Part shown: piece after piece, positions 1-64,000 of the stretch | Layout: every line of letters starts with the position of its first letter | Numbering within the stretch: the first letter of the stretch is position 1 | NCBI GenBank assembly: GCA_047633055.1 | Contig: JBLIEI010000014.1 | Location: forward strand, 10,833-74,832 | Length of the DNA stretch: 64,000 nt | Origin: Halieaceae bacterium | GTDB lineage: Bacteria; Pseudomonadota; Gammaproteobacteria; Pseudomonadales; Halieaceae | Direction of reading: 5' to 3' | Notes under the pieces: generated by a model | Told to the model about the DNA's origin: nothing | The model's input: the letters and a program-made list of their open reading frames with translations, nothing else | The model's database searches: none | Position numbers and translations under genes: made by a program

Positions 1-115
1 TTATCTGGCCCTTCTTGCCCAAATAATCTACCCGCAGCTGCTCAAGCACACCGCCTTCTTCGGCTGCGGCAATTGCAGCTTTGGCTTCGTTTGCTAATGG
101 TTCGAGGTTTTCCAT
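1..115 (-). CDS. pheS: phenylalanine--tRNA ligase alpha subunit, N-terminal fragment running off the window
   Basis: Reverse-strand ATG at 115-113 translates to MENLEPLANEAKAAIAAAEEGGVLEQLRVDYLGKKGQI, the conserved PheS N-terminus (VxYLGKKG). Its position after rplT fits the thrS-infC-rpmI-rplT-pheST order. It is truncated, so it is absent from the ORF track. Confidence 0.8.
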   Translation of the reverse strand, partial: MENLEPLANEAKAAIAAAEEGGVLEQLRVDYLGKKGQI

Positions 116-170
116 CTCTTCCCGTCTCTTGATTTTTCAGTCACTGTGCTCAGTCATAATAACGAGCAAT

Positions 171-199
171 AAAAAAGGGAAAGAGCCAAGCCCTTTCCC
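171..199 (-). terminator. rho-independent terminator/attenuator-like hairpin between rplT and pheS
   Basis: GGGAAAG (177-183) pairs with CTTTCCC (193-199). On the minus strand the hairpin is followed by a T-run (complement of A171-176). Confidence 0.6.
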
Positions 200-262
200 T
201 TTAAATCTTCATGTAGCCAGCGAACCGCGGGGCTAACTTCAGCCGATGCGATCAGGGTAGAC

Positions 263-622
263 TTAGGCGGCTAACGCCGACTTCGCTTGCTCCACGATGG
301 CTGCAAAAGCCGGCTTGTCATGTACCGCTAGGTCCGCGAGGACACGACGATCAAGACCAATTTCGGCTTTCTTCAGGCCATTAATCAAACGACTGTAGCT
401 CAGACCGTTTGCACGAGACTGTGCATTGATGCGAGTGATCCACAGCGCACGAAACTGACGCTTGCGCTGACGACGGTCACGGTATGCATACTGGCCGGCC
501 TTGGTTACGGCTTGCTTAGCAACTCGAAAAATACGGCTACGGGCTCCATAATAACCCTTGGCCTGCTTTAGAACTTTCTTGTGACGGCGGCTAGCCACCA
601 CACCACGTTTTACTCTAGGCAT
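263..622 (-). CDS. rplT: 50S ribosomal protein L20
   Basis: The 119-aa ORF begins [30 protein letters not shown], the canonical L20 sequence. Confidence 0.97.
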
Positions 623-653
623 AAGTCTTCTCCTTAATTATCCAATGGACCGA

Positions 654-848
654 TTACTTGGCTCGCAACAAACGATCAATAAGAACTTCATCATTCTTAT
701 GTATCATTGAAGTACCGCGCAACTGACGCTTACGCTTGGTAGTCATCTTGGTCAGGATGTGACTTCTGTTAGCGCTCTTGCGCTTGTATCCACCGGCAGT
801 TTTTTTAAACCGCTTGGCAGCCCCACTGTGAATTTTTGCTTTAGGCAT
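654..848 (-). CDS. rpmI: 50S ribosomal protein L35
   Basis: An internal start gives [45 protein letters not shown] (64 aa), typical of L35. The 18-aa N-terminal extension in the ORF track was trimmed. Confidence 0.93.
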
Positions 849-919
849 AATCAAATACTCCGCATTTGAGTTTAAAAGTAGAGATACTAATATGAAGAAC
901 ATAGGGCATTCACAGGCCG

Positions 920-1462
920 CTAGCTCTTCTTCTTGGGGGCGATAACCATAGTGAGTTGTCGGCCTTCCATTTTTGGAAATTGCTCGACTGCACCCAACTC
1001 GGCCAGATCAGCTTCTACTCGTTTGAGTAGCTCCATGCCGATTTCCTGGTGAGCCATCTCACGACCGCGAAAACGCAGTGTGACTTTGGCCTTATCGCCG
1101 TTTTCAAGGAAACGTGTCAGGTTGCGTAGTTTTACCTGATAGTCTCCATCCTCCGTCCCTGGACGAAACTTCATTTCTTTGACTTGCGTTCGTTTCTGCT
1201 TCTTACGCTGAGCAGATTTTTGCTTCTTGGCTTCGAATACGTGTTTACCGTAGTCCATAATCTTACAGACAACCGGGTCAGAATCAGCTATCTGTACCAG
1301 ATCCATACTTGCAGCTTCTGCTGCAGCAATGGCTTCACTTAGCGGGACAACTCCCACCTGCTCGCCTTCGGCGCCAACCAAACGGACCGGATCCGCCGTA
1401 ATTTGTTCGTTAGTTACTGCCTTTTTACTGCCACCTTTGCCACTGTCTTTCTTAATGCTCAT
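920..1462 (-). CDS. infC: translation initiation factor IF-3
   Basis: The segment [45 protein letters not shown] closely resembles E. coli IF3. The start is uncertain. An ATG at 1462 (MSIKK) overlaps the thrS stop, and an in-frame ATT at 1456 could be the classical IF3 AUU start. Confidence 0.9.
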
Positions 1463-3383
1463 TCTCCAATGAAATACGACCACGTCGCGCTACGTCTTCG
1501 GTGAGGAGTTGGCAAAATGCCTCGAGATCCATTGATCCCAGGTCCTCACCACGACGGGCGCGCACGGCCAAGGTCTGTGATTCTACTTCTTTATCCCCTA
1601 CCACCAATAGGTACGGAACCTTCTGAATCGTGTGCTCGCGGATTTTAAAGCCGATTTTTTCATTTCTCAAGTCCGAAATGACCCTAAAACCCTTGTTTCT
1701 TAAGCAATCCTCCACATTTTTCGCATATTCGGACTGTTTGTCGGTGATATTCAGCACAACGGCCTGCTGAGGGGCCAGCCAAGTAGGAAAAACCCCCTCG
1801 TAATGTTCGATCAAAATACCGATGAAACGCTCAAAAGAGCCCAAAATGGCTCGGTGCAACATCACGGGTACCTGACGGGTACCGTCTTCTGCCACATACT
1901 GGGCATCCAACCGTCCGGGCATGGAGAAGTCGACTTGAATAGTGCCCAATTGCCACACTCGACCAATACAATCCTTCAGAGAAAATTCAATTTTCGGCCC
2001 ATAAAACGCACCTTCGCCGGGGAGCTCTTCCCAAGGCAAATTCTGTGCGTCCAGCGCATCTGCAAGTGCTTTCTCGGCCCGATCCCAGTCGGCGTCAGAT
2101 CCGACTCGTTGCTCGGGGCGGGTGGATAAGCGATAGATAACGTCGCTAAAGCCAAAGTCGGCATACACATCATGCAGGAAGTCGATAAAAGTGGAGACTT
2201 CCGGCTGAATCTGGGCCTCGGTGCAGAATATATGGGCATCGTCCTGAACAAAGCCCCGTACCCGCATGATGCCGTGCAGGGAACCGGAAGGCTCGTTGCG
2301 ATGGCAGCTACCGAATTCCGCCAATTTCAAGGGCAGGTCACGATAGGATTTAAGCCCCTGATTGAACACCTGCACATGGCAGGGGCAGTTCATCGGTTTA
2401 ACGGCAAACTCGCGTTCGTCCGTTTTCAGCATGAACATGTTGTCGCCAAATTTATCTGCGTGGCCTGACTTCTCCCACAAGGACATATCGACCAATTGAG
2501 GCGTTTTAATCTCCTCGTAGCCATGGTTGAACTGGGCCCGCCGCATGTACTGCTCTATGGTTTGGTAGATAGTCCAACCGGCCGGATGCCAAAACACCAT
2601 GCCTGGCGCTTCTTCCTGGGTGTGGAACAAGTCCAGCTTCTTACCAATTTTCCGGTGATCACGCTTTTCGGCTTCCGCAATACGGTTTAGGTATTGCTTG
2701 AGCTGTTTTTTAGTGGCCCAGGCAGTGCCGTAAATGCGCTGCAACATCTTGTTGTTGGAATCACCACGCCAATAGGCGCCTGCGACTTTGGTCAGCTTGA
2801 ATGCTTTCAACTTTCCAGTGCTGGGCACATGGGGGCCTCGGCACAGATCCATCCAGGCGCCCTGCCTGTAGATCGAAATCTCTTCGTTTTCCGGTAATTC
2901 CTCGATAATTTGTACTTTGTAGCGCTCCCCCATATTGCGGAAGATTTCTACTGCTTTCTCCCTACTGCAAACAATACGTTCTACAGGCAAATCATCGGCG
3001 ACAATCTGTTCCATCCGCTCTTCGATTTTTTCCAGATCTTCCGGACTGAAGTTGTTACCCGTGGCAAAATCGTAGAAGAAGCCGTCTTCAATGACCGGGC
3101 CGATGGTGACCTGGACTCCGGGAAAGAGCTGCTGAGTCGCCATCGCCATCAGGTGGGCGGTAGAGTGACGGATCACCTCTAGCCCCGCGTCGTCCCGCTC
3201 GGTAATTATGGCAAGCCCCGCGTCGGCTTCAATTATGTAGGACGTATCAACTTCACGGCCGTCTACGACGCCAGCAAGAGCAGCTTTGGCCAGGCCGGCG
3301 CCGATATCCGCGGCCACATCGTGGACCGAAACAGGATTATCAAACGAACGAATACTGCCGTCCGGCAGGGTAATAGCAGGCAT
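1452..3383 (-). CDS. thrS: threonine--tRNA ligase
   Basis: The 643-aa ORF has a TGS-like N-terminus ([10 protein letters not shown]), class II aaRS core motifs and the operon context thrS-infC. Confidence 0.96.
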
Positions 3384-3619
3384 GAGCTTTCCTTTAATCA
3401 GTGGTGACCCCTACCAAAGGCCACGTGGTTTGGAGCAAGCTGTTCAGAACAGAGCTGTGTAAAAATCTTTCTCAATTAATTCCCGCGGGAGACTATGAAA
3501 GTGGCTCCTCTGCGCGGGACGCAATATTGCCCTAAAAAGTGAGTGAACTAAAGGGCTCACGGTACTTTCACCGCTCTTTTAAATCTGCCCTCCGCTGCAT
3601 CTGCCAAGCGACACCAGAT

Positions 3620-4069
3620 TCAGTAATGAGCGTCGAGCCGCTCGGGGTGGTATTCGCCAAGCAAATTGACCAAACAGTGGGTGCTCAGGGGTATCGCATG
3701 GCTTTGGTTATTTAAAAAAGCAGAGACCGGTCGCACATCGCCGAGTAAATGACGATTCATCGCATTCAAGTCACTCACCGGAAGGCGATACTCGAGGTGC
3801 TCCTCATAGGCCACGGTTTCAAGATCATATTGACCTATAACATCAATGGGCAGCATTATCCGCACCACATAGCCTGCTCCGTGAAGCGGTACCTCCCACT
3901 GCCTGGCCATCATCTCCGCGTATCGCTGACAGAGCTTCAGGTAGAGAAAGTGCTCGCCATCCCAACCCGGCTCAATACGCCGCCAATCAGCGCGAATCAG
4001 CGCAGCAAGCTGCTTGGGACTAAGAGCCTGATATAACGCGATAGGTTCGCGGTGCTGCAGAGGTTTCAT
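3620..4069 (-). CDS. hypothetical cytoplasmic protein (149 aa), translationally coupled to the sortase gene
   Basis: The ATG at 4069-4067 overlaps the sortase TGA (ATGA at 4069-4066). No signal peptide or recognisable motif was found. The longer ORF-track start at 4120 would overlap the sortase by 55 nt. Confidence 0.55.
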   Translation of the reverse strand: MKPLQHREPIALYQALSPKQLAALIRADWRRIEPGWDGEHFLYLKLCQRYAEMMARQWEVPLHGAGYVVRIMLPIDVIGQYDLETVAYEEHLEYRLPVSDLNAMNRHLLGDVRPVSAFLNNQSHAIPLSTHCLVNLLGEYHPERLDAHY

Positions 4070-4695
4070 AAAGCGTACTCCTGAGAGCGGGATGGGGAAC
4101 CTGAGGTGATATTGACCCATTGCGGCAATGGCCTAGCACTCACCACATAACGCATTGAGCCGGCGGCGGAGAGCGCGTCGAAGGGATAGCAGGTAACCAG
4201 AATCAATCCGGCAGCGTTGCTATTTTGTACCAACGCCTGACGGCTGGCGTCGATAACTACAGTGTCCTCGACAACATAAGTTAGCGTTGCTCCACTGGCG
4301 TCCTGAAGTCTTATTTCGGCGCCAAGCGTCAGTTCCTCTAAAAAAGCGAAGTGTGTATCCCGGTGACCACCGATCACCACCAGGCCATCCTTACCGGGCA
4401 GAGCTGAGGCCGTGGCATGGCCGGGACCAAACGCCAGTGCATTGCCAGAGTCTCCAGCAAGCACCATCAAATCTACATCTTGATTGGGAACCTGCAAGCG
4501 GGCCACCGGCCACGTATCTGCCCAAGGCCAGGGCTTCACCGAGGTGCCAGCACCAAGTAATGTCGTCTCCCAGGCGCGCTCGACAAGAACGGGGGCCAGC
4601 CACGCCTTGGCTTTTATCACTGCGGCACTGCTTAGCTGATGAGATCCGGCCAGGGCGGCACACAGAGCCAACACACTGAAACCGGTTTTAAACAC
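4066..4695 (-). CDS. class GN (proteobacterial dedicated) sortase
   Basis: The protein has an N-terminal membrane anchor, a catalytic His context (VIGGHRDTHF) and a TLxTC-like Cys motif (LILVTCYPF). It overlaps its target gene by 8 nt. Confidence 0.85.
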   Translation of the reverse strand: MFKTGFSVLALCAALAGSHQLSSAAVIKAKAWLAPVLVERAWETTLLGAGTSVKPWPWADTWPVARLQVPNQDVDLMVLAGDSGNALAFGPGHATASALPGKDGLVVIGGHRDTHFAFLEELTLGAEIRLQDASGATLTYVVEDTVVIDASRQALVQNSNAAGLILVTCYPFDALSAAGSMRYVVSARPLPQWVNITSGSPSRSQEYAL

Positions 4696-6877
4696 GAAGA
4701 TTGTCCTCCTCAGCTCTGCGCATCACGTAAAACATCATCGCTAAAAACAGCAGAAATGTGCCGAGATAGACCTGCGCAGGTCCATTGGTTGCAGTCCTTG
4801 GGTAAGCATAGCTCTGGGAGCTTTGGCCTTGCGGGCGCGTGTTGGCGACGGCCTTTTTGCCAAGCAATTCACTGGTGGGCCGTGAAATTAATTCTTCGAC
4901 CGCAACAAAGCTGGTGTAAGGGCTCATTAACTGATGCTTAAGTGCTACCGGTAACACGTCGGCGCGAACCGAGTCCTCGTCGCGGCCCAGCACCTTTTTA
5001 TCCAATAGCCCGGCAATTTTTTGACGGGCCCAGAGGCTCGCAATTCCCGGGTGCTGGTTAAATTGGCTATCGCCATCCGGAGCGACCAGCTTGAGCTGTT
5101 TTCGCCACTGCTGGTCGCTGAGTCGCCCGCTGATCTCAACTTCCCCTACCGGCTGCTTGTCACCGAAGTTGACTGCCACCAATACAGGTTCTCCACTGTA
5201 AAGATCTGGCACACGCTTTGGCCATACCTCCACCGACACAGGCCAGCTAATGGATATATCCAGGGCGGCAGGCTCCGCTAGCTGCTCAAATAGCAGACTC
5301 ATCTTGTCACCGATTTCGGTCAGATCGCCAATATGCGTGTGGGTTCCCCGACCAAAATCCGCGGCTTTACGCATGAACCAACTGTTGGGCGCCGAACCAA
5401 TACCCACGGTAAACAGACGGGTGTCGCCAAGGCGGCTGGCGATTTCCTCGAACAGAGCCAATTCATTACCTACTGCCCCGTCAGTGATAAAAACCACTTG
5501 GCGCAGGCCGACTTGCTCACGATACAGATCAGGATCGCCTTCTGGAGACAGCGCGCGACGCAGTGCTGGCAGCATTTCTGTGCCTCCTGAGGCCTTCAGT
5601 TGGCGCACAAACTCCTGGGCCCTTTGCACATTGTGCCGGCTGGCTGAAACAGGTTGTTTGTACAACGCGCGGTGAATGGAGTTGAACTCAATGATATTAA
5701 AGCGATCCTGGGAGCTCAGTCGCTGCAGGGCCAGGGCAAGGCTTTTTCTGGCCTGGGCAATAGATACGCCGCCCATGGAGCCCGAGGTATCCACCACAAA
5801 GATAATCTCTCTGGGCAGGGGCGCTGCCATTTTGGTCGAGGTCGGCGGGACAACAAGCATCAACCCAAAATATTCGTCCCCCACCTGCTCAGTGAACAGG
5901 GCCGCCGTCGGCGCAGAGCCGGTGACCGGTTGCCAGCTCAGCACAAAGTCTCTGTCCATTTCCGAGACCCCACTTACCAGCTCGATGGAGTAACGCCCCT
6001 TATCCCGCGCGAGACTCAATTGGTGATAGGAGGACTCAACTTTCGCCAGTGGCATTCCCATATCCAATTGCGCGGTAATTTCAATCGGGTTGAGCGGCGA
6101 GCGATCGGAGCCTGAACGCTGGTACTGGGCTGGGGATATAGCGCCTGCATCTGGCACCTGGTCGGTGGCCATCGCCCAACCCAGGTAGGGGTTCACCTCA
6201 ACACTTTCAGCGTCTTCGGGATCATGATCTGCTGTTATCGGCGAGCCCGGCATGTAACGGGGCGTTATGGTCATGGGAAAGCGCAACGAGAACTCACCCG
6301 CTACATAGTCTACCTGCTGCACGTATTCCAGACGCACAGTGATCAGCTCGCCAGGGCCTATATTGGCAACCCGGTTAGTGAATATATTGGGGCGCTGCTG
6401 CTCAATCAGACTGGCTTTCTTACCGGTTTTTTTTGCGGCCCGGTAGATCGCCTTCGCCTGCGCTTTTTCCCGCACCTTACCGACAATTTTTCGATCGCCA
6501 ATCACCAGCTCTAAATAGCGTACGGCGGCCGTTTCCGGCAGTGGAAAACTGTAAACGCCCTCCATCCAGCGATCGCTGGGATTGCTGAAAGTCTGCTCAA
6601 GACTTACCACAGCGACCATGCCGCTAATATCGAAGTGAACTTTACTGCCCTGCACAATCGCCCGACCGGAGGCACCTTCAGCAGACTGCAGTAGCATATA
6701 ACCGCCCTCCACCTCGCCCTGCTCTTCCGTCGCGCGCACTAAGCCACCCCCTAGCAGCACTGCCACCAAAGTGACGCCGATCAGGCGTGGCAGGCAGTGA
6801 AAACAGACCCACAGGGCCGAGTTTAGATTTGCAGTCCGACCACCCCCATGACGTTCATGAACCGTTACTAAATACAC
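4688..6877 (-). CDS. sortase target protein with VIT-like and von Willebrand A domains
   Basis: It has a signal/TM segment, a vWA MIDAS motif (FVVDTSGSMGG) and a C-terminal sorting signal: YPRTAT, then the hydrophobic helix LGTFLLFLAMMFYV, then the charged tail RRAEED. The start codon is not certain. Confidence 0.85.
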   Translation of the reverse strand: MYLVTVHERHGGGRTANLNSALWVCFHCLPRLIGVTLVAVLLGGGLVRATEEQGEVEGGYMLLQSAEGASGRAIVQGSKVHFDISGMVAVVSLEQTFSNPSDRWMEGVYSFPLPETAAVRYLELVIGDRKIVGKVREKAQAKAIYRAAKKTGKKASLIEQQRPNIFTNRVANIGPGELITVRLEYVQQVDYVAGEFSLRFPMTITPRYMPGSPITADHDPEDAESVEVNPYLGWAMATDQVPDAGAISPAQYQRSGSDRSPLNPIEITAQLDMGMPLAKVESSYHQLSLARDKGRYSIELVSGVSEMDRDFVLSWQPVTGSAPTAALFTEQVGDEYFGLMLVVPPTSTKMAAPLPREIIFVVDTSGSMGGVSIAQARKSLALALQRLSSQDRFNIIEFNSIHRALYKQPVSASRHNVQRAQEFVRQLKASGGTEMLPALRRALSPEGDPDLYREQVGLRQVVFITDGAVGNELALFEEIASRLGDTRLFTVGIGSAPNSWFMRKAADFGRGTHTHIGDLTEIGDKMSLLFEQLAEPAALDISISWPVSVEVWPKRVPDLYSGEPVLVAVNFGDKQPVGEVEISGRLSDQQWRKQLKLVAPDGDSQFNQHPGIASLWARQKIAGLLDKKVLGRDEDSVRADVLPVALKHQLMSPYTSFVAVEELISRPTSELLGKKAVANTRPQGQSSQSYAYPRTATNGPAQVYLGTFLLFLAMMFYVMRRAEEDNLRV

Positions 6878-6964
6878 TATCCCTCTCCCGCTTAATGTCG
6901 ATGAGAGGCATTACACCTGTAATTTATGGCATTCATAGGTAACAATAGTGACGAAGAGACGACA

Positions 6965-6983
6965 AATTGTGGCGAATTGTGGC
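6965..6983 (+). promoter_or_regulatory. tandem direct repeat AATTGTGGC-N1-AATTGTGGC in the divergent sortase/regulator promoter region (candidate OmpR-family box)
   Basis: Two identical 9-mers sit at 6965-6973 and 6975-6983 with 10-bp periodicity, upstream of the likely response-regulator start at 7049. Confidence 0.35.
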
Positions 6984-7048
6984 AAGGGCTTGAGCAAATC
7001 TCTGGAATTTGGAACTATGGGTATCCCAAAGTCAGGCTCAACAACGCA

Positions 7049-7741
7049 ATGCCCCATCACATCGCTATTGTGGAAGATGAACCCACCATCGCTGCGAATT
7101 ATCGCGATGCCTTACAGCGTCGCGGCTTTCGCGTGAGCGTGCATCGCGACCGATGCAGTGCAAGTCTGGCCTTTGACCGCGGCATGCCTGATCTCGCCAT
7201 CATCGACGTCGGTCTGGGTGATGACATTGAAGGCGGCTTCGAGCTCTGCCGCGAACTGCGCAGCCGCTGCCCCGAACTACCTATCGTATTTCTGACCGCG
7301 CGTGATACCGAACTCGACATCATCAGTGGGTTACGACTGGGGGCCGATGATTACCTGACCAAGGACATCAGCCAGGCCCATATGCTCGCTCGCATAGTCG
7401 CCCTGTTTCGTCGGGTGCAGGCGATGAAATCACCGGTCGCCAAGGAAGATGTTATTAAACAAGGGGAACTTGCGGTTAACCTCCAGCGCATGACAGTAAC
7501 CTGGCAGGAGGAGACGGTCGACTTAACGGTCACGGAATTCTGGATGGTCCACGCGCTGGTGGCTCATCCCGGCCACGTCAAGAACCGTCAACAACTCATG
7601 GATGCGGCCAACGTGGTCCTGGATGACAACACGATCACCTCGCATATAAAACGAATTCGGCGCAAGTTCCACACTCTTGATCCGCAGTTTAACGCTATCG
7701 AAACGGCCTACGGTTTAGGCTACCGCTGGCTATCGAGCTAA
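7049..7741 (+). CDS. OmpR-family response regulator of the dedicated sortase system
   Basis: The receiver domain begins MPHHIAIVEDEP and contains DLAIIDVGLGD. The C-terminus is a winged-helix domain (AYGLGYRW). The ORF-track start at 6926 was trimmed to the first Met preceding the receiver fold. Confidence 0.85.
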   Translation: MPHHIAIVEDEPTIAANYRDALQRRGFRVSVHRDRCSASLAFDRGMPDLAIIDVGLGDDIEGGFELCRELRSRCPELPIVFLTARDTELDIISGLRLGADDYLTKDISQAHMLARIVALFRRVQAMKSPVAKEDVIKQGELAVNLQRMTVTWQEETVDLTVTEFWMVHALVAHPGHVKNRQQLMDAANVVLDDNTITSHIKRIRRKFHTLDPQFNAIETAYGLGYRWLSS

Positions 7742-7744
7742 CAG

Positions 7745-9832
7745 ATGAATCTACGGAGACAGTTATTGTTGGTTAGCCTGCTATTGCTCGCTCTACCCTG
7801 GGCCGGTTGTCAGTTTGTGCGTGAAATAGAAGGCACCATGCGCCAGGGACAAGTGCAGTCACTGCAGGCCACCACTCAGGCGATAGCCGCCGCCCTGCGC
7901 GACCAGCCAACGCTGCTATATCCCGACCCGCGTCGTTCCTCAACACTGCCCGCCAAAGACGGCAGCATTTATGCCCGTGAGAGTACCGCACCGATTATAG
8001 TAGATGGCTACGCCGACGGCTGGGAGCCACGCTATAACACTCGCCTGCGTGCATCCATTGATGAGACTGAGTTTGCCGTGCAGTACCAGGCTCACACCCG
8101 TGACAGCAGGCTTTATCTACTATTTCAGGTAGAAGATCCCAGCGTTATATTTCACAACCCGGGGATTTCACGGGAGGCCAATGGCGACCGGTTAATACTG
8201 CAGACCTGGCTTGCGAACAAGCGCCAGCAATACGTCATCGCCAGTGCAGCGCCAGGCGTGGTACGAGCGCAATTTGGCGGCCGACGCCACCCCGGGATCA
8301 ATCCTGCTCGCATTCATGGCGTGTGGCAGGACGCCGCCAATGGCTATACCCTGGAACTGGAAATGCCTCTTTCACTCATAGGAGAGCGTCTCGGGTTTTT
8401 TATCATCAACGCAAGCAGCGGCAGCGGCAAGATTCTGGGCACAGTTGGCAACATAGATGCCCTGCGCACAGCGGCGCCCCCCTGGCTAATTCATTCGCCA
8501 GCACTGTTACCGGAAGTGCTGCAGCCCTTCGCGCAACTAGGCGGTACCGTCACAGTCTTTGATAGAGGAAACTGGCAGCTGGCTGAAGCGCAACCGAATC
8601 TGGAGGACGCTAACCCGATCGACGGGGATGAGCAGGAAACCTTCTGGCTACTCAAATTACTTTACCGCAGCATTCTAGCCGAAGAGCCGCTACCCGCGCT
8701 GCACCCAACCGACGATACAGGCCAGCGTCAGTCGGTAGAAATTAGCGCGGCTCTGGCTGGCCGCGCTGAAAGTCGATGGTACGGCAGCCAATCGGGCGGT
8801 GCGCGGGCTACCCTATCATCAGCTGCACCCATTATTGACCAAAATATTGTTATTGGTGCTGTGGTCGTACAACAGAACAGCGAGCAGTACCTTTCTCTGA
8901 CTGATCGCGCATTCAGCCGACTGCTTGGCTACAGCTTCCTAGCCCTGGTAATCGCCAGTATGGGGCTTTTAGGTTACGCCACGGTGTTAAGTTGGCGGAT
9001 AAAGCAGCTGAGTATAGCCGCAGCCAATGTCGTGCAAAGAGATCGATCTGTGGGTAAAAACTTTCCGCGAAGTCAGGCCAAGGATGAGATTGGTGAACTG
9101 TCACGACGTTATGCCGATCTACTGACAGAGCTGGGGGAATACAATGAGTACCTGCGAACGTTAAGTAGCAAACTATCGCATGAGTTACGAACCCCCATTG
9201 CTGTCATCCAGTCCTCACTGGACAATCTTGAACAATCGCAGGACTCAGCGGGAGAACGGGAAATCTATGTACAACGAGCCAGAGAGGGGCTAAGTAGACT
9301 TGCAGGGATTTTGACGGCGATGAGTGAGTCTTCGCGAGTAGAAGAAAGCATTTACAGCAGCAACAATACAGCCATTGATCTTCAGCCGTTATTAAACGAA
9401 CTGCAAGCAGCTTACGCTGCCGTCTACCCGACATTCGATATCCGGCTAGATTGCTCGGTTTCTATTGCAGAAACTTACGGTTCAGCTGATCTGTTGGTTC
9501 AGGCGCTGGACAAGCTGCTGGAGAATGCTGCCTCATTCTCCAAACCCGGCGGCGTCATTACCTTAGAGCTTAACGAGAGCGAGCAGAAAAAAGCCTGGTT
9601 AATATCGGTAACCAATACCGGCTCCAGCCTGCCTGAAGACATGAAGAATCGCTTGTTTGAACCTATGGTTTCGGTGCGCAGTTCGGCCAGCACCGAGCAG
9701 GTACACCTGGGCTTGGGCTTGCATATCGTGTCGTTGATCTGCGCATCTTTCAATGGATCCGTATTCGCTGAAAACCTTGCCGATAGTCAAGGCGTGCGAT
9801 TTTCTCTAGGCTTACCCAAACATCCTACATAA
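7745..9832 (+). CDS. sensor histidine kinase of the dedicated sortase system
   Basis: The 695-aa protein has an N-terminal TM segment, a large periplasmic domain, a second TM segment and an H-box (SHELRTPIAVIQSS). The C-terminal ATPase N/G boxes are present (LLENAASFS and HLGLGLHIV). Confidence 0.85.
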   Translation: MNLRRQLLLVSLLLLALPWAGCQFVREIEGTMRQGQVQSLQATTQAIAAALRDQPTLLYPDPRRSSTLPAKDGSIYARESTAPIIVDGYADGWEPRYNTRLRASIDETEFAVQYQAHTRDSRLYLLFQVEDPSVIFHNPGISREANGDRLILQTWLANKRQQYVIASAAPGVVRAQFGGRRHPGINPARIHGVWQDAANGYTLELEMPLSLIGERLGFFIINASSGSGKILGTVGNIDALRTAAPPWLIHSPALLPEVLQPFAQLGGTVTVFDRGNWQLAEAQPNLEDANPIDGDEQETFWLLKLLYRSILAEEPLPALHPTDDTGQRQSVEISAALAGRAESRWYGSQSGGARATLSSAAPIIDQNIVIGAVVVQQNSEQYLSLTDRAFSRLLGYSFLALVIASMGLLGYATVLSWRIKQLSIAAANVVQRDRSVGKNFPRSQAKDEIGELSRRYADLLTELGEYNEYLRTLSSKLSHELRTPIAVIQSSLDNLEQSQDSAGEREIYVQRAREGLSRLAGILTAMSESSRVEESIYSSNNTAIDLQPLLNELQAAYAAVYPTFDIRLDCSVSIAETYGSADLLVQALDKLLENAASFSKPGGVITLELNESEQKKAWLISVTNTGSSLPEDMKNRLFEPMVSVRSSASTEQVHLGLGLHIVSLICASFNGSVFAENLADSQGVRFSLGLPKHPT

Positions 9833-9904
9833 TAAATCAAGCCACTGACGGTCGTAGTCGTGTCGCTGGCGCACAGGTTTAAAATAGTCACCACTATGAC
9901 ACTG

Positions 9905-11923
9905 TTAGGCAATAAAAGCCTGCTGCTTGATTTCCGTTAACTGATCGCGAAGGTTTGCGGCCTGCTCAAATTCCAAATTCTTGGCATGCTCGTGCATCTG
10001 TCGCTCCAGTTGTTGCATTTTACGCGCCAGCGCCGCTGGCGATAATCTGGCAAGTTCCGCTGCATAACTCGCTCGCTCCTCCGCGACCCTCCTGCCCTTG
10101 GCATTGGCTTTGGTCGGCATGCGCCTGGAGCCCTCCATAATATCCTGCACCGATTTCACTACCCCTCTGGGGATAATGCCATGCTCGGCATTGTGGGCCA
10201 GTTGCTTGTTCCTCCGGCGGGTGGTCTCTGCGATGGCGCGCTCCATCGAACCGGTCATCTTATCTGCGTATAAAATAGCCCGACCATTAATGTGGCGAGC
10301 CGCGCGGCCAATCGTCTGAATGAGGGAGCGATCAGAACGCAGGAAACCCTCCTTGTCCGCGTCGAGTATCGCCACCAACGACACCTCGGGCATATCGAGC
10401 CCCTCTCGCAAGAGATTAATACCCACCAACACATCAAACTCTCCGAGTCGAAGATCGCGGATGATTTCCACCCGCTCCACGGTATCGATATCAGAGTGCA
10501 AATAGCGGACCCGCACGCCGTTATCACTGAGGTATTCAGTGAGATCCTCAGACATTCGCTTGGTCAGGGTGGTCACAATAACCCGCTCATCACGCGCGAC
10601 CGTCACCGCGATCTGTAGCATGAGATCGTCTACTTGATTGATCGCAGGTAAAACTTCTATATCAGGATCGACAAGGCCCGTAGGTCTTACTAACTGCTCT
10701 ACCGTGCGCCCGGCATGCTCCTTTTCATACTTCCCCGGGGTAGCTGAAACGTAAATTGCCTGAGGCGCAAGTCGCTCCCACTCCTCAAATTTCAGGGGTC
10801 GATTGTCCAGCGCTGAAGGTAACCGAAAACCGTACTCCACCAAGGTTTCCTTGCGTGAGCGATCGCCTTTGAACATTGCACCGATCTGGGGAATACTGGC
10901 GTGCGATTCGTCAACGATCACCAGCGCGTTGTCTGGCAGGTACTCGAACAGCGTGGGTGGCGGCTCGCCGGACGCCCGACCAGACAGGTAGCGGGAGTAG
11001 TTTTCAATGCCCTGGCAGTAACCCAACTCGCGGATCATCTCTAGATCATACAGGGTGCGCTGCTGCAGACGCTGGGCTTCAACCAGCTTTTCGTGCTCCT
11101 TCAGCTGCTTCAAACGGACCTTCAACTCGGCCTCGATATGCTCAACCGCACCCAACATAACGTCCTTACCAGTGACGTAATGACTCTTTGGGAAGATCGT
11201 CACACGGGGCACCCTGGCCTCGACTGCACCCGTCAGAGGATCGAACAACGAGAGGCTTTCAATTTCTTCGTCAAACAATTCAACGCGAATCGCCTCGTAT
11301 TCCGAATCGGCAGGGAAAATATCGATCACATCTCCCCGAACACGATAGGTTCCGCGCTGGAAATCCACATCGTTGCGGGTGTATTGCAGCTCAGCAAGGT
11401 GTCTAAGCACTCCGCGCTGATCAATCACTTCACCCCGGGAGAGATGCATCACCATTTTAAAATAGGCTTCGGGGTCACCCAGACCATAAATCGCCGATAC
11501 CGTGGCGACTACCAGGCAATCTTCTCGTTCCAGCAGGGCCTTGGTCGCCGATAGACGCATCTGCTCGATATGCTCGTTGACCGAGGCATCCTTCTCAATA
11601 AAGGTGTCTGAGGAAGGCACGTAGGCCTCAGGCTGAAAATAATCGTAATAAGAGACGAAGTATTCCACGGCATTGTTGGGGAAAAACTCCTTGAACTCGC
11701 CGTAGAGCTGGGCCGCCAAGGTCTTGTTGTGGGCCATGATAATGGTCGGCCGCTGCAGCTTCTCAATCACTTTGGCCACGGTGAAGGTTTTACCGGATCC
11801 GGTAACCCCGAGTAGAATTTGCGAGGCCAAACCGGCCTGCACCCCTTCCACAAGCTGTTTTATAGCCTCTGGTTGGTCACCGGCGGGTTCAAAACTGGAT
11901 TTCACTTGAAAAGGGCGGGTCAT
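9905..11923 (-). CDS. uvrB: excinuclease ABC subunit B
   Basis: [21 protein letters not shown], Walker [11 protein letters not shown] and the C-terminal UVR motif [13 protein letters not shown] are all present. The start was trimmed from 11950 to the ATG at 11923. Confidence 0.96.
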
Positions 11924-12090
11924 ACAACTCCGGCGGGTGTGCGGGGTCAAAACAGCCCTGCATTATCATCTACATACGCAAGAATTGCAGCCTGTAGATC
12001 GCTCTGAAGGTGATTATGTAATATTCCCGATTTAGCGGTTGACCGAACCCACCGTCGACATTAATATACGCGGCCTCAGGTTATTACCAT

Positions 12091-12166
12091 TCCGCTTTAG
12101 CTCAGTTGGTAGAGCAATTGACTGTTAATCAATGGGTCGCTGGTTCGAGCCCAGCAAGCGGAGCCA
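12091..12166 (+). tRNA. tRNA-Asn (anticodon GTT)
   Basis: The acceptor stem TCCGCTT/AAGCGGA is followed by G-CCA. The D-arm is AGCTCAGTTGGTAGAGC, the anticodon loop is CTGTTAA and the T-arm is GGTTCGAGCCC. Total length is 76 nt. Confidence 0.93.
12121..12166 (+). repeat. attL: 46-bp direct repeat formed by the 3' part of tRNA-Asn
   Basis: ACTGTTAATCAATGGGTCGCTGGTTCGAGCCCAGCAAGCGGAGCCA is identical to 22988-23033. Confidence 0.9.
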
Positions 12167-12173
12167 GATACAA

Positions 12174-12206
12174 CCCCCGTAAACGTTAAGTTTCGGGGGT
12201 TTTTTT
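12174..12206 (+). terminator. rho-independent terminator supplied by the island downstream of the reconstituted tRNA-Asn
   Basis: CCCCCG (12174-12179) pairs with CGGGGG (12194-12199) and is followed by T7 (12200-12206). Confidence 0.7.
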
Positions 12207-12360
12207 ATGCCAAAAATAACGCAATAAATCCAAAAATAGTCCTATATTAGGACACTAGCAATTGTTTTTAGTTGCGGCTATACTTTGTGGATCGCGTACC
12301 GGAACGCAACAAGATGCAAACCGACGCAATGGGGTGAAAAGTCCAAGGCAGTTCGAAACT

Positions 12361-12384
12361 GCCGCAACTATTGCCGCAACTATT
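12361..12384 (+). repeat. tandem 12-mer GCCGCAACTATT x2 (candidate integrase arm-type site, left end)
   Basis: GCCGCAACTATTGCCGCAACTATT recurs at 22918-22941 as GCCGCAACTATTGCCGCACCTATT. Both copies are followed by an ACCCAATGA(T/C) motif. Confidence 0.5.
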
Positions 12385-12439
12385 TTGACCCAATGACTAA
12401 AATGTTGCGAACCAATGATCGTATTTTCAAGGGCAATGC

Positions 12440-13753
12440 ATGGCAATTCCAGAGGAAAGGACGTTCTCGAACGATACGCGGCTCCAATCGATCAAATGGC
12501 CTGGCGGATGCCGAGAGCCAAGACTCGATTTTGTCGACACACAAGAGGCTGGCCTCCGGTTCCGGATCACCCCCAAGGGAAAGCGCACTTTCGTCTATCG
12601 CTACTTTCCGAACGGCAGCAAGACCGGCAAACAGGTAACCTTGGGCACCTACCCCGCATACACCCTCAAGGAGGCGCGGGAACAGGTTCGGCAATTACGG
12701 AAGTCACGGGAAAGCGGAATCGACCCAAAGGTCGCCCTTGCCGACCAAAAACGGGCAGCGGCCGAAGCTGCTACCCCTGCCGAGGGTCGCTCGGCGCACT
12801 ACACTGTGAACGCCCTTTGCAGGGAGTGGCTCGACGATGTGCAAAATACAAAATCGAATAACACCTATAAGCAATATAAACACGTGGTTGAAAACTGGAT
12901 AAAGCCCGAGCTCGGCACTATCGCAGTTGCAAACGTTGGGCGGGACGATATCGCCAATATGCGACAGGCAATCCTAAGCAAGCGACATCGAAAAACAGGA
13001 AAGCCTCTAAACACACTCGCAAACAGATTGCAGGCGATCACGCGGGCCATGTTCAATTGGTGTATCGAAAACCGGAGCCAGAAAAGTGGGATCGAACTCA
13101 ATCCGGTTAATGGCCGCCAGAAATGGGGGGGCAAAGAAAATCCGCTTCGGCTGACCCTCCCCCCGCTAACGATCGACGCGGTTGCAAAAATCATCTACTA
13201 CGCCCGAGAGTCAAAGGCCAGCGACGCTATCCGGCTTTGTATCGAACTATGCTGGCGGATTGGACTTAGGCCGACTGAGGCCCGCACCGCCAAAAAGGGC
13301 GACTTTGATTTAAAGGCAAATATCTGGACGATACCCAAAACAAAAAACGGTATTCCCCTTCGTGTGATGTTGCCCAGCCAGGTCGCAAAGATAATCAAGA
13401 ACTATCTCGACACGCACAAATTCAATAAGTCCGACTCCATTTTCCGGAAATCCAGGGGGACAGGCCCTATGGACGCAAAACGAATCCAAAAAGTAATGAC
13501 CGCGCTTCACGACAACGAGCTATATGGCGGGAAAATGCACATCTCGCGACACGCCTTTATGTCATGGGCGAAAGCGAACAAGATCGGGCTCGACGTCCGC
13601 AACCGACTTACAAACCACGTCGACCGAAGCATCGATGCCACATACTCCCATGCAGACCTCGACGACGAGGCTCGCGAAGCATGGCATCGATATAGCAATG
13701 AGATCGAGCGCGAGATAAAGAAACTGCAAAAGAATTCGCCTAAAAAGCGATAA
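12440..13753 (+). CDS. tyrosine-type site-specific integrase (P4/CP4-57-like, DUF4102-type arm-binding N-terminus)
   Basis: The N-terminus reads GLRFRITPKGKRTFVYRYF..VTLGTYPAYTLKEAREQ. The C-terminal catalytic region carries SRHAF and ATYSH (the Tyr nucleophile context). The gene is adjacent to attL. Confidence 0.88.
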   Translation: MAIPEERTFSNDTRLQSIKWPGGCREPRLDFVDTQEAGLRFRITPKGKRTFVYRYFPNGSKTGKQVTLGTYPAYTLKEAREQVRQLRKSRESGIDPKVALADQKRAAAEAATPAEGRSAHYTVNALCREWLDDVQNTKSNNTYKQYKHVVENWIKPELGTIAVANVGRDDIANMRQAILSKRHRKTGKPLNTLANRLQAITRAMFNWCIENRSQKSGIELNPVNGRQKWGGKENPLRLTLPPLTIDAVAKIIYYARESKASDAIRLCIELCWRIGLRPTEARTAKKGDFDLKANIWTIPKTKNGIPLRVMLPSQVAKIIKNYLDTHKFNKSDSIFRKSRGTGPMDAKRIQKVMTALHDNELYGGKMHISRHAFMSWAKANKIGLDVRNRLTNHVDRSIDATYSHADLDDEAREAWHRYSNEIEREIKKLQKNSPKKR

Positions 13754-13822
13754 AATCGGGGGTGAAGGTGAACCACCACCAACCCCCCCTAATCAAAGTA
13801 CGACTAAAAAGGTAATCGTAAA

Positions 13823-14077
13823 ATGACTGATAACAATTCTACTACTAACAACAGCAATACGCCCTCTGCCAGGTCTGCCGGAGAAATCTGCAACCTGGCG
13901 GCCTCACTTGGCGCCCTGTGCGACGACGCACTCGACAACCCCCAGCAGGTAACGTCCGCCCAGCTCGTCGCCATGAAAGCCCTGGCGGGCAATATTGGCG
14001 CGCTTGCCGATCATATTGGCGGGGGTGGGTATCGAACCGATGCGCTCGAATGGATGGGGGTGAACCCAAATGCCTAG
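13823..14077 (+). CDS. hypothetical protein (84 aa), island
   Basis: The ORF has a plausible RBS (AAGGT) and an 8-nt overlap with the next ORF. It has a low-complexity N-terminus and no recognisable motif. Confidence 0.45.
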   Translation: MTDNNSTTNNSNTPSARSAGEICNLAASLGALCDDALDNPQQVTSAQLVAMKALAGNIGALADHIGGGGYRTDALEWMGVNPNA

Positions 14078-15068
14078 CTTGCCTCGCCCTAATGTGGCGC
14101 AGCCAGAGTATACCCTCGACGAGTATACCCACTACTGCGGTCTTCATCGGGATACGGTTGACCGCCAAATAGACGGGGGCGAGCTTCGGCTTGCCTCTCC
14201 CTGTCCTGACAGAACACCTGGTAGACGCGGCTGTAAATCGATCGGGATATCGCTCGAAACTATGGATCGCAAAGCGCGGGCACTATTGGGAATGATACTT
14301 GAGCGCCGACTTGCCCATTCAGAGGTAACGATCAACGAGGCCAACGGACTGCTGCGCAAAGAGCTACTGCGCGAAAAGCTACTACTGCGCAAAAAGTTAC
14401 CGCCGCGCGAAAGGATACGGCGCGGAGGCCCCCCTAAATCCCCCAAGCTGTTGAGCCTACCCCGATCAGAGCCGCCCGAATACCTGTATGAAAGCGATAT
14501 AACTCGCGACTTCAATTTGTGCCGAGGAGGTTTCCAGACACCGGAAACTAAATACGAGCATGCAGCGTGGAAACGTTATTTTTATCAAGACCTGGACGGT
14601 CGCGAATATTTGCTCTGCCGTATCACTGCGGAGTTTGTCGAGGGAAAATTTTCGGGCGAAACATTGACGGTAGATGTTGTCGGCTCAGGCGACGTTATTC
14701 CATCGGAGCAATTCGAGGGTCGCCCCGCCACCCCGGCACAAGAATCCGCACCGGCAACTATAGAGCCTTTTGTTAGCCCCCAGAGAGGCAACCCGTTAAC
14801 AAATGCGATCGTTCAATTTGGTAACAATCTATTCAAGGAATCTAAAGAGGGCGAAACTCCAGGGTGGGGGGCTGTTCTACGCGCAATGCTCGACGAAGAA
14901 GGCAGAGAAGCTATGACGGAACTCGAATGCAAATACGACAAAGATACTAACGAGTTTTTCTATACGGACAGCAACGGCAAGAAAGAACGGGTAAGCAAAA
15001 GTACGGCGAGAGGGCGATACAACAGGAGGCGAAGAAAAGCCAATAAGGATGCAATAACGACCGATTAA
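14070..15068 (+). CDS. hypothetical protein with an excisionase-like HTH N-terminus (332 aa), island
   Basis: YTLDEYTHYCGLHRDTVDRQIDGGELRLA resembles excisionase/MerR-type HTHs. A basic repeat region (LLRKELLREKLLLRKKLPPRERIRR) follows. The remainder is unrecognised. Confidence 0.5.
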   Translation: MPSLPRPNVAQPEYTLDEYTHYCGLHRDTVDRQIDGGELRLASPCPDRTPGRRGCKSIGISLETMDRKARALLGMILERRLAHSEVTINEANGLLRKELLREKLLLRKKLPPRERIRRGGPPKSPKLLSLPRSEPPEYLYESDITRDFNLCRGGFQTPETKYEHAAWKRYFYQDLDGREYLLCRITAEFVEGKFSGETLTVDVVGSGDVIPSEQFEGRPATPAQESAPATIEPFVSPQRGNPLTNAIVQFGNNLFKESKEGETPGWGAVLRAMLDEEGREAMTELECKYDKDTNEFFYTDSNGKKERVSKSTARGRYNRRRRKANKDAITTD

Positions 15069-15129
15069 CAGAAAGATAGCCATTAGCGCGCAGTAGCCCG
15101 TTTTTTGCGCGCGGGTTCGCCCTGCGCCT

Positions 15130-15166
15130 TATACCTTGCAAACATTCCAATCAAAAGCAAGGTATA
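15130..15166 (+). promoter_or_regulatory. perfect 10-bp inverted repeat TATACCTTGC-N17-GCAAGGTATA covering the RBS of the HTH gene (operator or RBS-sequestering hairpin)
   Basis: The arms at 15130-15139 and 15157-15166 are exact reverse complements. AAGG at 15159-15162 lies 8 nt upstream of the ATG at 15171. Confidence 0.45.
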
Positions 15167-15170
15167 CAAA

Positions 15171-15416
15171 ATGGGCGCCACCACCCAAACAACGCTCCAG
15201 CAACTCGCCACGGAGTGCCACGTTTCGCTCCGAAAACTCCAGCTTGATGTAAAAAGTGGGATCCTAGAGATAACCCGCGTCGGGCGGACGCCGTTCGTTA
15301 CAGAAGAGCAAAAAGAAATCTACTTTTTACGCAACCGCGTTGCGAATAGCCCACGAACGTATGCCGAGGAACGAGAGCTCGAGCGCCTAGGTTTCCGAGC
15401 TAAACCGAATGAATAA
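15171..15416 (+). CDS. excisionase-family HTH DNA-binding protein (81 aa), island
   Basis: TLQQLATECHVSLRKLQLDVKSGILEITRVGRTPFV fits the excisionase-type HTH pattern. The start was trimmed to the ATG at 15171. The gene overlaps the next gene by 8 nt. Confidence 0.55.
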   Translation: MGATTQTTLQQLATECHVSLRKLQLDVKSGILEITRVGRTPFVTEEQKEIYFLRNRVANSPRTYAEERELERLGFRAKPNE

Positions 15417-16578
15417 GTGCGCAAGCGCGTCGCCAAAGTTCCGGCGCCGACTCGAGCTACTGTTACCGAAAAGCGACTTGCTGACTAGCCTCGACTGGCC
15501 AGACGAACAGGCCTATCAATTTCTTGTCGATCTCGACCAGGATATTGATCTGGGCGATGGCGGCCAATACTCCGTAGTTGCAAAAAAGAATGCTGCCATG
15601 CGAATGCTGAATGTCGGCGTCGACCATTCAGCCGTTGCCGTCTGGTATGTGTTAGCCGACTACGCATACAAAGGCAGCAAAGGCATTTGTTTCCCAAGCC
15701 TAACAACTATAGCCGGTCGTGTGAGCCTCTCCAGGCGCGCTGTTATCCGATGGATCAATTACCTAGTCGAGCTAGGGGCCGTTGAGAGACTGACCCGAGG
15801 CAACGGCAGAAACGAAGCTACCCGATATTTCATCATTACGACCTGGAACCCGTCGTTCGGCTTACACACTAGCGGCGCAAAGGGTGACGGCAACGGCACT
15901 ATTCCTACGAAATCTAATAGTGACAGTAGCGACACCGTTCCGGCCGAAATAGTGACACCTGTGACATTAAATAGTGACACCTATGACACGCAAATAGTGA
16001 CGCAGGTGTCACACGAATCTATCTATGAAACCGGCATTAAGCCGGTTGAAATAGATAGACAGGCTAACGCGCAAAAATCTTCGGGCGCTGAGGCGCCCTG
16101 CGATTTGGTCGCTCCGCCTGGAGAGCTGCGATTGTCTGAGGTATTTCGCAGGGGGTGGGGCGGGCTTAAACCTCGCGAGGCAAAACACACACAGCGGCAA
16201 CTAGCAAAATCCATGGCTGAGGGCGACACCCCCGACGAAATAGCCGACGGCCTGTTACGACACCTGGCGTGGGCTATGGCGTGGGAAAAGCCCCCCTGGC
16301 AACTCGCAGCGCTTTTACGCACATCGAAGTATCACGACGACTGGGACACTCGGCCTCCGGCAAAAAAGGATAAACCCAAAGCAAAGGCCGCCACCAGGTC
16401 AACGCCAGCACAACTCGCCCGGAGCATCTCAGACGATGATGCGGCATCGCTCGGCCCCACCCAGGCTCGAAAAATCTTTGACGAGCACCTCAAAGGCGAT
16501 TGCAAACTTTGCTCCAGCGGGGGTGCGACTCCGCCATGCGATAGCGGGGCGCGGCTAATACGGAAAATAACAGGCTAA
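15409..16578 (+). CDS. replication-initiator-like HTH protein (389 aa), island
   Basis: FPSLTTIAGRVSLSRRAVIRWINYLVELGAVERL is typical of HTH_36/Rep-O-like winged-helix initiators. The gene contains an iteron array (15916-16012). Confidence 0.55.
   Translation: MNKCASASPKFRRRLELLLPKSDLLTSLDWPDEQAYQFLVDLDQDIDLGDGGQYSVVAKKNAAMRMLNVGVDHSAVAVWYVLADYAYKGSKGICFPSLTTIAGRVSLSRRAVIRWINYLVELGAVERLTRGNGRNEATRYFIITTWNPSFGLHTSGAKGDGNGTIPTKSNSDSSDTVPAEIVTPVTLNSDTYDTQIVTQVSHESIYETGIKPVEIDRQANAQKSSGAEAPCDLVAPPGELRLSEVFRRGWGGLKPREAKHTQRQLAKSMAEGDTPDEIADGLLRHLAWAMAWEKPPWQLAALLRTSKYHDDWDTRPPAKKDKPKAKAATRSTPAQLARSISDDDAASLGPTQARKIFDEHLKGDCKLCSSGGATPPCDSGARLIRKITG
15916..16012 (+). repeat. iteron array (candidate island origin of replication) inside the Rep-like gene
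   Basis: Four copies of (A)AATAGTGAC start at about 15916, 15948, 15970 and 15993. The last three are spaced 22-23 bp apart. The last copy is part of the inverted repeat GTGAC-N6-GTCAC. Confidence 0.6.
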
Positions 16579-16607
16579 CAAAAGTACCAATAATAATAGA
16601 GGCAAAA

Positions 16608-16928
16608 ATGAAACAAAAACACAAAATCGAAAATCAAAACGCGCTCGACGACCTGGCAAAGACAATCGGAAAGGTGGCCACAGAAAGTCGACGCCGGAAA
16701 CTGTGGCGACTGCATTCTGAGTTGAGCCGAACGTCTCCAGGTATACAGTCTGCACGCGCGAAAAACGTGGTGGGGTTTGTTGGCGTAAAACAGACCAAGA
16801 ACGGCAGGTATAGCGCAATGGCAGCCATTCGAGGGAAGCGAATTCACATAGGCACATTCAACAGACCGTATGAGGCCTACGCAGCGCGAGCGATTTTTCT
16901 CGCAAAGCATCGTGACGACGAAAAGTGA
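16608..16928 (+). CDS. AP2-like DNA-binding domain protein (106 aa), island
   Basis: VGFVGVKQTKNGRYSAMAAIRGKRIHIGTFNRPYEAYAARAIF matches the AP2/ERF-type fold pattern seen in phage and HNH-associated proteins. No HNH motif is present. Confidence 0.5.
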   Translation: MKQKHKIENQNALDDLAKTIGKVATESRRRKLWRLHSELSRTSPGIQSARAKNVVGFVGVKQTKNGRYSAMAAIRGKRIHIGTFNRPYEAYAARAIFLAKHRDDEK

Positions 16929-17043
16929 AATTCGCCTGAGTTCGCGCGAGTTCGTTTTGATAGTAAAAAGACAGAGCATTTCGTCGGGTTACATAGAGGA
17001 CTTACACCAATGCAAACTAAACTAATTTTTACAACATAAAGAG

Positions 17044-17331
17044 GTGTTTATGACTGACCCAGAAAACAAAGATCAAGTCGTGAGAATTGACGGCAGCGGC
17101 ACAACCTCCGCTAAAGTTCGTGAAGCGGCAAGCCTTTATCTACAGCGTGCCGGAGGCGGCCCAGAGGTGAGCTTCGCCAAGTCCCTAAGGTTCTATGCCG
17201 AGATTGGGGCTGAATTCGAAAGGCTTCGCATCCTTGGCGGAAACTTCCCGTTCTCGACCGAGCAGGCATTGAAGCTTCACGCGCAAAAAATGGCAGGGGG
17301 TCGTGAGTCGACCCACCTGGAGATCAAATAA
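17044..17331 (+). CDS. hypothetical protein (95 aa) translationally coupled to the capsid gene, island
   Basis: A good RBS (AAAGAGG) precedes it and its stop overlaps the next start (TAATG at 17329-17333). The function is unrecognised. Confidence 0.55.
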   Translation: MFMTDPENKDQVVRIDGSGTTSAKVREAASLYLQRAGGGPEVSFAKSLRFYAEIGAEFERLRILGGNFPFSTEQALKLHAQKMAGGRESTHLEIK

Positions 17332-19280
17332 TGGGGGTGAAATCCCCCACCACGCCCGACTGGCTCGAACTGTCGAACTTGTGTCGATCTGATCGAGTCG
17401 AGGGTAAAACCTGGTTCGATATGAAAGCGCAAGGGGAAACCCTCGAACTTTCGATATACGACGAAATCGGAATGTGGGGCGTTAATGGCTCCGACTTTAA
17501 ACGCGCCCTCGACGGGTTCGATAATGTTTCCGAGATTGTTTTAAATATGCACTCGCCAGGCGGATCGGTTTTCGACGGCCTGGCAATTTACAATCAACTG
17601 AAAAACCATAAAGCGAAAGTTACCGTCAAAATCGACGGCCTCGCGGCCTCAATCGCGAGCGTTATCGCTATGGCGGGGGATACGATAATTATTCCCGAGA
17701 ACGCTTTTATTATGATTCATAAACCGCGAATGCCCGCAAATGGTATCGCGGACGAATTGCGCGAAAGCGCCGATCTTTTAGATAAGGTCGAAACGACGTT
17801 GATTGCGGCCTACCGCGTCAAAACGGGTTTAACCGATTCCGATATTTCTGAAATGCTCGAGGCCGAAACATGGCTAACTGGCATCGAAGCAGTCGAGATG
17901 GGATTTGCCGACGAAATAGCCGAGCCAATCCAGGCAGCGGCTACTTTAAACAATGGCTTAATCGAGGAGTACTCTCAAATGCCAAGCAAAGCTAAAACAC
18001 TAATCAGCGCCACCCCCGCCGATAAATTCAAGGCTGCCGAACTGGCTCGCCGTACTGAGGTAAAAGCGGTATTCGCAGATTTCCCCCAGCACGACGACGT
18101 TCGCAATGGTTGCCTCGACGATATGGAGTGCTCCGCCGAGACTGCCCGCGCTAAACTGCTGGCAACTATGGGCGCCGCTGCTACTCCGAGCGCGGCAGCC
18201 ATCCACGTCGGCAACGGCTCCATAGTTCGCGACGTGCTCCAGGATGCGCTACAGGCGCGCACTGGAGCCGCCACGCTGCAAGATAAAGGCAACCCCTACC
18301 AGGCATCGAGTTTGCTTGATCTGGCGCGCGCATCGCTGATACAGAACGGTACGGGCGTTGCAACACTTGCGCCTATGCAGGTCGTAGCGGCCGCCTTTAC
18401 ACACAGCTCCGGCGACTTTGGCTCGGTTCTTTCCAATGTGGCCGAGAAATCGCTACTGAATGGCTGGAACTCCGCGCCAGAAACATATCCCCTGTGGACG
18501 CGTAAAGGCACGTTGTCATCGTTTCGGCCCGCATTGCGCGCCGGTATTGGTGGCTACCCAGTGTTGCCGTCTGTTGCAGAGGGCGCCGAGTATACACACG
18601 CCACCATGAACGACACTGGGGAAGTAATCGCCCTGGCGAAACACGGTTCCATGTTCTCAATCACCCGCGAGGCGATCATTAACGACGACCTGGACGCGTT
18701 CTACCGCATACCGGCCGGACAGGGTCGAGCGGCCATGCGGACGATCGGAAGCCTGGTGTATGCATGCCTAACTGGCAATACGGTGATGAGCGACGGCAAG
18801 GGTATATTCCATGCCGATCACGGCGGCAACACAATCGTAGACGCCCTCGACATAGGCGGCATCGCAAACATGCGTAGAATTATGCGTATGCAGACTGATA
18901 ACGCCGGACAATCTCTGAACATTGCCCCTGGTTATTTGCTCGTTCCGGCGGCGCTGGAATCGCAAGCGCAACAGGTTATCGCCTCGACGGCCGTACCTGG
19001 CGCCGACAGTAATTCCGGCATTAAGAATCCGGTCAACTCCGCAGCCGAGATCGTTGTCGAGAGTCGCCTCGATGCGGCCTCTGCTGACAGTTTTTACATG
19101 GTTGCGGGCGCTGGCGACACGATCGAGGTTGCATTCCTCGACGGCATGGACACTCCCTACCTGGAACAGCAGGCCGGTTGGAGCGTTGACGGCGTTAGCT
19201 TCAAGGTACGGATCGAAGCTGGCGTTGCGCCGATAGACTACCGTGGATTTGTTCGCGGAACTGGCGGTTTGCCCGTATAG
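17331..19280 (+). CDS. prohead protease / major capsid protein fusion (ClpP-type S14/S49 protease N-terminus, HK97-fold capsid C-terminus)
   Basis: The N-terminus reads MHSPGGSVFDGLAIYNQL..IDGLAASIASVIAMAGD..FIMIHKP, with ClpP-like Ser and His contexts. The C-terminal ~320 aa (..YPLWTRKG..GAEYTHATMND..FSITREAIINDD..) resemble phage major capsid proteins. Confidence 0.75.
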   Translation: MGVKSPTTPDWLELSNLCRSDRVEGKTWFDMKAQGETLELSIYDEIGMWGVNGSDFKRALDGFDNVSEIVLNMHSPGGSVFDGLAIYNQLKNHKAKVTVKIDGLAASIASVIAMAGDTIIIPENAFIMIHKPRMPANGIADELRESADLLDKVETTLIAAYRVKTGLTDSDISEMLEAETWLTGIEAVEMGFADEIAEPIQAAATLNNGLIEEYSQMPSKAKTLISATPADKFKAAELARRTEVKAVFADFPQHDDVRNGCLDDMECSAETARAKLLATMGAAATPSAAAIHVGNGSIVRDVLQDALQARTGAATLQDKGNPYQASSLLDLARASLIQNGTGVATLAPMQVVAAAFTHSSGDFGSVLSNVAEKSLLNGWNSAPETYPLWTRKGTLSSFRPALRAGIGGYPVLPSVAEGAEYTHATMNDTGEVIALAKHGSMFSITREAIINDDLDAFYRIPAGQGRAAMRTIGSLVYACLTGNTVMSDGKGIFHADHGGNTIVDALDIGGIANMRRIMRMQTDNAGQSLNIAPGYLLVPAALESQAQQVIASTAVPGADSNSGIKNPVNSAAEIVVESRLDAASADSFYMVAGAGDTIEVAFLDGMDTPYLEQQAGWSVDGVSFKVRIEAGVAPIDYRGFVRGTGGLPV

Positions 19281-19386
19281 GTTTACCCGCTATTGGCATG
19301 GCGGGAACCCCTAAGGGGTGAAAGTCCGGAACTTGAAGAACTCCGGCAAAAGTCCTGGCGGTTTAGTTGGCCGTTAGGCGCCTCGA

Positions 19387-19428
19387 GGGGGCGCATTTGG
19401 CTGGAAGCCTCATGCGTCCCCTTTTTTT
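19387..19428 (+). terminator. rho-independent terminator after the capsid gene
   Basis: GGGG(G)CGCAT (19387-19396) pairs with ATGCGTCCCC (19412-19421) and is followed by T7 (19422-19428). Confidence 0.65.
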
Positions 19429-19451
19429 GAAAAGGTACTCCCGCCGATCTG

Positions 19452-19502
19452 AGGTATACGGGGGCGCGGAGTCGCAGTCGCTCACTATTTACGAATTTTT
19501 TT
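19452..19502 (+). promoter_or_regulatory. lambda cosN-like sequence (candidate cohesive-end packaging site of the island)
   Basis: The island sequence is AGGTATACGGGGGCGCGGAGTCGCAGTCGCTCACTATTTACGAATTTTTTT. As I recall it, lambda reads AGGTTACG|GGGCGGCGACCT|CGCGGGTTTTCGCTATTTATGAAAATTTT. The site lies directly upstream of a Nu1 homologue. Confidence 0.5.
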
Positions 19503-19503
19503 A

Positions 19504-20055
19504 ATGGAGGTTGTTGTTTTGTCGAGCACAGATATAGACCCGCTCTGGTTAAACAAACGTGACGCCGCAGCGTCGGTGGGGATTTCAACACAAGCCTTTA
19601 GTAAATGGGGTGTAAAGCCCGTTCAGCGTTCAGGCCGCGAGGTGTTTTTCACTGTTCGCGATATCGTCGACAATCGGGTTGAGAGAGCACTTAAAGGAGC
19701 AAACGGCGAAACTCCCGGGGAACTCGAGAATTTGGGGCGCAAGAAGTATCTCGAGGACTACCGTCTCGCGAAAGCCCGTCGAATAGCTCAAGAGCAAAAA
19801 AATGATCTCGCTGCCGGAACAATGATTCCGACTGATTTCGCAACGTTTGCACTCTCGAAGATTGCCGCTCGAATCGCCTCGATCCTGGACACGCTCCCGC
19901 TAACTATGCGGCGGGCTCACCCGGACCTCGAGTCTCGACACATTGATTCCTTTACTCGCGAAGTTGCGAAGGCGCGAAACGTGGCGGCGGAGGTCGACGA
20001 AATCCTACCTGAGTTGGTCGAGGAATATGCCGCCCTTACAAACGAGTCAAGTTAA
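19504..20055 (+). CDS. terminase small subunit, lambda Nu1-like
   Basis: TFALSKIAARIASILDTLPLTMRRAHPDLESRHIDSFTREVAKARNVAAEVDEILPELVEEYA aligns closely with lambda Nu1 (TFVLSRIAGEIASILDGLPLSVQRRFPELENRHVDFLKRDIIKAMNKAAALDELIPGLLSEYI). An N-terminal HTH (AASVGISTQAFSKWG) is present. Confidence 0.85.
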   Translation: MEVVVLSSTDIDPLWLNKRDAAASVGISTQAFSKWGVKPVQRSGREVFFTVRDIVDNRVERALKGANGETPGELENLGRKKYLEDYRLAKARRIAQEQKNDLAAGTMIPTDFATFALSKIAARIASILDTLPLTMRRAHPDLESRHIDSFTREVAKARNVAAEVDEILPELVEEYAALTNESS

Positions 20056-20320
20056 GAATTTAATAAAAGCAGTTTGCCTCGGCCTGTCTTCACTATTCCG
20101 GCCGGAGCCATTGAGAGCTGCTAAGCGCGCCGCTTTTGACTTCACCGCCGCGTCAATCGCGCTGGGAGATGCTCCCCGACTGTTGGGCGTATTTGTACGG
20201 TCGATTTGCCCCCCCCCCCAGCCCTTGGCCCAGCAAGCGGTTCACTGGGGCGCACGAGACCGTCGGAACGGGCTCAGCCTTCCGTGCCCCCGTTTCCGAC
20301 CTGCGCCTCAGCTAGAGAAA

Positions 20321-22339
20321 TCACCTCAGCAATTTATTAACTCGATCGATTAGGCCCGACCACTGGGCAGCTTCATTTTCTTGAAGGTCGGCGGCAGTGT
20401 GGTCTCTAGTCCATCGGACATATGCTTTCGCCAATTTATACTTCGAAAACCCCTCAACGTCAGAGGTAAAAATATCTACTATCGGTCTTCCCGGTTGACT
20501 TAGAGCCGCGCTAGAAGTATCGACGCCAAACTCACTTGCAACAATGCTGATCAGCGTTCCCCTAAGCAGGTCTTCGATTTCGGCTTTTTCCACTCCCGAG
20601 CAATAGTCTTTAGTTCTAAGAATATTTTTGTTACCTAGAGTGTGGACCAGATTTTCTTGTTGTGCTGCTTGATCGCCAGCGGCGTCAGAGTCTAATAGGG
20701 CAGCGACCTTTAATCTGTGTGCGTGCAATATAGTTGCGTAGTAAACAAGCTTTCCTGCGGAGTTTGCAAAAACCAGAGAAATTTTATTGTTTAAATCAAT
20801 AATCTCACTCTCCCGAAGCATTGCGGACGTAGATTCCAGGTACCAATAGTCGGTGATGCCCTCCATGACTAGATTTCTACTCTGCGAAAAAAGGCTGCTA
20901 GCAAGGTCGTAGCCAAGGGCTTCTTGCAGGGGCAGCAATCCAGCGGGATCACCAGACGAAATGGCTAGGTGAACTTTCGTGCCTTCGGCTCTCGTCTTCA
21001 TTTCAACCACTCTGACGATATCTAATTCGTCGGGCCCCACTAGAAACGGAGAATGTGTTGAAAAAAGAGTTTGGTTCGCTGCCGCAAGCCGCGATAGGGT
21101 GTTTCTAAATTCACATTGCTTGAGCCCATGTAGGCTCATTCCGGGCTCGTCCAACAATAGAATTGCGTTCTCGTGTTTGTCTATCGCCTCCGCGAAAAAA
21201 ACAACGAAGAATGAAACAAGCCATTGAAAGCCCTCGGATCGTTGATCCAATTCGATATCCACTCCAAGATCATCTTCCACCACAACCTTCAAGTATTGCC
21301 CATCGACCAAAACTTTCAGTTTGTCCGCCTCAGGCCGATTGGAATCAGGCAGCCAAACAGATAGTATTTCCCTTGTTAGCCGGACGCTCGCAGCGTTGAG
21401 TTGGTAACTTCTTATATCGAGATTGTCTCTATAGGTTTTAAGGGCCTCAGCGTCATTTATGCCCGGTTCGGGGGTTTTTCCTAGAGCGGAAAGCTCTCTC
21501 GGCGTAAACCCAAGTAGCTTCAAGAGGCAGATGTTTCCGTAATCAAAGAACTCATCGTCAAGTATCTGATCTTCGGTTCTTCTCGCAAGATGCTCCAAAT
21601 GAATTAAAGGTTTTACGCGAAAGTAATTATTGAAAAGAATAAAGACTGGGACCCGTTCACCGAGCGTTTTCAGCGCGGATTCCCACAAGCCGTTGAACGC
21701 AATAGCTTCAATCAATGCGTCGTATCTGGCCTCTTCTTTATCATTATCCTCATCGACAAACTCGTAGCTTTCCTCCAGCCATTTATTAAGATTTTTTGAC
21801 GTATCCCCCGAAACCCATGTGTAGTCGGCCCAATCGCTCGTTAAAGCCTTGAGCGAATCGCTAGGTTTTATTGGATCAGTATCCGATTCCTCGGGTGAAT
21901 ACTGTTTGTCCATGTGAGCGGCAATCCTGACTAAGTCCTTTTTCAAGTCTTTAAACCAAATTTTTTCCTGGCCACCCACCAGCGTATGCGTCCCTCGATT
22001 TGAATAATACCGACTAAGCTTGTATTCACTATCATGAAAAGCTTCCGGTATGAGGGCCTTGTCGGTATCTTCCAGTCTAAAGGTCCCCTCAACGACAACA
22101 GTTTCGTTCGGCTCCACTGCACCGGTCGTAACGTCATTATATTTCGACCGCGGGTAGTCTCTAAGGATGTCAAACCCCGGCGTATCCTCTGGCCGATTTA
22201 GCTGTTGCAAGGCCCTAAATAAAACTGTTTTTCCAGCTTCATTGGGGCCGACTAAAATTGTTTTTAAGTCTTCAATTTCGAATTCCGTAGAATCTACAAT
22301 GCTTCGATAGCTCTGAACTCTTGCTTTTACTAATTTCAT
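20321..22339 (-). CDS. OLD-family nuclease-like protein: ABC/AAA_15-type ATPase fused to a C-terminal TOPRIM domain (672 aa)
   Basis: Walker A is GPNEAGKT (aa 31-38), the signature-like motif is SEGFQWLV, Walker B is ILLLDEPGMSLH and the H-loop is FSTHSPF. The TOPRIM Glu (NLVMEGITDYWYL) and DxD (LLDSDAAGD) are present. Sampled 60-nt lines are ~35-47% GC against ~57-60% in neighbouring genes. Confidence 0.75.
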   Translation of the reverse strand: MKLVKARVQSYRSIVDSTEFEIEDLKTILVGPNEAGKTVLFRALQQLNRPEDTPGFDILRDYPRSKYNDVTTGAVEPNETVVVEGTFRLEDTDKALIPEAFHDSEYKLSRYYSNRGTHTLVGGQEKIWFKDLKKDLVRIAAHMDKQYSPEESDTDPIKPSDSLKALTSDWADYTWVSGDTSKNLNKWLEESYEFVDEDNDKEEARYDALIEAIAFNGLWESALKTLGERVPVFILFNNYFRVKPLIHLEHLARRTEDQILDDEFFDYGNICLLKLLGFTPRELSALGKTPEPGINDAEALKTYRDNLDIRSYQLNAASVRLTREILSVWLPDSNRPEADKLKVLVDGQYLKVVVEDDLGVDIELDQRSEGFQWLVSFFVVFFAEAIDKHENAILLLDEPGMSLHGLKQCEFRNTLSRLAAANQTLFSTHSPFLVGPDELDIVRVVEMKTRAEGTKVHLAISSGDPAGLLPLQEALGYDLASSLFSQSRNLVMEGITDYWYLESTSAMLRESEIIDLNNKISLVFANSAGKLVYYATILHAHRLKVAALLDSDAAGDQAAQQENLVHTLGNKNILRTKDYCSGVEKAEIEDLLRGTLISIVASEFGVDTSSAALSQPGRPIVDIFTSDVEGFSKYKLAKAYVRWTRDHTAADLQENEAAQWSGLIDRVNKLLR

Positions 22340-22513
22340 TAGTTGATAGATCCCTTTTTACTGTTGATACGTTTCCGTATCCATTTACTTAAGGGGCTGC
22401 GAGCCCAGCTTGACTGTCTAGATGCTTAGTTGCAAAGCTAACCTTGGACCCCGCCCCGTTCAGATGTCCCTGTGTACTTCTCGGCCGCTGGCCGTTAATC
22501 AAAACTCGAACGC

Positions 22514-22855
22514 CTACTTAACGCTATCGACCAGCGCCACGGCAAGCGCCCCAACTCCAACAACGAATCCCAAGAGTACAAGGGCTGAAGCGACCCGAAG
22601 CACCGTGTTAGTGGTAGTACCGATCTTTTCACCGTAGCGTTCAAGATTCGCCAACAGTATGGTAATTGCAACAATCGAAGCCAGAATGCACACACCAAGC
22701 CCAGCGGCTACGAACGGAATTAACTGGGTGCCTAACTGCCCGGCGCTGAGGTCACTGAGAAGGGCTGCACAAACAGCAAGCCCCGCAGTAGAGACCGTGG
22801 CAAGGTGCTTGTAGAGGTCGATTGCTATCTTGCGCTTTTCAACACCGATGTTCAT
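22514..22855 (-). CDS. small integral membrane protein (about 113 aa, 3 predicted TM helices)
   Basis: Three hydrophobic stretches are present: LATVSTAGLAVCAALL, LIPFVAAGLGVCILASIVAITILL and VLRVASALVLLGFVVGVGALAVALV. The ORF-track start at 22873 is a TTG, so the first ATG at 22855 is used here. The start is uncertain. Confidence 0.5.
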   Translation of the reverse strand: MNIGVEKRKIAIDLYKHLATVSTAGLAVCAALLSDLSAGQLGTQLIPFVAAGLGVCILASIVAITILLANLERYGEKIGTTTNTVLRVASALVLLGFVVGVGALAVALVDSVK

Positions 22856-22917
22856 GCTGGAAGGATAACCCAACTAGCCAATACACTGAAACGTTGCGGT
22901 AAACCTACAGAAAGAAT

Positions 22918-22941
22918 GCCGCAACTATTGCCGCACCTATT
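22918..22941 (+). repeat. tandem 12-mer GCCGCAACTATT/GCCGCACCTATT (candidate integrase arm-type site, right end)
   Basis: A near-identical copy of 12361-12384, in the same orientation, lying 47 bp inside attR. Confidence 0.5.
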
Positions 22942-22987
22942 ATAGGAATATTACCCAATGATCACTATTTTAGAGACTTTGCGAATA

Positions 22988-23033
22988 ACTGTTAATCAAT
23001 GGGTCGCTGGTTCGAGCCCAGCAAGCGGAGCCA
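22988..23033 (+). repeat. attR: 46-bp direct repeat (duplicated 3' part of tRNA-Asn)
   Basis: Identical to 12121-12166. The sequence diverges immediately on both sides. Confidence 0.9.
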
Positions 23034-23054
23034 TATTTAGTATTGAATATCAAA

Positions 23055-23080
23055 GGGTTGCAGAAATGCAGCCCTTTTTT
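23055..23080 (+). terminator. rho-independent terminator, probably the native tRNA-Asn terminator displaced by the island
   Basis: GGGTTGCA-GAAA-TGCAGCCC followed by T6, 22 bp after attR. Confidence 0.65.
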
Positions 23081-23301
23081 ATTGCGCTAATAAATCACTT
23101 TGCCATTTGAAGGGCTTTGCGCTCCTATATTCAGCTAAATAACCCGTGTGCTTACGAGAACAGCTTACTCGGCTCCCGCCCTCTGTAGCGCTCATTGAGT
23201 TAACAACCCTCGAATATGAATATCGTCGGGTAGCGGAACTAAATCGACAAATGCGTCTCTTCAATTCAATGCGCTTGCCCTAGACACCAGGAGTAAAAAG
23301 C

Positions 23302-24078
23302 ATGATCAGTAAACTGTTTTCCATGGAGGGCAAGGTCTGCCTCATTACCGGCGGTTCTCGAGGCCTTGGCTACGCTATCGCACAGGCATTTTTCACCGCC
23401 GGAGCCAAACGGATATACATTACGGCGCGCAAAGCGGAAGCCTGCGAGCAAGCGGCGAAAGAACTTTCCAAACTCGGTGAGTGTATAGCACTGCCCGGTG
23501 ATATCAGCGATATGTCTGAGATAGATCGCCTGGCAAAGACGCTTCAGGAGAAAGAGACCTCCATCGATGTGCTGGTAAACAACGCAGGTGTAGGTTGGTT
23601 GGCGCCTTTAGGACAGTTCCCGGAAAAAGGATGGGACAAAGTAATGGATCTCAACGTGAAAACACCTTTCTTCCTAATCCAGGCATTACTGCCTCTTCTT
23701 AGAAATGGTGCCAGCTCCGAGGCGACCGCCAGCGTCATCAACATTGGCTCTATCGCCGGCATTCTGGGCCGCACTGACACATTCAGTTATGCCCCCGCGA
23801 AGGCAGCAGTGCATCAGGTTACTCGCAACATGGCAGTGGTTTTGGCAGAAGATAATATTCGGGTAAACGCAATTGCCCCGGGGCGATTTCACACCAAAAT
23901 GACCGAATACGCCAGCCAAGACAAAGCACTGTACGACGCTGAGATAGCAGCGATACCCCTACACCGCTGGGGCCGCGATCCAGACATAATGGGAGTTGCG
24001 GTCATGCTGGCAAGTTCGGCCAGCGCTTTTATGACAGGACAGATATTAACTATCGATGGTGGAACCACGTTGGTATAA
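23302..24078 (+). CDS. SDR family oxidoreductase
   Basis: The cofactor motif TGGSRGLG, NNAG and the catalytic YxxxK context (YAPAKAAV) are present. Confidence 0.85.
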   Translation: MISKLFSMEGKVCLITGGSRGLGYAIAQAFFTAGAKRIYITARKAEACEQAAKELSKLGECIALPGDISDMSEIDRLAKTLQEKETSIDVLVNNAGVGWLAPLGQFPEKGWDKVMDLNVKTPFFLIQALLPLLRNGASSEATASVINIGSIAGILGRTDTFSYAPAKAAVHQVTRNMAVVLAEDNIRVNAIAPGRFHTKMTEYASQDKALYDAEIAAIPLHRWGRDPDIMGVAVMLASSASAFMTGQILTIDGGTTLV

Positions 24079-24104
24079 CGTGTGTCACCGAATGACCCAA
24101 CCTG

Positions 24105-24989
24105 CTAACGCTGGTTGCTGTTAATCGGGTTGCGGACTGGCAACACCCAGCGGCGCCACATCAACGGCAGCAGCAAGAGGCGATCCGGGCGCGAATCGCG
24201 GCTCTTGCGGAGATACTCAAGGCCCACGGGCATGATCCCCGCATCCTCGAACGGCACGCTGCGTGCCGTGCCGAACAAATAATCAAACCAGGGAACAACC
24301 GTGCCGTAGTTGCTGTTGGTGAACTGTAGGTCGAGGCTGTGGTGCAGGCGGTGAAAGTCTGGCGTGACAATGACTTTGCGCAGTACACGATCGACTGCGG
24401 CTGGCACATAGATATTACTGTGATTGAACAGTACCAGCAGCACTCGAAGCAGTTGATAAAGAACCAGCATCAGCGTGGGCGCACCAAATAACAGAAAGAC
24501 CGGCAGCAGAACGAGTGTGCCTATCACCACCTCTGCGATGTGGTGCCTGTGGGAGGTGGTCACATCAAAGGTGGTATCTGTGTGGTGTACAGCATGCATG
24601 CGCCACAGGCCGCTGACACGATGAAAAACCCGGTGAATCCAGTACTGAGCGAACTCGACCAGGACCACTATTATTACGACGGCTACCGCCGGCTGCAGGC
24701 GCTCATAAAGGCCGGGGTCAGGGAAATATGAACGCAGTAGCGCCCAGCTTCCTAATTGCAGAGTGAGCCAAAACATAACGAAGAAATTGAGGCTGGCGAG
24801 AAACCAGTTCGTGAGCCAATGCGCTACCGGGACATCCGCACTGTGGCGCCTGGGCCACAGTTGCTCCAGCACCATAAGAAGCAGCATACCGCCAAAAGTA
24901 AAGACCAGCAGCGTGAGACTTCGCTGGTCAATAAGAAAGGCCAGTAAGAAGTCGTCGTGTGACGGTGCGAGTGTTATCCGATTCGACAA
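24105..24989 (-). CDS. fatty acid hydroxylase / sterol desaturase family membrane protein (copy 1)
   Basis: Histidine boxes HRVFH, HAVHH, HRHH and HRLHH lie in a multi-TM protein. It is a paralogue of 63015-63827 (shared WR.H.VHH.D, TS.RHH, TP.FHR.HH and PWFDYLF). Confidence 0.8.
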   Translation of the reverse strand: MSNRITLAPSHDDFLLAFLIDQRSLTLLVFTFGGMLLLMVLEQLWPRRHSADVPVAHWLTNWFLASLNFFVMFWLTLQLGSWALLRSYFPDPGLYERLQPAVAVVIIVVLVEFAQYWIHRVFHRVSGLWRMHAVHHTDTTFDVTTSHRHHIAEVVIGTLVLLPVFLLFGAPTLMLVLYQLLRVLLVLFNHSNIYVPAAVDRVLRKVIVTPDFHRLHHSLDLQFTNSNYGTVVPWFDYLFGTARSVPFEDAGIMPVGLEYLRKSRDSRPDRLLLLPLMWRRWVLPVRNPINSNQR

Positions 24990-24997
24990 AGCCTGAC

Positions 24998-25777
24998 TCA
25001 GTTCAAGGCCCGCATCGAAAGACCCAGCATGGCATAGTCTACAGCCATGTAACCGTTGGTCATGGTGCGCACGGCGGCCGGGGTGTGTTTGAGCACGTCT
25101 TGGGCCATTACGCCGTTGTAAACAGTTTCACCATTAATGTACCGGAACCGGTACCAGGGCAGGCCGGATTGCGTTATCCCGATTTGGGCGATGTCTGCTT
25201 TGAGTCTGACATCACTTGATTCGAAGAGACGACAGTCTACGTTACACTCCGCACCGTCCGCCAGCTGGGAACCGTCGACACAGGCATCGAGCAACTCCAG
25301 TGCGTTGGGTGGGCATGAGCCAAGGGGGGGCAGCGTCACAGGCCCTATACTCAAGGGGACTCCAGATTCATTCATATAAATATTAAGATCGTTGCCATTG
25401 ATAACCTGTGTCTCACCTGCAGGATCGGAGATTTCTATACCCACAAAAGCTCCTGCATGGGCATTGTGCATCAGGCTGACGCCACCACCGGCACTGGCCA
25501 GCGAAGCCAGCGCCAGCGCGCCTGCAATAACGGGTATAACGCCATTTTGCCTCTTTCTGAATGATATAAACGCAGTGAATGCCAGCAGTAGCGCTAGCAG
25601 TATCAACATGGTGCTGCCCAGTATCGGCACGGCCACAGCCGCCGTCGGCAGGGGCCCAAAGGTAATGCTGCCGCTGCCAAGTACCCCCGCCTGGGCTATC
25701 GCGGCGCCAAGCAATAGAACACTGCCCGTTAAAATAGATTGGATAAGGATGAGTAATCGCTGCTGAATTTTTCTCAC
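24998..25777 (-). CDS. secreted/membrane protein with an internal IPTL-CTERM-like sorting signal and a C-terminal peptidase S74 intramolecular chaperone domain
   Basis: The likely GTG start at 25777 follows AAGGAA. The ORF-track ATG at 25861 adds 28 non-signal residues. The domain order is signal peptide (RKIQQRLLILIQSILTGSVLLLGAAIAQA), then VPILGSTMLILLALLLAFTAFISFRKRQ, then a second hydrophobic segment, then a Cys-containing domain, then SDVRLKADI..VMAQDV..VDY (S74-like). Confidence 0.6.
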   Translation of the reverse strand: MRKIQQRLLILIQSILTGSVLLLGAAIAQAGVLGSGSITFGPLPTAAVAVPILGSTMLILLALLLAFTAFISFRKRQNGVIPVIAGALALASLASAGGGVSLMHNAHAGAFVGIEISDPAGETQVINGNDLNIYMNESGVPLSIGPVTLPPLGSCPPNALELLDACVDGSQLADGAECNVDCRLFESSDVRLKADIAQIGITQSGLPWYRFRYINGETVYNGVMAQDVLKHTPAAVRTMTNGYMAVDYAMLGLSMRALN

Positions 25778-26059
25778 GTTAAATTCCTTGCCTACTTTAA
25801 TTAATTTTTTTAGACTCTCGATTGTCCCATTAAGCCCCAAGGAGGCAAGCCCGTCTAGCATTCTTTCACGCTTGCAGACCTACCCCCCCCTTCGCAACCC
25901 CGCCCAAGGCCCTGCGTTACCCCTGTTTGCGAGGTTGCGTAGGTGTATAAGCCATCTCTCAAACCCTGTATCAATTTTGCTGAAAGGGTTACTGCAGTCA
26001 CGTAAACTGTCCTAATATTTTTAAACACAAATGATACTCGCGACAATAGGACTCCCGCT

Positions 26060-26452
26060 ATGCTTGGAAAGATACTTCTGTGGATCTCAGCAGTGACATT
26101 TATCTCATACGGTCTGGTGTGCTTTTTCGCGCCGGGTGTACCCGCAGGTTATGCCGGGCTAACGATGACCAATGGAGACGCGTTCGCTGAAATAGTTGCT
26201 ATGTATGGCGGGCTGCAAACCGGGTTCGGAATATTCTGCCTGCTGGCCGCACTGCGCAGCGAGTACTTTCGGGCGGGCCTGATGCTTTTAGCGCTGTGTA
26301 TTGGGATGCTGGCGCTGGGCCGACTTTACTCTTTCGCGACTGGCGGGAATCCTGTGGGTGCTTATACCTACGGCGCATTCGCCTATGAAATGACCACTGC
26401 AATACTGGCGATTGTTGCTATAAAACTCTCTGCCAGAGTGCAACCAGAGTGA
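26060..26452 (+). CDS. DUF4345-like small membrane protein
   Basis: A 130-aa, 4-TM protein. The YGGLQTGFG pattern is recalled from DUF4345 family members. Confidence 0.55.
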   Translation: MLGKILLWISAVTFISYGLVCFFAPGVPAGYAGLTMTNGDAFAEIVAMYGGLQTGFGIFCLLAALRSEYFRAGLMLLALCIGMLALGRLYSFATGGNPVGAYTYGAFAYEMTTAILAIVAIKLSARVQPE

Positions 26453-26472
26453 GCGCACTCTGAGATTGACGG

Positions 26473-27843
26473 CTAGGGCAACCGTCCCTCAATGTAGTCA
26501 TCAATCATTTCATGATAGCGGCGTACCCGGATCTCCTGATTCGAGAGGTAAACTCCCTTGAATCCTCGCGAGCGAAAGCCACGTTGCTGCGACACGAATA
26601 TCGCCACGTCGTCTTCAATCGCAGGGCCGATGTAATCTTCACCATAAGTCAGCATTGACACCGCCGTTTCACTTCCGTCAAGCGAGGTAGCAAGGGTCGC
26701 GCTGTTACCCGGGTCCAGCCCGGCATCGATAGAGGCTGGACTACCGTACCACCAGTTATCAAACAGACATTGCTCCGGATCATCACGGTGAGGGCGCGCT
26801 CGCAAAAAGTGAAAACCGTCGGCCCAAACCGTTACCGCAAAATTCGGGAAAAGTGTGTAATGAAAGGCGTCTGTCAATTGCTCGTCTGGCACATTGCCGT
26901 AGTGTGCATAGCCAAGAGCTCGCCCATGCTGACGCTTGGCATTCTGGAGTGCTTCGCGCGTTGCCTCGGGGCGACCATTAAATTCGTTCGGATCCAAGGA
27001 CCAATAACGTAACAAACTGGCCAAAGGTTCCAAAATGTTGCCGTCGCTGTCTGTATAAGACGAGCCATACCCCCCCTTCATGATCATCCGGTTGTGGCCC
27101 TCGTCGGCAAGATCAAACCGGGTTTCTTTGAAATAGGTATTGATATCACTGCGAATCGCAGCGCGGTCGTCACCGGGCTTGGCACCCTGGTGAACCGTAG
27201 GCACGTGGTAGGACTCATTAAAATTATCCAGAACAACTTTCCAATTGCACGGTAGCCACATGGTATTGGCCATGGTGCGTTTCCAAGTGTGTATTTCTCG
27301 CGCCTCCCAGTCATCCCAGATCGGGCCGAGAAATTCCCGCAGCGGTTTACAGTCCGTGTCCATGTTGACCCAGACAAAACCAGCGAACGTTTCACAGGCC
27401 AGTTCCTGTAATTTAATTTTTCCACAAGGGTTCCCTTCGGGAAAATCCTCTTTGTCTGGCGCGAAACTTAAACTGCCATCCGGAAGAAAAGCCCAGCTGT
27501 GGTACTTGCAAACAAAGCGCCGCGGTGAGGATCCCTTGCTTTCGCAGACCAGCGGATTACCCCTGTGCTGGCAGACGTTGTAGAACGCCTTCACTGAGTC
27601 ATTCTGTTGACGCACCATCAAGATTTCCTCGGGCCCCAATTCTTCCATCTGCCAATCACCGGGATTGGGCAACTCAGCTTCACGCCCTAATAACAACCAC
27701 GATTTGGTCCACATACCCTCCCACTCCTCGCGCATAAAATCGCGCGAGGTATAGCGGCTGCCCGGAATGGTGTGTCCCCGGGTCTGTTGCTCCGGCCAAC
27801 GCTCTATAGTGCTTGTTGTTGATACCACTGCAGACTTCCTCAA
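26473..27843 (-). CDS. Rieske [2Fe-2S] aromatic-ring-hydroxylating oxygenase alpha subunit
   Basis: The Rieske motif is CQHRGNPL..CKYHSWAF and the mononuclear iron motif is DNFNESYHVPTVH. Confidence 0.85.
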   Translation of the reverse strand: MRKSAVVSTTSTIERWPEQQTRGHTIPGSRYTSRDFMREEWEGMWTKSWLLLGREAELPNPGDWQMEELGPEEILMVRQQNDSVKAFYNVCQHRGNPLVCESKGSSPRRFVCKYHSWAFLPDGSLSFAPDKEDFPEGNPCGKIKLQELACETFAGFVWVNMDTDCKPLREFLGPIWDDWEAREIHTWKRTMANTMWLPCNWKVVLDNFNESYHVPTVHQGAKPGDDRAAIRSDINTYFKETRFDLADEGHNRMIMKGGYGSSYTDSDGNILEPLASLLRYWSLDPNEFNGRPEATREALQNAKRQHGRALGYAHYGNVPDEQLTDAFHYTLFPNFAVTVWADGFHFLRARPHRDDPEQCLFDNWWYGSPASIDAGLDPGNSATLATSLDGSETAVSMLTYGEDYIGPAIEDDVAIFVSQQRGFRSRGFKGVYLSNQEIRVRRYHEMIDDYIEGRLP

Positions 27844-27985
27844 AAATTATGATTATTTTTTTAAACCAGGGGAGAGTTTACTCATCTCCCGTTGATTATC
27901 GATCATTAGTTTTGAACCAAAAGGAAGTGGCTGTCTATAATAGAGCGGAATATCTCTACTCGCCCTTTGATTATGGACTTACCGT

Positions 27986-28402
27986 ATGGCACAAGAATTT
28001 AACGCAGGTAGTTTTTTCGCAAGATGGCTTTTTGCTGCACTGTTGGTATTTGGCACCTACAACCCTACGGCTTACTCGTTTTTTAGCTGGGTCCTGGCGG
28101 AGGGTACGGAGTTCGGTCCTATTGTCGCTATCATCGGGCTGGCGTTGTTGATCTGCTGGATTATTTTTCTGCGGGCGACCTTTCTGTCCATGGGCTGGCT
28201 GGGCATCTGCCTGGGCGGCGCTCTGTTTGCCTGCGTGCTGTGGCTATTTGTAGACCTCGGCTGGATCACCCTCGACTCCACCGGAGCCATTACGTGGCTG
28301 GTGCTGCTCGTTATGTCGCTAATTCTGGCCACGGGTATATCCTGGTCACATATCAGGCGGAGGCTTACCGGCCAGCTTGACGTAGACGATATTGAAGATT
28401 GA
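27986..28402 (+). CDS. hypothetical integral membrane protein
   Basis: A 138-aa ORF with about four hydrophobic helices and an acidic C-terminus. Confidence 0.55.
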   Translation: MAQEFNAGSFFARWLFAALLVFGTYNPTAYSFFSWVLAEGTEFGPIVAIIGLALLICWIIFLRATFLSMGWLGICLGGALFACVLWLFVDLGWITLDSTGAITWLVLLVMSLILATGISWSHIRRRLTGQLDVDDIED

Positions 28403-28482
28403 GCACCCATGAAAAAGCCGCCCGGAGGCGGCTGATAACCGTGTTGCGATACCACTAGGGAGCAGTGATTGGGCAAATCCGG

Positions 28483-28818
28483 TCAGTCACTTAATGATAC
28501 CGTCTCAGCGCCCTCGCGATAGGCAGGAGTGGCCATTGCTACGCCTTGCTTATCACTCATATTGGTGTTGCCTTCCTTGTCTATCCAGCAGATTACCAAT
28601 TGGCTTTCGCCGTCTGTTGGCGCTGCGTGAATCTTCATTTTGGCCCCTACGCGTGAGCGCTTGACGCCTTTCAGCTTCATCCGGGTATCGTCGCCAAATA
28701 CGCTAGCAATATCCGACTTACACTGCGCCAGATGCTGGCTGTCTAGCTTTGCGGCCATGGTGGACGCGGAAGCGCCGGTCAAGACCAGTCCAAGTGTTGC
28801 TATGGCTACCATTTTCAT
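28483..28818 (-). CDS. hypothetical secreted protein
   Basis: A 111-aa ORF with a signal peptide (MKMVAIATLGLVLTGASASTMA). Confidence 0.5.
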   Translation of the reverse strand: MKMVAIATLGLVLTGASASTMAAKLDSQHLAQCKSDIASVFGDDTRMKLKGVKRSRVGAKMKIHAAPTDGESQLVICWIDKEGNTNMSDKQGVAMATPAYREGAETVSLSD

Positions 28819-28940
28819 CGTTCACTCTCCTTAAAAGTTAAGCAGCGATAATAGACCTATCCATTTTTATTCGAAATGCCCGCAAATGATCCAGGGTGTC
28901 GCATTTTTCGGCATGCCTCATAGTCCACTTCCTCGCCGGG

Positions 28941-29831
28941 TTACTCCGCGGGGCGAGAATCCAGTTGGTGGCTAATACCGGCGAATGCCCGTGCGATAAC
29001 TTCTCGCAAAACGCGCATACGGGCACTCAAGCGCAGGTCTTTGTGGGTTAAAACCCACATATCCGCATGATGATTTATCCTGGCACCCGGGATTCGGATG
29101 ACATCAGGCTGGCCGTAGGCCGTAAAACACGGCATGTAAGCCATGCCCATTTTGCAGTTCACTGCCTCATAAAGCAGGGCAAGGTTATCTATCGCATGGC
29201 GAACCGGTCGTGGGGGGACGTCTGTTTCGGACAGCCAGGGCTCGACCTGGTCACCCAGGTTTTTACCTATCCAAGTTAGGTGTGAAGTGTCGTCCGGCTG
29301 ATTGGAGTTAAGCATACTGCGGTGGACATAAGTCGATGCGGAAATTGGAGAAAGATAACGACCAATCAGATATTCAGGCGGTTTCACGCCTTGCGGCATT
29401 ACCCGAATAGCAATATCAGCCTCCCGTCGACTTAGATCCAAGGCATCATTACTGGCCATTAACTCGAGCTCTATAAGCGGGTACTGCTGAGAAAACGCGC
29501 TAAGTGCCTCGACCAAAAAATGCAGTCCGCTCGTGGGCGGAAGCGTAAGTCGGATCGCGCCCTCCAACTCCTGGTCACCCCCGGTTATTTTGCGCTCAGC
29601 AGAAAGCACCAGTTCTTCGACGTGTTCAGCGGTGGGCAGGAACGCTTCAGCAGCCACGGTCATTCGGTAGCCATCTGGGGTGCGATCAAACAGCTGGGTG
29701 CCCAGCACTCGCTCCATTTCATCCAGTCGTCGGGTTACAGTTGAATTGCTCACTCCCAGGGCTTGGGCGGCACCGCGAGCTGAGCCTTTGCGACTCAGTG
29801 CTAACAAGATTTTTAAATCATCCCAATCCAA
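28941..29831 (-). CDS. LysR family transcriptional regulator
   Basis: It has an N-terminal HTH (MDWDDLKILLALSRKGSARGAAQALGVSNSTVTRRL) and a LysR substrate-binding domain of the expected length. Confidence 0.9.
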   Translation of the reverse strand: MDWDDLKILLALSRKGSARGAAQALGVSNSTVTRRLDEMERVLGTQLFDRTPDGYRMTVAAEAFLPTAEHVEELVLSAERKITGGDQELEGAIRLTLPPTSGLHFLVEALSAFSQQYPLIELELMASNDALDLSRREADIAIRVMPQGVKPPEYLIGRYLSPISASTYVHRSMLNSNQPDDTSHLTWIGKNLGDQVEPWLSETDVPPRPVRHAIDNLALLYEAVNCKMGMAYMPCFTAYGQPDVIRIPGARINHHADMWVLTHKDLRLSARMRVLREVIARAFAGISHQLDSRPAE

Positions 29832-29906
29832 ATGATGACTCCAGAGACCGTTAAGTCAACTTACCTTTTGCCAAGGTGGGGATAAGTGCAATATGGTGTG
29901 GCGTAC

Positions 29907-31952
29907 TTACTCTCGCTGAGTGCGGCCGTCGGGAAAAAGCTCTTTTACGTTGGATGCAATTTCTTCGCGGGTTTGCTGACCGACTCGCTGCGCGGCCCTG
30001 CCCTGCTTTACCCAGAGATGGTCGTGACGCACCTCTTGGCCTCCATAACCGCTAACCGCAGCATTAAAGACTTCTATGATGCCAACGCAGTCCATGGTGT
30101 CGCAATACTGCATCAATTCGCTCAATGCGCTGCGCATCTCGCTGTAAGACAGGCATTCTTCTTCAGCACGCATAATCATTGGGTGTCCCGTACCCGCCAC
30201 CTCGGTACCCAGCAATAATTCCTCGTGCAACTTTTCGCCGGGACGCAGACCGATAAAATCAATGTCGATGTGCTCTCCAACCGGCGTATCGTGGTCCATT
30301 TCATAGCCGCTGAGGCGGATCATACGTTTAGCCAGATCAACTATTTTTACAGGCTCGCCCATGTCCAGCACAAACACGTCTCCGCCAGTACCCATGGCGC
30401 CCGCCTGTAAAACCAATTGGGCGGCTTCCTGAATACTCATAAAGTAGCGAGACACCTCCGGGTGGGTGACCGTCACTGGGCCGCGCTTTTCTATCTGCTC
30501 GCGAAACAGCGGTACCACTGAACCCGATGAACCCAGTACATTACCAAACCGGACTATACAGAACCGGGTGCCGGTTTCTTGCTGAGAGAGCCCCTGAAGA
30601 ATCAACTCAGCAAAGCGTTTCGAGGCGCCCATAATATTAGTGGGCCGCACTGCCTTATCTGTAGACACCAACACAAAGGTTTCAACCCCAGCTCTAAGGG
30701 CGGCTTCAGCGGCATACCAGGTGCCAAACACGTTATTGGATACACCCTCAGAGACATTGTACTCAACCATGGGCACATGCTTGTAGGCCGCAGCGTGGTA
30801 TACCGTTTGCACGCCGAAAGTACGGTAGATCGTTTCCAGCCTACGTTGATCCTGGACCGAGCCCAACAGCACGATCATCTCCACATGCTTGCTACCCAGA
30901 CTCGACTGCACTTCCTTTAATTCTCGCTCGACCTGATACAGTGCAAACTCCGAGTTATCCAGTAACAACAGCTCTTTGGGTCCCGACATCAAAATCTGGC
31001 GGCAGAGTTCCGAACCGATCGAACCTCCCGCTCCAGTTACCATCACCACTTTGTCGGTGATACACCGGTCCAACAACTCCGGATGAGGCGGTACGGGCTC
31101 TCGGCCCAACAGGTCATCAAGGTCGATGTCTTGGATTTGATTGACGCTGGCAAGACCCGCCACCAATTCATTAATCTTGGGGACAGTGCGAACATACACA
31201 GGCAGTCCAACCAATGAGTTAATAATTTCGCGACGCCGCTCTGGCGAGGCCGAGGGAATGGCCAACAAAACCTGAGTAATATTATGCTGGTTGATCAGCC
31301 GCTCCAGTTGCTCAGGCTTAGCCACCTGCAACCCGTTGATCACTGTGTGCTGCATTCTGGGATCGTCATCGACAAACTCGACTACCCGATACTGGTCACC
31401 GTGGTGGAGTGCCGTAAGCAATTGACGACCTGATTCTCCAGCCCCGTAAATTATAACATTCTTGGTCATCGATCGCAGTTTGGCCTGATAGTAGGCTCGC
31501 ACAGTCAACCGGGTGCCGCCGATAGTCAGCAATGCCAGCACCCAGTAGATAAATGGCAGGGAACGAGGAACATCTGCCTGGGTAAAAAACACGCAGGCTC
31601 CCAACACCAGGGTCGAATAACTGACGGCAGTAATAATGGCCCAAATCGCCTGCTGCCCCATAAATCGGATAACTGCACGGTATAGACCCAGGCGGAGAAA
31701 AATGACAGCGCTGGCCAGAACGGTAAAAACTGCACAGGCAATTTCGATGGTACCAACAGGGAAATCCGTGTGGCCCCAGCGCAGCGCAGTAGCCAGCCAC
31801 ATGGAGCCGGCCACAAACAACATGTCCAAGACCAGCAAAAAAGTTTGCTTAATATTGCGAGGGAGTTCTATTAATTTTTCGAGGGCATCACGCAAACTTC
31901 CGGCAATAACAGACACAAAACGTAAACCAAGCGTAGCAATTGTTCTAAGCAA
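29907..31952 (-). CDS. polysaccharide biosynthesis protein, membrane-anchored nucleotide-sugar 4,6-dehydratase (WbpM/PglF/CapD-like)
   Basis: It has N-terminal TM helices and two Rossmann motifs (IIYGAGESG and VTGAGGSIGSEL) and is ~680 aa long. Confidence 0.85.
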   Translation of the reverse strand: MLRTIATLGLRFVSVIAGSLRDALEKLIELPRNIKQTFLLVLDMLFVAGSMWLATALRWGHTDFPVGTIEIACAVFTVLASAVIFLRLGLYRAVIRFMGQQAIWAIITAVSYSTLVLGACVFFTQADVPRSLPFIYWVLALLTIGGTRLTVRAYYQAKLRSMTKNVIIYGAGESGRQLLTALHHGDQYRVVEFVDDDPRMQHTVINGLQVAKPEQLERLINQHNITQVLLAIPSASPERRREIINSLVGLPVYVRTVPKINELVAGLASVNQIQDIDLDDLLGREPVPPHPELLDRCITDKVVMVTGAGGSIGSELCRQILMSGPKELLLLDNSEFALYQVERELKEVQSSLGSKHVEMIVLLGSVQDQRRLETIYRTFGVQTVYHAAAYKHVPMVEYNVSEGVSNNVFGTWYAAEAALRAGVETFVLVSTDKAVRPTNIMGASKRFAELILQGLSQQETGTRFCIVRFGNVLGSSGSVVPLFREQIEKRGPVTVTHPEVSRYFMSIQEAAQLVLQAGAMGTGGDVFVLDMGEPVKIVDLAKRMIRLSGYEMDHDTPVGEHIDIDFIGLRPGEKLHEELLLGTEVAGTGHPMIMRAEEECLSYSEMRSALSELMQYCDTMDCVGIIEVFNAAVSGYGGQEVRHDHLWVKQGRAAQRVGQQTREEIASNVKELFPDGRTQRE

Positions 31953-32027
31953 GTTTCCCCCATTCCCAACGGCCGTAAACCCACCTTAGAGTCTGTTTTT
32001 TTTCGGCGACCGGCTAAATAAAGAATA

Positions 32028-33005
32028 CTACGGTAATTGTCGCAATTTCGCCATTGCACAAAGGAGTGGAAAATAGGCCACTATTACCAAAATAAGTTGC
32101 CATTCAGGCCAGATTTTAGCTGCCCAAGCCAGGGGAAACAGCCACAACGCATTCATCGCAATGACCACAAAATCTACCGCCAGGTGCGACTGCCAGTGTC
32201 GGCTGAGTCGCTGATAAGCATGCAGTCGATGGGCCTGAAATATGCGATGCCCCTTACTCAGCCGCCAACACAGGGTCCAACTGCTGTCGGTGATGAAAAT
32301 CGCTAGCAATATCAACCAGCAGACCGCAGGCAACGCTCCGGACACTTCGCCAAGAAAAGCCAGGCCAGCAAGTAAAAAGCCAGTGGGCACACTCCCCGCG
32401 TCCCCCATGAACAGGCGGGCAGGGGGCCAATTCCAAATCAGGAAACCCAGGTGACTGAAAGCCAGAATAAGGCAAAATAAGGCGTATTGGCCATCATTTC
32501 CACCAACAAAGACTAATAACCCTGCGCCAGAGGCCGCCAAAAAACATTGAACGGCGGCGATGCCGTCTATCCCATCCATGAAATTGTAGAGATTGAGAGC
32601 CCACAGAATAGCCAGAACCGAGAACAGTGAGAATGTCAGAGACGCTGCTGCCTGGCCCTCTGGCGTCAACCACCAAACTCCGAGCGCGGCAGTGCCACTG
32701 TAGCAGGCGAAGCGGAACTTTACCGACAAACCCCGCATGTCATCTACGACCCCCAGTAGCGTCAGAGCCAGAGCCAGACCAGCGAGAATCAACAAGGATG
32801 AATGCCAGGAGTAGGAACCTATCGCACAGATCGACATTGCCAGCAGCATGGAGAGTAACAGCGGTATACCCCCGCCATGAGGGGTAGCCTGGGTATGGGA
32901 ACTGCGATCATTGGGGCGGTCAACAATATTCCAGCGCTGCGCTAATTTCAGATAGACCCAACAGCCCAGCGCGGAGGCGACGAACGCACACATAACAACA
33001 ATCAT
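32028..33005 (-). CDS. MraY/WecA-family polyprenyl-phosphate N-acetylhexosamine-1-phosphate transferase (WbpL-like)
   Basis: A polytopic membrane protein with NFMDGIDG and GDAGS motifs. Confidence 0.85.
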   Translation of the reverse strand: MIVVMCAFVASALGCWVYLKLAQRWNIVDRPNDRSSHTQATPHGGGIPLLLSMLLAMSICAIGSYSWHSSLLILAGLALALTLLGVVDDMRGLSVKFRFACYSGTAALGVWWLTPEGQAAASLTFSLFSVLAILWALNLYNFMDGIDGIAAVQCFLAASGAGLLVFVGGNDGQYALFCLILAFSHLGFLIWNWPPARLFMGDAGSVPTGFLLAGLAFLGEVSGALPAVCWLILLAIFITDSSWTLCWRLSKGHRIFQAHRLHAYQRLSRHWQSHLAVDFVVIAMNALWLFPLAWAAKIWPEWQLILVIVAYFPLLCAMAKLRQLP

Positions 33006-33964
33006 TGGCTGAGCTCTGCCGGTTCAGTCGACGGCGCGGTAGTGAGGCTCATGCCCTCTTCCAACGTTTGTTGCGGCCGCCAGTCAGTGGCCGCGAGGAT
33101 CGCACTGCAGTCGTAGCACTCGTCACCAAACAGCTTATGCAAAGTGCCATCAGTACCGCTGCTATTTCGGCCCCGAGCAATATCGTAGGCCTGCGCTGCC
33201 AGTCGCCAGCACCAGGCCGGTAACCATGCTCGGACTGGCGCCCTGCCAACTGCTGCAGCCAAGGCATCAAAACTTCGTCGCAGAGAGTAGCGCTCACCAT
33301 CTGTCACTATCCATGTACGCACACCGGTCAAGGATACTGTTCCACACTCAATAAGTACCGTTACCAAATCAGCACGACCAATCATCGACCGGAGGCCACC
33401 CGGCGGAGGGCGCGGCAAGCCTATGGACACCGCTCGCTGCAGCATCCCAAGGTTACCTCTGACTCCAGGCCCGTAAACCAGAGGAGGCCTTAGTATGACC
33501 ACTGACATTGCGCTATCGGAGTAGGAATCTCGCAGGGCATTCTCAGCCAGTATTTTGCTGCGCCCGTAAGGATCTAAAGGTTCGACACAGGCTGTTTCAT
33601 CTCTGGCCTGTGCGTCGTCGGCGGCGCCCATCGCCTTTACGCTACTGAGGAACACGAACCGGCGCACCCCCGCCGCGGCTGCCGCCGCCGCCAGCGCTGT
33701 CGTGGCATGATGATTAACCGCTGAATAAGCGGACTCACTAGCCTGGGTGTGGGCGATTCCCGCCAGATGAAATACGACATCGACCCCCGGGAACATTGCT
33801 GAGTCGACGGGTGTGATAGACAAATCCACCGCCAAAGACGATGTGCCGCTGACCAGTTGCCCGCCGTATCGGCTCAGCGGAATCAGATCACAATCCAACT
33901 GACGCAACTGTTCGCAAAGTTCGCGACCGATGAAACCCGTAGCTCCTGTAACCAAACATTTCAC
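33002..33964 (-). CDS. NAD-dependent epimerase/dehydratase family protein
   Basis: It carries VTGATGFIG and a YGRSK catalytic context, and overlaps the glycosyltransferase gene by 4 nt. Confidence 0.85.
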   Translation of the reverse strand: MKCLVTGATGFIGRELCEQLRQLDCDLIPLSRYGGQLVSGTSSLAVDLSITPVDSAMFPGVDVVFHLAGIAHTQASESAYSAVNHHATTALAAAAAAAGVRRFVFLSSVKAMGAADDAQARDETACVEPLDPYGRSKILAENALRDSYSDSAMSVVILRPPLVYGPGVRGNLGMLQRAVSIGLPRPPPGGLRSMIGRADLVTVLIECGTVSLTGVRTWIVTDGERYSLRRSFDALAAAVGRAPVRAWLPAWCWRLAAQAYDIARGRNSSGTDGTLHKLFGDECYDCSAILAATDWRPQQTLEEGMSLTTAPSTEPAELSQ

Positions 33965-34071
33965 ACGCAGTAATTACCGAGGGTCGACTAAAAACAAGCA
34001 GGCTGCGCCCGCATCCCGCTCGGCCAATGAAAAAGGGGCCGAAGCCCCTTCATGATACGGATGCGGCGGTG

Positions 34072-34449
34072 TTAATCCAGCGATATCAACGCACGATTTT
34101 TGTCTACGGTCGACTTGCCAATACCCTTTACTTCTTCGAGTTCATCGACTGCTGCAAAGGGACCGTAGGCTTCCCTGTGGCGCACAATTTCCTCAGCGCG
34201 ACTCATGCCCACGCCTTTTAAATTTGCGGCTAGCGTAGCCGCATCCGCCTGATTGATGTTAATGCTGGCTACCTGGGTCGCACTTGCCGTCTCCTGAGCA
34301 AACGCCGAGGGCGCCATTACGAAATAGCCAGAGCAAAGCCCCAGCGATAAGGTCAGCGCGAGCACGCGACCCAGCGATGGGCGGACTGCCCGGCCGGTGA
34401 CCCCGTGAGAGAAATAGTGAGCGAGCTGTTCTAGATAAGTATAAGTCAT
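34072..34449 (-). CDS. comEA: ComEA-family helix-hairpin-helix DNA-binding protein
   Basis: A signal/anchor segment is followed by INQADAATLAANLKGVGMSRAEEIVRHREAYGPFAAVDELEEVKGIG. Confidence 0.85.
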   Translation of the reverse strand: MTYTYLEQLAHYFSHGVTGRAVRPSLGRVLALTLSLGLCSGYFVMAPSAFAQETASATQVASININQADAATLAANLKGVGMSRAEEIVRHREAYGPFAAVDELEEVKGIGKSTVDKNRALISLD

Positions 34450-34561
34450 GATGTAATCTCCATATTACGGGTCAGCTTCCTTGCTGGCGTCCGTATCAGG
34501 GAGAAGTCTAGCAGTACCTGGCGGTGCGGCCAGCAAGTGGCCGCATTTGATTCTATGCTGT

Positions 34562-35263
34562 TTATGCGTGCTGTATCTGCAATTCTTCGTGCACGCGCTG
34601 CAGTGCTGCCAGAGGGTCATTTGCGCCTGTTATTGAGCGCCCTATAACCAGAAAATCTGCGCCATTGTCGATTGCGTCTTTGGGCGTAACCACCCGTCGC
34701 TGATCACCAGAGGCATCACCCGCCAACCGAATTCCTGGTGTCACCAGCGCAAAGTTGTCGGGATAATTCTTGCGCAAATCAGTGGTTTCCTGAGCCGAGG
34801 AAACAACGCCATCCAGACCACTGGCAGCGACCAGGCCGGCAAGCCTCGCTACCCGCTGAGGTGCAGTTTCGGTATAACCCATTTCGGCAAGGTCCTCATC
34901 CGACATACTGGTCAGCACCGTCACCCCGATTAATAGAGGTGGTGTAGAAAATCCCGCCAACGATTCCCGGGCCGCTTCCATCATCCGCCGGCCGCCAGCG
35001 GCATGTACGTTGACCATCCACACGCCCAACTCCGCCGCCGCCTTAACGGCGCCTGCTACAGTATTGGGAATATCATGAAATTTAAGATCCAGAAATATCT
35101 CAAAGCCCATACCCTGTAGCTTGCGGACCAGGTCCGGGCCGCTGCGAGTAAAGGCTTCCTTACCTATTTTGAGACGACAAAGCTCTGGAGACAGCCTTTT
35201 TGCCAAAGCCACAGACAATGCCTCATCCGGGTAATCCAGGGCGACAATAACAGGTGAGATCAT
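34562..35263 (-). CDS. pyrF: orotidine-5'-phosphate decarboxylase
   Basis: VIVALDYP and [10 protein letters not shown] motifs are present. The start was trimmed to the ATG at 35263. Confidence 0.93.
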
Positions 35264-35289
35264 AATCAGTCCTTCAGGGATGAACATGG

Positions 35290-36489
35290 CTATTCGAGCC
35301 GTGTCCCGCGAATTGTTTTAACCGTGCCCCAGTGCTTGCAGCCGGGACAGTACCAGTGGAGCTGTTGGCCGGCAAAACCACAGTGACCGCACCGGTAAGT
35401 GGCGCGCTCAGCAACCAAACGCTCCACCAGTAACTGCAATAAACTGAGGCTATCTCTGGCACCAGGATCCGAGGTATCCAGTTGCAGGCCGATCAGGCGT
35501 TCCAGACCTCGCAAGGAGGGCCGGTCTGCGAGCTGAGCCGAAAGAAACTCGCCAGCAATTTGGTCGCCTTCTGACACTCTTAGATCCTCCGCTACAGCCA
35601 ACACCAGCGGCGCCGAAGGATCGGTAAGCAGACAGTCCTGCAAATAGGTTTTCAGGGTCCTATCATCTTTCATCTCGCTGTAGCATTGACGCAAAAGGAG
35701 AATCGTCTCAGACACATATTCAGGGTCCTGTTGCCGCACCTTACGCAGCGCTTTAACTGCCTGCTTATAATTGCCACGGTCGAACTCAACCTCGCCAAGC
35801 AACAACGAGGCCCTGACACATTGTTTATCGTGCGTAAGGGCCTGTTGAATAAAATTAAGGGCGGCAGCCAAATCGCCTTGATCCCGATTGTCACAGGCCA
35901 TCTCGCAGTAATAATGCGCTAGCGCCACCGCAACGGATTGCCCCTCAACAGGCTCAATACCGGCGCTCAGCAGCGATTTACGGGGCAGCAATGCCGTGGC
36001 CACTTCAATAGCCTGCTCCCACTCCCGCTCATTTTGGTAGATTTCCATTAGATGGCGCTGACTGGATCGACGCTGCTCGGGGGACTCTGCCACCAGATCC
36101 AGCAACAAACGCTCGGCCCGGTCCAACAATCCTGCGCTAATGTAATCCCTGGCCAGCTCCAGATGAGCCTGATGGACCTGGCTACTGGGCAAACTGGGGC
36201 GGGCCAGCAGATTCTGGTGAATACGGATAGCGCGATCCACCTCTCCTTTTTTACGCAACATATTACCCAATGCTAGGTGGGTTTCGAGGGTTTCGCTATT
36301 GACCTCCAGAGCATTGATAAATGCGTCTATCGCCCCGTCGGGTCGGCCATCCAACAGATAATTCAGGCCCTTATAATATTGGCTGGGTAATTCCGGGCTC
36401 GCAGGCGCGCCGGGTGCACTGCGTTTGCCCATTAACCAACCGATGGCTATCGCCACAAACAGCAGTGCAAAGATAAAAATGTCATTCAC
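35290..36489 (-). CDS. lapB: lipopolysaccharide assembly protein B (TPR + rubredoxin-type zinc finger)
   Basis: It has an N-terminal TM segment, TPR repeats and a C-terminal [14 protein letters not shown] motif. Confidence 0.9.
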
Positions 36490-36787
36490 TGGCTTTCAGG
36501 CCGGCAGTGCGCAAGGTATCCACCTCGCTGCGGGCACGGGCTAGCTGCCGTTGAGCCGAGCCCAGTGAAGTACGCAGACGTATTACAATCGCTGAAGAAA
36601 TAAGCATTCCTGAAATACCACCCAGAGCCAATGCCGCAAACAACCAAAGCGCCAAACTGCGCGGTTCAAAGGCATAGACCAGCAGGTTTAACGGTACCGG
36701 CTCCTTATTCTGAATGGCGAAGAGCACACCAATCGCGAGCGCGCCCACAACAACGGCAATAGTCAACAAGGTGCGTAAAAATTTCAT
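36482..36787 (-). CDS. lapA: lipopolysaccharide assembly protein A
   Basis: A 101-aa two-TM protein immediately upstream of lapB and overlapping it. Confidence 0.8.
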   Translation of the reverse strand: MKFLRTLLTIAVVVGALAIGVLFAIQNKEPVPLNLLVYAFEPRSLALWLFAALALGGISGMLISSAIVIRLRTSLGSAQRQLARARSEVDTLRTAGLKASE

Positions 36788-36841
36788 AGGCGCTTCCAGA
36801 TAGGATCAAAACATATGTCTGCCAAAGCTGTCTCCGGCGGC

Positions 36842-36875
36842 AAAAAAAAAACGGCATGACCATGAGATCATACCG
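36842..36875 (-). terminator. rho-independent terminator after ihfB
   Basis: The minus-strand hairpin CGGTATGATC-TCAT-GGTCATGCCG is followed by T10 (complement of A36842-36851). Confidence 0.6.
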
Positions 36876-36895
36876 CTTCTGATTTTGCGGGCAAA

Positions 36896-37192
36896 CTACA
36901 ACCCCGCTTGCAGACCCAAATTCACTCGCTCACGCAGCTCCTTGCCCGGCTTGAAATGGGGTACGTACTTTCCGGTCAGCTCCACCGAATCGCCGGTCTT
37001 GGGATTGCGCCCTCTGCGGGGCTCGCGATAATGTAGCGAAAAACTGCCAAAGCCGCGAATCTCAATCCGCTCACCAGTCGATAAAGCCTGTGACATATGT
37101 TCAAGTATAGTTTTCACGGCCAGCTCCACGTCCTTGGACGAGAGCTGGGATTGGCGAGCCGATATTGTTTCAATCAGTTCACTCTTAGTCAT
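36896..37192 (-). CDS. ihfB: integration host factor subunit beta
   Basis: [40 protein letters not shown] is present. The start was trimmed to 37192. Confidence 0.95.
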
Positions 37193-37292
37193 GCTGCCCC
37201 CTTGTATAGAGGTTCTCTTATTCATTGCATCAATATAAAAGGGAATATTCGGAAATTCCACTAAAATCTACGCAAGTTGTTATTTTTTAACG

Positions 37293-37317
37293 AAAAAAAG
37301 CCCACCGAAGTGGGCCT
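37293..37317 (-). terminator. rho-independent terminator after rpsA
   Basis: The minus-strand hairpin GGCCCAC-TTCG-GTGGGCT is followed by T7. Confidence 0.7.
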
Positions 37318-37345
37318 TTTAGGGGGCTTTTGAAATTAAATAAGG

Positions 37346-39022
37346 TTATTTATCACCCATCTGAGCCTTAATCAGGTCGCCGATAGTGCCTGGCGAAGTA
37401 GACTCTGCTTCGGTCTCTTTCAGTGACTTAACCGCTTCTTTCTCGTCGTCGTGGTCCTTGGCTTTGATAGACAGTGCCAAGCCGCGATTCTTGCGATCCA
37501 CCGAAGTGATCTTCGCTTCTACCGAGTCGCCAACTTTGTACAGGCTGCGGGCGTCTTCCACCTTGTCTCGGCTGATATCTGAAGCCTTCAACACGCCGAT
37601 AACTTCCTCAGCCAGCTTTATCACCACGGACTTGGCATCAACTTCAATGACCTCACCGGTGACGATCGCACCGCGGTCATTCTCGGCCACGTAGTTACCG
37701 AAAGGGTCATCTTCCAGCTGCTTAACGCCCAAAGAAATACGCTCGCGTTCTGGATCGATGGACAGGATGACAGTTTCGATCTCATCGCCCTTCTTGTAGT
37801 TGCGCACAGCTTCTTCGCCAGTCTCGTTCCAGCTGATGTCGGACAGGTGGACCAGTCCATCGATCGCGCCTTCCAGTCCGATGAAAATACCAAAGTCAGT
37901 AATGGACTTGATGCTGCCGGCAATCTTGTCGCCTTTGCTGTACTGCGAGGCAAATGCGTCCCAGGGGTTTTGCTGACACTGCTTGATACCCAGTGAGATA
38001 CGACGACGCTCTTCGTCGATATCCAGAACCATAACCTCTACCTCATCGCCCAGTTGGACAATCTTGGAGGGGTGTACGTTCTTGTTGGTCCAATCCATCT
38101 CGGAGACGTGCACCAGACCTTCAACACCTTCTTCAAGCTCGGCGAAACAGCCGTAGTCAGTAAGATTGGTGATCTTGGCGCTAACACGGCTGCCTTCAGG
38201 ATAGCGACCCGTAATTTCAACCCAGGGATCTTCGCCGAGTTGCTTCAAGCCCAGCGATACGCGATTACGCTCACGGTCAAACTTGAGGATCTTAACGTCG
38301 ATTTCCTGTGCCACTTCAACAATTTCAGAAGGATGCTTGATGCGCTTCCAGGACATATCGGTAATGTGCAGCAGGCCGTCCACGCCGCCTAAGTCTACGA
38401 AAGCGCCATAGTCGGTCAGGTTCTTAACGATACCCTTAACAGACATACCTTCTTGCAAGCTTTCCAGCAGCGCGTCACGCTCTACGCTGTTAGCAGCTTC
38501 CATGACTGCGCGACGAGAAACCACCACATTGTTGCGTTTCTGATCGAGCTTGATTACTTTAAATTCGAGTTCTTTTCCTTCCAGATGTGCGGTCTCACGA
38601 ACCGGACGCACATCAACCAGAGAACCGGGCAAGAATGCGCGGATAGTGTTGATGTCGACAGTGAATCCGCCCTTGACCTTACCGTTGATAATACCGGTAA
38701 CCATTTCGTCAGCTTCGTGAGCAGCTTCAAGATCTTTCCATGCCTCGGCACGCTTGGCTTTTTCACGGGAGAGCTTGGTCTCACCAAAACCATCTTCAAC
38801 AGTTTCCAGAGCGACCTGAACTTCATCACCAATACTCAGGGACACTTCACCCGCGGCATCAGCAAACTGGATACGAGGAATAACGCCTTCGGACTTAAGC
38901 CCGGCGTGGACGGTCACCCACTCGCTATCGATATCGATAACAACGCCGGTGACAATGGCACCTGGCTTCATATCGACTGTTTTTAGACTTTCTTCAAAGA
39001 GATCGGCGAAAGATTCGCTCAT
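37346..39022 (-). CDS. rpsA: 30S ribosomal protein S1
   Basis: A 558-aa protein with six S1 repeats, starting [13 protein letters not shown]. Confidence 0.97.
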
Positions 39023-39178
39023 TGGACATTACCTGTAAATATTGTGGCGTTGAACGCCTGCACCGATTCTCCAGCAGAAACGGGTCATCTATATATAAGC
39101 CGCTATATCACGCCAGAGCTGGAACAGCGAGAAAGCAGCAGTTAATGCCATTTTTAAAGAATTTAGCAACAAATAGAG

Positions 39179-39862
39179 CTATTTGAGGCCTTTTTCTTTG
39201 ACCTTGGACATGGCCCGCGCGAACACAGCAGCGATCGGCATGGTTGAACTGTCAAGGACAATAGCATCTTCGGCGGGGCACAAAGGTGAGACCGTGCGAC
39301 TGCTGTCGCGGGCATCTCTTTCCTCGATGTCCTTTAGAAGGCGCGGGAGCGTAACATTTTCACCCTTGGCAATCAATTGCTGGTAGCGCCGCTCAGCGCG
39401 TATTTCCGGGCTGGCCGTGAGGAATATTTTCAAGTTTGCCTCAGGGAAAACAACGGTGCCCATATCGCGACCATCGGCGACCAGGCCAGGGGCAGCACAA
39501 AACTCCCTCTGCCTAGCCAGTAAGGCCTCTCGAACGGAGGGAATGGCGGCGACGGTAGACGCCCCACGGCCACCCTCCTCGGTGCGAATCGCCTTACTGA
39601 CGTCCTGCCCCTTGTAGGCCACCAAAATTTCGCCGCTATCGCAGCTGGTAAAAGTCACTTCAAGGTGACGTGCGACGGTTGTCACTGCCACCTCGTTATC
39701 CCAACGTACGCCCTCAATCAGACAAGCCTGGCCAGTGACACGATACAGAGCACCGCTATCAAGTAGATGCCAACCCAATGCCTCTGCCAGCATATGACTG
39801 AGCGTACCCTTGCCAGCGCCGCTAGGGCCATCAACCGCGATAATAGGTGCCGTGCCGCTCAC
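39179..39862 (-). CDS. cmk: (d)CMP kinase
   Basis: It carries the P-loop IAVDGPSGAGKGT and lies between aroA and rpsA. Confidence 0.93.
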   Translation of the reverse strand: MSGTAPIIAVDGPSGAGKGTLSHMLAEALGWHLLDSGALYRVTGQACLIEGVRWDNEVAVTTVARHLEVTFTSCDSGEILVAYKGQDVSKAIRTEEGGRGASTVAAIPSVREALLARQREFCAAPGLVADGRDMGTVVFPEANLKIFLTASPEIRAERRYQQLIAKGENVTLPRLLKDIEERDARDSSRTVSPLCPAEDAIVLDSSTMPIAAVFARAMSKVKEKGLK

Positions 39863-41167
39863 TTAGGTTGCCACCGCCGAAATCTGCAGACCCACACTAC
39901 GAGCCAGATCGTCGAAGCCGGGAAATGAGGTCGCCACATGATCACAGTCCAGTACGTGGATCTCTCCCTCGGAACGTAAGGCCGCTATGGCAAACGCCAT
40001 CGCGATCCGGTGGTCGTGAAACGTGTTCACCGCCCCAGATCCTATAGTGCCCCCCTCAATAACAATACCGTCGGCCAGTACTTCATTGATTACCCCTAGA
40101 GTAGTCAAACCCTCGGCCATACTGGCAATGCGGTCACTTTCCTTAACGCGCAACTCCTCGGCACCGGTTAAACGGGTAGTGCCTTCGGCGCAGGCCGCCG
40201 CAATGAACAGCACGGGGAATTCATCGATAGCCAGCGGCACGAGGTCCTGCGGTATATCGATCCCTTTTAGTGACGCGTAACGAACGCGGATATCAGCCAC
40301 CGGTTCACCGCCGACTTCACGCTGATTTTGCAGGCTGATATCGGCCCCCATGGCCTGCAATATGCCGATGACACCGGTTCGCGTGGGGTTTATTCCAACG
40401 TGGGTCAACAACAGATCTGAACCTGGTGCGATGCTGGCGGCAACCAGGAAAAATGCCGCCGAGGAGATATCCGCGGGGACATCGATATCGGCCGCAGTCA
40501 GTTCGCCGCCTCCAGTCACACTGATGACTCCATGCTGGGTAGTCACGTCGTAGCTGAACCCGCGCAGCATGCGCTCGGTATGATCACGGGTAGGTGCTGG
40601 CTCGGTGACCGAGGTTTGGCCACGCGCATACAAGCCAGCCAACAAAACACAGGATTTGACCTGTGCACTGGCCATGGGTAAGTCATAACGTATGCCATTC
40701 AGCACTTTTCCCCCGTGAAGACGCAGAGGCGGTCTACCACCCTCGGCGCTATCGACCTGTGCACCCATGAGCTTCAGAGGATCGATAACACGACCCATAG
40801 GACGACCACACAGAGACTCATCGCCCGTCAACTCGCAAGAGAAATCCTGGCCGGCCAGCAAACCACACAACAGCCGGATACTAGTACCCGCATTGCCTAA
40901 ATCCAGTGGTTTGGAAGGCGCCTTTAAGCCATACAGGCCAACACCTTCTATGGTCAGCGCACCGTTTTGCGGCGCGCTGATCTTGACACCCATTTCACGA
41001 AAGGCCGCCACGGTCGCCAGGGCGTCCTCGCCCTCTAGAAAACCCGACACTCGCGTGGTGCCAAGGGCCAGGGCGCCTAGCATTATAGCCCGGTGGGAAA
41101 TGGATTTGTCCCCGGGAACGCGCACTTCACCAGTGATGGTTCCGCCAGGTAAAAGCTTAAATCGCAT
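39863..41167 (-). CDS. aroA: 3-phosphoshikimate 1-carboxyvinyltransferase
   Basis: PGDKSISHRAIMLGALA and LGNAGTSIRLL motifs are present. Confidence 0.95.
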   Translation of the reverse strand: MRFKLLPGGTITGEVRVPGDKSISHRAIMLGALALGTTRVSGFLEGEDALATVAAFREMGVKISAPQNGALTIEGVGLYGLKAPSKPLDLGNAGTSIRLLCGLLAGQDFSCELTGDESLCGRPMGRVIDPLKLMGAQVDSAEGGRPPLRLHGGKVLNGIRYDLPMASAQVKSCVLLAGLYARGQTSVTEPAPTRDHTERMLRGFSYDVTTQHGVISVTGGGELTAADIDVPADISSAAFFLVAASIAPGSDLLLTHVGINPTRTGVIGILQAMGADISLQNQREVGGEPVADIRVRYASLKGIDIPQDLVPLAIDEFPVLFIAAACAEGTTRLTGAEELRVKESDRIASMAEGLTTLGVINEVLADGIVIEGGTIGSGAVNTFHDHRIAMAFAIAALRSEGEIHVLDCDHVATSFPGFDDLARSVGLQISAVAT

Positions 41168-41176
41168 AATATTCTC

Positions 41177-42094
41177 TCAGTCCCGGGTCGTATTGTGACC
41201 GGAGTCGCGGGCGTCAAGCAGGACTGTAAATCGATCCCGCGACTCTTTTGCTCGAGTAAAGGTAGCCAAAAGCGCCTCGCTATCCTCCGCCTCAATCGCG
41301 GCACGTAGAGTGACCAGGTGGTCTTCAAATTTGCCCAATGAATCCAACAATGCACCTTTATTGGCAATGGCAATGTCTTTCCACATAACGGGGTCGCTGG
41401 AGGCAATACGAGTAAAATCACGAAAACCACCGGCGGCAAAGCGAAAAATATCCTCACTGCTATCTGCCTGCGCCAGGGCATCTACCAAAGCATACGCCAG
41501 TACATGGGGTAAATGACTGGTGGCCGCCAGTACCGCGTCATGATTCGCAACCGACATCGCCACTACCTCTGCGCCAGTGCTTTCCCACATGGCCCTGATC
41601 AGATCTACAGCCTTTGAATCCGTGTCTTGCTCTGGGGTAAGAATGACACGGTGCCGTTGAAATAAACCCGCGCTGGATGCCTCCACACCACTGCGTTCCG
41701 AGCCCGCTATCGGATGCCCGAGCACCAGCCGTGGTGGCATTCTTCCATTGGCTGCCATCACCGCACTACGCAAACTGCCTTTGACGCTGGCAACATCGGT
41801 AATAACGGGGCCCGAGTCGTCTTCAGGGAGCAGCGGAAGAATCTCTTGCAGCATATCTGCTGCAATAAGAGTCGGGGTGGCGACAACCAGAATATCTGCC
41901 TGTGCTACGGCTTCTTCAAGATTTAGTGTGAAGCTATCGATAACGCCTAATTCAACGCCGCGTGACAACGAGGGCTCTCGATGCCCCCAGCCCACGATAC
42001 GTTGACTGAAACCGGTAGCGCGCAGAGATCTTGCCAGTGAACCGCCGATCAACCCCAGACCGAGAATTACCACGGTGTCTTGCCGGTAGCTCAT
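41177..42094 (-). CDS. tyrA: prephenate dehydrogenase
   Basis: It has the Rossmann motif VVILGLGLIGGS. The start was trimmed to MSYRQ at 42094, since the longer ORF overlaps pheA. Confidence 0.85.
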   Translation of the reverse strand: MSYRQDTVVILGLGLIGGSLARSLRATGFSQRIVGWGHREPSLSRGVELGVIDSFTLNLEEAVAQADILVVATPTLIAADMLQEILPLLPEDDSGPVITDVASVKGSLRSAVMAANGRMPPRLVLGHPIAGSERSGVEASSAGLFQRHRVILTPEQDTDSKAVDLIRAMWESTGAEVVAMSVANHDAVLAATSHLPHVLAYALVDALAQADSSEDIFRFAAGGFRDFTRIASSDPVMWKDIAIANKGALLDSLGKFEDHLVTLRAAIEAEDSEALLATFTRAKESRDRFTVLLDARDSGHNTTRD

Positions 42095-42105
42095 TTGCCG
42101 GCCTC

Positions 42106-43224
42106 CTACAATACTGCGCGCGGGTAGGAGCCCAGAGGTTTGAGCAAAATGGATTGCTCTTCCAACTCTGTAACGATGGCCGCGATATTGTCGTCCTGCA
42201 CATGGCCCTCGAATTCTATGAAGAATACATAGGCCCATTTTTCGGTGCGAGACGGTCGTGTATCAATGCGGGTTAGGCTAACGCCCCCTTTACGAAAAGG
42301 TTCAAGAAGAGTAAATAATGCACCGGGCTTGTTGCGACTTGCGACTATAATAGAAGTCTTATCTCGACCACTGGGTGGGACTTCCTTGCGGCCAACAATC
42401 AAAAAGCGGGTGGTATTATCAGGGAAGTCCTCGATATTGCTGGCCAGCTTTTCCAAGTGATACTGACTGGCAGCGATATCGCCGGCAACGGCGGCAATGC
42501 CAGGAGTTTCGGCAGCGATAAGAGCGGCCTCACCGTTACTGCTCACGGCTACTCGCTCCACGTTCGGCCAGTGCTGGTCCAACCAGTTGCGGCATTGGGC
42601 AAGCGCCTGCTGATGGGCGTAAATCCGAGTGACCTGTTTTGCGCTGGTGCCAGGCGCCACCAACAGATGATGCATGATGCGCATTTCGACTTCGCCGGAT
42701 ATCTTCAGCGAGGAGTCCATAAAATTATCGAGAGTATGGCTGACCATGCCCTCGGTCGAATTTTCTACCGGCACCACACCGTAATTACATTCACCGGACT
42801 CAACCTGAGAGAACACGGTGTCAATGGTACTTTGCGATACGTTCAGGGCAGCGTGGCCGAAATGCTTAATGGTAGCGGCTTGGGTAAAAGTGCCCTCTGG
42901 GCCGAGATAAGCGACCTGCAAAGGCTTTTCCAAGGCAAGACAAGCTGACATAACCTCGCGAAAGATATGCGCGACAGTTTCTCCGGCCAGAGGGCCCTCG
43001 TTGCGATCTATAATCCCTTGCAATACTTGAGCTTCGCGCTCGGGGCGATAATAAACCACTTCGGCACTTTCATCCCCAGCGGCACGCGCTGCCTGTACAG
43101 CGGCCAGCTTAATATCCGCAACCCGCTGGGCGCACTCGGCCCGACGGTTTAGCAACGCCTGTATTTCGCGGTCAATCGCGTCTATATCCGCCCTGACCTG
43201 ATCCAAGTTCCGTTCGTCTGCCAT
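42106..43224 (-). CDS. pheA: bifunctional chorismate mutase / prephenate dehydratase
   Basis: An N-terminal chorismate mutase domain (LDQVRADIDAIDREIQALLNRR) is followed by a prephenate dehydratase domain and a C-terminal ACT domain. Confidence 0.92.
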   Translation of the reverse strand: MADERNLDQVRADIDAIDREIQALLNRRAECAQRVADIKLAAVQAARAAGDESAEVVYYRPEREAQVLQGIIDRNEGPLAGETVAHIFREVMSACLALEKPLQVAYLGPEGTFTQAATIKHFGHAALNVSQSTIDTVFSQVESGECNYGVVPVENSTEGMVSHTLDNFMDSSLKISGEVEMRIMHHLLVAPGTSAKQVTRIYAHQQALAQCRNWLDQHWPNVERVAVSSNGEAALIAAETPGIAAVAGDIAASQYHLEKLASNIEDFPDNTTRFLIVGRKEVPPSGRDKTSIIVASRNKPGALFTLLEPFRKGGVSLTRIDTRPSRTEKWAYVFFIEFEGHVQDDNIAAIVTELEEQSILLKPLGSYPRAVL

Positions 43225-43236
43225 TAGCTTGAGTAT

Positions 43237-44316
43237 CTAACCATTGCGTCTTTCAAAGTCCCGCATAAAGTCGATCAGCGCAGTTACTGCCTGCTCACTC
43301 ACTGCATTGTAGATACTTGCGCGCATTCCGCCTACTGAGCGATGCCCCTTCAAGTTCAACAGCCCGGCGGCCTCAGACTCCTGTAAAAACTGTTTATCGA
43401 GTTCCGCATCAGCCAGCATAAACGGTATATTCATCAAGGATCGACTGGGGATTTCCACCGGATTGGCGTAGAAATCACTATTGTCGATGGCGCTATACAA
43501 GGCCTCTGCTTTGCCCCTATTGATTGCCTCCATGGCGTCCAGCCCGCCAAGATCCTCCAGCCAGGCAAACACCAGTCCGGCCAGATACAGACCAAAGGTC
43601 GGCGGCGTGTTGTACATTGAATCGTTGTCGGCCGCCACCTGCCAATTCAGCATCGCCGGGCAGTTAGCCATCGCGCGGCCAAGCAGGTCGCGGCGGACAA
43701 TAGCCAGAGTCAGACCTGCAGGGCCGATGTTTTTTTGCGCGCCCGCATAAATAAAGCCAAACTCGCTGACATCGATAGGCCGGGACAAAATAGTGGATGA
43801 CATATCGGCCACTAGCGGCACATCGACTTGCGGCGTCCAAAAGTACTCCACGCCGCCAATGGTTTCGTTTGGGGTGTAATGAAGATACGCCGCATCATCA
43901 CTCAGGGCCCAGCTCTCGCGAGAAGGAATGGTGGAAAACTTGGTATCTTCGGAACTTGCCGCGACATTAACCTCACAGTAACGGCCCGCCTCAGCTATCG
44001 CCTTCTTAGACCACTGCCCGGTATTAATATAGTCAACCTTGTCTCCAGCCGCTGCCAGATTCAAAGGCACGGCGGCAAATTGAGTACTGGCACCGCCCTG
44101 TAAAAACAGTACGGCATAGTCGTCCGTGATGCCCAAAAGACGCCGCAGAGACTGCTCGGCGGCCTCGGCCACACCGACAACCTCAGGGCTGCGGTGGCTC
44201 ATCTCCATCAACGACAGGCCTCTGCCATGCCAGTCTAGCAATTCATCGCGCGCAATCTCGAGAACAGACTCGGGCAAAGAAGCCGGTCCGGCGCAGAAGT
44301 TGTAACAGCGGGTCAT
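43237..44316 (-). CDS. serC: phosphoserine aminotransferase
   Basis: YNFCAGPA at the N-terminus, a 359-aa length and conserved synteny with gyrA and pheA. Confidence 0.93.
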   Translation of the reverse strand: MTRCYNFCAGPASLPESVLEIARDELLDWHGRGLSLMEMSHRSPEVVGVAEAAEQSLRRLLGITDDYAVLFLQGGASTQFAAVPLNLAAAGDKVDYINTGQWSKKAIAEAGRYCEVNVAASSEDTKFSTIPSRESWALSDDAAYLHYTPNETIGGVEYFWTPQVDVPLVADMSSTILSRPIDVSEFGFIYAGAQKNIGPAGLTLAIVRRDLLGRAMANCPAMLNWQVAADNDSMYNTPPTFGLYLAGLVFAWLEDLGGLDAMEAINRGKAEALYSAIDNSDFYANPVEIPSRSLMNIPFMLADAELDKQFLQESEAAGLLNLKGHRSVGGMRASIYNAVSEQAVTALIDFMRDFERRNG

Positions 44317-44352
44317 TTCAGTATTTCCTTGTATGTAACATGAGCGGGGGAC

Positions 44353-46926
44353 TTAGTCCTCACCAGGCTCATTATCCTCTTCCACGAAGGCCACCACTTC
44401 GGGCTCATCAATGCGCTCGACGCTGACCAGGCTTTCACCTTCCTTGGTCCGAATAACGCGAACGCCCTGAGTGTTGCGCCCCAAAATAGAAACCTCGTCG
44501 GCACGGGTTCGAACCAAGGTTCCCTGGTTAGAGATAAGCATCAACTCATCGCCTTCAAAGACCTGAACCGCACCGACAAGATTACCGTTGCGGGCGCTGG
44601 TCGACATGGCGATTACGCCCTTGTTACCTCGTCCTTTAGTGGGGAACTCGGATGCCTCAGTACGCTTGCCGTAGCCATTTTCACTGACGGTAAGTACGCG
44701 ACCGGCTTCCTGCGGAATGATAAGGGAAATCATACGATGACCTTCGCCTAGACGAATGCCACGCACACCGCGAGCGGTTCTGCCCATGGCTCGCACATCC
44801 TCTTCCTTGAAACGGGCGGTTTTACCCTCGCTACTGAACAGCATCACTTCACAGCTACCATCAGTAATGGCAGTGCCGACCAGCACATCGCCCTCGTCGA
44901 GTTCCAGGGCCCTCAAGCCAACACTGCGCCGGCGGGCAAAGTTAGTCAACTCGGTTTTCTTCACAGTGCCATTGGCGGTCGCCATAAAGATGAAGTGACC
45001 CTCTGTATATTCGTCCACCGGTAAAATCGAGGTAACGCGCTCGCCATCCTCCAGCGGTAACAAATTCACCATAGGCCTACCGCGAGAGTTCCGACCCGCC
45101 AGGGGAATCTGGTAGACCTTCAACCAGTACACCTTACCCATATTAGAAAAGCACAGAATAGTGGCGTGAGTGCTGGCAATCAATAAATGCTCGACAAAAT
45201 CCTCATCTTTCACTGCAGTCGCAGACTTGCCGGTACCACCGCGACGCTGCGCCTGGTAATCGGACAGAGCCTGCGTTTTAGCATAGCCCCCGTGAGAGAT
45301 GGTGACCACACGATCTTCTTCGGTGATCAGATCCTCTACCGTTAAATCGTGCTGGGACGCGGTGATTTCAGTTCTACGCTCGTCCCCGAATTCCGCGACA
45401 ATCTCTTCCAATTCCTGGCGAATGACCAGCTTGAGGCGCTCGGTATCAGCCAGTATTTCCATGTAATCGGCAATCTCGACCAGTCGTTCCTGAAATTCGG
45501 CCAGCAGCTTTTCATGCTCGAGGCCAGTGAGGCGGTGCAGCCTTAATTCGAGAATGGCCTGAGCCTGAATCGGTGACAAATGATACTGACCGTCGTGTAG
45601 GCCGAAATGAGGATCGAGATTGTCGGGCCTACAGGCATCGGCTCCCGCCCGTTCCAACATGGTTAACACGTCACCCGCCGGCCAAGCACAGGCAAGTAAT
45701 TTTTCGCGCGCCTCAGCGGGGCTGGGCGAAGCCTTGATTAGGGCTATTATCTCGTCAATATTGACCAGCGCAATGGCCAGGCCTTCAAGAATATGACCGC
45801 GCTCGCGCGCTTTTCGCAGCAGGTAAACCGTTCTGCGGGTCACCACTTCACGGCGGTGCCGAATGAAAGCTTCTATAATTTCCTTCAGATTCAATATTTT
45901 TGGCTGGCCATCGACCAGCGCCACCATGTTGATGCCAAAAACCGACTGCAATTGAGTTTGCGCGTATAAATTATTCAGCACGACATCGCCAATCTCACCG
46001 CGACGCAATTCAATCACTACTCGCATGCCATCCTTGTCGGATTCATCGCGCAATTCAGTGATACCCTCAATCTTTTTCTCTTTCACCAGCTCGGCAATAC
46101 GCTCAATCAAGCGCGCCTTGTTCAGCTGGTAGGGAAGCTCGTGAATGAGGATGATGTCTTTACCGCGTTTTTCGTCGGTAATCACCTCCGCCTTAGCGCG
46201 AACATAAATGCGCCCCCGGCCGGTGCGATAGGCTTGAATGATCCCCGCACGGCCATTAATGATCGCAGCGGTAGGAAAATCGGGACCGGGTATGTGCTCC
46301 ATCAGGTCATCGACGGTCAACTCGGGATTAGCAAGCAACGCCAGCGTTCCACTGATCACCTCAGTGAGATTGTGCGGTGGAATATTAGTGGCCATACCAA
46401 CGGCAATACCCGAAGAACCGTTGATCAATAAATTAGGGACTCGCGTCGGCATAACCGCTGGAATGCGTTCGGTGCCATCATAGTTGTCGACAAAATCAAC
46501 CGTTTCTTTATCCAGGTCGGCTAAAATAGAGTGAGCAATCTTACGCATTCTGATTTCGGTGTAACGCATGGCTGCAGCCGAATCGCCGTCCACTGAGCCG
46601 AAGTTACCCTGACCATCAACCAACATGTAGCGCAGGGAGAAAGGTTGCGCCATTCGTACAATGGCTTCGTATACCGCCGAGTCACCATGAGGGTGGTACT
46701 TACCGATGACGTCGCCAACCACGCGGGCAGATTTTTTGTAGGATTTGTTCCAGTCGTTGTTGAGCTCATTCATGGCGAATAATACGCGCCTGTGAACCGG
46801 CTTCAGGCCGTCGCGAACATCCGGCAATGCCCTACCCACGATTACGCTCATTGCGTAATCCAGATAGGACTGTTTCATCTCGTCTTCAATATTGACGGGG
46901 ACAATTTCTTTGGCTATTTCACCCAT
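44353..46926 (-). CDS. gyrA: DNA gyrase subunit A
   Basis: [28 protein letters not shown] and the QRDR AAMRYTE context are present. Confidence 0.98.
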
Positions 46927-47226
46927 GTAAAATGATTTCCTTAACCTACACGACGAGGGCTGTTTTTATGTGGCTTGTTCCACCTGTTTTTGCTCTGTGA
47001 GACAGCGTTTAAACAGCTTTGCGCGCCCTCTAGCGCAAGCCGGAGATTATACGGAAACTGGCCCCCGACCGCCATGTTTTTACCAATTTCAGGCCACGGA
47101 GTAAGCCGCTTTTAGAGAATTGCGGTTATACTTTCGAGATGGCTCGCCCGGACTGGGTCAATCCGCCAGAATTGGCGTTTTTTTGATCATTATGCTGGCT
47201 TGTAAGTACACGAAAGAAGGGGTTTT

Positions 47227-48549
47227 ATGAACCGGGAACACACCGCTGTCGATACATTGCTGCACCCCGACTGGATCGTTCCCGTGGTGCCCGAAGATGA
47301 AGTCCTCGTAGGCCATAGTCTGGCTATCGCCGGGGGAAAAATTAGTGCCATCCTGCCGCGTGCACAAGCCAGTGTGTTAGAGGCGAAACAAGAGCTGGAG
47401 CTGCCCGGCCATGCGCTGTTGCCTGGGCTGATTAACGGCCATGGGCACGCAGCAATGAGCCTCCTGCGCGGCTTCGCTGATGATCTTCCGGTGATGCCGT
47501 GGCTGGAAAACCATATCTGGCCGGCGGAGGCAGATCACGTCAGTGAAGAATTCGTCGCCGATGGCGTTAAACTTGCTATTGCCGAAATGCTGCGCTGCGG
47601 CACGACCACATTCAGTGATATGTACTTCTTCCCCGATGTCACCGCAAAAATAGCCCGAGAAACAGGTATGCGCTGCCAGATCACTTTCCCTGTTTTCGAC
47701 TTTCCAACCATCTGGGCCCGCGACGCCGACGAGTATATCCGCAAAGGGCTGGACCTTAGGAATGGTCTTCAGCACGAAGGCCTGATCACCCTAGGGTTCG
47801 GTCCGCACGCGCCTTACACCGTGTCTGAGTCGAACCTGGCAAAAGTTGCCACTTTAGCAGCGGAGGCGGATATGGTGGTACAGATCCACCTGCACGAAAC
47901 GAGTGGTGAGGTGCTGCAAGCAGTGGAAGCACATGGGGAGCGACCACTGGATACCTTGCACCGGCTTGGCCTGTTAGGGCCTCGCACCCAGTGCGTGCAT
48001 ATGACCTCACTGGGGCAGCAGGATATCGAATTACTTGCTCGCACCGGGGCGCATGTAATCCACTGCCCACAATCAAATATGAAACTTGCATCTGGCACCT
48101 GTCCAGTGACAAAGTTACTGGCGGCGGGCGTAAATGTTGCATTAGGCACAGATAGTGCAGCCAGCAATAACGACCTGAACATGTTTGGCGAAATGCAGAC
48201 GGCAGCCTTGCTGGCAAAATTAGACAGTGGCAACGCCAGTGCATTACCCGCCGCCCAAGCCCTGACGATGGCGACTATCGCCGGTGCCAGAGCAATGGGC
48301 TTAGACGACAAAATCGGCAGTCTTGAGGTCGGCAAGCAAGCCGACCTTATTGCTGTGGATCTTAGCCAGCCAGAAACTCAACCAATGTATAATATCTTGT
48401 CGCAATTAGTGTATGCCTGCAATGGAAGCCAGGTCACTCACAGCTGGATCGACGGCAAACCGGTGATGCAACAACGTGAATTGGTCAATATCAACCAAAG
48501 CGAACTGGCGCAACAGGTCACTTACTGGCAACGTCAGATATCTTCATGA
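47227..48549 (+). CDS. TRZ/ATZ-family amidohydrolase, probable 5-methylthioadenosine/S-adenosylhomocysteine deaminase
   Basis: It has the metal-binding motif INGHGHAAMS and the HLHET context, and lies upstream of ubiG as in pseudomonads. Confidence 0.8.
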   Translation: MNREHTAVDTLLHPDWIVPVVPEDEVLVGHSLAIAGGKISAILPRAQASVLEAKQELELPGHALLPGLINGHGHAAMSLLRGFADDLPVMPWLENHIWPAEADHVSEEFVADGVKLAIAEMLRCGTTTFSDMYFFPDVTAKIARETGMRCQITFPVFDFPTIWARDADEYIRKGLDLRNGLQHEGLITLGFGPHAPYTVSESNLAKVATLAAEADMVVQIHLHETSGEVLQAVEAHGERPLDTLHRLGLLGPRTQCVHMTSLGQQDIELLARTGAHVIHCPQSNMKLASGTCPVTKLLAAGVNVALGTDSAASNNDLNMFGEMQTAALLAKLDSGNASALPAAQALTMATIAGARAMGLDDKIGSLEVGKQADLIAVDLSQPETQPMYNILSQLVYACNGSQVTHSWIDGKPVMQQRELVNINQSELAQQVTYWQRQISS

Positions 48550-48564
48550 GGAAATTAACCAGCA

Positions 48565-49275
48565 ATGACTAGCACTATTAATGTCGACCCCCAGGAGATC
48601 GCCAAATTCGAAGCACTGGCCTCTCGCTGGTGGGATCGCAACAGCGAATTTAAGCCGCTTCATGATATTAACCCGTTGCGAGTAAACTATATTGATCAAC
48701 ATTCACCTGTTGCCGGCCAACAACTGGTAGATGTGGGTTGTGGGGGCGGCATACTTGCCGAGGCCATGGCGCACAGAGGTGCCACCGTCACTGGCATCGA
48801 CATGGGTGAAGCGCCCTTGTCCGTGGCAAAAATACACCAGTTGGAATCCGGTGTATCGGTGAATTACCGACAATCAACAGCGGAGCAACTGGCCGAAGAA
48901 ATGCCCACCAGCTTCGACATCGTGTGTTGTCTGGAGATGCTGGAGCACGTCCCCGACCCAGCGGCGGTCATCGCAGCCTGCGCCGAAATGGCAAAACCAG
49001 GCGCCTCGCTCTATTTTTCTACCATCAATCGCAACCCAAAAGCCTTTGCGCTAATGATCGTCGGTGCCGAATATGTACTCAAATTACTGCCAGCAGGCAC
49101 CCACGAGTACACCAAGTTCATCAAGCCTTCTGAGCTGGCCAGTTGGTGCCGTGCAGCCGGACTGGTAATGGCTGATATGACCGGCTTGACCTACAACCCG
49201 ATCAGCAAGCGCTACCGACTTAATCCTCGTGACGTGGGAGTGAACTACATGGTTCGCGCGAAAAAACCGGCATGA
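48565..49275 (+). CDS. ubiG: bifunctional 3-demethylubiquinone / 2-polyprenyl-6-hydroxyphenol O-methyltransferase
   Basis: It has an EIAKFEALASRWWD start and the SAM motif VDVGCGGGILAE. Confidence 0.92.
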   Translation: MTSTINVDPQEIAKFEALASRWWDRNSEFKPLHDINPLRVNYIDQHSPVAGQQLVDVGCGGGILAEAMAHRGATVTGIDMGEAPLSVAKIHQLESGVSVNYRQSTAEQLAEEMPTSFDIVCCLEMLEHVPDPAAVIAACAEMAKPGASLYFSTINRNPKAFALMIVGAEYVLKLLPAGTHEYTKFIKPSELASWCRAAGLVMADMTGLTYNPISKRYRLNPRDVGVNYMVRAKKPA

Positions 49276-49946
49276 CCCAAATCCCCAAGCCACTCGCTGC
49301 CGTCATCTTTGACCTGGACGGCACACTTATCGATACCGCCGAAGAATTTGTTGTGGTGGTACAGGCCTTGCGCGCCGAACACAGCTTGGAGGCTATGGAT
49401 GCAGAACTGATTCGCGCCAATGTGTCGAACGGGGCCCGAGTGCTCACGCGGCTGGCGCTAGGTCTGGAAGAGTCGTCTCCAGAGTTCGACAGAAAATGGC
49501 AGCGTCTACTGACACTTTACAGCGAGATTATCGGCACCAGCGCTTGCCTTTATCCAGGTGTTCAACAGCTTATCGAGACTTTTGCCAAGAGAGGCATAGC
49601 CTGGGGAATTGCCACCAACAAGCCACGCGCCTATACCGAACCTCTACTAAAGAAGTTGAACCTGAGTCCCGCTCCCGGCAGCGTGGTGTGCCCGGACGAT
49701 GTGACCGATCGCAAGCCGCACCCTGAGTCCCTCTATCTCAACTGCCGTGAGCTCAATTGCTTGCCGGCTGAGAGCATCTATGTCGGCGACCACCGACGCG
49801 ATATCGAAGCCGGACGCCACGCGGGCATGTATACCGTGGCTGCTGCCTACGGCTATATCGAAGACCACGACGATCCGACCACCTGGGGCGCCAGCGCCAC
49901 GGTCAACGACAGCAATGATTTACAGGCTTTACTACTCGACGACTAA
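49272..49946 (+). CDS. HAD-superfamily phosphatase (phosphoglycolate phosphatase / MupP-like)
   Basis: Motif I is VIFDLDGTLIDT and motif IV is YVGDHRRDIEAG. The gene overlaps ubiG by 4 nt. Confidence 0.8.
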   Translation: MTQIPKPLAAVIFDLDGTLIDTAEEFVVVVQALRAEHSLEAMDAELIRANVSNGARVLTRLALGLEESSPEFDRKWQRLLTLYSEIIGTSACLYPGVQQLIETFAKRGIAWGIATNKPRAYTEPLLKKLNLSPAPGSVVCPDDVTDRKPHPESLYLNCRELNCLPAESIYVGDHRRDIEAGRHAGMYTVAAAYGYIEDHDDPTTWGASATVNDSNDLQALLLDD

Positions 49947-49969
49947 CCGGACGCCAGGACAACCCCGCA

Positions 49970-50725
49970 ATGACGCATGCAATACCACAACCCTATCTGC
50001 CGGATAACAACCTGCTCAAGGGCAAGGCCATTCTGGTGACAGGCGCCGGTGATGGCATTGGCCGCGCAGCCGCTCTCGCTTATGCAAATCATGGCGCAAC
50101 CGTTATTTTGCTAGGACGAACGGTTGCAAAACTGGAATCGGTATACGACGAGATTGAAGCGGCGGGCGGCGCCCAACCCGCTATTTTCCCACTGGACCTC
50201 AATACTGCGGGTAACGAAGAGGTCATCGACATGACCCGGGCGATAAGCGAGTATTTCGGTCACCTGGACGGCCTGTTACACAACGCCAGCGTGCTGGGCG
50301 AACGCCGTCCGATCGAGAGCTCAACATTAGCGGGGTGGCAGGAAGTTATGCAGGTCAACATCAACGCCCAGTTCCTGCTTACTCGCCATCTACTGCCACA
50401 ACTGCAGGCAGCGGCGAGTGCTTCGATTATCTTCACTTCCTCTAGCGTGGGTCGCAAAGGGCGAGCTTTTTGGGGTGCCTATGCGGTTTCTAAATTCGCT
50501 ACCGAGGGTTTCATGCAGGTACTGGCAGACGAGCTGGAAAACACCTGTAAGGTGCGCGTCAACAGCCTTAATCCTGGTGCAACTAACACCGCAATGCGAC
50601 GCATGGCCTATCCCTCTGAAATGCCCACCGAGAATCCCTATGCCGAGGACATCATGCCGGCCTATCTCTATTTGATGGGAGAGGACAGCGTTGGCGTCAC
50701 CGGGCAGGCGCTAAACGCTCAGTAA
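49970..50725 (+). CDS. YciK-family SDR oxidoreductase
   Basis: It carries VTGAGDGIGRAAA and YAVSKFA. Confidence 0.85.
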   Translation: MTHAIPQPYLPDNNLLKGKAILVTGAGDGIGRAAALAYANHGATVILLGRTVAKLESVYDEIEAAGGAQPAIFPLDLNTAGNEEVIDMTRAISEYFGHLDGLLHNASVLGERRPIESSTLAGWQEVMQVNINAQFLLTRHLLPQLQAAASASIIFTSSSVGRKGRAFWGAYAVSKFATEGFMQVLADELENTCKVRVNSLNPGATNTAMRRMAYPSEMPTENPYAEDIMPAYLYLMGEDSVGVTGQALNAQ

Positions 50726-50729
50726 ACAA

Positions 50730-51899
50730 CTAGAGCGCGGCCAGATCGCCGCTCACCGCCGCTCGGAATAATCGCTCCAGATCCTGGGCAGTGACTGGCA
50801 TCGCATTAGAGGCGGCACAAGGATCAAGCGCGGCCAGCTGACCTATCTCTACAGCACGAGCATCATCTACGCCAAGACCGGCCAGATTTTCTGGAATATT
50901 CAGTTGCAGTCGAAAATCAAACAAGAAATTGACGAACGCCTGGGCATCGCCGCCGGGAAGCTCTAGTACCCGCGACAGATACGCCAACCGATCCCCAATG
51001 GCGTCCATGTTCTGCATCACACCGTAGGGCAGCACAATGGCGTTGGTGAGGCCGTGATGCGTATTGTAAAGACCACCAACGACGTGGGACACAGCGTGAA
51101 TGGACCCCAGCCCTTTCTGAAAAGCGGTGGCGCCCATGGAGGCCGCCACTAGCATATTCCCTCGCGCCTCGACATTACCGCCGTCAGCGACTGCGATGGG
51201 CAGCCACTGGCGAATCATGCGCATGGCCTCGACCGCAATCCCCTGGGCGAGTGGATGAAAGCTGGGAGAGCAGTAGGCCTCAAGCGCGTGCACAAAGGCA
51301 TCGATACCGGTCCAGGCGGTGATGTTGGCTGGCAAGCCAAGGGTGAGGCAGGGATCGCTGATCACGATATTGGGTAACATACTGGGGTGGTAGATGATCT
51401 TCTTGCTAGCCGTTGCTGCATCGAGAATTATAGCTGCGCGACCCACCTCAGAGCCCGTGCCAGCGGTTGTGGGTAAGGCGATGACCGGCACCCAATGCTC
51501 CTCAGCGATTTCCGGCGCCTGGGTATCGCTAATCACAAAATCCCACAGCGGCAGCTTCTGCGGAGCGATTAACGCAATGGTCTTGCCCACATCAAGCGCC
51601 GACCCCCCCCCCACGGCAATCACACCGTCGTGCTGTCCGGACCTGAAGGCGGCAACACCGGCAGCCACATTGGCCGCCGTCGGATTGCCCTGCACCTGCG
51701 AAAATACCGCGGTGTGGATCGAGGATGACTGCAATACAGCCACCAGTCTGGCAATAATATCCAAATCAGCGAGACCCTCGTCAGTGACCAGCAGGGGCCG
51801 GTTCATCGCCAACACTTCGCAGGCTAAGGGGAGATCATTGGCCCGGTCGGTGCCGAACCAAATGTCGGTGGGAAAGCTCCACTGCGTGGCTTCAAACAA
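50730..51899 (-). CDS. iron-containing alcohol dehydrogenase
   Basis: It carries VIAVGGGSALDVGK and a His-rich metal site (HALEAY, HAVSH). Confidence 0.85.
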   Translation of the reverse strand: MFEATQWSFPTDIWFGTDRANDLPLACEVLAMNRPLLVTDEGLADLDIIARLVAVLQSSSIHTAVFSQVQGNPTAANVAAGVAAFRSGQHDGVIAVGGGSALDVGKTIALIAPQKLPLWDFVISDTQAPEIAEEHWVPVIALPTTAGTGSEVGRAAIILDAATASKKIIYHPSMLPNIVISDPCLTLGLPANITAWTGIDAFVHALEAYCSPSFHPLAQGIAVEAMRMIRQWLPIAVADGGNVEARGNMLVAASMGATAFQKGLGSIHAVSHVVGGLYNTHHGLTNAIVLPYGVMQNMDAIGDRLAYLSRVLELPGGDAQAFVNFLFDFRLQLNIPENLAGLGVDDARAVEIGQLAALDPCAASNAMPVTAQDLERLFRAAVSGDLAAL

Positions 51900-51911
51900 A
51901 CTCGGCCTCCT

Positions 51912-53279
51912 TCAGATAATCTCGAAGTAACGTTGCAACTGCCAATCAGTCACCGCGCGCCGTTGCTCGGTCTCCTCCCACTCACGGGTGTAGGCGTAAT
52001 GATCGACAAAAGCATCCCCAAACAAATCTCTTGCCGGATCCGAATGACGCAAGCGCGAGGCGGCCTCGCCAAGACTCCGGGGAAATTGCAAAGCACTTTC
52101 AAACTGCCTATCGTAAGCGTTACCCACTACCGGCTCAGCTGGCTCACATTGGTTCTCAATGCCCCAAAGGCCGGAGCCAATAGCCGCCGAAAGCGCCACA
52201 TAGGGATTGATATCTGCAGCAGCAACCCGGTATTCCACCCGCTGGGATTGCGCTGAGCCCGGAATTGCTCGAATCGCACAGGTACGATTATCGATGCCCC
52301 AGGATGCTGCCGTAGGCGCCCAGGCGCCCGGCACGAGTCGGGTATAGCTATTACAGGTGGACGCCACCATAGCCAGCAACTCGGGCATTAGTTTTTGTTG
52401 CCCGCCGATAAACCAGCGCATGGTATCGGACATACCCTGCGAGCCGCCCTCGTAGTAAAAGACATTGTTCCCCGCCTCATCGGCCAGAGACACATGGAGG
52501 TGACCGGATTGACCGGGATAGTCCGGTGACCACTTGGCCATGAAAGTCGCCATCAGGTCATTCTGCTGCGCCAATACTTTCATAAACGTTTTAAACAACA
52601 CCGCATCATCGGCGGCACGTAATGCGTCGGCATAGGTAATCGCAGCCTCTAATACCCCGGGGCCGGTTTCTGTATGCAAGCCTTCCAGGGGCATACCCAT
52701 ACTCTCGGCCATCGCCAGAATTTGGTGGTAAAGGTCTGCATGACTGGAGTTGCGAATAATGGAGTAGCCAAAGTTTGAAGGCGTCATTGGCCGCAGGTGA
52801 CGAAAGCCCTTATCGCGGATACTGTCCGGAGATTCCTGAAAAAGGAAGAACTCAAACTCTGCTGCGGCGCTGGCGTTCAGACCGTGATCGGCGAGTTTGG
52901 CGAGCACCCGCTTGAGGAGTGCCCGGGGGCAAACCGCGGCCGCGGAGGATTCACTGAAGTCTGCCAACAACAACAGTGACTCGCCGCCCTCAAGGGGCAG
53001 TGGTCTGCAGGTATTGGCATCGATCTGCGCCCAGGCATCGGGAAACGCCGTTTCCCAGCCGGTATAGGAATCCCGGCCGTATAACTGGTCGTCGCTGTCC
53101 CAGCCGAAGATAACATCGCAGAAACCAAACCCTTTGGTCAGCGCGCTTTCCAATTTGGCGCGACTGACATACTTGCCGCGTAACACGCCATCCAGATCGG
53201 TGACGCCTAATTTGATATTGGATATACCCAGCGCATCAACCTGAGCAAGTACACTTTTAGCTGCGGCGTGGTGATCCAT
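51912..53279 (-). CDS. glutamine synthetase family protein (gamma-glutamyl-polyamine synthetase-like)
   Basis: GS catalytic-domain motifs are present (HTETGPGVLE, GQSGHLHVSL). The start was trimmed to MDHHAAAK at 53279, since the longer ORF overlaps rluB. Confidence 0.8.
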   Translation of the reverse strand: MDHHAAAKSVLAQVDALGISNIKLGVTDLDGVLRGKYVSRAKLESALTKGFGFCDVIFGWDSDDQLYGRDSYTGWETAFPDAWAQIDANTCRPLPLEGGESLLLLADFSESSAAAVCPRALLKRVLAKLADHGLNASAAAEFEFFLFQESPDSIRDKGFRHLRPMTPSNFGYSIIRNSSHADLYHQILAMAESMGMPLEGLHTETGPGVLEAAITYADALRAADDAVLFKTFMKVLAQQNDLMATFMAKWSPDYPGQSGHLHVSLADEAGNNVFYYEGGSQGMSDTMRWFIGGQQKLMPELLAMVASTCNSYTRLVPGAWAPTAASWGIDNRTCAIRAIPGSAQSQRVEYRVAAADINPYVALSAAIGSGLWGIENQCEPAEPVVGNAYDRQFESALQFPRSLGEAASRLRHSDPARDLFGDAFVDHYAYTREWEETEQRRAVTDWQLQRYFEII

Positions 53280-53289
53280 AGTGCTTATT

Positions 53290-54171
53290 CTAGAATTTGC
53301 CCTGTTTACGAGCCTTACCCCGTCCACTTCGCTTACCAAACTGACGCTCCATGGTTTCACGTTCTTTGACGCTTCCGCGCTGCTGATCTTTGGTCGGCAG
53401 GTCAACCATGCGGTACAGGCCTTTAACCTCTTTACCCTCAAGCTCTACCCACTGGCCCTGCTTGACCTTGGACGGAATAAATACCTCACCGTAGCGCACG
53501 CGTTTCAAGCGGGACACAGTCAAGCCCTGCGACTCCCAGAGGCGACGCACCTCGCGGTTACGGCCCTCCATCAACACCACGTAATACCAACGGTTAATGC
53601 CCTCGCCTCCGGCATCCTGAATGTCGGTGAATCGGGCTACCCCGTCATCGAGCATCACGCCGTCTAGCATGTGCTTCATCATCTCCGGCGTCACATTGCC
53701 CATCACTCGCACCATGTACTCGCGCTCGATGTTTGCAGAAGGGTGCATAAGCACGTTGGCAAGTTCACCATCGGTGGTGAACAACAGCAAACCGGAGGTA
53801 TTGAAATCCAGTCGGCCAATGGATATCCAACGCCCGGCTTTGAGTTTGGGTAATCGCTGGAAAACAGTGCGCCGACCCTGGGGATCAGAGCGGGTACACA
53901 CTTCACCGGTGGGCTTGTGGTACAAAATACAACGGGTTTTTTCTGCCGGGGCAATATCCAGCGACTTCCCGTCCACAGCAATGCGATCTTTCGCCGTGAC
54001 CCGGTCGCCCAGCTTCGCACGCTGGCCGTTCACCGCAATCCGCCCTTCTTCTATCCAGCGCTCCATCTCTCGTCGGGAGCCTGTGCCACTGCGGGCCAGT
54101 ACCTTTTGGAGTTTTTCACCGGAAGGCGCGGGTACGGCGCCTGCCGCTTCTGTTTCAGTAGAAATAGCCAT
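53290..54171 (-). CDS. rluB: 23S rRNA pseudouridine synthase B
   Basis: An S4 domain ([20 protein letters not shown]), a [14 protein letters not shown] motif and a basic C-terminal tail are present. Confidence 0.9.
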
Positions 54172-54182
54172 AATAATTCAGC

Positions 54183-54974
54183 TCAGGCCTGACGCTCGGG
54201 CTCGCTGGCACCCTCGGTTGGCTCTTCAGTTTCAGTAGTTTCTTCAACAACAGGTTGCTCTGCTGCAACGGATAATTCGGGCACGACGTCATCGTCGATG
54301 GCCGTATCAGTATCGAGCTGGTCGCCGACATTTTCGCCATCGACATCCGGATTGTGATCTGTCCCTCCCACTACAGTGAGCCCCGGTGCATCGCCCTCCG
54401 CTATTTCGCCGAGAACATCACTAAACCCCAATTCAGCGGTCAGCGTTTCAAAGTCACGAATTTCTGCCAATGACGGCAATTGATCAAGACTTTTTAGGTT
54501 GAAATAATCCAAAAACTGACGAGTCGTGGCATACATGGCGGGCCTCCCCGGAACATCGCGGTGACCCACGACTCTGATCCATTCGCGTTCATGCAGTGTC
54601 TTGACGATATTGGAACTGACCGCAACACCGCGAATTTCTTCAATTTCACCGCGAGTAATGGGCTGCCTATAGGCTATCAGAGATAGGGTTTCAAGTAGCG
54701 CTCGGGAGTATTTCTGCGGGCGCTCCTGCCACAATCGGGCTATCCAGGGACTTAGATTTTGCCGCACCTGAAAGCGAAAACCGCTGGCCACCTCCAGCAA
54801 TTCAAAGCCCCGATCATCACAGCGCCCGGCAACCTCTTTCAAGGCCTCGCGAATAGTGGCGGTGTCGGGCCGCTCGACCTCTTCAAACAGATCACCAATC
54901 TGGCTGACCGTCATCGCTTTACCGGCCGCCAGCAGCGCACCTTCTAAAATTTGAACCAAGCCTGTTTCCGCCAT
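54183..54974 (-). CDS. scpB: segregation and condensation protein B
   Basis: LEGALLAAGKAMT and ITRGEIEEIRGV motifs and an acidic C-terminus are present. The start was trimmed to 54974. Confidence 0.88.
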   Translation of the reverse strand: MAETGLVQILEGALLAAGKAMTVSQIGDLFEEVERPDTATIREALKEVAGRCDDRGFELLEVASGFRFQVRQNLSPWIARLWQERPQKYSRALLETLSLIAYRQPITRGEIEEIRGVAVSSNIVKTLHEREWIRVVGHRDVPGRPAMYATTRQFLDYFNLKSLDQLPSLAEIRDFETLTAELGFSDVLGEIAEGDAPGLTVVGGTDHNPDVDGENVGDQLDTDTAIDDDVVPELSVAAEQPVVEETTETEEPTEGASEPERQA

Positions 54975-54975
54975 G

Positions 54976-55866
54976 CTACTCAGACCTTGCCTTGATATGA
55001 ATGGGACCAAAATTCTCTGTCTGAACAATTTCCACCAGGGCCTCCTTCATCAGTTCCATGACGGCCAGGAAGGTGACCACTACACCCAAACGGCCCTCCT
55101 GAGCGGTAAACAGCGACACAAAAGGCACAAACTGCTTACCGGAAAGCGCGTCGAGCACCTGCGACATCCGTTCGCGAGTGGACAGCGCCTCACGCTGTAC
55201 GTGGTGACTCTCAAACATATCTGCGCGCCGTAGCACTTCACTCAACGCGACCAACAGCTCGCGCATATCCACTTCCGGGTCGGGCCGGGTACGATTGATC
55301 TCCGGCGGATTGGCGCTACCTATCCAGGTGTCGCGCTCCATACGAGGAATTTCCTCGATATCTTCCGCCGCCTTTTTAAATCGCTCGTATTCCTGCAAGC
55401 GACGAATCAGCTGCGCCCGCGGGTCTTCCTCGTCGTCTTCTATAACGGTTGATCGAGGCAGCAGCATGCGTGATTTAATTTCCGCGAGCACGGCGGCCAT
55501 CAACAGATATTCGGCCGCCAACTCAAATTGCACAGCATCCATCATTTCAACGTAGCGCATGTACTGTTCAGTGATCGCCGAGACATCGATCTCCAGAATA
55601 TCGAGATTTTGACGACGTATCAGGTAAAGAAGCAGGTCAAGCGGCCCTTCAAAGGCTTCCAGAAACACTTCCAGTGCCTGTGGCGGAATGTACAAGTCCT
55701 TGGGCAGCTCCGTAACTGCCTGTCCCATTACCACCGCGAAGGGCATTTCACCTTGTTGAGGGGTGACTATGGTGTTGGAAGTCTCGATTGTTAGCGGGGG
55801 CTGAAGTGTCTCCGTGCTTGCAGGAGAGCTGGGTTGAGCGTCCGGAGAGCTATCGTTCACTGCCAC
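54976..55866 (-). CDS. scpA: segregation and condensation protein A
   Basis: FEGPLDLLLYLIRRQNLDILEIDVSAITEQY is the ScpA hallmark. Confidence 0.9.
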   Translation of the reverse strand: MAVNDSSPDAQPSSPASTETLQPPLTIETSNTIVTPQQGEMPFAVVMGQAVTELPKDLYIPPQALEVFLEAFEGPLDLLLYLIRRQNLDILEIDVSAITEQYMRYVEMMDAVQFELAAEYLLMAAVLAEIKSRMLLPRSTVIEDDEEDPRAQLIRRLQEYERFKKAAEDIEEIPRMERDTWIGSANPPEINRTRPDPEVDMRELLVALSEVLRRADMFESHHVQREALSTRERMSQVLDALSGKQFVPFVSLFTAQEGRLGVVVTFLAVMELMKEALVEIVQTENFGPIHIKARSE

Positions 55867-55904
55867 TGTATTTCCTACGTTTGCCTAAGCCCCAGTATAC
55901 CCCA

Positions 55905-56528
55905 CTAATCGGTAAAAGGCCCTACATCTCCCTTGCCAGCACGCAGTATTAGCGGTGTATCATCGGCCAGATCGACCACGGTTGTGGCCTCCATACCGCA
56001 ATAGCCACCATCGATGACAAGGTCGACCTCGTGTTCCAACAATTCACGAATTTCATAGGGGTCGATAAGTGGATATTCTTCCCCCGGCATAATCAGGGTC
56101 ACACTCATCAGTGGCTCCCCCAAGTCTGCCAGTAATGCTGAAGCGATCGCGTTTTCGGGTACTCTTATGCCTACGGTCTTACGCTTCGGGTGTAACAACC
56201 GTCTAGGCACTTCAGAGGTCGCCTTGAGAATAAAAGTATAAGGCCCTGGCGTACAGGCCCGCAGCAAACGATAAACCTTGTTGTCCACTCGCGAATAGGT
56301 GGCAATTTCTGAAAGATCGCGGCACACCAGGGTGAAATTATGTCGATCATCCAGCTTGCGAATACGCCGAATTCTGTCCAAAGCCTGCTTGTCACCGATA
56401 TGACAGCCCAGCGCATAGGCAGAATCCGTGGGATATACCACCACTCCGCCCTGGCGAATAATATCCGCAGCCTGCCGCACCAGGCGGGTCTGGGGATTGT
56501 CCGGATGTATTTGAAAAAACTGGCTCAC
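55905..56528 (-). CDS. L-threonylcarbamoyladenylate synthase family protein (YciO/YrdC-like)
   Basis: YPTDSAYALGC lies in a YrdC domain. The 207-aa length and the yci-cluster context fit YciO. Confidence 0.85.
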   Translation of the reverse strand: MSQFFQIHPDNPQTRLVRQAADIIRQGGVVVYPTDSAYALGCHIGDKQALDRIRRIRKLDDRHNFTLVCRDLSEIATYSRVDNKVYRLLRACTPGPYTFILKATSEVPRRLLHPKRKTVGIRVPENAIASALLADLGEPLMSVTLIMPGEEYPLIDPYEIRELLEHEVDLVIDGGYCGMEATTVVDLADDTPLILRAGKGDVGPFTD

Positions 56529-57391
56529 AGGCTTGCCGGAGTTGAGTCTGACCGTTTACCGGGCCAACTCTGCCAAATGCCTGCCTGCCCGGCCAGAAGT
56601 CGTAGCTCAACGCCCAAATCCGGGCTGTATCGACCTTCGCGGTGAAAATCACTACCTGCGGAGACTAGCAGCTCATAATCGAGTGCCAGCTTACTCAACT
56701 GCGCCGTCTGATCAGACGTTTGGCGACCGCTGGTCACCTCAATCGCGCTGCCACCAGCCGCTTTGAAATCGACTACCATGCGGCGGAGCTTCATTCGGGT
56801 AAAACGATATTTCAGCGGATGAGCGATAACGGCCACGCCACCGGCCTGCACGATCCACTCTGTCACTTCGGCCAGCTCCGGCCAGAAAGCCTTTACATCG
56901 CCAGTTTTGCCTTGCCCCAGGTATTTATCAAAGGCCTCATTCGCATCACGGACATGACCCGACTCCACCATCCATGCGGCAAAATGAGGCCGCCCCAACT
57001 GACTACGGCCGGCGGCGGCCAGACCGCCAGCCAGAGCGCTGGTAAAGCCCAGCTTTTCCAAACGCTCAGCAATTTTTTCACCGCGACTTTTGCGTGCTGT
57101 CGCCAGCCGCGCTAAGCCCGCTCTCATTGCCGGGTGTTGCTCGTCCATGCCCAGCCCTAAGATGTGGATAGTCACACCCGACCAGCGGCAGGAAAATTCT
57201 ACCCCGGGAACCAGCACCATCTCGCCAACAACTGACGTATAATAGTGCTTGGCGTCCAGGTAGCCCGACATCGTGTCGTGGTCTGTGATGGCAAACTGAT
57301 CGACGCCGCGAGCCAGCGCCCGGTCAATCATCTCGCGAGGAGTGAGCGCACCATCGGAAGCGGTGGTATGTGTATGAAAATCAATTAGCAC
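56525..57391 (-). CDS. PHP-domain phosphoesterase (TrpH/YciV-like)
   Basis: It carries IDFHTHTTASDG and AITDHDT. Confidence 0.85.
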   Translation of the reverse strand: MLIDFHTHTTASDGALTPREMIDRALARGVDQFAITDHDTMSGYLDAKHYYTSVVGEMVLVPGVEFSCRWSGVTIHILGLGMDEQHPAMRAGLARLATARKSRGEKIAERLEKLGFTSALAGGLAAAGRSQLGRPHFAAWMVESGHVRDANEAFDKYLGQGKTGDVKAFWPELAEVTEWIVQAGGVAVIAHPLKYRFTRMKLRRMVVDFKAAGGSAIEVTSGRQTSDQTAQLSKLALDYELLVSAGSDFHREGRYSPDLGVELRLLAGQAGIWQSWPGKRSDSTPASL

Positions 57392-57520
57392 AGTAGCGAC
57401 AATTTCGTTAGTTAAGTAAAAAGGTATTCCCGGCTTGCGGTACCATCGGGGACGGCCCAGCGTGAGACAACAGGCGCTGGCATAACCCTTATAGTACCAT
57501 GCCCAACCCGAGCAAATTTA

Positions 57521-58123
57521 ATGAAGCAGTTAATAGAATTTATCCCCATCGTCCTGTTTTTTGTTGTCTATCAAATGAAGGGCGACTCGATCACTATCGG
57601 ACAGTGGCAGCATACCTTCGATGGCATTTTCACCGCCACGGCCGTTTTGATGGCCGCTACAGTCATTCAAGTGATTTTGAGCTACCTAATTTCACGACGG
57701 CTTGAAAAGCGCCTGCTATGGATGCTGCTGGCGGTTATGGTATTTGGCGGTGCAACCCTGGTGTTTCGCAACCAGCTATTCATCCAGTGGAAGCCGACTA
57801 TCTTTAACTGGGCGCTGGCAGTTGCATTTCTTGCCTCTCAATTCATCGGCGAAAAAAACCTGATGGAGCGTACCCTGGGCACGCAAATTCAATTGCCAAA
57901 ACCCGTGTGGCGCAAGCTGAGTCTGTTATGGATCACCAACTTTACGATTGTCGGCGCGCTTAATCTGGTGGTCGCTTACGGCTATAGCGAGGACACCTGG
58001 GTCAGTTACAAGCTGTATTCAGCGATCGGCTTTACACTACTGCTCACCGCTCTTACCGCCCTGCTTATCAGCCCTCACTTGAAGGATGACGCGCCCGCCA
58101 AAGACCCACTGACCGAAGAGTAA
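57521..58123 (+). CDS. yciB: septation protein A (YciB/IspZ)
   Basis: [17 protein letters not shown] starts a 5-TM protein of ~200 aa. Confidence 0.88.
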
Positions 58124-58133
58124 GGAGCAGCCC

Positions 58134-58433
58134 ATGTACTATGCCATTTTCTGCGAAGATGTCGCCGATAGCCTGCCAATGAGACAACAGGCCAGACCGG
58201 CACACCTGGAGCGTATGCAGACACTTATTGATCAGGGTAAATTACTGGCAGCCGGTCCCCACCCCGCCCTGGATACTGAAGATCCGGGTGAGGCAGGGTT
58301 CACTGGCAGCCTGATTATCGCCGAGTTCAGTAGCCTGGAGGCAGCCACCGCCTGGGCAGACTCGGACCCCTATGTTGAGGCCGGCGTTTTCAGTAAAGTC
58401 ACCGTTAAACCTTACAAGGTGGTACTCCCCTGA
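58134..58433 (+). CDS. YciI family protein
   Basis: A 99-aa ORF with RPAHLER and the characteristic DPY..AG.F ending. Confidence 0.85.
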
Positions 58434-58500
58434 AATCACGCTTCCGTGCTATGCTCTTTCGCCTTTTTTAACGCTCATCCAACCCGCTAAGGAACAGACT

Positions 58501-59175
58501 TTGTTACGCTCGATATGTCTTTTTGTCTTGTTAAATACCTCGGTGGCAAGCTCGCTTGCCCAGGATGTGCGCTATATCAGCGATAAGCAGTACATACCAC
58601 TGCGCAGCGGCGCCGGTGGCGAGTATCGCATCACCCATCGCGGCATCCCTTCCGGCACCCGCCTGACCATTGCCCGGCAGTCCTCCGACGGCACCTGGGC
58701 AGAGATCACTACGGAAAACGGGACCGCTGGCTGGATTCGCACCCAGTACCTGATGGATGAAACGCCCTCGAAATCGTTGTTAACCGCCTCCCAAGAGAAA
58801 GTCCAGACACTGGCACACAGCAATGCTGAGCTCAGCCAAGAGCTTGCCCAGTTAAAGGGTGAACGTTCGGAGTTGACGCAGCAGGTGACTGAAACCGATT
58901 CGGGCCTGCGTTCAGTATCGGAAGAGCTTGCGCAGTTAAAACAGATTTCCGGGAAGGCCGTGCAACTGGACAGCGACAATCAGCGTCTGGTTGAAGAGTC
59001 AGAAAATCTGCGTTCAGAAGTGGACATGCTGGAGTTCGAAAATCAGCGGTTAGTAGACAAGCTGGATAGCGGCGCTTTTTTGGACGGCGCCCTGGCAGTG
59101 TTTCTGGGCGTGATAATTACTTTGGTGGTGCCGCGCCTATGGCCCAAGCGCCGCAAGAGTTCCAGCTGGGCATAA
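58501..59175 (+). CDS. SH3-domain protein with coiled coil and C-terminal TM helix (TIGR04211-like)
   Basis: The probable TTG start at 58501 follows AAGGAA. A signal peptide, an SH3-like segment (YISDKQYIPLRSG..GWIRTQYL), a coiled coil and a TM segment follow. The ORF-track start at 58372 overlaps yciI. Confidence 0.7.
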   Translation: MLRSICLFVLLNTSVASSLAQDVRYISDKQYIPLRSGAGGEYRITHRGIPSGTRLTIARQSSDGTWAEITTENGTAGWIRTQYLMDETPSKSLLTASQEKVQTLAHSNAELSQELAQLKGERSELTQQVTETDSGLRSVSEELAQLKQISGKAVQLDSDNQRLVEESENLRSEVDMLEFENQRLVDKLDSGAFLDGALAVFLGVIITLVVPRLWPKRRKSSSWA

Positions 59176-59206
59176 TTGCCACTACCTTTACCACGGAGAT
59201 TCACCC

Positions 59207-59776
59207 ATGTTTAAACAACTGCTTCTGTCACTGACCATTTTGCTGTTGCCGCTGGCCCATGCTGAAACACCGCTACCCAGCCCCGAGGTTGTGATCAAAA
59301 CTAATCAGGGTGATTTCACCGTGCGGCTTTACGCCGACAAATCCCCCATCACTGTCGCCAACTTTCTCAGTTATGTCGATAGTGGTCATTACAGCGGCAC
59401 CATTTTCCACCGGGTAATGCCGAACTTTATGATTCAGGGCGGCGGGATGCTGCCGGATATGACCGAGAAGGCGGTAGGCGAGCCTATTGTTAACGAAGCC
59501 AAGAACCGAATCCACAATACGCGCGGCACCATTGCCATGGCCCGCACCGACGACCCCGACTCCGCCACCGCACAGTTTTTCATCAACCAGCGCACCAATC
59601 TGAAATTAGACTGGACACCATCCAAAGCCGGCTACACAGTCTTTGGGGAGGTGATAGACGGCATGAACACAGTCGATTACATCGCCACCAGCCCGACCGA
59701 CACTGTCGGCTCCCACGGCGACGTACCCCTTGAATCCGTCATCATTTTGGAGATAACTCGCAAGTCTTATCTATGA
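59207..59776 (+). CDS. ppiA: periplasmic peptidyl-prolyl cis-trans isomerase (cyclophilin type)
   Basis: A signal peptide plus FHRVMPNFMIQGGG and GTIAMAR motifs. Confidence 0.9.
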   Translation: MFKQLLLSLTILLLPLAHAETPLPSPEVVIKTNQGDFTVRLYADKSPITVANFLSYVDSGHYSGTIFHRVMPNFMIQGGGMLPDMTEKAVGEPIVNEAKNRIHNTRGTIAMARTDDPDSATAQFFINQRTNLKLDWTPSKAGYTVFGEVIDGMNTVDYIATSPTDTVGSHGDVPLESVIILEITRKSYL

Positions 59777-60567
59777 TTACTCTAAGCGTCAATCTCAATA
59801 AAATCGCGCTAATACGAAACTCGCGGGACACTACTAATCCAGATGTTCCACAGCACGCTCGCATGTGTATTGATGCCGGGGCCCAAGGTATTACTGTGCA
59901 CCCGCGGCCCGACCAGCGTCATATCAGGGCACAAGACTGCTTCGACCTGGCAGCCACACTTAACACAATGAGTGATATCGAGTTAAATATCGAAGGGAAT
60001 CCAGTGACCACCGCGCGGGCCAGCGACCGCCATGGTATTGGCGACTATCCAGGCTTTATGGCACTGGTCAAAGAGATTCGTCCGGCGCAATGTACCCTGG
60101 TGCCAGACGGCGATGGACAACTCACCTCAGACCACGGCTTTGACCTTAAGCGGGACGGCGATCAGGTCGCACTTTTTGTTGCAGAGCTGAAAGCTCTGGG
60201 TATCCGCACCAGCCTCTTTATGGATCCGGACCCTGAGCAGATACGACTGGCCGCACAAACCGGTGCAGACCGTATAGAGTTATACACTGAGTCTTATGCC
60301 AAGGCCTTTGCCGCGAATAAGGGCCTGGAACGGGTATTTGCCGATTTCATTACTGCTGCAGAAGTCGCTGCCGATGAAGGGCTGGGACTGAACGCAGGCC
60401 ACGACCTGGATTTACATAACCTGACCCGGTTCGCCACCGTACCCGGCCTGCTGGAGGTCTCTATAGGTCACCATCTGACTGTAGATGCAATCCGCATGGG
60501 TCTGGCGTCAGCGGTCGCGGCTTATAAAGAGGCGTTGGCCAACGGTTCATCATTGCCCGCGCATTAA
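59773..60567 (+). CDS. pdxJ: pyridoxine 5'-phosphate synthase
   Basis: LSVNLNKIALIRNSR and GITVHPRPDQRHI are present. Confidence 0.93.
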   Translation: MITLSVNLNKIALIRNSRDTTNPDVPQHARMCIDAGAQGITVHPRPDQRHIRAQDCFDLAATLNTMSDIELNIEGNPVTTARASDRHGIGDYPGFMALVKEIRPAQCTLVPDGDGQLTSDHGFDLKRDGDQVALFVAELKALGIRTSLFMDPDPEQIRLAAQTGADRIELYTESYAKAFAANKGLERVFADFITAAEVAADEGLGLNAGHDLDLHNLTRFATVPGLLEVSIGHHLTVDAIRMGLASAVAAYKEALANGSSLPAH

Positions 60568-60622
60568 ATAGCTAGATCGCGAAATTCTGCGGGTTCATCA
60601 AGGCCCGCAATAGTAGGCCAAC

Positions 60623-61282
60623 ATGTCAGATCAGCCTTACCTAGTACCTCATAGCCAGGAAGAGATTCGTATTTTGTATCAGGATGCGGACCTTTTGTTG
60701 GTGCGCAAACCGGACTTGCTATTGAGCGTTCCCGGCAGACACCCACTGAACAAAGACTGCCTGATCACACGACTGCAGGAAAACTTCCCCAGCGCGACCA
60801 TTGCGCATCGGCTGGACCTGGACACTTCTGGCATTATGGTTATCCCGCTCAACAAACCTACCCATGCCCATATCAGCCGACAGTTTCAGGAGCGCAAGGT
60901 CGCCAAGACCTACACCGCAGTGGTGTTCGGGCAGGTTAATGAGAATGTTGGCGAGGTGAATTTACCCATTGCCCGCGACTGGGAGAACAGACCGCGTCAG
61001 ATAATTTGCCCGGAACGCGGCAAGAATGCCCTCACCCACTACGAAGTGGTCTCCCGGGAATCCGATCGCACCCGCATATTGCTAAAACCAGTCACCGGCA
61101 GGACGCACCAATTACGGATTCATATGCGTGAACTCGGGCACCCAATTTTAGGCTGTGATATGTACGCCCATGAAGCCGCGCTGGCCATGGCCCCCCGATT
61201 AATGCTGCACGCAACCATCCTCGGCTTTGAACACCCAAGCACAGGGCAATGGCTTAGTGAAAAATGCTCGCCAGATTTTTAA
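60623..61282 (+). CDS. rluA: RluA-family RNA pseudouridine synthase
   Basis: It carries the catalytic motif HRLDLDTSGIMV and HQLRIHM. Confidence 0.88.
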   Translation: MSDQPYLVPHSQEEIRILYQDADLLLVRKPDLLLSVPGRHPLNKDCLITRLQENFPSATIAHRLDLDTSGIMVIPLNKPTHAHISRQFQERKVAKTYTAVVFGQVNENVGEVNLPIARDWENRPRQIICPERGKNALTHYEVVSRESDRTRILLKPVTGRTHQLRIHMRELGHPILGCDMYAHEAALAMAPRLMLHATILGFEHPSTGQWLSEKCSPDF

Positions 61283-62079
61283 TCTTGTTGCAGATAGCTG
61301 CACCAATCACTCCAACTTCCAGCGTATAGCACTGCATCGTCCCGTCCCAGCAGCGACAGGGAAAACAGGTTAACGCAGGCAGTCACGCCAGAACCGCAAT
61401 AAACCACCAGCTGCTTTGAATCGAGAGCATCGCCCCAGTGGTCTCGCTGCTCTGTCTCAGCCCGCACTAAACCATGGGCGTCGGTAACCCCCTGCCAGGG
61501 CCGGTTGATGGCTCCGGGAATATGCCCGGCAACCGGATCAATGGGCTCTTCCAGGCCCTGATAGCGCGCGGCCTCCCGAGAATCAATCAGCAGCGCACCT
61601 GCGGCCAGAGCAGCGCGCAGGCCATTGATATCGACACGCTGCTCATAAGCATGAACGGTTGGTGGCAGGCAGGGCCGAGGCTCAGGTTCTGCAGTTTCAG
61701 GTACGCCGCCGCCATTCAGCCAACCGGTGTACCCGCCATTAACCAGGAGTGGAGGTGTATATCCCAAGCTGCGCATCATCCACCAGAGCCGCGACGCAAA
61801 CGCGCAGCGAGAGTCATCGTAGGCGATAGTCTGCGTCTGCTGGTCGACGCCAAACCTCGCCAGCGTGCCGGCAAACACCTGCGGCGCGGGTAAGGGGTGC
61901 CTACCACCGTGTTCTGCCACAGGTGCCGAGAGATCTCCATTTAAATCTATATAGCAGGCCCCCGGGATATGGCCCGCTGAGTAGTCGTTACTACCCGCTT
62001 TCGCATCGCCCAATGCAAAGCGGCAGTCGAAAATGACAGCATCTGTATATTCCTCGATGAGTTCCGGTTCAATCAACAT
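61279..62079 (-). CDS. tandem-rhodanese sulfurtransferase
   Basis: Two rhodanese domains and the active-site loop YCGSGVTA. Confidence 0.85.
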   Translation of the reverse strand: MLIEPELIEEYTDAVIFDCRFALGDAKAGSNDYSAGHIPGACYIDLNGDLSAPVAEHGGRHPLPAPQVFAGTLARFGVDQQTQTIAYDDSRCAFASRLWWMMRSLGYTPPLLVNGGYTGWLNGGGVPETAEPEPRPCLPPTVHAYEQRVDINGLRAALAAGALLIDSREAARYQGLEEPIDPVAGHIPGAINRPWQGVTDAHGLVRAETEQRDHWGDALDSKQLVVYCGSGVTACVNLFSLSLLGRDDAVLYAGSWSDWCSYLQQD

Positions 62080-62281
62080 CGTCGTTGTTCCTCAGTCCTG
62101 ACGGTTCGGGTAAAATCCAGACAAGCATAGCAGCCTGACGTCAGTCTTTAGACACAACTGGAAAGGAGCTAACAGATAACCTATTGAGCTCTCAGCGACT
62201 ATAGCACTCGCAACCCTAAAGCCCTGTTGGCTACGCATCGCAATCACTATACACCGCGTCCGGTCAATTATTTATCAACCG

Positions 62282-62905
62282 ATGGAATGGTGCAGCGCTT
62301 TGAAAAACTTAATAACGGGTTTATTGTTGGGGATAGGATCCGCGTCGGGCGCATTAGCGCGATCTGCCGGATTTTCTACGTTCCAGATAAGTTGGTCTGG
62401 CACAGCGGCGCCCCCTGTAACTACCATGAGTACCTATGCGCTGATTTGCTTAGCGGTTCTAGTCGCTATTGCTGCTTACCGACTTTTACGCGACAGGAGT
62501 TTCATTGTCCGAGCCCTGGCACCGCTTGTAACCTTCGGTGTCGCCGGTTTCTTTTTGGTATCCGCCGAGCAGCCTATAGCTGGTGTAGACAATATCCTGA
62601 CGCCGCCTATTGACGTAGCCAGTTGCAGCGGTTCCGCAACTTACACGGCCGATCGCCTCACCCCCCCACCTTGCTTTGTGAACACTTGCGGCTCACCCGT
62701 CACCGTATCTTACACATTTATTGATGGACAGGACTCTCAAGGAACGCCAATTACAGACGGCACCTGCACGCGAGATGTCTATTGTGCCACTGAACCGCCA
62801 TTTGCAGCTGGTGGCGCGCAAATCCCCAGCGATGGTATATCCTACGCGACGGCTTATTGCGAAGAGCTGTTTAATGAGGGGGGGGGAAACTACGGAAGAG
62901 ACTAG
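62282..62905 (+). CDS. secreted/membrane protein with an internal IPTL-CTERM-like sorting signal (copy 2 of the architecture at 24998-25777)
   Basis: The order is signal peptide (LITGLLLGIGSASGALA), ~20 aa, VTTMSTYALICLAVLVAIAAYRLLRDR (62417-62497), a second hydrophobic segment and a Cys-rich C-terminal domain. Confidence 0.6.
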   Translation: MEWCSALKNLITGLLLGIGSASGALARSAGFSTFQISWSGTAAPPVTTMSTYALICLAVLVAIAAYRLLRDRSFIVRALAPLVTFGVAGFFLVSAEQPIAGVDNILTPPIDVASCSGSATYTADRLTPPPCFVNTCGSPVTVSYTFIDGQDSQGTPITDGTCTRDVYCATEPPFAAGGAQIPSDGISYATAYCEELFNEGGGNYGRD

Positions 62906-63014
62906 CTTGTTTTTCGCCACGGTAACATGGGCCCGCGCTTGCATAGATTGACTCGTCAACGTGCAAGCAATTTAGGCTGTCAGGTGTATCATTCCGCCAC
63001 GCCCTCACTCGACT

Positions 63015-63827
63015 ATGATTGAAGCCGCGCCAAATTTTCATTTAGACCTGATAGCAATAACACTGCTCGCACTCGTTGTCGGCATGCTGTTAGAAATGGT
63101 GAGGCCTGCGCGTGACATACCGATGTCTCTTACTCGCTGGCTCAATAACGGCAGTTTGGCCTTAATCGCCTACGCGATTAATTATGTATTCGCGACATTG
63201 ATCGGACTTTACATCCTCTACAGATTTGAGTCGCCTGACCTACTGGGTCTGAGTAGCGCGCCGTTATGGCTGAATCTATTGGTCACCTTTTTAGTCCTGG
63301 AGGGGGCCCGATACTCGATTCATGTGGCCGCGCACAAGGTCGACTGGCTGTGGCGATTTCACTCAGTACATCACTCGGACGCCGAAGTGGATCTATCAAC
63401 GTCCTTCAGGCATCACCCCGTTGAAGGGATGCTCAATGCCATTCCTATGACTGCACTGATCTGGTTAATTGCCAGTGGGCCCCAGGCCCTGATTCTCTGT
63501 CGTGCATGGGATTTAGTATCGACTGTGTTAACTCATACCAACGTAGATATTCCGCATAAGATTGAGCGATGGCTGCGCTTTGCAATGGTGACACCTGCTT
63601 TTCACCGAACACATCACTTCGCCGAAAAGCGCTTTACAGACTCGAATTACAGCGCTACGCTCCCCTGGTTCGATTATCTTTTTTCTACTTACCAACCAAC
63701 CACCGTGGAACAACAAACGTCTGCAAAAATTGGCCTGGACACACATACCGTCAATGAGCTGCGCTTGGACGGTATGATTTTAGCGCCCTTCCTGGATAAT
63801 ATAAAAAAACCCGATCTGAAAAAATGA
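63015..63827 (+). CDS. fatty acid hydroxylase / sterol desaturase family membrane protein (copy 2)
   Basis: It has histidine boxes HVAAH, HSVHH, FRHH and HRTHH, and is a paralogue of 24105-24989. Confidence 0.8.
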   Translation: MIEAAPNFHLDLIAITLLALVVGMLLEMVRPARDIPMSLTRWLNNGSLALIAYAINYVFATLIGLYILYRFESPDLLGLSSAPLWLNLLVTFLVLEGARYSIHVAAHKVDWLWRFHSVHHSDAEVDLSTSFRHHPVEGMLNAIPMTALIWLIASGPQALILCRAWDLVSTVLTHTNVDIPHKIERWLRFAMVTPAFHRTHHFAEKRFTDSNYSATLPWFDYLFSTYQPTTVEQQTSAKIGLDTHTVNELRLDGMILAPFLDNIKKPDLKK

Positions 63828-63842
63828 CAGGACTCTGCTAAA

Positions 63843-64000
63843 TTATTCACCGTCGCCCAAGGCGACATTGCTCAATAGTGAAAAACGGCACGGTATTGAC
63901 GAGCAGGTATCACCAAAAATACCCGTATCCTCTCCATTCAGGCACTCACGGTTTTTGCTTTCCAGTACTCCTCGATGCGAGCCCTGACCGTGCTTCTCTG
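63843..64000 (-). CDS. C-terminal fragment of an unidentified ORF running off the window
   Basis: The reverse-strand frame is open from the window edge to a TAA at 63845-63843 (..ECLNGEDTGIFGDTCSSIPCRFSLLSNVALGDGE*). No motif was recognised. Confidence 0.25.
   Translation of the reverse strand, partial: EKHGQGSHRGVLESKNRECLNGEDTGIFGDTCSSIPCRFSLLSNVALGDGE

Follow-up and report, generated by a model that had tools for sequence, protein, structure and literature searches.

The stretch of DNA analyzed here (the window; 64,000 nt from a marine Halieaceae bacterium, Cellvibrionales) contains an integrated island at a tRNA-Asn (GTT) gene, the integration target (12091..12166, + strand; ARAGORN; Rfam tRNA, 71.5 bits). 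The 3' end of this gene belongs to a 56-nt direct repeat (93% identical, with a 46-nt exact core) that is present at both ends of the island, as attL (12114..12169, exact core 12121-12166) and as attR, a partial copy of the tRNA-Asn 3' end detected by repeat comparison (22981..23036). The positions of the two copies give an island size of 10,867 bp, in agreement with the 10.9 kb of the preliminary description. Repeats of the family D3, TGCCGCAACTATT, occur in tandem at the left end (12360..12384, + strand) and again at the right end (22905..22941, + strand), and are probable integrase arm-type sites. The nine co-directional genes of the preliminary description are borne out by ORF calls and profile searches, all of them, from the integrase to the small terminase (TerS), being on the + strand; the island continues past position 20055 up to attR, and minus-strand cargo fills that part.

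The first gene (12440..13753, + strand) encodes a tyrosine integrase with an arm-binding domain (PF13356 Arm-DNA-bind_3, PF00589 Phage_integrase, phrog_1) that is 93% identical to the integrase of a related satellite, L003, likewise located at tRNA-Asn. The adjacent orf84 (13823..14077, + strand) belongs to the integration zone and encodes a small conserved protein for which profile searches gave no match; it shows 60% identity to an 86-aa protein of the satellite L001 and 37% identity to the N-terminus of a 161-aa protein of L092. The product of orf332 (14070..15068, + strand) is an orphan, with no homologs among 5.8 billion clusters and an unusable AlphaFold model (pLDDT 41); on sequence grounds, a portal or terminase is rejected here, as no such profile match was obtained. 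Excisionase-like HTH motifs had been proposed for two proteins of this region. In orf332, the N-terminal HTH_17/Cox-like motif is found at the level of weak matches (phrog_575, E 0.0067; HTH_17, E 0.23), and in the small HTH-like protein orf103 (15105..15416, probable start 15168, + strand) profile searches find no match, with a non-significant profile comparison to AlpA proteins (probability 12%). Nevertheless, orf103 is 36% identical to an 84-aa protein of L003 that itself matches HTH_17 at E 0.008, so that it can be considered a candidate excisionase or regulator. None of the island proteins yields an AlpA profile match, in contrast to most phage-inducible chromosomal islands from Gram-negative hosts (GN-PICIs) and to the relatives L001 and L005.

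The replication module consists of a lambda-O-like initiator of the HTH_36 type (15409..16578, + strand; PF13730, E 5.7e-11; phrog_270, 678 and 391, all labeled "replication initiation O-like"), 27% identical across the HTH to the initiator of the prophage L004. Four iterons of approximately 20 nt (AAATAGTGACA..., repeat family D2; 15915..16011, + strand) are located within the initiator gene itself and represent the probable ori; in lambda O, the iterons are likewise located inside the initiator gene. The following gene, orf106 (16608..16928, + strand), encodes a protein with an AP2-type DNA-binding domain, whose matches to PHROG HNH endonuclease families are confined to their AP2-type segment (best E 4.5e-7); a Pfam search gave no match.

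The stop codon of orf95 (17044..17331, + strand), a lineage-specific small helical protein, overlaps the start of the major capsid protein (MCP) gene. Its predicted model is a low-confidence three-helix bundle for which a fold search gave no match. Each of the six marine satellites discussed below encodes an orf95 homolog directly 5' of its MCP fusion; none were found in about 75 phage loci or in the enterobacterial islands, and only 6 representatives were found among 1.84 billion proteins. In this gene, pN is well below pS; dS is saturated, so that the nominal dN/dS of 0.10-0.19 is unreliable. The MCP gene (17331..19280, + strand; NF045540, 764 bits; PF00574, PF25209) encodes a fusion of a ClpP-like prohead protease, a scaffold-linker and an HK97-fold MCP, 50-56% identical to phage homologs. 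The catalytic residues S107, H130 and D151 are kept across 86 homologs, and dN/dS against L003 is 0.11 for the whole fusion and 0.05 for the MCP domain, that is, the fusion is under strong purifying selection. Given the intact catalytic residues and this selection, the shell gene is, by all sequence indications, functional. The linker comprises 90 aa, compared with 101-144 aa in phages; more generally, it is 90-98 aa in 13 of 13 satellites and 101-144 aa in 73 of 73 phages, and the P/A/Q-rich linker of every phage homolog is missing from both the marine and the enterobacterial satellite clades, a pattern that stems from two independent lineages only. The phage-conserved residues R329, G353 and D397 are also altered in both clades. 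In the MCP tree, the marine satellite proteins group in a single clade, which has the MCPs of marine phages as its sister and is separate from the enterobacterial satellite clade.

Downstream of the MCP gene is a conserved hairpin region (19290..19428, + strand) with an intrinsic terminator at its end (stem 19387-19421, T-run 19422-19428); it shows compensatory pair changes and is kept in five satellites, and an Rfam search gave no family. A lambda-type cos site (19433..19502, + strand), supported by the lambda match and by conservation among satellites, is located just 5' of terS. It includes a cosQ-like AGGTACT (19433-19439), a nick predicted after 19460 and a predicted 12-nt cohesive end, GGGGCGCGGAGT (19461-19472), followed by CTATTTACGAATTTTTTT. 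To the right of the predicted nick, 27 of 41 nt are identical to lambda, in register, and of all ungapped matches to the lambda cos core in the window this site is the best. R-sites of cosB were not identified, and the predicted nick is only 43 nt from the terS start. The cos block is present in all six marine satellites, where its conservation exceeds that of the flanking coding DNA. The same cos 16-mer recurs 51 nt 5' of the Nu1 gene in L004/L103, a marine Spongiibacter prophage that is intact and lambda-like, and also in four IMG/VR phages of the L004 type; the near identity of cosQ/cosN to the prophage site supports the earlier proposal of a lambda-like cos helper. The terS gene itself (19504..20055, + strand) encodes a full-length Nu1-type protein (PF07471, E 1e-19; phrog_57, E 1.3e-36) that is 65% identical to Nu1 of the phage L006, 50% to that of L004 and 37% to lambda Nu1, and retains the C-terminal LPELVEEY segment of the latter.

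The cargo consists of an OLD-family ABC-ATPase with a TOPRIM nuclease (20321..22339, - strand; PADLOC Old, E 6.7e-22; PF13175, PF13304, PF20469), a candidate anti-phage defense gene, and an ORF-called 119-aa predicted membrane protein (22514..22873, - strand) for which family searches gave no significant match. As previously claimed, portal, TerL, tail and lysis genes are missing: Pfam/PHROG-type profile searches detected none of them in any island protein, and tblastn queries taken from related phages (portal, gpA and cement proteins) gave no match across the entire window, revealing neither a helper prophage nor fragments of portal or TerL pseudogenes.

The same compact layout is common to six marine satellites. 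The other five (L001, L003, L005, L092 and L093) consist of an integrase, small ORFs, a replicon, an orf95 homolog, the MCP fusion and cos, with the replicon being interchangeable (HTH_36, AAA_25 or D5 primase) and with no portal or TerL in any of them. Six mapped islands, three marine (in the window, L001 and L005) and three enterobacterial (L039, L061 and L068), are 10.0-11.6 kb in size, and contigs of helper-type phages are about 35-46 kb. No members of the marine clade were found among the IMG/VR viral contigs, so that there is no sign of encapsidated copies in that collection. A Buttiauxella island encodes an integrase, AlpA, a D5-type primase, a small ORF, the ClpP-MCP fusion and a Nu1/DUF1441 TerS, and the enterobacterial island L079, with AlpA, primase and small ORF, has the same late module. 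Two further enterobacterial islands, L033 and L047, lie inside a lambda-like prophage, within its ClpP-MCP gene, and thus tie this type of satellite directly to this type of phage. The lambda-like ClpP-MCP prophages (L004/L103 from Spongiibacter, L006, and L008 from Proteus) are the probable helper type: they share with the island the MCP fusion (50-56% identity), Nu1 (50-65%) and cosQ/cosN, but are 35-46 kb in size, encode gpA, W, portal, cement, tail and lysis proteins, have MCP linkers of 101-144 aa and lack orf95.

The island is a phage-satellite-type element, neither a phage nor prophage debris, and is of the GN-PICI kind, where the gene set of a capsid-shell gene, TerS and lambda-type cos is already known. 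The genes of GN-PICIs run in one direction and comprise an integrase, a regulator of the AlpA or HTH_17 type, a replicon and a late zone, in which a major capsid gene is most often found, together with TerS or cos (PMC6092414, PMC10085698, PMC10111431). Mageeney et al. (2023) find the MCP gene to be the commonest captured late gene, present in 21 of 29 reference PICIs (PMC10111431); Fillol-Salom et al. (2018) describe EcCICFT073 with a capsid protein and a head decoration protein, and PmCI172 with an MCP homolog and packaging in small capsids (PMC6092414); and de Sousa et al. (2023) count "capsid morphogenesis" and terS among the five core components of PICIs (PMC10085698). The preliminary description assumed that classical PICIs lack their own MCP; this premise is wrong for GN-PICIs, and therefore its suggestion of a distinct family outside the known classes does not follow. 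The lack of a divergent repressor module, which it considered odd, is the normal co-directional layout of GN-PICIs (PMC6092414, PMC10111431).

Comparison with EcCICFT073, PmCI172 and the enterobacterial tRNA-Ile2/CLP_protease PICIs (Fillol-Salom 2018; de Sousa 2023; Mageeney 2023) reveals the same size (about 10-11 kb), site-specific insertion in a tRNA gene, a leading integrase, co-directional life-cycle genes without a divergent Stl-type repressor, a separate replicon that includes ori repeats, a late zone in which a major capsid gene of helper type has been captured alongside TerS and/or cos, absence of portal, TerL, tail and lysis genes, and an accessory or defense slot at the far end. The island differs in its host, a marine member of Halieaceae rather than of Enterobacterales or Pasteurellaceae; a literature search found no description of GN-PICIs in the host order. 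Points that count against the GN-PICI reading include the absent AlpA match, the HTH_36 lambda-O-like initiator with in-gene iterons in place of the usual primase, the absence of a helper prophage from the window and of marine-clade members from the IMG/VR viral contigs, and a cos site for which no cosB R-sites were identified and which leaves only 43 nt between predicted nick and terS. The 95-aa partner gene, this initiator and the shortened protease-capsid linker are lineage-specific, and the MCP belongs to a clade separate from that of enterobacterial GN-PICIs; a shortened linker is also seen in the separate enterobacterial island clade. There is no sequence similarity between the MCPs of the island and EcCICFT073; the latter, when checked, encodes a lambda-E-type MCP and a gpD-like protein, lacks portal and TerL, and has a small ORF that overlaps the MCP start.

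Taken together, these observations are best compatible, with a probability of about 0.8, with a GN-PICI-type integrative satellite that would parasitize a lambda-like cos siphovirus with a head module of Nu1, gpA, portal, ClpP-protease/MCP fusion and cement. A helper signal would turn on the co-directional operon; Int, together with one of the small HTH proteins, would excise the element, and the initiator would fire the internal ori; since no loader is encoded on the island, helicase loading would probably depend on the host or the helper. The resulting concatemers would carry one cos per 10.9 kb. The island TerS would bind beside its own cos and recruit, via its conserved C-terminus, the helper gpA, which would nick at the predicted cosN, and the DNA would be packaged into heads that depend on the helper portal, TerL, cement, connectors and tail. 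Most likely, the island shell protein forms smaller shells on the helper portal, alone or jointly with the helper protein, or else disturbs the assembly of the helper; another possibility is that a head of helper size takes up four tandem copies (43.5 kb), as has been reported for EcCICFT073. In that element, the capsid gene is dispensable both for interference, as its deletion did not relieve interference with lambda (PMC6092414), and for transfer (Mageeney et al., PMC10111431); therefore, a packaging role of the island MCP is not a given.

A less probable interpretation, which we nonetheless consider worth about one chance in four, is a distinct class between classical PICIs and capsid-forming PICIs (cf-PICIs) that makes its own shell and steals portal, TerL, connectors and tail, with the protease-scaffold-MCP protein, perhaps guided by orf95, assembling satellite-sized procapsids on the helper portal. 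The complete fusion with its three catalytic residues and the low dN/dS of the MCP domain, the old and separate satellite MCP clades, which do not look like recent captures, the lack of the P/A/Q-rich linker, the three altered residues, the tight range of island sizes and the small capsids of PmCI172 (PMC6092414) all fit this scheme. However, the linker pattern comes from just two lineages, EcCICFT073 is packaged at phage size despite carrying an MCP gene, the deletion of which left lambda interference in place (PMC6092414), and four island copies would fill the normal head of a 43.7-kb helper. Even if correct, such a class would most likely be treated in the literature as a subtype of PICIs, since GN-PICIs with an MCP have been described before.

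Far less plausible is a non-mobilized island with an MCP fusion domesticated for a cellular role in which packaging plays no part, e.g., as a nanocompartment lacking a portal, or as a decoy or interference factor that works together with the OLD nuclease. Having a shell gene but no portal recalls the logic of encapsulins, a defense-type gene is present, and the capsid gene of EcCICFT073 has no demonstrated packaging role (PMC6092414), but a conserved cos, better preserved than the adjacent coding DNA, and a full-length TerS with the gpA-binding C-terminus fit only terminase-driven DNA packaging. A lambda-like prophage remnant that lost portal, TerL, tail and lysis genes is least probable and already disfavored: intact lambda-like prophages do have homologs of its MCP fusion, TerS and cos, but the order is MCP-cos-TerS rather than cos-TerS-TerL-W-portal-MCP, the att repeats are intact, six marine satellites with differing replicons have the same compact layout (10.0-11.6 kb in the three with mapped ends), the satellite-specific orf95 is invariably linked to the MCP, the MCPs form a monophyletic clade that evolves under purifying selection, and the window contains no detectable portal or TerL pseudogene fragments.

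Beyond GN-PICIs, the satellite favored here shares with cf-PICIs (Alqurainy 2023; de Sousa 2023) the front half of integrase, regulator and replicon, own HK97-fold capsid and protease genes with TerS, and the need for helper tails. TerL and genes for portal, head-tail adaptor and connector, usually with HNH as well, distinguish the cf-PICIs from PICIs, and an element must have 9 or more of 11 core components to be counted as a cf-PICI (Alqurainy 2023; de Sousa 2023, PMC10085698); the island holds none of the portal, head-tail adaptor, connector, TerL and HNH genes. SaPIbov5 similarly is a satellite of cos phages with a homolog of the helper capsid protein, Ccm (cos-phage capsid morphogenesis), which becomes part of small capsids. 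However, it resides in a Gram-positive host, and Ccm, a diverged paralog of the MCP (23% identity), requires the helper capsid protein, whereas the island gene codes for an entire protease-scaffold-MCP fusion with 50-56% identity to phage homologs. The marine VEIMEs and PICMIs (Eppley 2022; Barcia-Cruz 2024) are also small integrative satellites with anti-phage cargo, some of which encode TerS.

The island is 10,867 bp long, bounded by 56-nt repeats at the 3' end of a tRNA-Asn gene (12091-12166), its target site. The attL site (12114-12169) consists of the last 53 nt of the tRNA gene and the next 3 nt, and the block recurs as attR at 22981-23036, the two copies being 93% identical with a 46-nt exact core. 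Tandem repeats of TGCCGCAACTATT inside both ends (12360-12384 and 22905-22941) are probably arm-type binding sites of the integrase. Between attL and 20055 there are nine ORFs, all on the plus strand; ORF calls and profile matches thus bear out the co-directional set reported in the preliminary description. A tyrosine integrase with an arm-binding domain (12440-13753, +) is followed by eight more plus-strand genes: orf84, orf332 and orf103 (ORFs are named by length in amino acids); a 389-aa HTH_36 protein, here called the initiator, which PHROGs label "replication initiation O-like"; orf106, whose sole match is to the AP2-type segment of PHROG HNH families; orf95; a 649-aa polypeptide in which a ClpP-like prohead protease, a scaffold-linker and a major capsid protein (MCP) are fused (17331-19280, +; NF045540, 764 bits); and a 183-aa Nu1-type small terminase, TerS, which ends at 20055. 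The capsid protein is identical to an NCBI protein named from a Halieaceae MAG. Past the end coordinate (20055) first assigned to the element, cargo on the minus strand (20321-22873) occupies the slot from terS to attR: a nuclease of the OLD family, of ABC-ATPase/TOPRIM type (PADLOC Old, E = 6.7e-22), and a 119-aa membrane protein. In homologous loci of other genomes the same slot holds a TIR protein (L092), a ParA-like trio (L001) or a beta-lactamase-fold protein with DUF4379 (L005), and it looks like a defence or accessory hotspot.

No match to portal, large terminase (TerL), tail or lysis families was found among the island proteins with Pfam, PHROG and NCBIfam profiles, and a tblastn search of the whole 64-kb window, in which portal, gpA and cement proteins from related phages served as queries, is blank, in agreement with the initial gene inventory. 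There is no helper prophage within the window, and a whole-island megablast search against 50,697 phage records returns zero matches. An Rfam search across the island, with E values up to 1, detects the tRNA only, and a consensus scan for promoters and terminators gives counts at chance level and misses a long-loop terminator.

The 223 nt between the stop codon of the fusion and the start of terS are better conserved among relatives than the surrounding coding DNA. The upstream part (19290-19428) contains hairpins with GGGGTGAAAGTCC... and GGCAAAAGTCC... motifs and a terminator at its end. This region is common to five satellites, with compensatory base changes between relatives, has no match to an Rfam family, and may shield cos from transcription or function as an RNA element. 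The downstream part reads AGGTACT-N21-GGGGCGCGGAGT CGCAGTCGCTCA CTATTTACGAATTTTTTT, where the N21 spacer ends in TACG; for comparison, the lambda cos junction reads GGGTCCT-N23-GGGCGGCGACCT CGCGGGTTTTCG CTATTTATGAAAATTTT. Rightward of the nick, the gap-free comparison gives 27 identities in 41 positions, and the site is the best ungapped match to the lambda cos core in the 64 kb. The cosN cut, predicted after 19460, would leave a 12-nt 5' overhang, GGGGCGCGGAGT. The same block, with an identical 16-mer, is located upstream of the Nu1 gene in L004, an intact lambda-like Spongiibacter prophage also represented by a 43.7-kb IMG/VR contig (L103), and 51 nt upstream of Nu1 in four more IMG/VR phages of this type. 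A scan of IMG/VR with the cos 16-mer yields 15 matches; 10 of them show no hit to any protein used as a query (integrase, initiator, orf95, MCP fusion, TerS, TerL, portal and cement) and could be fortuitous.

The island TerS is a full-length protein with 65% identity to Nu1 of phage L006, 50% to that of L004 and 37% to lambda Nu1, and the similarity extends to the C-terminal segment. In lambda, this segment of Nu1 binds gpA. The cos site and the full-length TerS, therefore, provide the island with the cis element as well as the specificity subunit of a predicted lambda-type packaging system, without the motor subunit or portal. In three relatives, the gene after cos (8492-8866 in L003, 8225-8638 in L093 and 6245-6460 in L092) encodes a short protein of 71-137 aa that contains only the N-terminal winged-helix motif of Nu1, without the C-terminus that binds gpA. 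Given its identity to L006 Nu1, the full-length TerS of the window may have been acquired later, from a phage.

Homologs of the fusion number in the thousands. Among the 80 best loci from an alignment-seeded scan that sampled each species by a single genome, about 85% are complete lambda-like prophages with the gene order Nu1, gpA, W, portal, fusion, cement and tail. The nearest relatives of the window island are not phages but compact islands or island-bearing contigs. One of them, L003, likewise at tRNA-Asn, shows 83% identity in the MCP and 93% in the integrase; the other marine relatives are L001 and L002 from Halioglobus japonicus, L005 from Halioglobus sp., L092 and L093. Their shared layout comprises int, small ORFs, an AlpA or HTH_17 protein (undetected in L003 and L093), a replicon, an orf95 homolog, the fusion and cos, followed by varied cargo. 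The replicons are interchangeable among AAA_25 (L001, L003 and L005), HTH_36 and D5 primase (L093) types. At the nucleotide level, the window (12000-23100) and L003 are 87% identical in int/att, 77% in the capsid gene and 78% in cos, whereas the modules for regulation and replication show no relationship between the two (HTH_36 initiator vs AAA_25), a pattern that identifies these putative satellites as mosaics.

A separate set of enterobacterial islands carries the fusion as well. For example, L079 from Buttiauxella encodes int, AlpA, a D5-type primase, a 70-aa ORF, the fusion and a Nu1/DUF1441 TerS; three others (L039, L061 and L068) are located at a tRNA gene with a CAT anticodon. In L033 (2621-15785, Rahnella victoriana) and L047 (3254-16206, Kluyvera genomosp. 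1), a lambda-like prophage has its ClpP-MCP gene interrupted near residue 125 by an 11-kb island, which brings an integrase and an intact MCP fusion of its own. This configuration corresponds to the published arrangement of helper-embedded PICIs (phage-inducible chromosomal islands), which insert at C:CLP_protease:110 (Mageeney et al. 2023, PMC10111431). Ends were mapped for three marine and three enterobacterial islands, and all six span 10.0-11.6 kb.

The capsid gene is maintained rather than decaying. The residues S107, H130 and D151 are kept in all 86 aligned homologs, save for one D-to-E replacement at position 151, and the dN/dS between the window and L003 is 0.11 for the whole fusion, falling to 0.05 in the capsid domain. 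Neighbour-joining places the six marine satellite MCPs in one clade, beside marine phages, and the seven enterobacterial island proteins in another. A P/A/Q-rich linker that follows the protease domain (window residues ~196-285) is present in every phage homolog and absent from both satellite clades: the segment is 90-98 aa long in 13 of 13 satellites (the window, L001, L003, L005, L092, L093, L079, L033, L039, L047, L048, L061 and L068) vs 101-144 aa in 73 of 73 phages. In addition, R329, G353 and D397, conserved in phages, are changed in both satellite clades. Linker loss and residue changes may reflect convergent adaptation; this pattern is a lead rather than proof because only two evolutionary events are involved. 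Still, strong purifying selection and the loss of the same segment in two independent satellite clades argue for a satellite-specific function of the capsid gene and, together with the narrow size range, favour a real role in head assembly or interference. The dispensable capsid gene of EcCICFT073 cautions, by analogy, against assuming that this function is packaging.

The regulators are less readily assigned. AlpA (PF05930) has no match among the island proteins. The N-terminus of orf332 gives weak matches to HTH_17 (E = 0.23) and Cox-like phrog_575 (E = 0.0067), and the orf103 homolog in L003 matches HTH_17 with E = 0.008; a profile-profile comparison (hhalign) with AlpA proteins gives a non-significant probability of 12%. 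Among the relatives, AlpA is present in L001 and L005 and HTH_17 in L092, and neither is detected in L003 and L093. HTH_17 has been grouped with AlpA in the integration zone, and one E. coli PICI genotype, at tRNA-Ile2, has a CLP_protease gene and lacks alpA (Mageeney et al. 2023, PMC10111431). The orf332 protein has no homologs in a search of 5.8 billion clusters, and its single-sequence AlphaFold model (pLDDT 41) is too poor for a fold search. Accordingly, of the proposed check of orf332 for a portal or TerL, the profile part returned an orphan with no such signature and the fold comparison had no usable model; only sequence profiles and size argue against these identities. Four ~20-nt iterons lie within the initiator gene (15915-16011), and the lambda ori likewise sits inside gene O. 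The O-like initiator with internal iterons suggests that the island has its own replicon with a cognate ori, which differs from the primase type in the SatelliteFinder PICI profiles. Under the SatelliteFinder/MacSyFinder model, matches would be expected for int, capsid and terS and would be doubtful for the regulator and pri-rep components.

Taken together, the gene content identifies the island as a PICI of Gram-negative bacteria (GN-PICI) in marine Cellvibrionales, with lineage-specific traits. The similarities include a size in the ~10-20 kb class with att repeats at a specific chromosomal site, a terminal tyrosine integrase, co-directional life-cycle genes with no divergent Stl-type repressor, a late zone with a capsid gene of the helper type (the NF045540 ClpP-MCP fusion), a Nu1-type TerS along with cosQ/cosN, and the lack of tail, lysis, portal and TerL genes. 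The sequence-readable PICI features are thus present, with the reservations that the AlpA assignment is uncertain, the initiator is O-like rather than a primase, and helper dependence is a prediction. The PICI core consists of an integrase, a regulator, a primase-replicase, capsid morphogenesis genes and terS (de Sousa et al. 2023, PMC10085698), and GN-PICI genes are co-directional (Mageeney et al. 2023, PMC10111431). The statement in the preliminary description that classical PICIs lack their own capsid gene does not apply to GN-PICIs, 21 of 29 reference elements of which carry an MCP gene (Mageeney et al. 2023, PMC10111431). EcCICFT073 encodes a capsid protein along with one for head decoration, and PmCI172, with a major capsid homolog, is packaged in small capsids (Fillol-Salom et al. 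2018, PMC6092414). The RefSeq record of EcCICFT073 contains int, an HTH protein, a primase, SSB, a 68-aa ORF, a lambda-E-type MCP and a gpD-like protein, without a portal or TerL. Its MCP shows no similarity to that of the window; the two are analogous captures from different MCP families. Most Gram-positive SaPIs carry no capsid gene.

Other satellite types fit less well. Capsid-forming PICIs (cf-PICIs) are set apart by portal, adaptor, connector and TerL, and are defined by at least 9 of 11 core components, usually with an HNH gene (de Sousa et al. 2023, PMC10085698), whereas profile and tblastn searches find no portal, head-tail adaptor, connector, TerL or HNH gene in the island. Similarly, no island protein matches the P4 components Sid, Psu, Delta, Ash/epsilon or the alpha primase-helicase (listed in PMC10085698) in Pfam, PHROG or NCBIfam; judged by gene content, the island falls outside both the cf-PICI and P4 definitions. 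VEIMEs and PICMIs are defined by the lack of capsid genes, unlike the island with its complete MCP fusion, and by the packaging of concatemers in helper-sized heads (Eppley 2022; Barcia-Cruz 2024).

The most probable life cycle is the following. A lambda-like cos phage of the L004 type would turn on the operon, Int and a small HTH protein would excise the island, and the initiator would fire the internal ori, probably with a borrowed helicase loader because the island encodes none. Concatemers would arise and be cut at the predicted cosN by the island TerS with helper gpA, for packaging into heads that need the helper portal, cement, connectors and tail. The island shell protein might build or co-build small heads; alternatively, four copies (43.5 kb) might fill a helper-sized head, a feature of EcCICFT073.

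A different reading is that the island belongs to a separate class of shell-only, capsid-forming satellites, with shell, TerS and cos provided by the satellite and portal, TerL, cement and tail by the helper. We consider such a class possible but rather unlikely, and likewise its specific form, in which the marine lineage and, independently, the enterobacterial one use the short-linker fusion polypeptide and, in the marine case, orf95 to assemble small procapsids on the helper portal. We know of no satellite in which this division between shell and portal has been demonstrated. The preliminary description was right about a satellite of a lambda-like cos helper, inasmuch as cos and the Nu1-type TerS are shared with L004-type phages; its proposal of a new family does not hold, the GN-PICI architecture being already documented, and the island does not constitute a new element class. 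An origin as the decayed remnant of a larger prophage, raised there as an alternative, is contradicted by a gene order that is not that of a phage, the intact att sites, the conservation of compact relatives despite swapped replicons, the presence of the satellite-specific orf95, and a capsid gene that is monophyletic and under selection. Domestication as a shell without packaging is contradicted by the conserved cos site and full-length TerS.

As a GN-PICI, the island widens the host range of PICI-type satellites that have captured a capsid gene, adding marine Cellvibrionales (Halieaceae, Halioglobus); the previously described marine satellites (VEIMEs, PICMIs) are devoid of capsid genes. The predicted cos cut site and helper type and the compact late module (orf95, MCP fusion, cos, TerS) make it a testable system, and it bears on the question of what GN-PICI capsid genes do.

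A profile scan of IMG/VR with the satellite MCPs recovers phages alone, at no more than 50% identity, and no island copy. Within the late module, an orf95 homolog is found in every marine satellite, either overlapping the start of the fusion or immediately upstream; the phage loci and the enterobacterial islands all lack it. The family has six representatives in 1.84 billion proteins (exhaustive phmmer search); a word-index search returns only the self-match. An AlphaFold model from four sequences (pLDDT 59) is a low-confidence three-helix bundle for which Foldseek finds nothing in the PDB below E = 1. Identification of orf95 as a C-terminal remnant of a portal or a gpW homolog was rejected for lack of similarity. 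A profile scan of JGI metagenomes recovers a single 2.5-kb contig. Separately, the 2736-aa protein P0123 contains 26 repeated stretches that match orf95 residues 10-42.

Follow-up and report, generated by a model that had tools for sequence, protein, structure and literature searches.

Directly in front of a gene for a Nu1-like small terminase subunit (terS), the window analysed here (the whole 64-kb stretch of DNA) contains about 90 bases that an earlier reading of the letters alone had likened to the cohesive-end junction of phage lambda. The question that this locus raises is whether the likeness reflects a real cos site and, if it does, how an element with no large terminase subunit (TerL) of its own could be cut and packaged. 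We find that the flagged bases are very probably a genuine cos site of the lambda/N15 type on a phage satellite, at which the island itself would be cleaved. In particular, we hold with good confidence that the segment 19433-19519 combines a cosQ-like element, cosN, an I2-like box and one R3-type element in the lambda/N15 architecture, on a 10.9-kb integrated satellite of the PICI type. A cos site on a satellite, cut and packaged by the terminase of a helper phage, is a mechanism already known from enteric satellites, and the cos sites of this type in EcCICFT073 are experimentally functional (PMC6092414, PMC6739421).

The element carrying the site

The block lies in a unit of 10,867 bp between two repeats of a tRNA-Asn gene (12091-12166): attL, the 3' part of the tRNA (12114-12169, forward strand), is a 56-nt direct repeat 93% identical to attR (22981-23036, forward strand). 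All on the forward strand, and in the order typical of the PICI core, follow a tyrosine integrase with an arm-binding domain (12440-13753), a replication initiator (HTH_36, O-like; 15409-16578, with internal iterons at 15915-16011), a ClpP-like prohead protease fused to the major capsid protein (649 aa; 17331-19280; Pfam CLP_protease and Phage_capsid_4) and terS. The protease-capsid fusion matches PHROG 133 at 1.5e-230 and shares 54-55% identity with its counterpart fusions in the phages L011 and L013. An OLD-like ATPase/TOPRIM nuclease on the reverse strand (20321-22339; Pfam AAA_15 and OLD-like_TOPRIM; best PADLOC match Old, 6.7e-22) is probably anti-phage cargo. Neither a TerL nor a portal gene was found anywhere in the 64-kb window.

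PICIs are recognized by an integrase, a regulator, a replication module with its origin, a capsid-morphogenesis gene and terS within about 10 kb, without lysis, tail, portal or terL genes (PMC10085698). Since the unit has att sites, integrase, rep, capsid and TerS but no TerL or portal, its gene content identifies it as a PICI-type satellite; the TerL, portal and head-tail connectors that cf-PICIs encode for themselves are present neither in the island nor elsewhere in the window. The ORFs 14070-15068 and 15105-15416 matched no family, so that the PICI regulator (AlpA/MerR) is unconfirmed. An HNH-dependent cos system was considered as well (ORF 16608-16928 matches 'HNH endonuclease' PHROGs) and rejected, because gpA-type terminases need no HNH; the match covers the non-catalytic, AP2-like part, a reading of this ORF that rests on inspection.

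Immediately upstream of the cos block, the capsid gene ends in an intrinsic terminator (19385-19428, forward strand), whose hairpin folds at -28.1 kcal/mol (z = -3.25) and leads into T7; the sister satellite L009 has a counterpart of this hairpin, with compensatory changes. The hairpin in the window was missed by a consensus terminator scan and found by folding, probably because the scanner's stem/loop model (loop 3-8) has no room for a two-tier hairpin.

Statistical support for the site

The segment on which the likeness had been based, AGGTATACGGGGGCGCGGAGTCGCAGTCGCTCACTATTTACGAATTTTTTT, is found at 19452-19502 exactly as quoted, and the lambda junction had been given correctly (NC_001416 ends in ...GACAGGTTACG and starts with GGGCGGCGACCTCGCGGGTTTTCGCTATTTATGAAAATTTT). 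The blocks that had been listed as shared with lambda cosN turn out to belong to a gap-free homology that extends over every column from TACG|GGGG to the TTTT run. The sequence-only reading had also proposed an alignment to the cos regions of lambda-like phages as a check, and a profile search of that kind singles out the site: in an nhmmer search of the 64-kb window with a cos profile of 13 phages (the window, the satellites and the two closest phages being excluded from it), 19432-19520 matched with E=9.7e-13 (43 bits), the second-best match in the 64 kb having E=0.09. With lambda cos alone as the nhmmer query the site ranks top at E=0.013, and in local alignment to the lambda junction alone it scores 23, with three other places in the window scoring 24. 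Pairwise Smith-Waterman alignment to lambda alone was consequently set aside as proof (it is not decisive, three other places scoring at least as high), and the likeness to lambda taken alone is marginal.

In an alignment of seven sequences (two satellites and five phages), conservation is restricted to cosQ, cosN and I2, and the flanks are unalignable. Broader searches retrieved little: blastn of 19283-19520 against 50,697 phage records returned chance matches only, Rfam gave nothing credible on 19200-19600, and IMG/VR scans yielded no match to the exact cos pattern, no confirmed relative of TerS and no relative of Rep. The IMG/VR scan with the capsid fusion gave 33 loci, none with a Nu1-type terS nearby; these are phages with other terminases and were discarded as uninformative for cos. 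A metagenome scan for the cos pattern found two loci only, both of them decayed remnants.

The cosQ-like element, cosN and the predicted cohesive end

Positions are numbered here in the lambda/N15 register, with bp 1 at 19461. The cosQ-like element AGGTACTCCC (19433-19442, forward strand) occupies positions -28 to -19 from the predicted top-strand nick and may act as cosQ does; within it GGT.CT.CC is invariant in the seven aligned satellites and phages. Its first seven bases, AGGTACT at -28 to -22, agree at 5/7 positions with GGGTCCT, located at -30 to -24 in lambda, which corresponds in both sequence and position to the lambda cosQ heptamer reported by Wieczorek & Feiss 2001. Related phages sharing the cosN have at this position either AAGGTACTCCC or the lambda heptamer, GGGTCCT(CCC), some of those with an identical cosN carrying GGGTCCT itself at -28 to -22.

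The cosN 16-mer, CG|GGGGCGCGGAGT|CG (19459-19474), aligns without gaps to CG|GGGCGGCGACCT|CG in lambda and CG|GGGCGGCGTCCG|CG in N15, and its two-fold symmetry extends over 8/16 positions, versus 10/16 in lambda and N15. The sequence ATACGGGGGCGCGGAG is invariant in seven related elements, and GGGGCGCGGAG is the cosN sequence that a helper would be expected to carry. By its sequence the 16-mer corresponds to a lambda-type cosN, partly symmetric and with predicted nicks 12 bp apart, at 19460/19461 on the top strand and 19472/19473 on the bottom strand, which would leave the 12-nt 5' cohesive end GGGGCGCGGAGT (19461-19472, forward strand). The length of 12 nt is predicted by analogy with lambda, with the annotated sticky end of N15 and with F10, where a 12-nt overlap between the two ends of the record indicates a 12-nt 5' overhang within the same TerS clade.

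The position of the left end is also marked by related phage contigs that end at the predicted nick. The contigs L013, L014 and L015, which are one phage in three assemblies, begin exactly with the 12-mer, and the first base of L108, a second phage from a different data set, falls no more than 1 nt from that column. Such ends were thus seen in two related phages and four assemblies, in contigs where terS is followed by terL, the longest of them (L013) running on to the portal and protease-capsid genes. The contig ends support the left-end position only, and were observed in related phages and not in island DNA; a repeat common to phage and satellite might also, in principle, have broken the assemblies at this point. 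Packaging of the island from a cos site by a lambda-like (Nu1/gpA) terminase, as the sequence-only reading had argued, is supported by these data and is the best reading of the locus.

The I2-like box and a single R3-type element

Downstream of cosN, the site keeps the register of lambda, N15, F10 and 12 further phages, with a CTATTTAYGA box at bp 25-34 and GGTTGTTGTT at bp ~47-60. The box, CTATTTACGA (bp 25-34), is followed by a T-run (19485-19502 in all, forward strand) and is found at the same place in lambda (CTATTTATGA), N15 (CTATATATGA), F10 and all related phages, CTAT.TA.GA being invariant in the seven-sequence alignment. In the mapped systems cosQ is a highly conserved 7-bp site and I2 is the spacer between cosN and cosB; I2 is conserved in lambda, 21 and N15 and is needed, together with cosQ and cosN, for the termination of packaging (PMC4669245).

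Of the three possibilities raised earlier for a cosB equivalent, neither its absence nor a location in the structured region 19283-19428 is supported: an R3-type element, GAGGTTGTTGTTT, which is the predicted TerS-binding site, was found at bp 47-59 (19507-19519, forward strand). The upstream region was rejected as cosB, being absent from phages with the same cos and consisting of satellite-specific hairpins and the capsid-gene terminator. The 13-mer is unique in the window (0.09 chance matches are expected at up to one mismatch) and is identical to bp 48-60 of N15, mapped by linker-scanning mutagenesis as R3-N15, the single TerS site of that phage (PMC9026076). No second R element or rR2-like copy, direct or inverted, was found in 19300-20300. 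Given a single R element without a second copy, instead of the complex R3-I1-R2-R1 array of lambda, the cosB of the island is by its sequence of the N15/PICI type and not of the lambda type; a lone R element, at bp ~48-65, is also what N15 and the enteric PICIs have, the simple cosB of N15 type being a single R3 at bp ~48-60.

The R3-type element shares bases with both the Shine-Dalgarno sequence (GGAGG) and the TTG codon at which terS starts, and part of its conservation could be translational. It is not merely a ribosome-binding site, since GGTTGTTGTT is also present at bp ~47-60 in N15, L070 and L067, where terS starts 30-130 nt further on. Because of the overlap with the ribosome-binding site and start codon, binding of TerS to R3 might autoregulate terS. 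The R3-type element covaries with the class of the TerS DNA-binding domain: the satellites' version, GTTGTTGTTT, is unlike the R3 of all nine phage loci with the same cosN, the phage version being GGGTTGTTTTATA, and no phage sharing both this cosN and this R3 was found among the loci compared.

TerS and the proposed packaging route

The gene adjoining the site does encode a Nu1 homologue, as had been noted: terS (19519-20055, forward strand) specifies a 178-aa small terminase subunit of the Nu1 family (Pfam Phage_Nu1 1e-19, PHROG terminase small subunit 9e-37). Its start is most likely TTG 19519, with GGAGG at 19506-19510, and not ATG 19504, because of the homology to L017 (ATG TCG AGC) and L016 (no ATG available). 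The distance of only ~25 nt between the cos-like sequence and terS that had been given earlier needs correcting, as 46 nt separate the cohesive-end sequence from this TTG. Judging from its relatives, where terS starts at bp 66 (F10), bp 72 (the phages L013-L015) and bp 89 (N15), so short a gap is normal for the clade. The protein is full-length relative to phage TerS, aligning to their very C-terminus, and its two domains differ in their conservation: the C-terminal domain shares 78-83% identity with the TerS of the closest phages (in the last 45 aa, 40/45 residues match P0003), whereas the N-terminal DNA-binding domain is more diverged (53-62% identity).

Based on this anatomy, we propose the following route. 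A helper phage would induce the island, leading to excision at the tRNA-Asn att sites and to replication from the island's own initiator and iterons into concatemers. The Nu1-type TerS of the island would then use its winged-helix N-terminal domain to bind GAGGTTGTTGTTT at bp 47-59, and its phage-like C-terminal domain to recruit the gpA-type TerL of the helper. TerL would nick cosN at sites 12 bp apart, producing 5' GGGGCGCGGAGT ends, and packaging would proceed in the direction of terS until halted at the next cos via cosQ, cosN and I2. The protease-capsid fusion of the island would probably supply or resize the shell, and the helper would have to give the portal, TerL, the head-completion proteins and the tail.

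A more specific version of this route can be offered tentatively. The island and L009 may represent a 'TerS-swap' lineage of marine gammaproteobacterial cos satellites that also build or resize their own shell. Such satellites would combine a complete Nu1-type TerS, with a tail that binds the helper TerL, and a private N15-type R3 with helper-like cosQ, cosN and I2; the shell would come from the satellite protease::capsid fusion, and only the portal, TerL, connectors and tail from the helper. If true, this would place the island between classical PICIs and cf-PICIs.

Alternatively, the cos site could be real and the island TerS could behave like Rpp, entering a mixed complex with the helper TerS that blocks recognition of the phage cosB and redirects packaging to the island R3, with the helper TerS still needed. 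Redirection of this kind has been demonstrated for PICIs with lambda-type cos (PMC6739421, PMC9026076), mixed dimers are plausible (the DNA-binding domains of TerS dimerise, and those of the island and the closest phages have the identity given above), and the satellite R3 differs from that of same-cosN phages, as in EcCICFT073. Nevertheless, we consider this unlikely, given that Rpp proteins are 135-153 aa long and are devoid of the C-terminal TerL-binding segment; the 178-aa island protein is not of this form, and a full-length TerS with a phage-like tail would have everything needed to recruit TerL itself.

Relatives of the island and candidate helpers

Recruitment of TerL by the island's own TerS requires a helper, and no helper prophage was found in the 64-kb window. 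The lineage of the phages L011 and L012 is a candidate on sequence grounds: the 12-mer cohesive end is shared exactly with L011 and at 11/12 positions with L012, and the TerS tail of this lineage shares 40/45 residues with that of the island.

Only two intact satellites with this cos are known from our comparison, the one in the window and L009/L010. Besides these there are decayed remnants: L016/L097 retain cos along with a frameshifted terS and have a TIR gene, next to queC, and L096 retains cos with a fragment of the capsid gene. Recent common descent accounts for part of the conservation among the satellites (two intact elements plus decayed remnants). In the enteric PICI L069, a capsid homologue, cos and a Nu1-like gene follow one another in the order seen in the island.

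That these remnants keep the same sequence, together with no helper being known, could indicate that the cos-like block is an unused relic captured along with a phage terS, on an island that is defective or mobilised in another way. This appears improbable, since none of the four sub-sites is damaged or shifted from its exact register, the rest of the island is also whole (att sites, int, rep, full-length capsid fusion and terS), and the cos core is nearly identical to that of L009 (TerS 76% identical) despite divergence, with indels, of the intergenic DNA next to it. It is less probable still, to the point of being barely tenable, that the block is nothing more than a terS promoter with its translation-initiation region, kept via gene homology and no substrate for terminase: it does lie directly 5' of terS with GGAGG in its R3, but a sigma-70-like promoter was looked for and none found, the homologous lambda and N15 positions are genetically mapped cos sub-sites, phage contigs end within the block at the nick column, and the spacing of GGTTGTTGTT is fixed relative to cosN and not to the start codon.

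Comparison with known systems

With a functional cos site as the preferred reading, a hypothetical island becomes an annotated phage satellite with a predicted cohesive end, predicted nicks, a predicted TerS-binding site and a predicted packaging direction. No new kind of mechanism is revealed. The lambda/N15 cos layout (cosQ, cosN, I2 at bp 25-34 and R3 at bp ~47-60) is kept in register well beyond enteric phages, in Pseudomonas, Halomonas, Aeromonas and Spongiibacter phages, in uncultured marine phages and in their satellites, and it provides a simple sequence rule to find cos ends and cos satellites in metagenomes. Additionally, the design of a helper-type cosN plus a private cosB would be extended from Rpp-bearing enteric PICIs to an island with a full TerS.

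Lambda and the island have in common homologous cosQ, cosN and I2 in the same register, the CG nick flanks and a terminase of the Nu1/gpA type; lambda differs in its 120-bp cosB (R3-I1-R2-R1) with another R sequence (CGTTTCC...), in the start of Nu1 at bp 191 and in 4/12 bases of the cohesive end. N15 has a lambda-like 12-nt cohesive end such as is predicted here (4/12 bases differing from the island), and shares the position of the I2 box (bp 25-34) as well as a cosB formed by one R3 with no IHF site, the R3 13-mer being identical and displaced by a single position; the two TerS are 47.5% identical. Unlike the island, N15 is autonomous as a phage, carries terL beside terS, starts terS later and has a non-critical inverted rR2 copy ~200 bp into that gene.

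Among satellites, the cos SaPI SaPIbov5 also combines a helper-type cos with its own HK97-fold capsid homologue (Ccm), but it is Gram-positive, its terminase system is HNH-dependent, and it does not encode a TerS. The cf-PICIs share with the island their own major capsid protein, protease and TerS, and unlike it also encode TerL, portal and head-tail connectors, taking only tails from the helper. The EcCICFT073-type PICIs (cos1-rpp; Fillol-Salom 2018, 2019; Murialdo & Feiss 2022) are likewise integrated satellites of ~10 kb with int, replication genes and a capsid homologue, a lambda-type cosQ and cosN matching those of helper-type phages, a single private element at the R3 position and a Nu1-related gene right after cos, followed by accessory genes. 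The island differs from them in its Nu1-type TerS, which is full-length and ends in a helper-like tail for TerL binding where they have a truncated Rpp, in a ClpP-protease::capsid fusion in place of the lambda E/D pair, in the cohesive end GGGGCGCGGAGT and in an R3 that overlaps the start codon; the relatives found come from marine Gammaproteobacteria (a Haliea MAG, a TARA metagenome and Spongiibacter) and not from enterics.

Gene content of the island

The island is bounded by copies of the 3' part of a tRNA-Asn gene (12091-12166), repeated at 12114-12169 and 22981-23036 with a spacing of 10,867 bp. It encodes a tyrosine integrase (12440-13753), an HTH_36/O-like replication initiator (15409-16578), a 649-aa ClpP-protease::major-capsid fusion (17331-19280), a Nu1-family small terminase (terS) and, downstream of terS and convergent with it, a 672-aa OLD-like ATPase/TOPRIM protein with an ABC-type ATPase (20321-22339, minus strand; best PADLOC match Old). 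No TerL or portal homologue was found in the whole 64 kb. This gene set and order are those defining PICI satellites (criteria in PMC10085698).

Four iterons of about 20 nt (AAATAGTGACACCTGTGACA-like, 22-32-nt spacing), lying within the initiator gene at 15915-16011, are the likely island origin. Tandem 12-mers (TGCCGCAACTAT) found just inside the island ends, near attL and attR (12360-12384 and 22905-22941), are probably arm-type integrase binding sites, and the integrase carries an Arm-DNA-bind_3 domain. The matches of a 106-aa ORF (16608-16928) are confined to the non-catalytic part of "HNH endonuclease" PHROGs; on visual inspection the ORF resembles an AP2-type DNA-binding domain standing alone, possibly an island regulator. 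Since no partner gene is adjacent to the OLD-like gene, the latter is likely a single-gene anti-phage cargo of the satellite; the same position in sister elements is occupied by PemK and Abi_2 (L009, the sister satellite) or by a TIR protein (L016, a satellite remnant). An 11-nt C-run (20211-20221) separates terS from the OLD-like gene, and long C or G runs near cos also occur in related phages (L011, L012, L022 and L025).

A probable lambda/N15-type cos site upstream of terS

The 51-mer in which the sequence-only reading had noticed a likeness to the lambda cos junction lies at 19452-19502, and the lambda junction given there is correct (NC_001416 ends in ...CCGACAGGTTACG and starts with GGGCGGCGACCTCGCGGGTTTTCGCTATTTATGAAAATTTTCCGG). 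Local alignment pairs AGGTATACGGGGGCGCGGAGTCGCAGTCGCTCACTATTTACGAATTTTTT in the window with AGGT-TACGGGGCGGCGACCTCGCGGGTTTTCGCTATTTATGAAAATTTT in lambda, with a single gap and gap-free from TACG on; by itself it is not significant, because its score, 23, is exceeded at three further window positions (24). With lambda alone as nhmmer query, the site ranks first in the window, at E=0.013 only. The similarity, marginal with lambda alone, is borne out by a profile built from the cos regions of 13 phages (neither the window nor any satellite nor the two closest phages contributing), which matches 19432-19520 at E=9.7e-13 (64-kb window), with no other window match below E=0.09. Once anchored on a TATTTAYGA box, the terS-upstream regions align without gaps (window bp 1 being 19461), and when two satellites and five phages are aligned together, invariant columns fall only in the cosQ, cosN and I2 blocks, both flanks being unalignable.

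In cosN (19459-19474), GGGGCGCGGAGT is flanked on both sides by CG, as are GGGCGGCGACCT in lambda and GGGCGGCGTCCG in N15; two-fold symmetry holds at 8/16 positions, versus 10/16 in lambda and N15. The cosQ-like element (-28 to -19, 19433-19442) reads AGGTACTCCC; phages sharing this cosN have AGGTACTCCC or GGGTCCTCCC there, the second including the lambda cosQ heptamer, GGGTCCT. The box at bp 25-34 (CTATTTACGA; at the same position CTATTTATGA in lambda and CTATATATGA in N15) corresponds to I2, which lies between cosN and cosB; like cosQ and cosN, I2 is needed to terminate packaging (PMC4669245).

cosB and the terS start

R3 (bp 47-59, 19507-19519) reads GAGGTTGTTGTTT, is identical to N15 bp 48-60 and occurs once in the window; around the window cos, a second or inverted copy was looked for and none was found. 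An inverted ACAACAACC copy is present in some enteric prophages. The gap between cosN and terS, seen earlier as a departure from lambda, is indeed short, but normal for the clade (terS start at bp 66 for F10, 72 for L013-L015 and 89 for N15, as against bp 191 for lambda). The start itself should be moved, most likely to the TTG at 19519 (with GGAGG at 19506-19510), as supported by the Halomonas prophage L017, with GAGGTTGTTGTTTAGATGTCGAGC, and by the remnant L016, which lacks an ATG altogether.

We predict that cosB is this single R3, a putative TerS site overlapping the terS start. Could R3 be merely a ribosome-binding site? We rejected this, since in N15, L070, L052, L067 and L087 its distance from cosN is constant while the start codon follows 30-130 nt later. 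Additionally, the R3 class goes along with that of the TerS DNA-binding domain: GGTTGTTGTT is paired with ISxQAF(D/S)KWGV, GGTTGCTATTTATAT with ITPQALGKWGLRP, and GGTTGTTTTATATA with ISVQA(F/L)(S/G)KWGVEP.

The structured region 19283-19428, proposed earlier as a possible place for cosB, is not part of cos: the only other element to have it is the sister satellite, and its last part is the capsid-gene terminator (-28.1 kcal/mol, then T7). Between capsid gene and terminator (19283-19384) there are three hairpins and a repeated CAAAAGTCC motif; compensatory changes preserve the stems in L009, 7/38 pairs being changed on both sides (two sequences only). This stretch is absent from phages with the same cos, has no Rfam match, and may be a satellite-specific RNA or protein-binding region.

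Physical ends in relatives

A single phage, represented by contigs L013, L014 and L015 of three different NCBI metagenome assemblies, starts in each of them at GGGGCGCGGAGTCGCGGG..., in line with lambda bp 1 and window 19461, and L108, a different phage (TerS P0005) from an unrelated Logan run, starts (GGGCGCGGAGGCGC...) within 1 nt of that column. The ENA metagenome contig L100 opens (1-38) with the adaptor of a Nextera transposase (...AGATGTGTATAAGAGACAG), joined to phage DNA at about bp 21, some 21 bp inside the predicted cos end; a molecule end close by would fit this. In the F10 record, the last bases are ...AGAGGGTAATTCGAGCA and the first TGGTAATTCGAGCCCCG; as run-off sequencing reads through a 5' extension, we infer that this 12-nt overlap is the pattern expected of a 12-nt 5' overhang. 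The first 12 bases of the N15 record are annotated as a 5' sticky end. Contig and record ends of relatives thus support the left nick position; the 12-nt overhang length and the bottom-strand nick (19472/19473) are predicted by homology. Together with the sub-sites in lambda/N15 register, these ends support and refine the earlier proposal that the island would use cos-type packaging.

Relatives of TerS and cos

The neighbour of the site is, as first noticed, a Nu1 homologue, 47.5% identical to N15 TerS and 44-51% to the TerS of Pseudomonas temperate phages (F10, JBD68, MD8 and others). Its closest relatives in a large protein collection form two groups. The sister satellite (P0002; L009, L010) has a TerS 76% identical, the order capsid gene, terS, PemK and Abi_2 cargo, and no terL. 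P0003 to P0007 (60-69% identical) belong to bona fide phages, whose fullest loci (L011, L013) carry terS, gpA-type terL, a small ORF, portal, protease::capsid fusion and tail genes, an order kept in shorter contigs as far as each reaches. A genome scan gave 80 loci, mostly prophages with this terS-terL-portal-capsid module, in Pseudomonas, Halomonas, Aeromonas, Spongiibacter, Shewanella and enterics.

With the closest phage TerS, the island protein shares 78-83% identity over the C-domain (40 of the last 45 residues match P0003) and only 53-62% over the N-terminal DNA-binding domain. The 12-mer cohesive end is identical in the island, L011 and L013, and the island R3 is unlike that of all nine phage loci found with its cosN (L011, L012, L013, L018, L101, L102, L106, L107 and L108). 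The initial G-run of the cohesive end differs by one base among relatives (L016 and L021 versus L009 and L017).

Decayed remnants of the island's satellite family are L016 (6900-8433, Haliea MAG) and L097 (TARA contig), with cos, a frameshifted terS and a TIR-domain gene beside queE/queC, and L096 (10447-10900), with a 64-aa capsid fragment and cos, lacking terS. L088 (4763-11482, Lysobacterales MAG) has an unusual order, a Nu1-like terS flanked by a ClpP-protease gene on one side and by gpZ and tape-measure genes on the other, terL missing after terS. Four "genome" contigs of 737-1238 nt (L091, L093, L094 and L095, of Bradyrhizobium, Kitasatospora, Chromatium and Paenibacillus) start with 40-mers identical to lambda bp 44-108 (cosB region), and look like lambda/cosmid DNA contamination.

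Proposed packaging mechanism

R3-bound TerS anchors TerL for accurate cosN nicking, TerL is bound by the C-terminal part of TerS, packaging is terminated by cosQ, cosN and I2, and enteric PICIs combine helper-type cosQ and cosN with a private R3 read via Rpp (PMC9026076, PMC4669245, PMC6739421). The island would have kept the elements that suit a helper, namely its cosN, cosQ, I2 and TerL-binding tail, and would pair a private R3 with its own TerS DNA-binding domain, thereby directing a helper gpA-type TerL to island concatemers. From 19461, packaging would proceed towards terS, if the direction known for lambda applies, and stop at the following cos, 10,867 bp away. At 10.9 kb, the monomer reaches about a quarter to a third of the length of genomes like those of F10, N15 or lambda (39-48 kb): either small shells might be used (the protease::capsid fusion being the obvious candidate), or 3-4 copies might fill a full-size head, by analogy with EcCICFT073, for which multiple copies per head have been discussed (PMC6092414).

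Comparison with known systems

We rejected a cf-PICI, as the island lacks terL, portal and connectors, and an Rpp system, by length and C-terminus. The element is very probably a cos-type PICI satellite, with cleavage, overhang and TerS-R3 binding predicted from sequence. Among known systems, the nearest is the cos1-rpp region of EcCICFT073-type PICIs, a layout found in L069 (Superficieibacter), with an AAA_25 replication protein, capsid E and decoration D homologues, AlpA, cosQ GGGTCCT, cosN GGGCGTCGACCT, an I2 box as in lambda (CTATTTATGA) and a Nu1-like gene. In contrast to that type, the island has a full-length TerS instead of the truncated Rpp, a capsid gene that is a protease::capsid fusion, an N15-type R3 overlapping the start codon, and marine nearest relatives (the Haliea MAG, the TARA contig and Spongiibacter). 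N15 itself has a non-critical second copy, rR2, whereas the island has no second or inverted R copy. Cos-type PICI satellites being already known, the island adds a further one and not a new type of mechanism.

Follow-up and report, generated by a model that had tools for sequence, protein, structure and literature searches.

The right end of an integrated element in a Halieaceae bacterium carries a gene for a protein that joins an ABC-type ATPase to a TOPRIM nuclease domain. The question raised by this locus is whether the gene is a phage defence carried as cargo and, if so, to which of the known ATPase-TOPRIM systems it belongs. The analysis of the window, which is the whole stretch of 64,000 nucleotides containing the locus, supports with a probability of about 70% a single-gene OLD nuclease, of "Class 1" by synteny, that was horizontally acquired as cargo after terS at the attR of a Halieaceae island. 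Systems of this kind, the OLD anti-phage family, are known already, and the branch to which the protein belongs is unusually long and widespread. A role of the OLD gene as anti-phage cargo is plausible by analogy with its characterised relatives.

The carrier island

The OLD gene lies at the attR end of an island of 10.9 kb that is integrated in tRNA-Asn (Table 1). The core genes of the island are all on the forward strand and the cargo slot starts after terS; the reverse strand has the OLD gene and, like it next to attR, a small membrane ORF. The gene had been described from its sequence as antisense to the satellite genes and proximal to the attachment site, and the mapped genes and attachment sites bear this out. 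The same reading had placed the element among the P2/P4-type, which is contradicted by the protease-capsid fusion and the Nu1-like TerS. Judged by its gene content, the element is a PICI/cfPICI-like island, with the integrase first, integration in a tRNA gene, a rep gene with iterons, an HNH gene, protease/capsid and TerS genes and an accessory gene after terS, a position in which PICI accessory genes are known to be found (PMC10085698). It differs from cfPICIs in that the TerL, portal and head-tail adaptor genes that they carry are missing, and from classical PICIs in that these have no capsid gene, whereas the island encodes one. A further difference lies in the host, a marine Halieaceae MAG. 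The cfPICI definition asks for no fewer than 9 of 11 core components, TerL and the head-tail adaptor/connector among them, and for no tail or holin genes (PMC10085698). Annotation of the island recognised only int, rep, HNH, the fused protease/capsid and TerS, short of the SatelliteFinder definition of a cfPICI, and 10.9 kb leaves no room for a TerL, portal or adaptor ORF. Tail and lysis genes are absent as well, and the gene content is consistent with a phage satellite in the generic sense of a small att-flanked element with an integrase, its own replicon, partial packaging and capsid functions and no tail or lysis genes. A 136-aa ORF at 19943-20353 (+) overlaps the 3′ ends of terS and the OLD gene and has no family matches, and was treated as spurious.

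Table 1. Positions in the window of the island features and of the segments of the OLD protein.
Feature	Residues	Position	Strand	Evidence or remark
tRNA-Asn		12091-12166	+	ARAGORN, Rfam; attL 12114-12169 (feature 12091..12169)
Tyrosine integrase		12440..13753	+	Pfam Phage_integrase and Arm-DNA-bind_3
Replication initiator (HTH_36, lambda-O-like)		15409..16578	+	Four internal 20-nt iterons at 15915-16011
HNH endonuclease (packaging-associated)		16608..16928	+	phrog_99 HNH
Prohead protease-major capsid protein fusion		17331..19280	+	Pfam CLP_protease and Phage_capsid_4; phrog_133 1.5e-230
Nu1-like small terminase (TerS)		19504..20055	+	Pfam Phage_Nu1, phrog_57; last core gene
OLD-family (ABC ATPase + TOPRIM) nuclease gene		20321..22339	-	672 aa, ATG start, intact ORF
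C-terminal helical region	601-672	20324..20539	-	AF2; K633 invariant in A3
TOPRIM nuclease domain	487-600	20540..20881	-	AF2 beta-alpha-beta-alpha-beta pattern
ATPase-TOPRIM linker	461-486	20882..20959	-	Column identity, pLDDT
H-loop THSP	428-431	21047..21058	-	Coordinates checked
ABC signature SEGFQ; Walker B and D-loop LLLDEPGMSLH	368-372; 394-404	21128..21238	-	D397, E398, H404
Helical insert 2 in ATPase	248-338	21326..21598	-	AF2; 33-residue helix at 297-329
Helical insert 1 in ATPase	126-230	21650..21964	-	AF2 helices 130-228
Walker A / P-loop GPNEAGKT	31-38	22226..22249	-	K37; coordinates checked
Small membrane ORF, 113-119 aa, ~3 TM helices		22514..22873	-	174 nt upstream of OLD, same strand
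attR		22981..23036	+	56-nt, 93% identical copy of tRNA-Asn 3′ end; island right end

Relatives of the island in IMG/VR are 8-12 kb long and carry int and the same capsid fusion, some of them in tandem. The metagenome scan yielded one close relative, the island L120, in which the integrase is 93% and the capsid 82% identical and the att sequence is present; its contig stops ~900 nt past the capsid gene, short of the cargo slot. More distant relatives from IMG/VR and metagenomes show a variable slot after a TerS-sized ORF, often occupied by reverse-strand ORFs. The matches in this slot include one to AbiJ/Abi_C and some to PDC-S31, and the evidence for a cargo hotspot is weak because several of the slot ORFs are host or prophage flanks.

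The GC content of the OLD gene is 46.0% (GC3 46%), while the remainder of the island has 53.3%, the capsid gene 55.6% and the flanks 53-54%, and the gene is the lowest-GC of 620 sliding 2-kb windows (mean 53.7%, sd 2.1%). Its base composition is foreign. The low GC pointed out earlier is thus real, as the minimum of the window, but its size had been overstated, the contrast being ~8 points and not ~15-20. The reading of the gene as recently acquired cargo agrees with this minimum, with the antisense position beside attR and with the mobile homologues described below.

Domain architecture and conserved residues

The ORF of 672 aa and every motif on which an OLD-family ATPase-TOPRIM assignment had been based were recovered at the expected places, and a protein identical to it comes from a Halieaceae MAG. 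The N-terminal ABC ATPase contains the Walker A, signature, Walker B (LLLDEPG, residues 394-400) and H-loop motifs that are required of an OLD-family member, and the TOPRIM domain at the C-terminus carries a conserved Glu and DxD that would form the two-metal site. Candidates for the active site are E493 and D497 (EGxTD), D550-x-D552 and E589-D590, where E493 is contained in the motif VMEGITD and D550 and D552 in LLDSDAAGD. Conservation was assessed in the A3 alignment, which comprises 77 sequences down to 25-30% identity and takes in two more distant clades. Invariant in all of them are G31, N33, E34, G36 and K37 of Walker A, S368, G370, D397, E398 and H404, all four H-loop residues (T428, H429, S430, P431), and E493, D497, D550, E589 and D590 of the TOPRIM domain, with position 552 conservatively D/E.

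Pfam models AAA_15 (6e-17) and AAA_21 (2e-12) match the protein above their cut-offs, and OLD-like_TOPRIM (PF20469) matches with an E-value of 1.9e-4 and 22.3 bits, just below its gathering score of 23.2 bits. Comparison with known defence models, which the sequence-only reading had proposed as a check, returned Old as the best PADLOC match (6.7e-22) and P2 Old in hhalign (94.6%, E 7e-8, over Walker B to DxD). For the C-terminal part, Old is the sole significant PADLOC model (2.6e-5). Together with PF20469 it makes up the meaningful matches to the TOPRIM part, where PDC-M55B and a single GajA model come out at 0.014.

The structure was modelled with AF2 from the 77-sequence alignment (pLDDT 84.8). 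This version replaced a first model built from 48 close homologues, in which the pLDDT was 69.5 and the TOPRIM domain was mis-modelled. An insertion of ~330 aa had been reported between Walker A and the signature; the figure is merely the spacing between these motifs, which is mostly the normal ABC lobe-I sheet together with a helical insert common to all OLD and Rad50-type ATPases. The true excess over P2 Old and TsOLD is ~100 aa and comes from extra helical ATPase inserts. AF2 predicts two helical inserts in the ATPase. Insert 1 has the lowest column identity of all segments (57% in A1, 35% in A3), gave no match in a family search and is a candidate trigger-sensing region. Insert 2 is placed equivalently to the dimerisation insert described for TsOLD and P2 Old (PMC10568477, bioRxiv 10.64898/2026.07.10.737580), and may serve for dimerisation or as a coiled coil. 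The most conserved segment is the linker between ATPase and TOPRIM, with column identities of 95% in A1 and 77% in A3, and it is modelled with low confidence (pLDDT <50 at 460-484).

Relation to characterised OLD systems

By profile and structure comparison, TsOLD and P2 Old are the closest characterised relatives of the protein. TsOLD from Thermus scotoductus (PDB 6P74, Class 1) is the top match of the A3 profile in the PDB (3.7e-13), with an alignment that spans Walker B, the linker and the EG..D motif through to the TOPRIM DxD; PtuA, AriA and GajA align to ATPase segments only. A Foldseek search with the whole models also has TsOLD as its top PDB match (6p74, 1.6e-13), and the domain order is the same. 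TsOLD differs in its length of 528 aa, an identity of ~13% and global TM-scores of 0.29-0.36, which are compatible with other domain orientations and the larger inserts in the 672-aa protein. It is a non-specific DNA nuclease in vitro.

In the hhalign comparison with P2 Old, residues E493, D497, D550 and D552 are matched to its catalytic residues E398, E402, D453 and D455, at ~30% identity over just 164 aligned columns that leave the N- and C-terminal parts of the proteins unaligned. In each case one polypeptide combines an ABC ATPase at the N-terminus, a helical insert and a TOPRIM domain at the C-terminus, both proteins have the D-loop His (DEPxxxLH), and P2 Old is likewise carried by a mobile viral element as non-essential cargo. 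P2 Old is shorter, at 586 aa, with ~100 additional residues found in the ATPase inserts of the protein studied here, and it resides on a helper-type phage, in contrast to the satellite-like island. The active-site details also differ, because K400 of P2 Old is replaced by a hydrophobic residue (I/V/L). P2 Old is the archetypal Class 1 OLD, an abortive-infection tRNase that aberrant or replicating DNA activates, and anti-phage phenotypes of single-gene OLDs have been described for P2 Old, Vc OLD and YbjD (PMC12445682, PMC12392090, PMC13261556). The chromosomal Class 1 proteins Vc OLD of Vibrio cholerae and YbjD/OldB of E. coli resemble the 672-aa OLD in being encoded by stand-alone genes of sporadic distribution, and unlike it both fall within 500-600 aa. 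They demonstrate that a single-gene OLD is able to defend with no partner. YbjD occupies a fixed chromosomal locus and is a weak profile match (hhalign 61%, E 8e-5), more distant than P2 Old or TsOLD.

Assignment to Class 1 is complicated by length, as the protein has 672 aa and its clade 667-677 aa, outside the 500-600 aa that served as an operational filter in the Vc OLD phylogeny (PMC12392090) and that is not a mechanistic criterion. The other marks of the class are a His in place of Asp in the D-loop (DEPExxLH) and the lack of an extra helical insert in the TOPRIM domain (bioRxiv 10.64898/2026.08.18.745644, PMC10568477). Here H404 is invariant, and the AF2 model has no insert of ~50 aa between the TOPRIM strands. 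The gene also stands alone, both in the window and across 86 related loci.

The remaining classes, represented by GajA (Class 2), retron OLD (Class 3) and AriA/AriB (Class 4), share with the protein the logic of an AAA_15/21-type ABC ATPase coupled to a TOPRIM-type effector, and GajA gives a full-length Foldseek match (7e-10). Class 2 differs in possessing the TOPRIM helical insert, which is missing here according to the AF2 secondary structure. Gabija was rejected: a GajB-like helicase gene is absent from the island, as the sequence-only reading had observed for UvrD-like helicases in setting canonical Gabija aside, and only 2 of 135 downstream neighbours are RecD2-type helicases. A retron-associated OLD was rejected in that the island ORFs contain no RVT domain, and an Rfam scan of 11.5-23.5 kb found tRNA only, with no msr/msd or other ncRNA. 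PARIS, including merged AriAB, was rejected in that residues 466-672 match no DUF4435/AriB at E<=10; the island has no DUF4435 gene, which upholds the earlier exclusion of two-gene PARIS. From this comparison, with TsOLD and P2 Old nearest and no signal of a helicase, DUF4435, AriB, RT or ncRNA, a single-gene Class-1-type OLD is the most likely of the three options put forward at the outset, the others being a fused PARIS-like protein and something new.

Genomic neighbours and distribution of the clade

Partner genes were sought by all-against-all clustering of the ORFs that lie up to 5 kb away from the OLD gene at 86 loci. Neither in the window nor across these loci was a conserved partner gene found, be it a helicase, an RT or another. 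The sole recurrent cluster is a Bacteroidota-specific downstream TM ORF of 159-171 aa at 10 of the 86 loci, which is absent from the window and has no similarity to the membrane ORF there; neighbour families recur in at most 5 of 133 upstream and 2 of 135 downstream ORFs. In the window itself, the OLD gene is flanked by the convergent TerS gene and the unrelated membrane ORF. The latter has a host-like GC of 53.5%, as against 46% for the OLD gene, has no PADLOC match and no homologue beside OLD in the 86 loci, and is probably outside the OLD module. Many loci do have a same-strand upstream ORF, with unrelated sequences and sizes, and a Halomonas locus has a RecD-type helicase gene on the opposite strand, past GmrSD fragments.

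The clade is tight, with 58-71% identity and lengths of 667-677 aa across many phyla. A scan of one genome per species (185,579 species) yielded 280 stretches that match; at 50% identity, 564 clusters score below 1e-30. Its distribution is sporadic and highly mobile. The neighbours include Eco57I/MmeI methylases, GmrSD, Shedu, Mrr, Abi, VapBC, integrases and transposases in variable contexts; members also occur on plasmids, and a sister clade is located in the leading region of F-type plasmids. In INPHARED the clade is essentially absent, with two weak partial matches, and the structural matches in BFVD are giant-virus and Rad50-like proteins. None of 80 genome loci with the OLD gene has the packaging or replication genes of the island, one distant integrase match aside, and the link between the gene and a satellite therefore rests on one case. 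Keyword searches of the literature on OLD proteins and satellite defence returned no report on the clade, and a search with the accession of a plasmid-borne member of the sister clade returned nothing.

Alternative explanations and proposed mechanism

Several other functions were weighed against a single-gene OLD defence. The gene could be a selfish module for stabilisation or inter-element competition, acting as a toxin-like addiction system or against plasmids. Its occurrence on plasmids beside VapBC, transposases and resolvases, the F-plasmid leading-region position of the sister clade and a cross-phylum conservation that is very high for a fast-evolving phage sensor all point in this direction, but it has no conserved antitoxin-like partner, classical anti-phage genes dominate its neighbours and the characterised single-gene OLDs target phages, which makes this function unlikely. 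Satellite nucleases that attack the helper exist, such as NixI of PLE, and the position of the OLD gene directly after the packaging module (TerS) would suit a nuclease by which the satellite interferes with its helper or biases packaging, hitting helper DNA or processing island DNA. A gene of foreign GC on the strand opposite to all core genes, with 58-71% identical counterparts on plasmids and at the 80 loci devoid of island packaging and replication genes, renders such a role quite improbable.

A fused PARIS protein, in which the ABC ATPase would sense anti-restriction proteins such as Ocr and free a DUF4435-type TOPRIM tRNase, merits attention as ariAB is known in merged form and PARIS was discovered on satellites (PMC11464382). 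PADLOC AriA models do match the ATPase part (1e-17 to 4e-11), and cleavage of tRNA would be a possible outcome in any case, since P2 Old cleaves tRNA too. The AriA matches, however, do not reach beyond the generic AAA_15/AAA_21 core, the models matching the C-terminal 207 aa are Old and OLD-like_TOPRIM with no AriB or DUF4435 even at E<=10, and in the profile search against the PDB AriA aligns over 385-429 only and AriB is missing, whereas TsOLD aligns through the TOPRIM domain; a merged PARIS is accordingly very unlikely. Lowest in probability is a housekeeping ATPase-nuclease of DNA repair or chromosome maintenance (YbjD, RecF, Rad50 or Cran1-like) that merely lies beside the island. The ABC ATPase fold is common to Rad50, SMC and RecF, one source calls a homologue "RecF", and not every OLD-family protein defends, as the archaeal OLD Cran1 acts in the cell cycle (PMC12796447). 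Against this, the gene is inside an att-bounded island and its distribution is sporadic. The anticipated counter-evidence, YbjD-like housekeeping homologues in conserved chromosomal contexts, did not appear: the contexts are variable and of mobile, defence or plasmid character, and the YbjD match is weaker than those to P2 Old and TsOLD.

For the preferred reading of a single-gene OLD defence, a mechanism can be proposed from P2 Old, Vc OLD, TsOLD, GajA and PARIS. The protein would form a dimer or tetramer via its helical insert and would be kept auto-inhibited. Its ATPase module, possibly via the hypervariable insert at 126-230, would sense an infection cue, which may be a phage protein or phage DNA that is aberrant or replicating. 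The TOPRIM two-metal site (E493, D550 and D552, with D497, E589 and D590) would then be freed as ATP is bound or hydrolysed. The target could be phage or replicating DNA, subject to nicking or 5′-3′ degradation as with Vc OLD and TsOLD, or host tRNA as with P2 Old. Phage replication would be blocked or the infection aborted, which would shield the host, and with it the resident satellite, from non-helper or competing phages.

Significance for the OLD family

Of the classes that make up this major defence family, the single-gene OLDs are understood least, with phenotypes only for P2 Old, Vc OLD and YbjD, which differ in their targets (tRNA or DNA) and triggers. The gene described here indicates a large, very mobile and length-shifted OLD clade that published Class 1 surveys with a 500-600 aa filter would have left out. 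With it, the pattern of defence cargo after terS, seen in PICI and P4 elements of enterobacteria, also takes in a marine Halieaceae island, and beyond this extension the finding is of the expected kind.

A tentative further reading, held at a clearly lower probability than the assignment to Class 1, is that the ~670-aa proteins are a distinct "long-form" branch of single-gene OLDs and that the island is an undescribed minimal type of capsid-encoding satellite. The extra hypervariable helical insert in the ATPase could serve such a branch as trigger sensor, and its trigger or substrate may be unlike those of P2 Old, Vc OLD or Gabija. Marks of the long-form proteins are the ultra-conserved ATPase-TOPRIM linker and the unusually high cross-phylum conservation (58-71% identity in the clade of the protein studied here). 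Those of the satellite type, in marine Gammaproteobacteria, are int, rep, HNH, the protease-MCP fusion and TerS, with TerL and portal lacking.

OLD gene and family assignment

The gene at 20321..22339 (minus strand) is read here as a member of the OLD family carried as cargo by the island, a joint claim to which we assign a probability of about 0.9. ORF calling and translation give a 672-aa protein with an ATG start, and a coordinate check places every motif quoted in the sequence-only reading at its position there (table below), confirming that the ORF is real. A homologue search recovers an identical protein from a Halieaceae bacterium MAG record. In the A3 alignment, which comprises 77 sequences with relatives down to 25-30% identity, the ATPase residues G31, N33, E34, G36, K37, S368, G370, D397, E398, H404 and H429 and the TOPRIM/C-terminal residues E493, G494, D497, D550, E589, D590 and K633 are invariant, and position 552 is D or E throughout. 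Pfam matches to the protein include AAA_15 (6e-17), AAA_21 (2e-12) and OLD-like_TOPRIM (1.9e-4, 22.3 bits versus a cut-off of 23.2).

Features of the island and motifs of the OLD protein (nucleotide positions in the window; residues in the protein)
Feature	Position	Strand	Remarks
tRNA-Asn	12091-12166		
Tyrosine integrase	12440-13753	+	
Replication initiator, lambda-O/HTH_36-type	15409-16578	+	four internal 20-nt iterons, 15915-16011
HNH endonuclease	16608-16928	+	
Prohead protease-major capsid fusion	17331-19280	+	phrog_133, 1.5e-230
Nu1-like small terminase	19504-20055	+	
Small membrane ORF	22514-22873	-	113-119 aa; about three hydrophobic/TM helices predicted; between OLD and attR
Walker A GPNEAGKT	residues 31-38		coordinates checked
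ABC signature SEGFQ	residues 368-372		coordinates checked
Walker B and D-loop LLLDEPGMSLH	residues 394-404		coordinates checked
H-loop THSP	residues 428-431		coordinates checked
TOPRIM motif VMEGITD	E493 and D497		coordinates checked
TOPRIM motif LLDSDAAGD	D550 and D552		coordinates checked

Among PADLOC models, Old is the top match (6.7e-22), and matches to AriA, GajA, PtuA and others are restricted to the generic ATPase core. Searched alone, the C-terminal 207 residues are recognised by the Old model of PADLOC (2.6e-5) and by OLD-like_TOPRIM of Pfam, with PDC-M55B and one GajA model at 0.014, and no AriB/DUF4435 model matches them even with the limit relaxed to E<=10. The 308 residues that separate Walker A from the signature match no family when searched alone. 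When the A3 profile is compared with all PDB sequences, the Class 1 protein TsOLD (6P74) ranks first (3.7e-13) in an alignment that extends from Walker B across the linker and the EG..D motif to DxD, PtuA, AriA and GajA align by ATPase segments only, and AriB is absent from the matches. Alignment with P2 Old by hhalign (94.6% probability, E 7e-8) pairs E493, D497, D550 and D552 with E398, E402, D453 and D455, which lie in the catalytic pocket of P2 Old according to a 2026 cryo-EM preprint (bioRxiv 10.64898/2026.07.10.737580). K400 of P2 Old is replaced by a hydrophobic residue. YbjD matches less well (61%, E 8e-5). The motif set of the protein is complete and its TOPRIM domain is of the OLD type; the D-loop His H404 and a TOPRIM without helical insert are Class-1-like traits.

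Predicted structure

An initial AF2 model, for which close homologues served as input, was poor (pLDDT 69.5), and a second with A3 as input reached a pLDDT of 84.8. In the latter, an ABC core with two helical inserts (at about 126-230 and 248-338) is followed by a linker of low confidence (460-484), a TOPRIM domain in which beta and alpha elements alternate (488-575) and a helical C-terminal region; its best PDB fold match is TsOLD (6P74, 1.6e-13), and GajA is a full-length fold match (7e-10). The protein exceeds P2 Old (586 aa) by about 100 aa and TsOLD (528 aa) by about 140 aa, and the extra length is located N-terminal to Walker B, which lies at residue 397 as against approximately 290-300 in P2 Old and 275 in TsOLD. 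Within the clade of close relatives, the first helical insert (126-230) is the most variable segment (57% column identity) and the linker 461-486 (SSGDPAGLLPLQEALGYDLASSLFSQ, window 20882-20959) the most conserved (95%). Despite this conservation the linker is modelled with pLDDT <50, and it may mark an interface or regulatory element.

The island and its cargo

The 3' 56 nt of the tRNA-Asn gene (12114-12169) are repeated with 93% identity at 22981-23036, and these repeats bound the 10.9-kb island. All core island genes are on the plus strand, and the only minus-strand genes, OLD and the small three-TM ORF, both lie between terS and attR, a slot known to hold PICI accessory genes (PMC10085698). 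The island lacks tail, lysis, portal and TerL genes, and its gene content therefore identifies it as a phage-satellite-like element of the PICI/cfPICI type and not the P2/P4-type element invoked earlier. It would fall short of the cfPICI definition in SatelliteFinder, which asks for at least 9 of 11 core components (PMC10085698). The repeats within the initiator gene, of AAATAGTGACAC.. type and spaced 32, 22 and 23 nt, probably serve as the island's iteron origin. Just within each island end are TGCCGCAACTATT repeats (12360-12384 and 22905-22941), plausibly arm-type integrase binding sites by prediction.

The composition of the OLD gene is foreign. Its GC content of 46.0% (GC3 46%) compares with 53.3% in the rest of the island, 55.6% in the capsid gene and 53-54% in the flanks, and is the lowest among 620 overlapping 2-kb windows (mean 53.7%, sd 2.1%). 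The compositional anomaly proposed from sequence therefore holds, with a size of about 8 points and not the 15-20 implied. The small membrane ORF, 174 nt upstream of OLD on the same strand, has a host-like GC of 53.5%, unlike that of OLD; it matches no family, defence families included, and has no homologue beside OLD among 86 comparison loci. It is not counted as part of the OLD system.

A metagenomic relative of the island, L120, shares its att sequence, integrase (93% identity) and capsid gene (82%), with an unlike replication module, and its contig stops short of the cargo slot. IMG/VR holds 8-12-kb contigs with an integrase and a protease-capsid fusion at 46-48% identity to those of the island, and four IMG/VR loci (L089, L101, L102, L118) are tandem arrays in which the capsid gene occurs two or three times within 18 kb. 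Among the distant relatives L087-L132, the slot after an approximately 200-aa TerS-sized ORF varies and reverse-strand ORFs are frequent; one ORF matches AbiJ/Abi_C, there are matches to PDC-S31 models, and other ORFs are host or prophage flanks.

Gene neighbourhood and distribution

The OLD gene stands alone. Searches of the window gave neither a helicase, reverse transcriptase or DUF4435 gene nor an Rfam ncRNA, and clustering of ORFs within 5 kb, across 80 genome loci of close relatives together with plasmid and other loci, reveals no conserved neighbour with one Bacteroidota exception. It is a protein of 159-171 aa with a TM helix at its N-terminus, encoded directly downstream of OLD in 10 of 86 loci, mostly named Bacteroidota, which may be a lineage-specific second component; its ORF starts 3-56 nt past the OLD stop on the same strand (L027, L028, L035-L037, L041-L043, L047, L069; e.g., L042:12024-12530). 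In a Pfam scan of the two nearest ORFs per side, no family exceeds 5 of 133 upstream or 2 of 135 downstream ORFs. Recurrent families include Eco57I/MmeI and other methylases, ResIII, XhoI, DUF6079, GmrSD, Shedu SduA_C, Mrr and PIN_8, as well as integrases, resolvases and transposases, and plasmid copies adjoin Abi, VapBC, TrlF and S-4TM genes. Since OLD classes are defined by synteny (PMC12392090, PMC10568477), the gene is assigned to Class 1 on its gene order.

The best 120 homologues share 66-71% identity and span 667-704 aa, mostly 667-683 aa. A scan of 185,579 species, each represented by one genome, gave 280 matching stretches, and the 80 loci kept (58-68% identity) belong to Gamma-, Alpha- and Betaproteobacteria, deltaproteobacterial lineages and Campylobacterota, and from Bacteroidota, Actinomycetota, Chloroflexota, Planctomycetota, Verrucomicrobiota, Acidobacteriota, Bacillota and Vampirovibrio. 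The clade is mobile. An exhaustive search of representatives of 50%-identity clusters yields 564 at E<=1e-30 and 2355 at E<=1e-10, with full-length members mostly of 600-700 aa. Published Class 1 surveys limited to 500-600-aa proteins (PMC12392090) would have left the long clade out. Three records (L024, L025, L026), two from Psychrobacter and one from a 'Streptosporangium sp. NPDC' assembly, carry an identical arrangement of OLD gene and resolvase, each at 63.393% identity to the query; this points to contamination or very recent transfer within that series of assemblies. A sister clade (approximately 29% identity, 667 aa) occurs frequently in Klebsiella, Enterobacter, Escherichia, Serratia and Vibrio. 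On its F-type plasmids a conserved 160-aa ORF ends 10 nt upstream (L005:5505-5990, Klebsiella; L160:8508-8990, E. coli), and the site is the plasmid leading region, with psiB/ssb/parB on one side, traM on the other and IS66 fragments as flanks.

Proposed function

By analogy with P2 Old, Vc OLD, TsOLD, GajA and AriA, the protein would oligomerise via a helical insert and be auto-inhibited at rest until its ATPase module detects an infection cue, possibly through insert 126-230, which would occupy the position of AriA IS1, proposed to bind the trigger (PMC11464382). Nucleotide binding or hydrolysis would open the TOPRIM two-metal site to cut either DNA, with the nicking or exonuclease activity known from Vc OLD and TsOLD, or tRNA, the target of P2 Old, and phage replication would be halted or the infected cell killed. 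Such an anti-phage role is likely by this analogy.

A fused PARIS protein is disfavoured, as there is no DUF4435/AriB signal. A function intrinsic to the satellite is likewise disfavoured by the opposite strand and deviant GC of OLD and by its presence in 80 genome loci lacking the packaging and replication genes of the island. A housekeeping role is disfavoured as well: the distribution is sporadic and contexts vary across the compared loci. The homologues are therefore not housekeeping genes at one conserved position, the finding by which the sequence-only reading would have been refuted. Selfish stabilisation or competition between elements stays in play as a reading, given the high conservation between phyla and the occurrence on plasmids, which for the sister clade includes the leading region of F plasmids.

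The OLD family, its single-gene class and defence cargo on satellites are already known. The modest novelty lies in a long-form, very widely transferred OLD clade and in the presence of an OLD gene on a marine, PICI-like island whose capsid module is minimal. The long-form clade would be worth more if it were a mechanistically distinct variant, which we consider unlikely. Several homologues already carry the label 'OLD family endonuclease' from automated annotation.
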